Below are positions 1 to 20,000 of a stretch of 20,000 nucleotides of DNA, piece after piece; the first letter of the stretch is position 1, and every line of letters starts with the position of its first letter. Under the pieces are notes generated by a model. That model ran no database searches. It saw only the letters and a program-made list of their open reading frames with translations, and was not told the origin of the DNA. The position numbers and the translations under genes were made by a program. Source of the stretch: an uncultured virus (IMG/VR IMGVR_UViG_3300033075_001055) (lineage: Duplodnaviria > Heunggongvirae > Uroviricota > Caudoviricetes); the IMG/VR virus record IMGVR_UViG_3300033075_001055; one strand, 5' to 3'.

Positions 1-1070
1 TCATAGAACGCCAGCCCGTACAAAATCGACCCGAAGCACCACACGTCATTACTGCGCGCCTCGCTGTCGATCGTGCGCTGTCCATCTTCCATGTTGTTAC
101 GGCTGGACAGCCCTGGGTCGCGGTTGTAGTTCGCGACGTACTGCGGAGGCGTCGTGTAATCAGGGCTGAAAAACTCTAGGTCGCCCTCTGGTGAGCAGTT
201 CACCAGCCGCCCGCGCGGACCGTTGCCTTCCTGTGCAAATTTGGCATATCGAATCAGAATGTCCGCCACCGTCTCGCCGGGCTGTACTAGAACCTTTGGC
301 GTGTAGGCTTTGAAGTTGATCTGGTTTGCTGCCAGCACTTCGCCACGGGTCTGCGCCCGCTGCGCCTGCGCGAGTTCCTTGTTTATCTTGGCGGTCTCAG
401 CGTCTAGCCGCCCCTGTCTCAGTTGCCGGCTAAGACTGATTCCAAGAATCGACCGGATGCCCCACGCATTGTTTCCAAAGGTGTCGACAAGTTGCCCGGA
501 CGCATTGCGCTGCTTACCCAGGAACACGTTTGGCTGAACCCACGATGGGTCAATGAGAAGTCCCGCCATGCGCTGCCATGAGGCCCCCAGTAGGTTGTAT
601 TTCTCTCCGACGGGTGCGCAGGAAGTTAGCAGGTAGCCCAGATCGTAGCCACTGACCGTCACAAGAGAGCCACTGAACCCGCTGGCCACATCAACGTGCG
701 TGATTACGCCCTGCATCCATGGGCGCTCGACGCCATTGTTGACAAACGGGTCCTTATGGAAAATCTTAATCGGGACAAGTATCTTGCTCGTCACGACATC
801 GACGAGCCATTGCAGTTGCCCATCGTCATCGACCAGCACAAACCGGAACGGATCGTAAAGCTGTTGCACGTCGGCGCGCAGCGAGAAGTTTTTGATATCC
901 GGCCGCTTGCCTTTGGGGTCGCCAGCAATCTGCACCGTGATCCGCGGCGTGATGTCGCCATCGGCAAGGCTCTGCGTTTGGGCTGCACTTGCAGGCGCGA
1001 ACGGGTCCCCACCCGGTAAGATGCCAGGGCGACGACTGAGGACCGCCGTGCTGTTCGCGCTGTTAGCCAT
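1..1070 (-). CDS. Baseplate hub protein (Mu gp44/gpP-like), runs off the window start
   Basis: Not in the ORF track; translated by hand in segments from ATG 1070 (TAATG overlap): MANSANSTAV...WMQGVITHVDVASGFSGSLVTVSGYDLGYLLTSCAP...KVLVQPGETVADILIRYAK. These match the gpP-type 'ISGRD...DCSA' and 'PGET...L.R.A' motifs. It follows the gpN-like gene as in Mu. Confidence 0.85.
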   Translation of the reverse strand, partial: MANSANSTAVLSRRPGILPGGDPFAPASAAQTQSLADGDITPRITVQIAGDPKGKRPDIKNFSLRADVQQLYDPFRFVLVDDDGQLQWLVDVVTSKILVPIKIFHKDPFVNNGVERPWMQGVITHVDVASGFSGSLVTVSGYDLGYLLTSCAPVGEKYNLLGASWQRMAGLLIDPSWVQPNVFLGKQRNASGQLVDTFGNNAWGIRSILGISLSRQLRQGRLDAETAKINKELAQAQRAQTRGEVLAANQINFKAYTPKVLVQPGETVADILIRYAKFAQEGNGPRGRLVNCSPEGDLEFFSPDYTTPPQYVANYNRDPGLSSRNNMEDGQRTIDSEARSNDVWCFGSILYGLAFY

Positions 1071-2044
1071 TAGGGCGCCGGAATTGTGAGCAGTTGACCG
1101 CCGACGAGCGCATCAGGGCGCAGCAGTCTGTTTGTGGTCAGGATGTTTTGCATGATCGCGAATTTGTCGTCGATATTGCGCGTTGGGTAGAGTGCGCCGA
1201 CAAACCGTGTCAGGTTCATTCCCTCGGGCACGGGCCAGATAATCGGCGGGGGCAGATTCGCACGTATCGACTGTTCTAGGTTGCGACACTGCCGAAGCGT
1301 GACCTCTGCCGCGTCCACGCTGGTCGCCCCGTACGGGTTCAGAGTCTGAATCGGGCGCAAAGCAAGCGTCGCGGCATCTAGCAGGGTCGGGAGCCTGGTT
1401 AGCCGGGTGGCGAGTTCCGGCGTGATTTGCCCTGCCGTGAATTGGTCAAGCGCCGCCGCCGCGAAATCGGACGCAGCCGTGGTAAAGGTCGTCATGCTGG
1501 ACTGAACCAGCAGCGATTGCGACCGCAGGCGCAGTGACGATGCCCCGCGCGTGTACCGTTCGAAAATAGCGCCGACGTAGTTTGTCATCTGCGCGTTTGT
1601 CTCGGTCACGCTGGCGGAAATTTCGTTAGCCATTGCCGACGGAGTGCGCGAAAAGTTCAGTTCATTGGTGAGGGTGTCTTCTTCGAACGTGAGCGTGACC
1701 GCGTAGTGCGTGCCACGACTGACCGGGTCCCAGGAACCAGACACCGGACCCTTAAGCACCATGCGGATGGGGCCGTACAGATAATGTGTCAGCGTCCCGC
1801 GCGGTTTCTGAATGATGGGACCGAGAATCGCCCGCGCATTGTTCGCCCACTCCAGTCCCGCGAATTCAAGCGAGTACTCCGACCGAAACGGCAAATCGCC
1901 CGTTTGTTCCTGCCGTGCTCCACGACGATGCGGGATGCGGTGCGCGACAAATGACGGGCCGTACTGCGAATCCTTGACGTTCGTGACGTACTTCGCGAAC
2001 TCGACGCCATTGAAGGCAGAGGTCTGAACACCGACAACCGCCAT
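1070..2044 (-). CDS. Mu gpN-like 'DNA circularization' / tail tube initiator protein with C-terminal LysM-like motif
   Basis: 324 aa. N-terminal SAFNGVEF...HRIPHRRGARQEQTG...GTLTHYLYGPI...LTFEE motifs; C-terminal NRLLRPDALVGGQLLTIP; lies directly after the tape measure gene. Confidence 0.85.
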   Translation of the reverse strand: MAVVGVQTSAFNGVEFAKYVTNVKDSQYGPSFVAHRIPHRRGARQEQTGDLPFRSEYSLEFAGLEWANNARAILGPIIQKPRGTLTHYLYGPIRMVLKGPVSGSWDPVSRGTHYAVTLTFEEDTLTNELNFSRTPSAMANEISASVTETNAQMTNYVGAIFERYTRGASSLRLRSQSLLVQSSMTTFTTAASDFAAAALDQFTAGQITPELATRLTRLPTLLDAATLALRPIQTLNPYGATSVDAAEVTLRQCRNLEQSIRANLPPPIIWPVPEGMNLTRFVGALYPTRNIDDKFAIMQNILTTNRLLRPDALVGGQLLTIPAP

Positions 2045-3600
2045 TAGCGCACCTGTGCCCCGCCGCCGGAAATGGGCGGAATCGGGGTAGCCATGCGAAC
2101 GGTCAGCACCTTTTGACCGATAGCGTCAGCGGTATCGCGAGCTGTGGTCTTCTGCGCGCTGGTGAACATGGACCAGAACGAGCCCTTTTCTACGCTGCCC
2201 TCCGGCACATTGAGCCCCTTCGCCTGCCGCGTCACGCTTCGCCCCGCGGCGCTTTCCTCGGACACGCTTTCGCTCATGCCAGCGGCAACCATCACGCCAG
2301 CCCCTAGCGCTGGATGCACGTTGCTTAAAAACAGGCCACCTTGCTTGACGTAGCCCATGCTCTGATTAGGCTCTTTCCCAAGGTCCGGTTTGCGGGCTAT
2401 CGCATCCTCGATTGCTAATTGTGTTTCTCCCTTGGTTTCCCGCGCTTGTTTTTGCAGCCAGAGGTCGCCAAATTGCCGCTTCATCTCGGGCGTCATCTCG
2501 GTTTTTTTCGCACGTTCCCCGATCGGTGATGGTCCGCCCGCGGCGCCTGCCTCAAGTGCAGCCATCACGTCCTGCTGAATCTGCGGCGCGTTTTTGACCG
2601 CCCCCGCTAGCAGGGGAGAGAAGTTCTGCATGAGCAATTTTTGGAGCATGGCATCATCGCCGCCCAGCCCCTTGTTATGCTTGACGGCGAGTTGATTGAG
2701 CATGCCCAAGAGTTGGGGCAGGGTCTGCTTAAGGCGCCCGTACTCGTCGGTTAGCGTTTCCTTCTTCCCGATGATGCCAGCGCTTCTAAATTGCCGTGTC
2801 AGCCCTTGCAGGTCCCCGGTGAAGTACGAGGACAGTTGCGAGACCGCGCTTTCTGCCTGTGCCTCTGATAGTCCCTGTTTGCGCAGCGCGGGCAGAAGTG
2901 CGGCCGCGCTCTTTCCGAATTCCTGACCGCGCTTGCCGCCTGCTGTCTGCATGCCAAGTTGCCCGCTGAGTCGTTCGAAGCCCTGGATCGCCTGCTGCCC
3001 GCTTTGTCCGAGACGTTCAGCGCCGCGCACGGCAGCATCAAAAAAAGCCTGCGCGTTGCCCTGGCCCTTGACCCCAAACATCTGGTCCATGGTCGCGGCA
3101 AGTGGCGCCATCTCGGTAACAGACTGGCGCCCGAGATAGCGCGCGATGTTGCTGTAGTCCTGCGCGCCCTCGGTTGCCGTTTTCCAGTCGCCGGTAAGTT
3201 CTCGAATCGAATCCGCGTAGTTGGCAACGTCCCCAGGTAGGCGACCGGTCTTGGCTGACATTTGATCGATTTGTTGCCCGATCTTCTGCCAATCCTCCCC
3301 GGTCGCGCCCATGATGCGGGTCGACTCCTGGCGCCACGTTCGCGCGTTGCCAAGTGCCTGCGCCATCGCCTGCTGCATGGGAGCGAGAGCGGTCCCAAGC
3401 ACGTTGCGCGCAACGTCAGCCCCGAAGCGCGCCATACCCTTACCAAGCGACTGGAACGAAACGTCAAGCGCGCCAACGGACTTTTTGCCCTCCTTTTCGA
3501 GGTCGCGAAAAGCCCGTGCAGCGTCCGTCATGAACTTCACAAACTGAGCCGGGTCAGTCGATATGACGATTTTGGCTTCGTTGTTTGCGGATTCGCTCAT
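2044..3600 (-). CDS. Tape measure protein
   Basis: 518 aa, Ala/Gly/Gln-rich and helical; N-terminus EAKIVISTDPAQFVKFM; lies between the chaperone and the gpN-like gene. Confidence 0.85.
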   Translation of the reverse strand: MSESANNEAKIVISTDPAQFVKFMTDAARAFRDLEKEGKKSVGALDVSFQSLGKGMARFGADVARNVLGTALAPMQQAMAQALGNARTWRQESTRIMGATGEDWQKIGQQIDQMSAKTGRLPGDVANYADSIRELTGDWKTATEGAQDYSNIARYLGRQSVTEMAPLAATMDQMFGVKGQGNAQAFFDAAVRGAERLGQSGQQAIQGFERLSGQLGMQTAGGKRGQEFGKSAAALLPALRKQGLSEAQAESAVSQLSSYFTGDLQGLTRQFRSAGIIGKKETLTDEYGRLKQTLPQLLGMLNQLAVKHNKGLGGDDAMLQKLLMQNFSPLLAGAVKNAPQIQQDVMAALEAGAAGGPSPIGERAKKTEMTPEMKRQFGDLWLQKQARETKGETQLAIEDAIARKPDLGKEPNQSMGYVKQGGLFLSNVHPALGAGVMVAAGMSESVSEESAAGRSVTRQAKGLNVPEGSVEKGSFWSMFTSAQKTTARDTADAIGQKVLTVRMATPIPPISGGGAQVR

Positions 3601-3603
3601 GCC

Positions 3604-3807
3604 TTAGAGTTTCCAATACAGCGGCGCTACATATTCGCGCCTTGCTCGGTCTATAACCTGCGACAGACTACACCCGGACGCAGCGCACATCAACGCAGCC
3701 CAGCGCCACCATTCCCAGCGCCGGACCGCGCCATGACCTCGTTCAAACCACGCGCCAGCCGAAGCACTTGCCAATAACCCCGCTCTGAGAGCAGGGTCAC
3801 GAGCGAC
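3604..3807 (-). CDS. -1 frame extension of the tail chaperone (GT-type fusion, about 234 aa in total)
   Basis: The -1 frame after A AAA AAG reads VARDPALRAGLL...WEWWRWAALM...LYWKL* and stops 3 nt before the TMP ATG. Confidence 0.75.
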   Translation of the reverse strand, partial: VARDPALRAGLLASASAGAWFERGHGAVRRWEWWRWAALMCAASGCSLSQVIDRARREYVAPLYWKL

Positions 3808-4307
3808 TTTTTTTGAGCGTCCGCAAGCATGCCCTCCCACTGGTCATCGGTCACGGTCGATGGGAATTCCAGCCGCCGGAACGTTTCATAGTCCGCCCAC
3901 AGAACATCAGCCTGCGTGCAGAACTTGCGCACATCAGCGTCGTTAATGGTTTCGAATAGCAGTTGATCCTTCTGCTGTAGCGCGCCCTTTTCCAGTATCG
4001 CCGTCGGGAACGGAAACACGTGCGTTTTGTACGTGCCGTCGTCAGCCCGCAGCGCCCAAGAAATCATAAGCAGCCGCTGTTCGTCTGCGATTTGGTCCTC
4101 GGTCGGTTTGCGCTGCAACAGCCGCGTCGTGTAAAAGTCCGCGGCGGCTTTGCAAATCGCTTCCACGCTCGGCGGAATCCACCGAAAACGGGCGCGAACC
4201 TGCTCCACATCGCAAGCGCTTCCATCGTCCCCGGACACGGCTTTATAGACCGTCAGAGGCTCGCTAATGAGTCGGACGCGACCCGTTTCTGCACCGTGCA
4301 TTTGCAT
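3690..4307 (-). CDS. Tail assembly chaperone (G-type, frame-0 product)
   Basis: 205 aa between tube and TMP; GGAG 8 nt before the ATG; contains the slippery site CAA AAA AAG. Confidence 0.75.
   Translation of the reverse strand: MQMHGAETGRVRLISEPLTVYKAVSGDDGSACDVEQVRARFRWIPPSVEAICKAAADFYTTRLLQRKPTEDQIADEQRLLMISWALRADDGTYKTHVFPFPTAILEKGALQQKDQLLFETINDADVRKFCTQADVLWADYETFRRLEFPSTVTDDQWEGMLADAQKKSLVTLLSERGYWQVLRLARGLNEVMARSGAGNGGAGLR
3774..3813 (-). other. Programmed -1 ribosomal frameshift cassette
   Basis: A_AAA_AAG (3813-3807), 6-nt spacer, then a 12-bp stem GTGACCCTGCTC-TCA-GAGCGGGGTTAT with 3 G-U pairs. Confidence 0.85.
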
Positions 4308-4347
4308 TGTCTCGGCTCCATGCTCCTCGGCTTGTTTAAATCCCCAA

Positions 4348-4395
4348 CCGCGGCGGGGTGCGCTAGAGGGCCGAGGATCCTCCGCCCCGCCGCGG
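4348..4395 (-). terminator. Strong intergenic hairpin after the tail tube gene (stabiliser or partial terminator)
   Basis: Perfect 11-bp inverted repeat CCGCGGCGGGG (4348-4358 / 4385-4395) with inner GAGG/CCTC pairing; no clear U-tract. Confidence 0.55.
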
Positions 4396-4406
4396 CCAGG
4401 AACTTA

Positions 4407-4805
4407 TCACGATCCGGGGATGCGGCGCGTACCACGAACCCGCGGGATCGTTACAGTGATGTCACCGTTTTCGTTGTTCACCGACGTAGTTTGCCCCTCG
4501 CACAGGCACGATTGCAAGGTCTGCTGCGTGCCCCCAAAGTTCGGATCGCCTTCGTTCCAGGTCACGTCGAATTCCTGCCCCGGCAGCGTATGCGACCAAG
4601 GGCGGAACAATAGACCCGACGGACGAATGCGAAAGGTCAGTTGCTCGATTGAATGCGTCTCACCCTGTCCGGCGTACTGGTCAATCGGTCCATCGCTACC
4701 CTGCGCGACACCACCGGGACGCGACGACGTGACCTGAATCTGAGGCCCCATCGCGTCCAGCTTCACGCCGTTGAAGCGAAACGTGATTTTCGTTGTAATC
4801 GCCAT
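4407..4805 (-). CDS. Tail tube protein
   Basis: 132 aa, beta-rich, immediately after the sheath gene; RBS TAAGGA. Confidence 0.8.
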   Translation of the reverse strand: MAITTKITFRFNGVKLDAMGPQIQVTSSRPGGVAQGSDGPIDQYAGQGETHSIEQLTFRIRPSGLLFRPWSHTLPGQEFDVTWNEGDPNFGGTQQTLQSCLCEGQTTSVNNENGDITVTIPRVRGTRRIPGS

Positions 4806-4814
4806 GGTCGTTCC

Positions 4815-6653
4815 TTACTGCGCGGTCGGTCCCAACTGACCGGCGATGACGTGGTTTTCACGCGGCGGGCTGCCTGGGATGTACACGCGCGTCCATCCTA
4901 GATTCGTGGGGTCGGGCGATGCCGCAATCAGCCCGCGATACTTGTCTGCGCCGTCGTACAGGTTCTGAAGTTCCAACCGCTTCAGTTCGCTGTAGATGAC
5001 CGGCTCAGCCTGCTTGGTATCAAACACGTACTCGGTCAGCGGCTCCGAATAATCGACGCGTTCGAGACCTTGAAACACAGCCAGCGCAGCACGACAGGAC
5101 TGACGAATCCACGCCATCCCGCGCACGTACGAAGAAGACGCCCAATCAAGCAACGTGCCGCCGTAGGTGCTGACCCGCTGCTGAATCAGGAAGTTGCCCG
5201 CCTTGACGTACAGCGGCGTCATAAAGTACGTGGTCCGCGCCTGGTTCATGGTCGCCTGACTTGGGCGATCCATGGGGTCTGGATAGGTGACGGACATGCC
5301 CGGCAAATTCGACACGATCGGGCGGTCGTCGAAATTCTTGGTGATACGCGGTTCGAACGCGTAGTCACACGCCAGCATTGCAGCGAGGTTGTAGGCAGGC
5401 TGGAAAGCGCCCTGACACCATGCCGCGCTGTTGCGACCGGGCGAGGATTGCGCCTGGTCTTCGTTCACGACGCTGGGACTGATACTGCTCACCAGCGCAC
5501 CGGCAGCAGTCACAGATAGGCTACTCGCCCAGTCTAGGTACTGCTCTTTTTGGTGGTATCCGTTGCCATTCGTGCGAATGTGCGTGACCAGCGCGCCAAG
5601 CGTGGTCGCGTCTTGGAAACAGGTCGCCCACTCTTGCATGGCGTCGGACGCTTCCAGGGCTGCTAGCGCGTTCGTGAGGTCGGGCAGACCCGTTCCCACG
5701 CTTTCGCCGGTATATGTCGCCGTCATGGGTCCGATGCTTGCGTTGACGGCAATCGAGATGCGGTCAAACGGGCGGTTAGGCTTGGCGATGAAATCGAACT
5801 TGTCATCGTCGGGGTTCGCGCGCTGCTGCGCGGACAGCGGGAAATCCGCCTGCGCGTTAATGGCTGCCACAACCGCCTGACACACCTGCACGTTGGTCTG
5901 ACCCGCAGCGATAGAACCCGTGGTCACAACCTTGTGCGCGCACGTAACCGTGACGATACCGGCAGCAGCGCCCGTTGGACCGGCGGCGAACGTGACGAAG
6001 CCGGGGGACAGACCGATACCGGTCAGCGTCGGGTCCATGTTGACGGCGACCGGGTGGTTTGTTGCCCACGCACCTTTGACCGTAGCGCTAAAAGGCACCG
6101 CGTTACCGGCGACAGCGCCCGATACAAACGGCATGCCTTTTCCGATGCCCGTCGACGGCGCCACGTACTTGTCAAACCGCGCTTTCAAAGCCGCGGCGAT
6201 GGTCGACGTTGAATCCCCGGTCGCAACATCAACCGGAAATTCAACATCATCGATCTTGATCCGCATCTGCCCGCTACCCGTTGCCGCAGTCGCAGAGCCA
6301 ATCAGCACCGTGTACAGGTTGAACGTGTCAACGCTGCCGGTGCTCATCACGATTGGGGTCACAAACACATCGACGCCCGAAGGATGCCGCGCGAACGCCC
6401 ATTCTGCCATTTGCCGCGCGACCGAGCGCTTTCCGCACTGGCGCCACGCATCATCTGGCCCCGCAAGCAAATACGGCTTATCAGGTTGCGAGTACAGAAG
6501 CCCGTCCGTGTCGACTGCCGCAATCAAGTTGCAGCGGAATCGACCCGTAAACGCGCGGTCAGGGCTGCCGGGCGAACTTCCACGCGGCGCGATGTAAATG
6601 AACGTTCCCGGTTCGGCATTGAACGGGAGATCGGGATTACCCAAGGCTGGCAT
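4815..6653 (-). CDS. Tail sheath protein (Mu gpL-like)
   Basis: Start taken as ATG 6653 (GGAGG upstream), about 612 aa. Motifs: LPFNAEPGTFIYI, CGKRSVARQM, VATGDSTSTIAAAL, GTGLPDLTNALAAL, MTPLYV...IQQRVSTY, HVIAG at the C-terminus. Confidence 0.9.
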   Translation of the reverse strand: MPALGNPDLPFNAEPGTFIYIAPRGSSPGSPDRAFTGRFRCNLIAAVDTDGLLYSQPDKPYLLAGPDDAWRQCGKRSVARQMAEWAFARHPSGVDVFVTPIVMSTGSVDTFNLYTVLIGSATAATGSGQMRIKIDDVEFPVDVATGDSTSTIAAALKARFDKYVAPSTGIGKGMPFVSGAVAGNAVPFSATVKGAWATNHPVAVNMDPTLTGIGLSPGFVTFAAGPTGAAAGIVTVTCAHKVVTTGSIAAGQTNVQVCQAVVAAINAQADFPLSAQQRANPDDDKFDFIAKPNRPFDRISIAVNASIGPMTATYTGESVGTGLPDLTNALAALEASDAMQEWATCFQDATTLGALVTHIRTNGNGYHQKEQYLDWASSLSVTAAGALVSSISPSVVNEDQAQSSPGRNSAAWCQGAFQPAYNLAAMLACDYAFEPRITKNFDDRPIVSNLPGMSVTYPDPMDRPSQATMNQARTTYFMTPLYVKAGNFLIQQRVSTYGGTLLDWASSSYVRGMAWIRQSCRAALAVFQGLERVDYSEPLTEYVFDTKQAEPVIYSELKRLELQNLYDGADKYRGLIAASPDPTNLGWTRVYIPGSPPRENHVIAGQLGPTAQ

Positions 6654-6834
6654 CGGACCCCTCCACAATCAGGATTGCGCCGCTTTGTCGCAGGTCGCGG
6701 TAATAGCCGTTCCACTGGACGCCCATCGGTTCGGCGGTGATTTCTTGCTCGCGACTTCCGAGCTTATAGACGGGATGTTCGTGCATCGGGTTTTTGATGA
6801 CCTCGACGCGAACGCCCATTTTTGGGTCAGACAT
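6637..6834 (-). CDS. Small pre-sheath protein (position of Mu gp38/DUF2635)
   Basis: 65 aa from ATG 6834 (GAGG upstream); VQWNGYYRDLRQSGAILIV resembles the gp38-type 'V..s.yw.rrl..Gdv' motif; synteny with Mu. Confidence 0.7.
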   Translation of the reverse strand: MSDPKMGVRVEVIKNPMHEHPVYKLGSREQEITAEPMGVQWNGYYRDLRQSGAILIVEGSDASLG

Positions 6835-7810
6835 TTGGGGGCCTCGATAGCAGGATGTAGGGCTCCCCAATCGGAATCGCGCTGCCGTCCGGTTGGGGCT
6901 GGGTCTCTTGCATCAAAAAACGCTCATGCGCGATGATGTCTTCGGATTCGTTCGGTCGTTCGGTCGCGAGTTTGATAGTGATGGAAAGCGTATCCATCAG
7001 GCGCATGTCTGGACCAAACGACTCGCCGGTTTGATGGTCTTCGATTGAGATGCGGCAAAAGTCTGTCCATGGGCTCGTCGGCGATGACGCAGAACCCTGG
7101 TATCCGCCGCCTGGGACTGTGCCGTACAGCCCCTGACTGCCGCGCAATAGCCATTCAATACGCCCGATGATTTCGGACGTACCCGGATCGGCTAGCGCTT
7201 CTTCTGCGACACCGGAACCAAACCGCGCAGCCGGCGACCCGCGCCAGTTTTTGCTAATGACCTTAATGTCATACCGCAACGTTTTAAGGTCGCCTGCGCC
7301 TGGTTCCTGATCCCAAACTTCAGGCTTAGGCTTCCCGGAAAAGCACACGAACACGGCGGGCTCGTGTCCCTTACACAGCGTCAATAGCGAGGGCTGACCC
7401 GATGGCGCGTCTAGTGGAATGCGCCGGTCAACAAACCCCACGCACGTCAGCCCGTGCCAATAGTACGGACCGCGGAAGTCTCGGAACGGTGCCGCGACCC
7501 AGCGACCGGGAACGTCTGCGGCTCGGTCGTTCGGGCGAAGAATCGTCACGCCGTCGTCCGCGCGCAGACTGTAGCAATCCCAGCCCCACGAATGCCCGAC
7601 CGCTTGCACGTAGGCGAGTTCGGTGGCGATTTCTCCGCGCGTGGGCATAGCGCGTGAATCCGCTGCACGCAGGTCGCTAACCGTCGCATACGCGCCCGCA
7701 CCTAGCATGCCGTACTTGAGCCAAATCGTGCGCACGAGCGCGCGACCGATCCGCTCGTCGACATCGATCGGCGAGAAATAAAACGGGCTACCGAAAACAG
7801 GCACGCTCAT
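6827..7810 (-). CDS. Putative tail terminator/neck protein (position of Mu gp37) with an inserted tailspike-like domain
   Basis: 327 aa, ATGA-coupled. The C-terminal part has PAVFVCFSG...YDIKVISKNWRG...IIGRIEWLLRG, as in gp37-like proteins. Confidence 0.6.
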   Translation of the reverse strand: MSVPVFGSPFYFSPIDVDERIGRALVRTIWLKYGMLGAGAYATVSDLRAADSRAMPTRGEIATELAYVQAVGHSWGWDCYSLRADDGVTILRPNDRAADVPGRWVAAPFRDFRGPYYWHGLTCVGFVDRRIPLDAPSGQPSLLTLCKGHEPAVFVCFSGKPKPEVWDQEPGAGDLKTLRYDIKVISKNWRGSPAARFGSGVAEEALADPGTSEIIGRIEWLLRGSQGLYGTVPGGGYQGSASSPTSPWTDFCRISIEDHQTGESFGPDMRLMDTLSITIKLATERPNESEDIIAHERFLMQETQPQPDGSAIPIGEPYILLSRPPNV

Positions 7811-8688
7811 GATGCCGCCCTCAGTGGTTTTAGCGAGTAGTCAACGATAAGCGCCTTTAGCCGCTCCACGTCGTTACCCGTCAGCGTCACATGCTCGCGC
7901 TTCGGTACGTGTCCATCGCCCTCGTTGTGGATGCCGTCCTTGCGCCAGCGAGAGCCCACAACCACGATGTAATGGTCGCCCTGTTTCGCGGTCTTGCCGT
8001 ACAGCGTGTCAGGTACGCGACCCAGGAGGCGAATGGTACTGCGTCGCGCTTTGATGCCAGACTTTGCGATACGGTAGCCGCCTGTCTTAATCTTCGTGAC
8101 AGCGCTTTCCGCGACCGTGAACGTGCGCCCGACTTTGCGCAGGTCAGACGGGAATGCGACGTTAATCGAGCCGTCGTAACCGGGCGAAATGATGCGGGCG
8201 CGGTTCTTGTTTTTGTCGCGGACAATGACGACCTTGACGCCCTCGCCGTGGTGTTTCAGGTCCGCCAGCCGCACGGGGTCTGCCGCCTGCAACGCGACAG
8301 ATTTCTTATTGATGCGCGCTACTTTCTTTTCGTAGTTGTCGAACTTGCGCTGTAGACCGGCGGGGACACCAGCCTCGCCGTATTTCTTCGCCGCCCACTC
8401 TTTCAGTCCCGCAAGTTTCTTGCCTTCGCGCGCCAGTTTTGCGAGCGCAGACGCACGAATCACGCCCGACCTGCGGAACATAGAATCGCGGCGGTCTAGG
8501 CTTTGATAATTCTGCACGGTTCGGGGACTGAGCGGGGGCATGCCGCGACCCGCTTCGATGGTCTCGCGAATGTCCGCGCGCTTTTCCCGGGCCCAATGTT
8601 TCATGGGCGGTTCCAGGTTTTGCCCGCGTTTGACTGCCGCCTCAAGTGCGCGTTGCAGCCCGTCCATATCCATGCGCATTTCCAGCAT
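7807..8688 (-). CDS. Virion morphogenesis / tail completion protein (Mu gpG / P2 gpS family) with a basic insertion
   Basis: Start ATG 8688 (TAATG overlap). Motifs: NLEPPMK, MPPLSPRT, VVVGS...IHNEG..HVPKREHVTLT..DVERLKALIVDY. Confidence 0.75.
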   Translation of the reverse strand: MLEMRMDMDGLQRALEAAVKRGQNLEPPMKHWAREKRADIRETIEAGRGMPPLSPRTVQNYQSLDRRDSMFRRSGVIRASALAKLAREGKKLAGLKEWAAKKYGEAGVPAGLQRKFDNYEKKVARINKKSVALQAADPVRLADLKHHGEGVKVVIVRDKNKNRARIISPGYDGSINVAFPSDLRKVGRTFTVAESAVTKIKTGGYRIAKSGIKARRSTIRLLGRVPDTLYGKTAKQGDHYIVVVGSRWRKDGIHNEGDGHVPKREHVTLTGNDVERLKALIVDYSLKPLRAAS

Positions 8689-9206
8689 TACGTGAACCAC
8701 TTAAACTGGCCGCGCAAACTCGGGTCCGGCGGCGCACCTAGGCGCGCGGTCATGCCCAGCTTGTAATTGCGGCTGGACGTGGGGTGAATCTGAGTAGAAA
8801 GCGATTGCAGGCGCTTACCCAAATCAACTAGCGCTTTGCGACCGTTCTGGTAATCGTCCTCGACCAACTGCGGCATCGCTTGGTTTTGCGAACCAGTGAC
8901 CCAGATGTATTTTCTGAGCACTTTGCGACCCGCCGACAGCACGCCCGACCGATCCATTTCTGACCATGGAATCGGCGGCGGCGGAACGTTGCGGATCTGT
9001 TGGTTGAACCACAGCGCGTCGAAACTATCCAGGTTGAACGATAGACCTATGGCGGTCCGCACATCCCCATCGGTGTCACCTAGCACCTGTTCAAGCAGGA
9101 CGAGGTTGTAACCAGTACTTTGCGGAACTCGAAAATGTTCCCGCAGAGCATCCGGACCACCTACCGCGGACTCAGCATCCGCGGCTGTGAAGTAGTGGAG
9201 CGCCAT
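8688..9206 (-). CDS. Head-tail adaptor (Mu gp36/DUF1320-like)
   Basis: 172 aa; YFTAADAESAVGG...LEQVLGDTDGDVRTAIG...VEDDYQNGRKALVDLGK pattern; synteny. Confidence 0.75.
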   Translation of the reverse strand: MALHYFTAADAESAVGGPDALREHFRVPQSTGYNLVLLEQVLGDTDGDVRTAIGLSFNLDSFDALWFNQQIRNVPPPPIPWSEMDRSGVLSAGRKVLRKYIWVTGSQNQAMPQLVEDDYQNGRKALVDLGKRLQSLSTQIHPTSSRNYKLGMTARLGAPPDPSLRGQFKWFT

Positions 9207-9212
9207 GGTCTA

Positions 9213-9482
9213 TTACCGAGGCTTGCGCCCGTCCGCCCGCGGTTTGTCCTCGCTCGGCTTTTCGGGTTCTGGCGCCTTCACGGGCTCAGGCGGGGTCTTG
9301 AGCAGAGCCGCGCGAGCCTCTTCCAGTGCGACCCGCTGCGAGGCGACTTCTGCGCGCAAAGCTACACACGCGGAACACGGCGCGTCCGCCAGCCCGACCT
9401 CATACTCGATGATCGCAGGCGCATGCTCGGGAATCGGGAACCCCATTTTAACTGCGGTTTCCTTGCTGATATGCGTTCTCAT
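9213..9482 (-). CDS. Hypothetical protein (CxxC, short coiled coil, Pro/Glu/Lys tail)
   Basis: 89 aa, ATGA-coupled to the upstream gene, fills the gap before the adaptor. Confidence 0.65.
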   Translation of the reverse strand: MRTHISKETAVKMGFPIPEHAPAIIEYEVGLADAPCSACVALRAEVASQRVALEEARAALLKTPPEPVKAPEPEKPSEDKPRADGRKPR

Positions 9483-10345
9483 TCACTCACCAGAACGGCG
9501 ATTTGCCGGTCGTATGCTTCCTGCGTCAGGATGCCGGAAGCGAGTAGTTGCTGGAGGTTGCGCGCCCGCTGTTCAAGCGACGCAGCCGGCTTCGCGGCTT
9601 CGCGCCCGGTCGCAGGGTGCAACTGACCCCAGCGCGTGCGCAGGTCTGCGATTTCATCGGCGGTCGTTTGAGCAATCGCCGCTTTGCCGCGGTCGCCCAT
9701 GTTACGAGACATCGCCTCGCCCTGTTGCCGCAGCGCTTCGCAATGCGCCTCTAGGTCATCGGCGGTCATCTGCCCGAGCAACTTGTCGCGAGCCGCAGCG
9801 CTTTCGTTTTCGGTTACTTCGCGGATTTGCTCGATCGTGTGCCGCTGGAGTTCCTGGGCTTTTTGCAGGCGCTGTTCGTCTTCTAGGTACTCGGCCCGCG
9901 CCGCTTCCTCTGCCTTGCGTTGGGCTTCGGTCTGCATGCGCTTCGATGACATGGACTGATGCGCCCGCATGTCCTGAATCTGCTTCGTGACGTTCTGCGC
10001 TTCCGGCGATGCCATCTGGCGCTTGATGATTTCGTACTCCATCGGCGTGCACAGAACCGCGCGATGGGCCTGAAAAGTCATCTGAGTCAGGTTGTACGGC
10101 ACACCCGGAATCAGATGCGCAAGCACCTGTTCTCCGGCATTCTCAACGCGGTAGCCCATCGCTTTTGCGTTCGCGATGGCGCCCGTGTCGATGATGGCGC
10201 TGTACTGGCGATTTGGGCGCAGGTAGCACTTGACCATCTGTTTCGGGTCAACCAGGGACATGTCGACGTTGCGATCCAGCGTCCCCTCGAACCCTTCCAG
10301 TCCGTTGCCCTTTGCGCTGAAAATATCGTCTGCTGCTGCGTTCAT
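9479..10345 (-). CDS. Hypothetical coiled-coil protein with C-terminal SHOCT-like domain
   Basis: Start ATG 10345 (GAGGA RBS). C-terminus LEQRARNLQQLLASGILTQEAYDRQIAVL matches the SHOCT pattern. Confidence 0.75.
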   Translation of the reverse strand: MNAAADDIFSAKGNGLEGFEGTLDRNVDMSLVDPKQMVKCYLRPNRQYSAIIDTGAIANAKAMGYRVENAGEQVLAHLIPGVPYNLTQMTFQAHRAVLCTPMEYEIIKRQMASPEAQNVTKQIQDMRAHQSMSSKRMQTEAQRKAEEAARAEYLEDEQRLQKAQELQRHTIEQIREVTENESAAARDKLLGQMTADDLEAHCEALRQQGEAMSRNMGDRGKAAIAQTTADEIADLRTRWGQLHPATGREAAKPAASLEQRARNLQQLLASGILTQEAYDRQIAVLVSE

Positions 10346-10372
10346 TTGGATTCCTCGGTCCAAAGGTTTGCG

Positions 10373-10401
10373 CGGTGGCGAAGCCTCGACTCTTCGCCCC
10401 G
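10373..10401 (-). terminator. Hairpin after the major capsid gene
   Basis: CGG-GGCGAAG-AGTCGAGG-CTTCGCC-A-CCG on the minus strand, 8 nt after the MCP stop; no immediate U-tract. Confidence 0.5.
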
Positions 10402-10409
10402 TTTGCTAC

Positions 10410-11432
10410 TTACGACGACAGCATGCCGCGGAATCGCGCCAGCGCCGGGTTGACGGCATTGAACGCGACGAAAGCCGCAGTCGGCTCCTCGACCAGGAAG
10501 TGGACGAAGGCAGAGACCTGCACGACTTCGGCAAACCGCGGCGTACGGAACTCGGGGTACCGCAGAGACACGATCGGTTCGGAGTCCGACCCGCCCATGA
10601 AGTACATATGACCGAACGAGTTGTCAGACCGCGACGGACCGCCACCGGTCAGAATCAGCACGTCCGGACCACCAAAGTACCGCTTGCTACCCAGCCCAGA
10701 CAGACCCGGAGCTTTATAGATGCCGTACTCGTCGATGTAAATCGTGCCCGGCTCGACGTGCAAGAACTCCTCGACCAGTTTCGGCGTGACGGCGCGGAAC
10801 GTGGTCACATCCATACGCCCGATGGTCGTCGGATGTTGTTGTAGTTCCTGCCACACGGGCGAAGTCATGTAAATCTTGTGGATCGGGCGGTTCGACTCCT
10901 CGCGAACGAAACGCGTCCAGGTCAGCAAGTCGTCCAGTGGATTCGCGTCCGGGCTCGTGCGGTTGCTCCACTGCTGCGCCGCGGGAACGGTCGTGTTAAA
11001 CGTCATCAGAGCCGCATTGCGCAGCGTCTGATTGATGGCGGCATACTCCAGCCGCAGCCGCAGCCGGTCATAGACGTACTGCCCCTGACGCGCCGCAAAG
11101 TCGAAAATCTCGTCGGCGGTGTCCTTGGTGACGTTCGGAATCAGTGCTTCAAGCCCGAACGCTTGCAGATTGTACGTCAGCGGCGAACGAACGTTAAAGC
11201 TCACGCGGTCGAGCAGCCCATCGTCGCCGATGTCCGCTTCGTGCATGGTGATGGACGTGTCATTGTCGATGCGAGCGATCAGATCGCTCAGTTTCTCGAC
11301 AGGCACGCCAGACCACAGAACCGAGTGCGCGAACGTGTTGGGACTGCCGCGATCCTTCAGAAGGTACGTCAGCAGTTTGTCAACGTGCAGACCGCGGGCA
11401 GCGCCGCGGGTCGTTTGAAAAAGGGTACTCAT
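10410..11432 (-). CDS. Major capsid protein (HK97 fold, phage capsid E-like)
   Basis: 340 aa; LHVDKLLT...FAHSVLWSGVPVEK, RLRLRLEY, QQWSN..SPDANPLDDL, VWQELQQHP motifs; strong TAAGGAG RBS. Confidence 0.9.
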   Translation of the reverse strand: MSTLFQTTRGAARGLHVDKLLTYLLKDRGSPNTFAHSVLWSGVPVEKLSDLIARIDNDTSITMHEADIGDDGLLDRVSFNVRSPLTYNLQAFGLEALIPNVTKDTADEIFDFAARQGQYVYDRLRLRLEYAAINQTLRNAALMTFNTTVPAAQQWSNRTSPDANPLDDLLTWTRFVREESNRPIHKIYMTSPVWQELQQHPTTIGRMDVTTFRAVTPKLVEEFLHVEPGTIYIDEYGIYKAPGLSGLGSKRYFGGPDVLILTGGGPSRSDNSFGHMYFMGGSDSEPIVSLRYPEFRTPRFAEVVQVSAFVHFLVEEPTAAFVAFNAVNPALARFRGMLSS

Positions 11433-11444
11433 AGACTCGGCTCC

Positions 11445-12350
11445 TTACTGAACCTGGAAGTTGACCGTGCTGTGTTCGGCGGTGCCAACGCCAGTCGCCA
11501 GTGCCACAGCCTTGATAACCAGCACATCGCCCGCCGCCATGCTGAACTTGTCAGACCCGGCAGCCGGGACGCCTTCGGTATCGGTACCGGTGATATCGAT
11601 CGTGACGGAAGCAGCGGCGGCATTTGCAGCGGCGGCGGTTGCGCCCTTCTTCCACTGATACTGCACGCCCTTGTTCGCACCCGGGGCAACGGCGAGTTCC
11701 GCACCCTTGACCGTGACAACCGACGCAGCAGATGCGCGGTAGACAACCGGCGTGTTCAGTGCGGCGGCGGGGTTGGTGTGCAGACCCGAGATGGGCAGGA
11801 AACGGCCATCCACAACCGCGTCCGTGGCATCGCAAGTAATCGGGCTGCCGGCAATGCTCTTGCCTGCCATGCCGACCATCAGGTCCGCCTGGATGTACTG
11901 TTCGCTAGCCGACGACGCTGGGTACTGAATCGCGCGGGCAACCGGTGGAATCAGCGAACCCAGCGGACGGCTGATCACGCAACCGGGAACTGCCGGATCG
12001 GGAATCAAGAACGGATTCGCAGCCGTCACGGTCTGGTTTGGCGAAAGAATCAGCGGAACGTGCCCGAAACCGGACGCGATCGTGATTCCATTGACGCCCG
12101 TTTCATCAACGGGAATGAACGTGGAAAGGCTCGGCTCCGCCGGACCCTTGACGTTCACGCCAATCAGATCGCCGGGGGCAATGCCGCCGATGGTCTCGCC
12201 ATTGACCACGACATCGGACGAGCCGGCATTGGTCAGCAGCGAGATAGCCACCAGCGAACCGAATCGCATGTTAGACGATTTGTTGCTCGCGCCCCAGATC
12301 CACGGAACACGCGAGCCACGGTTAAACGCTTCAACGATAGGGACACCCAT
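11445..12350 (-). CDS. Head decoration/cement protein with an extra C-terminal beta-sandwich
   Basis: 301 aa between scaffold and MCP; strong TAAGGAG RBS; N-terminal half resembles DUF2190-type cement proteins. Confidence 0.6.
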   Translation of the reverse strand: MGVPIVEAFNRGSRVPWIWGASNKSSNMRFGSLVAISLLTNAGSSDVVVNGETIGGIAPGDLIGVNVKGPAEPSLSTFIPVDETGVNGITIASGFGHVPLILSPNQTVTAANPFLIPDPAVPGCVISRPLGSLIPPVARAIQYPASSASEQYIQADLMVGMAGKSIAGSPITCDATDAVVDGRFLPISGLHTNPAAALNTPVVYRASAASVVTVKGAELAVAPGANKGVQYQWKKGATAAAANAAAASVTIDITGTDTEGVPAAGSDKFSMAAGDVLVIKAVALATGVGTAEHSTVNFQVQ

Positions 12351-12363
12351 GGTCGTCGGCTCC

Positions 12364-13797
12364 TTAGCTCATCAGGGCGGCGAATTTCTCACCGCGGTAG
12401 GCAGCGCCCAAATCTGGACGCTCCATGCAAATCGTGCGCGCCATCTTGTGCGCGGGTTCGTTCGGGTTGGTCTTCTTGCGCTCAACAATCAGGCGCAAAA
12501 TCTCTTCGCCAGCGGTCTCGGCTTCCATCTGCACAGTTCCGCCGCGCTCGAAGTTCACAGACAGCCCGTTGTGCGTCAAACGCTGCGACATAGCCGCCTT
12601 GGTGACGTAGGTTCCTTCCGGCGCCAGGGCATCGCGAAAATCAGCTTCGCCGTTCTTTTCGTAGCGAGCCTGGAAGCGCTTGCAGGCGGCTTCATCGGTC
12701 TCACCCTTGCGCGGAACAATGCAGCCGGCTTCGAACGCGCGAGCCACAGCCACTTGTGCATCGGACTTGCGGCGCGCGGTCTGGATGTCGTTCAACTGAC
12801 GCTCCATCTCGACGCGAGCGGCGCGCTCCCTTTGCAGTTCCTGCGCCACAGCTGCAACCGCTTCCCGGTTCGCGCGCTCCATGATCACGTTGGCTTGCGG
12901 CGGATTGTCCACTCGCGTCGGTGCGCCCGGAATCACGATCGGATCCTGACCCATCGCGACTTTGTTGTCCTTGTCCGGCTCGGGGTGCGACTGCGACTTG
13001 TCTTTGTCCGCGTCGCCGGCTTCCATGTGGCGCTCGAACTTGGTGATCGCGTCTTCCGGCTTGTCTTCCATGGTCACACCGGCAGCGGCCATCGCCCGCT
13101 TGCCGAAGTGCTCATAGATTTTGGTCAACTGCGCGGCGGCATCTTCGTCTTCCATGCAGCCCGCTTCCATCCGGTGCTTGCTCATCTTGATCTTGGTCAT
13201 CATCGAACCTCGCTCGTACTTGATTTCACAGCCGTCGAGAAACGGCTTATCGGTCCAGGCCAAGCCCTGCGCCAATGGTCCGATGGGGTTGTTATGCTGA
13301 TCGGTCGCGTCCGTCAGAAATTCCGGGGACGTGCGCCGGACAAGTTTCTTTTCCCAGAGACTGCGCCCGAGGTCGGTCAATTCGCACCGATAGACGTAAT
13401 TGCCATCGTCAGGCGGGTCCCCGTTGTCTGGGCGAGGAAGATCGGCTTCCGTAGGAGGCTGCACACTAGGGTCATGGCTGCCGACTTCTACGACCTTGCC
13501 GCCCTTCCACGTAACCATCACGCTGTATTCGGCGGTCTTGAACTGCGCCTTATCAAACGCTTTGTCGTGGTGTCCAAGCGTGCAGGGTAGGTTGTCCTTT
13601 TGCGCGCCGAACGTCCGCGTAATCCGTCGACAGTTCTCTTCGTTGAGCAAAGATTTTTGCTCGAACGGTTCACCGTCGGGCCCTATCACCATTTTGATGT
13701 AGGGCTCTTCGCTCATCACGCACCATTGATCCCAGACCCCGGTCGGTCCGGATGCGTTAGGCGCGCCCGCGGTAGGCGATGTGGGCAGTGGCGGCAT
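12364..13797 (-). CDS. Prohead protease-scaffold fusion (Mu gpI-like)
   Basis: Start ATG 13797 (TAATG overlap), 477 aa. LPCTLGH, CELTDLGRSLWEKKLVRRTSPEF and GLAWTDKPFLDG motifs, followed by a charged helical scaffold region. Confidence 0.85.
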   Translation of the reverse strand: MPPLPTSPTAGAPNASGPTGVWDQWCVMSEEPYIKMVIGPDGEPFEQKSLLNEENCRRITRTFGAQKDNLPCTLGHHDKAFDKAQFKTAEYSVMVTWKGGKVVEVGSHDPSVQPPTEADLPRPDNGDPPDDGNYVYRCELTDLGRSLWEKKLVRRTSPEFLTDATDQHNNPIGPLAQGLAWTDKPFLDGCEIKYERGSMMTKIKMSKHRMEAGCMEDEDAAAQLTKIYEHFGKRAMAAAGVTMEDKPEDAITKFERHMEAGDADKDKSQSHPEPDKDNKVAMGQDPIVIPGAPTRVDNPPQANVIMERANREAVAAVAQELQRERAARVEMERQLNDIQTARRKSDAQVAVARAFEAGCIVPRKGETDEAACKRFQARYEKNGEADFRDALAPEGTYVTKAAMSQRLTHNGLSVNFERGGTVQMEAETAGEEILRLIVERKKTNPNEPAHKMARTICMERPDLGAAYRGEKFAALMS

Positions 13798-14732
13798 TAG
13801 CTCGCGACTGCCTCCGTGAGATCGATCAAAACGGTGGTTTGCCCGCCAATGCGATTGCGAATTCGCAACGCACCGCCGCTGGCAAACACACACAATTTGG
13901 TCGGCGTATCAGCAGCATCCAGGGTTGTGAACGTCAGCCCGTTCAAACTCGTCGCTGCGTTGTCGGCAAAACTGAAAGATCCACCGGTCGCCGCGGTCGG
14001 TCCAACTGTTGTCACCGTTCCGTGACCGCCTTTAGTAATGGCGATGTCCACGAATGCTTGATCCGCCAGCGTGACGGCGCCAAACCATCGGCGAACGTGA
14101 GCAGTGCCGCTAGTCGAAGCGTTCTTTTCTGACAGCAGATCACTGGTGTCAAATTGCAGACCGGCCGCCTGCCCGCTGATCGCGTACGCCTTCACTTTGC
14201 CGCTAACCGCAGTCGGAGTCGCGGCCGTGGTTAGAATCAGGTTCGTAGCACCGACCGTGCTGGGAGTCGCGCCAATCGGACCCGGCGCCGACAGCAGATC
14301 GTCCGTGCCGCCAGCCCGATGCGTGGGCGCGTGCGCGGTCAGACTTCCGCTGGACGATGCGCCCTGGTGCCAATACCAGTATGTGCCCATCCACTCAAGC
14401 GCGGCTGAGCCCCAATTCTGGTTGATGACAATGGACGCGGCGCCGTTGATGAGTGCGCCCGTGCCTGTAATCGTGATGTTGTTCGTAGCCGCGTCGCCCG
14501 TGCCGTCGAAAATGCGCAGAAAGCGCGAACCGGGAATTGTGCTCAGACCAGACGCGGCAGGCAGAGCGATCGTGCTCGGACCGGCAGGCGAACGTTGCAC
14601 GACCAGCGTGTAATCGGAGTCTTGCACAGTCAGGTCATCGGACGTGACCACGACCCGCGCGCCGGTCTGAAGTAATCCAGCGGTAAACAGGAGTTGCGCT
14701 TGGTAATCGAGTACTGCGTTAGTGCCCGGCAT
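13797..14732 (-). CDS. Fibre/spike-like structural protein
   Basis: 311 aa, Thr/Ala/Gly-rich. TIALPAA...IFDGTGDAATNNITI...INGAASIVINQNWGS...W domain; HAPTHRAGGTD motif; C-terminal DTPTKLCVF...RIRNRIG. Confidence 0.7.
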   Translation of the reverse strand: MPGTNAVLDYQAQLLFTAGLLQTGARVVVTSDDLTVQDSDYTLVVQRSPAGPSTIALPAASGLSTIPGSRFLRIFDGTGDAATNNITITGTGALINGAASIVINQNWGSAALEWMGTYWYWHQGASSSGSLTAHAPTHRAGGTDDLLSAPGPIGATPSTVGATNLILTTAATPTAVSGKVKAYAISGQAAGLQFDTSDLLSEKNASTSGTAHVRRWFGAVTLADQAFVDIAITKGGHGTVTTVGPTAATGGSFSFADNAATSLNGLTFTTLDAADTPTKLCVFASGGALRIRNRIGGQTTVLIDLTEAVAS

Positions 14733-16170
14733 TTTTTGCCTCCGCGCCCTTCGACGCTGGTTCTTCTTTTGGTGGACCCACTGCGCCGGGTCCCGCTAGG
14801 ACGTTGCCCAGCACGGCATCGCCGGCTTTCACTGATTGCGTAGCGCCCGGTATCCGATCGTCCCCGTCAGCAATCTTGCGCCCGGTTCGCTGACTGATTT
14901 CTTGAATGCTCGCCGGGAAACCAATAGACGCGAGCTGGACGTATTCGCCGATGATTTCAGTCGTGGTTGGCGCCGGGCTCGAAGTCTTCCAACCAAACAC
15001 GCCGCTACAATTCTCAAGATGCTCAGGGGAGCAACCGAACGCGCGGCAGAGGTTGTCTTTGTTGAATCGCAGCGACGGTCGCAGCGTTCCCTTACTGATG
15101 GACGTTGCCAGCTGCGTGCCATCGGGAACGCGATAGATATGCGCCGTCGTCGCGTGTTCCTTGGATGCGCCGTATGAGCCGGTACCCTCGCCCTGTGTTT
15201 GGGCAAGTAGCGAACCGGTAATCAGCACCGACAGGTCATCCTTCGCCATCTGGATAACCTTCGGGTGAATTTCGTCGGCGCCTTTCACTTCCCCGAGCGG
15301 CTTAACTTCCATTTCGTTAAGCCAAATCGGAATCTTGCCCTGACCCCAATTCGTGATCGCTTCGTCGAGAATTGAGCGCTCTTCGTCCTGGTCTAGAATT
15401 TCCTTTTCGACGAACACTCCGATTTGTGGAATTCCATACAGGTGCATGTAGATGAGCAGGTCTGCCCATCCTTGCTGTAGCGCGTACTCGATCCAGATAC
15501 CGGCAGTCATCCAACCGCGACGTTCTGTGATCCCATCGCCTAGGCAGCGATGAAACAGAATCTTCCCGTCTGGCCAGTGCAGAACGCCTTCGCCTTCGTT
15601 GCTGTATAGCCCGGGCTGGTCGCCGTCCAGGGTGAAGCGAAAGCACTTCTGATGAATCGCTTCCATGGACACGGGAACGAACGAGGGAACGGCGTAGTCT
15701 TTGCCCTCGCAGCGGAACCTGATCACGCGCTCTTCCCAGAACTGTTCTGCGCCTGCGTACCCGTAGGCACTCGCAGACAGCAACTGATAAACCGCGTCCG
15801 GCCAGATGTCCCGCATAGAGGTCTGGTTCAGGATCGCGGTCTGCCACGCACTAACGAGTTTCGCCGTGGGGTCGTCTTCGAATTCTCGCGGGGGATCGAT
15901 GCGCCATGGGCTCGTATCGTTGACCGCCCACGCGCGCCGGAAGTGCATGCACGCTTGAATGTGGCTGTTGCGCTCTATGACCTGTTCACAGAGGTCAGCC
16001 CAGCGCCACGGAAGACCCGCGTGCGCTTCTTTGCGATAGCGTACGATGAGTTCCGGGGTCAGCCCTTCGCCTGGGTACGTGCTCCAACGCGCGGGCGTGG
16101 GACCGATGCCAAGACCGATCCGACGCTTGAGCGCATCGAACGCCATAAGCGCCCGCTGTTGCCTGCCCAT
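14719..16170 (-). CDS. Portal protein (Mu gp29/DUF935 family); start uncertain (16146, 16170 or GTG 16266)
   Basis: EGLTPE...AG...DLCEQVIERNSHI...RR, YGYAGAEQFW, LYGIP, LITGSLL...GSYGASKEH motifs. Confidence 0.9.
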   Translation of the reverse strand: MGRQQRALMAFDALKRRIGLGIGPTPARWSTYPGEGLTPELIVRYRKEAHAGLPWRWADLCEQVIERNSHIQACMHFRRAWAVNDTSPWRIDPPREFEDDPTAKLVSAWQTAILNQTSMRDIWPDAVYQLLSASAYGYAGAEQFWEERVIRFRCEGKDYAVPSFVPVSMEAIHQKCFRFTLDGDQPGLYSNEGEGVLHWPDGKILFHRCLGDGITERRGWMTAGIWIEYALQQGWADLLIYMHLYGIPQIGVFVEKEILDQDEERSILDEAITNWGQGKIPIWLNEMEVKPLGEVKGADEIHPKVIQMAKDDLSVLITGSLLAQTQGEGTGSYGASKEHATTAHIYRVPDGTQLATSISKGTLRPSLRFNKDNLCRAFGCSPEHLENCSGVFGWKTSSPAPTTTEIIGEYVQLASIGFPASIQEISQRTGRKIADGDDRIPGATQSVKAGDAVLGNVLAGPGAVGPPKEEPASKGAEAKNAGH

Positions 16171-16255
16171 GGACAGACCAGGAACACGCGCAGGCGGACC
16201 GAACCCCGAAAGGGGCGCGGGCGGTCCCGGCGGAAATCCTGGCGTTATTCCCGGG

Positions 16256-16272
16256 CTGGCATGCACATTGCA
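16256..16272 (+). promoter_or_regulatory. Sigma-54 -24/-12 motif 1
   Basis: CTGGCATGCACATTGCA; GG-N10-GC spacing; consensus YTGGCACGRNNNTTGCW. Confidence 0.7.
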
Positions 16273-16296
16273 TTGATACCAAGCGATCGGAACCAA

Positions 16297-16312
16297 TGCA
16301 AGCACTGTGCCG
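16297..16312 (-). promoter_or_regulatory. Sigma-54 -24/-12 motif 2 (points to the portal operon)
   Basis: CGGCACAGTGCTTGCA; GG-N10-GC spacing. Confidence 0.7.
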
Positions 16313-16317
16313 TACTT

Positions 16318-16334
16318 TTGGCACGAAAAGTGCT
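16318..16334 (+). promoter_or_regulatory. Sigma-54 -24/-12 motif 3 (points to terminase)
   Basis: TTGGCACGAAAAGTGCT; one mismatch to consensus. Confidence 0.7.
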
Positions 16335-16352
16335 TTTCCCGTCGCTAACCGC

Positions 16353-16381
16353 TTGACACATTTTTTTGCACGGGCTAAGCA
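16353..16381 (+). promoter_or_regulatory. Possible sigma-70 promoter towards terminase
   Basis: Perfect TTGACA at 16353-16358, but only a weak -10 (TAAGCA) at 17-bp spacing, overlapped by sigma-54 motif 4. Confidence 0.25.
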
Positions 16382-16393
16382 AGTGACATGCCA
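16378..16393 (-). promoter_or_regulatory. Sigma-54 -24/-12 motif 4
   Basis: TGGCATGTCACTTGCT; GG-N10-GC spacing. Confidence 0.7.
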
Positions 16394-16481
16394 TCAGGTT
16401 CAAGTCACAGGCAAGCCAAGAGCGACCGAGGCAGACAGGACGCGGAGGCGCGCGAACTCGTGCCGATTCGACTGTCTAACT

Positions 16482-16497
16482 TGCAAGAGTCAGACCG
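16482..16497 (-). promoter_or_regulatory. Degenerate sigma-54 motif 5
   Basis: CGGTCTGACTCTTGCA; GG and TTGCA correctly spaced but the -24 box is poor. Confidence 0.3.
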
Positions 16498-16517
16498 CGC
16501 ATTTGTCGAAGCATCTT

Positions 16518-16533
16518 TGCAAGCTCTGTGCCG
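16518..16533 (-). promoter_or_regulatory. Sigma-54 -24/-12 motif 6
   Basis: CGGCACAGAGCTTGCA; 15/16 identical to motif 2. Confidence 0.7.
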
Positions 16534-16559
16534 CGGGGAACTCGGGAACCCTGACCTAT

Positions 16560-16576
16560 AGCAAGCGCCGTGCCAA
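16560..16576 (-). promoter_or_regulatory. Sigma-54 -24/-12 motif 7
   Basis: TTGGCACGGCGCTTGCT; exact match to YTGGCACGRNNNTTGCW. Confidence 0.8.
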
Positions 16577-16588
16577 CCTGATATGCTA

Positions 16589-16608
16589 CAGCGGAGTCGA
16601 GGCCGCTG
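16589..16608 (+). promoter_or_regulatory. Hairpin over the terS ribosome-binding site
   Basis: CAGCGG-AGTCGAGG-CCGCTG ending 3 nt before ATG 16612. Confidence 0.5.
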
Positions 16609-16611
16609 CAC

Positions 16612-17310
16612 ATGCCAGATACTAGAGCCATCCGCCTTCTGATTGCAGAAGGACACAGCCCACAGTACATCGCCGAACAAACAGGCGCAGACGTTACCGC
16701 GGTACAGCAAGCCATCGCGGACGAGGCGCCAGACCTGCGCACAATCAAGCGCGACCGCATCGCCCAACTTACGGCGCTGATGCGGACGGCAGACGAGCCC
16801 AAACAACGAATGTCTGCCCTGCGTCTGCTGTGCAAAATCGACGGCAGTATGAATCCGTCAGAGCCCACGCTTTACGACGAAATCTGGGCGATGATCGCGC
16901 GCATTGACGATTGGGAATTGCCGCCAGATGTCAAGCCGCCCCGGGTTGCGCAAAACGAGGGCGAGCGCATTCGATGGCGTGCGACGCTTCAGAAACTAAA
17001 GCGATTGCTGACCCGCGCAGATGACCACATCGCCGCGTTCGAACGCATCAAACAGCCTGCCGGCGGGGTCATCGATGCGAACACGACGACGGAGGAAAAG
17101 ATCGGGCGCATGTCCGCAATTCAGCTTTACGCACAGGAAGTCGGCGCACTCGCGCTCCGGGTCGCATCCACGAACCCGACGGCATCCCCTGCCCAGCGAG
17201 CAGACAGCATCGGGAAACTTGTGCAGACGTTGGGCGGCAACCACAACAATGCAGAGGCTTCCGAGTGGGGCGAAAAGGTGCTTGACAACATGGGCGGCAA
17301 AAGCACATGA
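16612..17310 (+). CDS. terS: Putative terminase small subunit (N-terminal HTH)
   Basis: 232 aa; HTH AIRLLIAEGHSPQYIAEQTGADVTAVQQAI; helical remainder; ATGA-coupled to terL. Confidence 0.6.
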   Translation: MPDTRAIRLLIAEGHSPQYIAEQTGADVTAVQQAIADEAPDLRTIKRDRIAQLTALMRTADEPKQRMSALRLLCKIDGSMNPSEPTLYDEIWAMIARIDDWELPPDVKPPRVAQNEGERIRWRATLQKLKRLLTRADDHIAAFERIKQPAGGVIDANTTTEEKIGRMSAIQLYAQEVGALALRVASTNPTASPAQRADSIGKLVQTLGGNHNNAEASEWGEKVLDNMGGKST

Positions 17311-19205
17311 GCCGTGCCCACCTTCGCACCCTGAAAACGATCGCGCATCTGTACGATCCGCGACAGCGCTACTTGCATATGCGGCTGGAGTTGCGAACCA
17401 CGGCGGGGCGCAGACTGCTATCCGGCGGCGGCGTCTGGGACAAGTTGGAACGGCGCTGGGTCACGCCGCTGCACATGACCGTTTTGCAGGAGGGCGAACT
17501 TGCGACGGCTGACGAATCGAAAATCGGGCGGGCGCATATCCTGACCGTCGAGGATTCGCAGATTGAATACGTGCTGAATTTCGGGCAATGGCTGTATGCG
17601 TTTCTTCATGACCTGCCCCGCCCCGCCTTCGTCGATGTCCTCGCCGGCAAACGTCGCGGCGGCAAGACCTGGGTGATGGTCGCGTGCATTGTCCTTGCCG
17701 CGGTTGCGGTCCCGCAGCGTGTCCAGAAAGATGGAAACGTTCTGGGGTTCGTCTGTTGGCTGGTCGTGCCTGGCTACCCGGAACAGCGTGAGATCCATGA
17801 AGACGTGATGGCGGTTCTTGCCACGCGGCGCGACTTGGCCAGCCGTGAGACTGCGGACGTGTTGAGTAAATTGCCCGGCAGTTGGCGCAGCGAGACCGAT
17901 TCTTGGTGGATGTATCGCCCGACGCCGCGCAATTGCTACCAATTTGCGCATGGGTCCGAACTCTACCTAAAGAGCGCGAACCGGGCGGAGTCGCTGAAAC
18001 AAGGGCGCGTGGACCTAGTCGGCATCAACGAAGCGCAAAAGGTCGACGGCGAGGCAGCGATCCACAGCGCCGGCAACACGCTGGATACGGGCGGTCTCAC
18101 GATCCTCGCGTGTAACCCTCCGCGGCGGTCCCGGGGCGCGTGGGTGCTGGAAATCAAGTTCGCAGTCGATGAAAAGCGCGTCACTGACCCCGCGGATGGT
18201 AAGCCTGTGGTCCGCTGGTTTACGGTCGACCCCGAGAAAAACGCGCGCATCAACCAAGCGAGCCGAGGCAAGTACCGAATCTTTGCCGGGACCATCAATC
18301 CGAAACTTGCCAACGCGGACGCAGACGCGGAGTGGAACCAGTTGCAAGACGTGGTGTTCTACAAGTTCGGGCAGGACAACGTGATTCCGTCCGTGCCTCC
18401 GACCTGGAAACCATGCACGGGCGAGGTCATCGCCGCGATGCGACTGCGTGACAACATCCGCCACCCGACGACGTACACCAGTTTCGGCGGCATGGACTTT
18501 AACAAGTCGCCTTGGTATGCCGTGCTCGGGCTCAAAGCGTATCGTGTCCCAGAGCGCGCCGATCAGCTCGTCTACGTCGTCGACCGCGAATACCGCAATG
18601 ACCCGGACGGCGAACAGGGCAGGACAGAACGCGAGGTCATAGTCGAGTTGTGGCGCAAGGGCTGGGATCCACTGGAGGTCGTCATCATCGCCGACCCGTC
18701 TGGACAATGGCAGAACAGCGAGAGCCGGCAGCGGGGCGGCGTCTCAGCCGGTCACAGTTCGTTTGACCTGTTCCGGTCCGAAACGATTGCAGAGCAGGAC
18801 GGCGAAACGGCGACCATCCCGGCATGGGATATGCATGCTCCGACGACTTGGAAAGCGAAAGACTCCAAGCACTACGCGCATCCCCGCAAGGTCGAGACCA
18901 TTGACGAGATCAACGAACTCTTCCGCACCGCGCGTCTGTACGTCCTGGCCGACTGCAAGCACCTAATCGAAGCCTGCAAGAAAGCGCCCGGGGACCCACA
19001 TGAACGCGGAGTCACAAAAAACCTGCGCGACCTGTGGCACATCATCGACGCTCTGCGCTATCCTATTCACCGCGCACAATCGGCAATGGAGCCGAAACAC
19101 AAACCGAGGCGAGATGGACCAACTACAAAAGCACCGACGACAAGCCAGAAACGAGGACCGCTTGGGGGGCAGAGACTTGGCGGGGCGCGACGATTTGCCG
19201 GGTGA
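17307..19205 (+). CDS. terL: Terminase large subunit
   Basis: 632 aa; Walker A VLAGKRRGGKT, Walker B VDLVGINEAQ, coupling motif LACNP, nuclease FGGMDFN and C-terminal HIIDALRY. Confidence 0.92.
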   Translation: MSRAHLRTLKTIAHLYDPRQRYLHMRLELRTTAGRRLLSGGGVWDKLERRWVTPLHMTVLQEGELATADESKIGRAHILTVEDSQIEYVLNFGQWLYAFLHDLPRPAFVDVLAGKRRGGKTWVMVACIVLAAVAVPQRVQKDGNVLGFVCWLVVPGYPEQREIHEDVMAVLATRRDLASRETADVLSKLPGSWRSETDSWWMYRPTPRNCYQFAHGSELYLKSANRAESLKQGRVDLVGINEAQKVDGEAAIHSAGNTLDTGGLTILACNPPRRSRGAWVLEIKFAVDEKRVTDPADGKPVVRWFTVDPEKNARINQASRGKYRIFAGTINPKLANADADAEWNQLQDVVFYKFGQDNVIPSVPPTWKPCTGEVIAAMRLRDNIRHPTTYTSFGGMDFNKSPWYAVLGLKAYRVPERADQLVYVVDREYRNDPDGEQGRTEREVIVELWRKGWDPLEVVIIADPSGQWQNSESRQRGGVSAGHSSFDLFRSETIAEQDGETATIPAWDMHAPTTWKAKDSKHYAHPRKVETIDEINELFRTARLYVLADCKHLIEACKKAPGDPHERGVTKNLRDLWHIIDALRYPIHRAQSAMEPKHKPRRDGPTTKAPTTSQKRGPLGGQRLGGARRFAG

Positions 19206-19923
19206 AGAGCTGGACCGCGACGATCCCAGCCTGCCTGATATCATGCTGAGCGAGTTCACGCGAACGGCGGCGGCTTTCGGGCCAGACACCGCCGCGAAGT
19301 ATGCCGCGGCTGAACTTCTATCTAAACTCACAGGTCGCGAACGCCGTCTTATCGAGCTGCGCTATGGATTTAACGATGACGGTAATGGGCTTACGCAACG
19401 TGATGTGGGGCGCCACTTTGGAATTTCCGCCGGTCGGGCCCAGCAGATCGAGCACAAGGCGCTTCAGCGAATCCATCGCCATTTCCGGGATTGTCCGTGC
19501 CACGACGACAGATCGATACACCGACCGTCGCCCATGCGGACAAGGGCATTAGAGGGAATCGCCGCCAGCAAAGCAGCACGACAAGAGGCCGAGCAGGTCA
19601 TTATCCGCGCCGAATGGGCGGCCAAGCACGCGGCTGAAATCAAACGTCAGACCACAGATAGACATCTCCAACTCGTTGACCGCGTAACGACTAGCCTCAA
19701 GTTCCATGTCTTGCGCCTAGCTAAGGACGCAGCCAAGACCGGAGCGGTCCCGAGCAATGACAATATCGCAGCGTGGGCGCAGGCAATTTTGTCCAGCATG
19801 GCGCCGACGGCGAAGGTCCCTCTGTTCGTCGCCCGCACAGAGGACGACGGCGCGACCTCACTATGCGGATTGGATGCGATGATCGACGACATATGCAGAA
19901 ATCACAGGCTGGAATGGTGGTAA
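19114..19923 (+). CDS. Stand-alone sigma-70 region-4 (HTH) protein with unknown C-terminal domain; start uncertain (19114, 19195 or 19243)
   Basis: LSKLTGRERRLIELRYGFNDDGNGLTQRDVGRHFGISAGRAQQIEHKALQRI aligns with RpoD-type region 4; no region 2 is recognisable. Confidence 0.8.
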   Translation: MDQLQKHRRQARNEDRLGGRDLAGRDDLPGEELDRDDPSLPDIMLSEFTRTAAAFGPDTAAKYAAAELLSKLTGRERRLIELRYGFNDDGNGLTQRDVGRHFGISAGRAQQIEHKALQRIHRHFRDCPCHDDRSIHRPSPMRTRALEGIAASKAARQEAEQVIIRAEWAAKHAAEIKRQTTDRHLQLVDRVTTSLKFHVLRLAKDAAKTGAVPSNDNIAAWAQAILSSMAPTAKVPLFVARTEDDGATSLCGLDAMIDDICRNHRLEWW

Positions 19924-19944
19924 ATGCAACCCGAATAAACCCAA

Positions 19945-19967
19945 GCCCTGGGGCCCCTGCCCAGGGC
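19945..19967 (+). terminator. Hairpin downstream of the sigma region-4 gene
   Basis: GCCCTGGG-N7-CCCAGGGC, 8-bp perfect stem; no U-tract. Confidence 0.3.
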
Positions 19968-20000
19968 GCCACTGGTTCGGCCATTCCACAAAAAGAAGTG

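Follow-up and report, generated by a model that had tools for sequence, protein, structure and literature searches.

A two-strand array of sigma-54-type boxes over the divergent portal and terminase-operon starts of an uncultured caudovirus

The stretch analyzed here (hereinafter the window) comprises 20,000 nucleotides of DNA from an uncultured virus of the Caudoviricetes (IMG/VR IMGVR_UViG_3300033075_001055). It codes for a phage structural module, with a Mu-type portal, capsid and sheath on the (−) strand and a terS-like HTH gene together with terL on the (+) strand. Sequence searches of viral contigs, bacterial genome contigs and cultured phages returned no relatives of the window. The genes bordering the feature under study are:

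14719–16266 (−): portal gene, Mu-type (Portal_Mu, E = 1.4e-31)
16388–16561 (+): 57-aa gene, first of the terminase operon; predicted helical hairpin, under purifying selection
16612–17310 (+): terS-like gene with an N-terminal HTH, placed before terL with a 4-nt overlap; the PHROG HTH match is weak (E = 0.0027)
17307–19205 (+): terminase large subunit gene, terL (phrog_2, E = 5e-13)

The portal most likely starts at the GTG at 16266–16264 because the GTG starts of its relatives sit 11–13 codons ahead of the same PPG motif. Its segment 15501–16266 differs from that of the relative L001 by 44 synonymous changes and a single non-synonymous one. The terS-like gene finds no family in the protein atlas and owes its name only to its position and the weak HTH match. 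Elsewhere in the module, a 311-aa gene (13797–14732, −) with portal and protease-like neighbors is 62% identical to its counterpart in L001, as compared to 94–99% for those neighbors, and occupies a variable slot; 3′ of terL lies an ORF with a sigma70 region 4 domain (19114–19923, +), where L001 has another gene.

Around the divergent starts of the portal and the 57-aa gene we find seven boxes of the sigma-54 (−24/−12) type, with coordinates running from GG to W:

16258–16272 (+): site 1, strict box, antisense to the portal and spanning −6 to +9 of its start codon
16297–16311 (−): site 2, strict box oriented toward the portal, with a −12 element that is also the predicted −35; the predicted +1 (16286) lies 20 nt before the GTG
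16320–16334 (+): site 3, GGCA-N7-TGCT, facing the terminase operon; predicted +1 (16345) 43 nt before the ATG at 16388
16378–16392 (−): site 4, strict box, antisense over the ATG of the 57-aa gene (−10 to +5) and its predicted −10 element
16482–16496 (−): site 5, degenerate box within the 57-aa gene
16518–16532 (−): site 6, strict box within the 57-aa gene
16560–16574 (−): site 7, strict box with the top matrix score, overlapping the stop codon of the 57-aa gene

All seven motifs named in the original prediction thus lie where, and on the strands that, it had placed them, and the five described as GGCA-N6-TTGCW do fit that pattern. Every box has the form GG-N10-GC-W, with five being strict (the consensus tested is YTGGCAC and TTGCW). 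The predicted concentration at this locus is also borne out: the five strict matches of the array are all that the 20 kb contain, as against a mean of 0.58 and a maximum of 3 in 100 shuffles of the window, and a mean of 0.02 and a maximum of 2 in shuffles of the local 420 nt, none of 3000 reaching five. A matrix derived from other viral arrays puts its six top scores on six of the seven boxes, the degenerate site 5 falling below the cut-off. The assignment of the motif to sigma-54 gains sequence support from the asymmetry of the boxes, which have GG on one side and W on the other in 7/7 cases, and from the consensus that emerges at unconstrained positions of the viral arrays (see below). On sequence grounds the array is genuine, exceeds chance and is conserved in part. 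Beyond the 15–16-nt motif the copies have nothing in common; they are unevenly spaced and belong to no larger repeated unit. The region has no Rfam matches and no unusual RNA fold (z = −1.9). The predicted placement between the portal and terminase genes stands, but the 320 bp hold the 57-aa gene and are hence not gene-free: the intergenic DNA amounts to only 121 bp (16267–16387) and 50 bp (16562–16611). The core of the array is sites 1–4 in the 121-bp divergent gap, with sites 2 and 3 standing back to back across 8 nt.

The 57-aa gene is mostly missed by gene callers, and its exact product is absent from the protein collection. Compared with L001, it shows nine synonymous and no non-synonymous changes (p about 3e-6). 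It has a homolog with 70% identity (P0213) and a syntenic one before the terS-like gene of L021 (L021:2950–3165, −; E = 9e-5, 0/5000 shuffles). The structure model displays a helical hairpin (pLDDT 75.5), with neither a Pfam nor a fold match. Helical proteins of this type are found directly 5′ of terS in two lineages whose portals are 49% apart, and they could be packaging accessories. Descent from an RHH protein was ruled out (hhalign probability 0.1). A 109-aa ORF running over the array (16296–16625) was likewise rejected: it matches only itself, and the frames other than that of the 57-aa gene show mostly non-synonymous changes. The 57-aa gene weakens the argument that seven sites are more than two promoters require, since two of the seven fall inside coding sequence and a homolog has lost them: the protein sequence of P0213 is incompatible with the −12 C of site 5 and with one G and the −12 C of site 6.

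Among the near relatives with available DNA, only L001 carries the array. At 90–92% DNA identity to the window it keeps all seven sites, with none of 16 substitutions in 356 nt falling on the 63 core positions (p = 0.04); site 4 has one synonymous flank change and site 6 two spacer changes. A more diverged variant (P0001 and P0213, possibly from different genome types) was judged from proteins rather than DNA. The gene call for the P0001-type portal extends upstream over sites 1 and 2, and the forced nucleotide changes can be read from this extension. Site 1 has 0/17 positions forced to change, though its conservation, like that of site 4, coincides with coding constraint. Site 2 keeps 6/6 constrained core positions, its forced changes being three in the spacer and one in the flank, and 14/24 positions of the linker between the two sites are forced to differ. 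A further contig, X17, at about 86% identity, aligns up to 16272, diverges until 16387 and realigns over the 57-aa gene.

A more distant set is formed by 22 relatives with 49–65% portal identity and upstream DNA (L002–L024 without L008). Conservation of the motif in relatives had been set beforehand as a test, and its outcome partly counts against the original prediction: in 22/22 the array is missing next to the portal, with at most one GGCA-N7-TGCW per 400 nt, and it is also missing in four still more distant loci (27%). At the same spot, 19 of the 22 have an RHH-like gene divergent to the portal. The profile for these was built from seven of the genes, with L005 being an independent match (E = 5e-14), and it finds no match in this interval of the window or L001. 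The RHH label is itself weak (Pfam E = 0.015–0.11, below cut-offs), and a regulatory role is assumed. Inverted repeats with arms of 6–9 nt precede the RHH-like gene in 6/7 tested cases, whereas the best arm in the window is 5 nt. In L021 the order is portal, RHH-like gene, 57-aa homolog, terS-like gene and terL, and the window has this same order minus the regulator only. Three relatives (L002, L003, L020) have neither the RHH-like gene nor the array. RHH repressors acting with an operator at a divergent promoter are familiar from P22 Arc/Mnt and CopG. The 19 relatives match these switches in position and layout, and we propose the same job for the boxes, although, unlike those systems, the window has neither an RHH gene nor the palindrome, and its 57-aa protein is not RHH-like. 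L013 and L024 have a palindrome, TGGCA-N7-TGCC, some 40 nt ahead of the ATG of the RHH-like gene; either strand of it gives GG-N10-GC, and it might be an intermediate between an operator for an RHH protein and a box for sigma-54.

The divergent gap also has two candidate promoters of the sigma70 type:

16273–16301 (−): candidate sigma70-like portal promoter (weak, inferred); TTGCAT, 17 nt, TATCAA, 6 nt before the GTG
16353–16381 (+): candidate sigma70-like terminase-operon promoter (inferred); TTGACA, 17 nt, TAAGCA, 6 nt before the ATG

Their predicted −10 elements match at 4/6 (portal) and 2/6 (terminase operon) positions, and both score below a sigma70 consensus scan, which finds no promoter in the array region. 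What both start codons of the window share is TTG at −35 and TA at −12, with 17-nt spacers. Among the relatives, TTGAC lies about 37 nt before the portal GTG in all 11 distinct upstream sequences shown, with TA about 13 nt before it, and TTGAC or TTGGC lies 37–38 nt before the small divergent gene in 8/9 relatives shown. This spacing would correspond to the layout of a leaderless sigma70-type promoter. A Shine-Dalgarno-like stretch is present at terS and terL and is found at neither the portal nor the 57-aa start, which fits leaderless starts rather than transcripts from sites 2 and 3. Sites 1 and 4 overlap both start codons along with these predicted promoters, which are negative in the consensus scan.

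Scans for three copies of the motif yielded at least 122 viral loci and at least 123 loci in bacterial genome contigs, counts that do not translate into a per-base rate. Among the viral matches listed, 110 are not tandem repeats and 70 include an opposite-strand site; in the same matches T precedes GG in 312/330 sites and Y follows GGCA in 322/330, neither base being part of the search pattern. As a spacing control, the pattern was lengthened by one spacer base; a complete scan then returned 49 loci, all of which lack an opposite-strand site, and T stands before GG in only 17/54. Two-strand arrays are common in viral contigs and rare in bacterial genomes, where an opposite-strand site was seen in 2/123 of the matches listed. 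Both of these bacterial bins encode rpoN and both regions carry phage-like genes; the two arrays may be prophages or misbinned phages. The back-to-back gap of 7–12 nt usual in viral arrays is also seen in the window. When two arrays were compared with cultured phages by BLAST, all matches were short and attributable to chance, and three T5-like phages had at most 2–3 scattered sites in the 12–16 kb examined. The mostly open-access literature searched describes no phage with an array of sigma-54 sites.

To our knowledge, no sigma factor of bacteria other than sigma-54 keeps RNA polymerase on DNA in a non-firing state, and we know of no job for most sigma-54 sites. The pool of sigma-54 in the cell is small. 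In PMC4591121, sigma-54 binding is reported to be mostly inactive, a site lying over another promoter to repress it, and intragenic sites in E. coli to show no roadblock action; promoter-level antagonism by sigma-S is described in PMC4330354. The boxes studied here have the same consensus and spacing as the bacterial RpoN sites of the former report, for which it gives binding without activation and repression on overlap. Unlike them, the phage has several boxes in both orientations within 320 bp, set on two divergent start codons with no activator nearby. This precedent of closed-complex binding and repression on overlap leads us to read sites 1–4 as a block on divergent late promoters. Among the uses that had been suggested for the array, silencing fits best, but its roadblock form is excluded by the E. 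coli intragenic sites (PMC4591121), and we put promoter occlusion by sites 1 and 4 in its place.

The motifs, their geometry, their conservation pattern and the swap against the RHH-like gene lead us to posit, with a probability of roughly 0.4, that host sigma-54 polymerase, in closed complexes, keeps the late promoters shut for as long as these complexes are not outnumbered by genome copies. The boxes would hold the polymerase in closed, non-firing complexes. Of two putative divergent sigma70-type promoters, probably leaderless, the start points are overlain in antisense by sites 1 and 4, and the −35 regions are covered, or closely flanked on the upstream side, by sites 2 and 3. Occupancy would shut the head/tail and terminase operons together, and the boxes would take over from the RHH-like gene and palindrome that most relatives have at this position. 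Replication would multiply the boxes beyond the capacity of the small sigma-54 pool to occupy them, and repression would be released by titration, making the array a copy-number timer; sites 5–7 would be lineage-specific extras. Several observations favor this reading: both start codons lie within antisense boxes, the cores of sites 1 and 2 survive in the diverged variant, the RHH-like gene of 19/22 relatives is absent in the window and L001, and no Sigma54_activat domain is seen in the 26 array-bearing records. Against it stand the weakness of the predicted promoters and the three relatives that have neither gene nor array. Furthermore, the occlusion model may not extend to other viral arrays, as sigma70-like promoters occur within 22/62 of them versus 17.5/62 in shuffles, with no clear excess.

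An alternative is that sites 2 and 3 are genuine back-to-back sigma-54 promoters, served by a host enhancer-binding protein or an unrecognized phage activator, with the remaining sites tuning or adding to them. Their predicted starts precede the two start codons by 20 and 43 nt, and the −12 box of site 2 stands where the relatives have TTGAC. There is a precedent in Pseudomonas phage YuA, which likewise has −24/−12 signals in its structural region: its record (NC_010116) is annotated with single −24/−12 late promoters, and one sigma-54-like promoter was mapped by sequencing according to PMC10914365. However, YuA has single dispersed sense promoters, a sigma70 promoter before terS, only one strict site in 58.7 kb and no array; neither it nor DSL-LC04 or HTVC023P has an array at the terminase. 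Moreover, both leaders lack a ribosome-binding site, the 8-nt gap probably makes joint occupancy of sites 2 and 3 doubtful, and in the complete phage genomes G004 and G005 10/10 strict sites fall in one cluster rather than before each operon. An IHF-like site with one mismatch lies at 16266–16278, but such matches are at chance level (9 found, 6.1 expected). A domain search agreed with the earlier statement that no activator gene is present in the window, and the Sigma54_activat domain was not detected either in 26 viral records with arrays, 11 of which are at least 90% complete. Pfam may have missed an activator, given a phage protein that resembles enhancer-binding proteins without a GAFTGA loop, as described in a 2026 preprint (10.64898/2026.10.06.757011). 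We consider true promoters unlikely.

Less likely again is a role of the array as the place where packaging starts or the genome ends, with bound sigma-54 holoenzyme, in either orientation, serving as an architectural, end-protecting or DNA-pulling factor. The cosB of phage lambda, a terS-proximal region with IHF host-factor sites, offers a parallel in having repeated protein-binding sites beside terS, as the boxes are predicted to be; unlike in cosB, the factor would be sigma-54 polymerase, and what is seen here is boxes rather than a cut site or terS-binding repeats. The linkage to the terminase speaks for such a role: flanks from 80 of the at least 122 viral loci have a terminase within 2.5 kb in 47 cases, versus 10/80 loci with a sigma70 consensus pattern, though these controls favor low-GC phages and the ORF length cut-offs were 130 versus 140 aa. 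The array is upstream of terL in 44/44 cases, across 10 terL groups unlinked at 40% identity (none alignable to the window terL at E = 1e-5) and with mixed site orientation, and 11/80 arrays as against 1/80 control loci lie within 60 nt of a contig end. Yet one clade makes up about 30 loci, and with kin collapsed the link shrinks to 14/41 versus 10 of about 70 control contigs (p = 0.016, i.e., about 0.02, with 72 set by hand). Late promoters too lie upstream of terS, so the terminase link cannot separate the models. Repeats break assemblies. Contigs from two runs cross the array of the window unbroken, L021 has the identical gene order without an array, and the sites show no 10.5-bp helical phasing (Rayleigh p = 0.11; the phasing analysis gives a signal at 13 bp). 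A slim chance is left to the boxes being operators of a phage-coded DNA-binding protein (the terS HTH, the 57-aa protein or a factor encoded elsewhere) that merely resemble the sigma-54 consensus. GCA-N7-TGC is indeed palindromic, the L013 and L024 palindrome reads GG-N10-GC on both strands, and terS has an HTH, but 7/7 sites are asymmetric in the manner of sigma-54, unrelated phages share the consensus down to the flanking T and Y among the matches listed (unlike the 17/54 of the control for T), and L001 keeps all sites despite replacing the sigma70-region-4 ORF after terL. Slimmer still is the chance of a pure decoy, whose sites would do no more than draw sigma-54 polymerase away from stress genes of the host. 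In many viral arrays sites stand face to face across 1–6 nt (36/49 gaps), such that they cannot all be promoters, and no activator was found in the 26 array-bearing records; against this, the gaps in the window are 24 and 43 nt, a decoy would have no reason to overlap both start codons or to replace a regulator gene, and seven sites are few beside the over 250 that the E. coli chromosome has for sigma-54 (PMC4591121) until the genome is amplified.

If occlusion by sigma-54 closed complexes is correct, it would provide the phage with a gene-free timer of late expression and make infection dependent on the host rpoN level. Arrays of the motif, so far unexplained, occur commonly in uncultured phages. 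It is conceivable, though on balance somewhat unlikely, that many unrelated phages converged on non-firing host sigma-54 polymerase as a late or packaging gate released by copy number, the present phage representing a step of repressor replacement. This locus contributes an overlooked gene, boxes lying over both start codons and the exchange with a regulator gene. It constitutes a small test case of 121 bp and two divergent genes, with relatives having an ordinary regulator at the same spot, and since the box consensus is common to E. coli, reporter testing would be direct in laboratory strains.

The arrays found elsewhere vary considerably in form. Loci L036, L040, L041 and about 28 similar ones have alternating arrays that lie upstream of genes for a 130-aa terS-like protein, a peptidase-type endolysin and terL; cultured phages gave no relative of this phage clade. 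L105 (G005:31207–31494) has ten same-strand sites, mostly with 26–28-bp spacing, which are the sole strict sites in a complete 55.9-kb genome. In a Desulfovibrionaceae bin with rpoN, a seven-site two-way array (L461:11667–11922, G001:C235) lies near integrase and primase-like genes, a candidate for which a host group can be named. In L458 (G002:C75:296000–315999), 46 GGCA-N7-TGCW sites are spread over about 16 kb between small genes, most of them on one strand; its 383-kb contig, from a bin labelled Chitinophagales, is likely a large phage. Finally, six portal proteins (P0011, P0015, P0018, P0020, P0021 and P0023) are fused at their C-termini to a PF13563 domain, which we take to be that of the 2′-5′ RNA ligase family.
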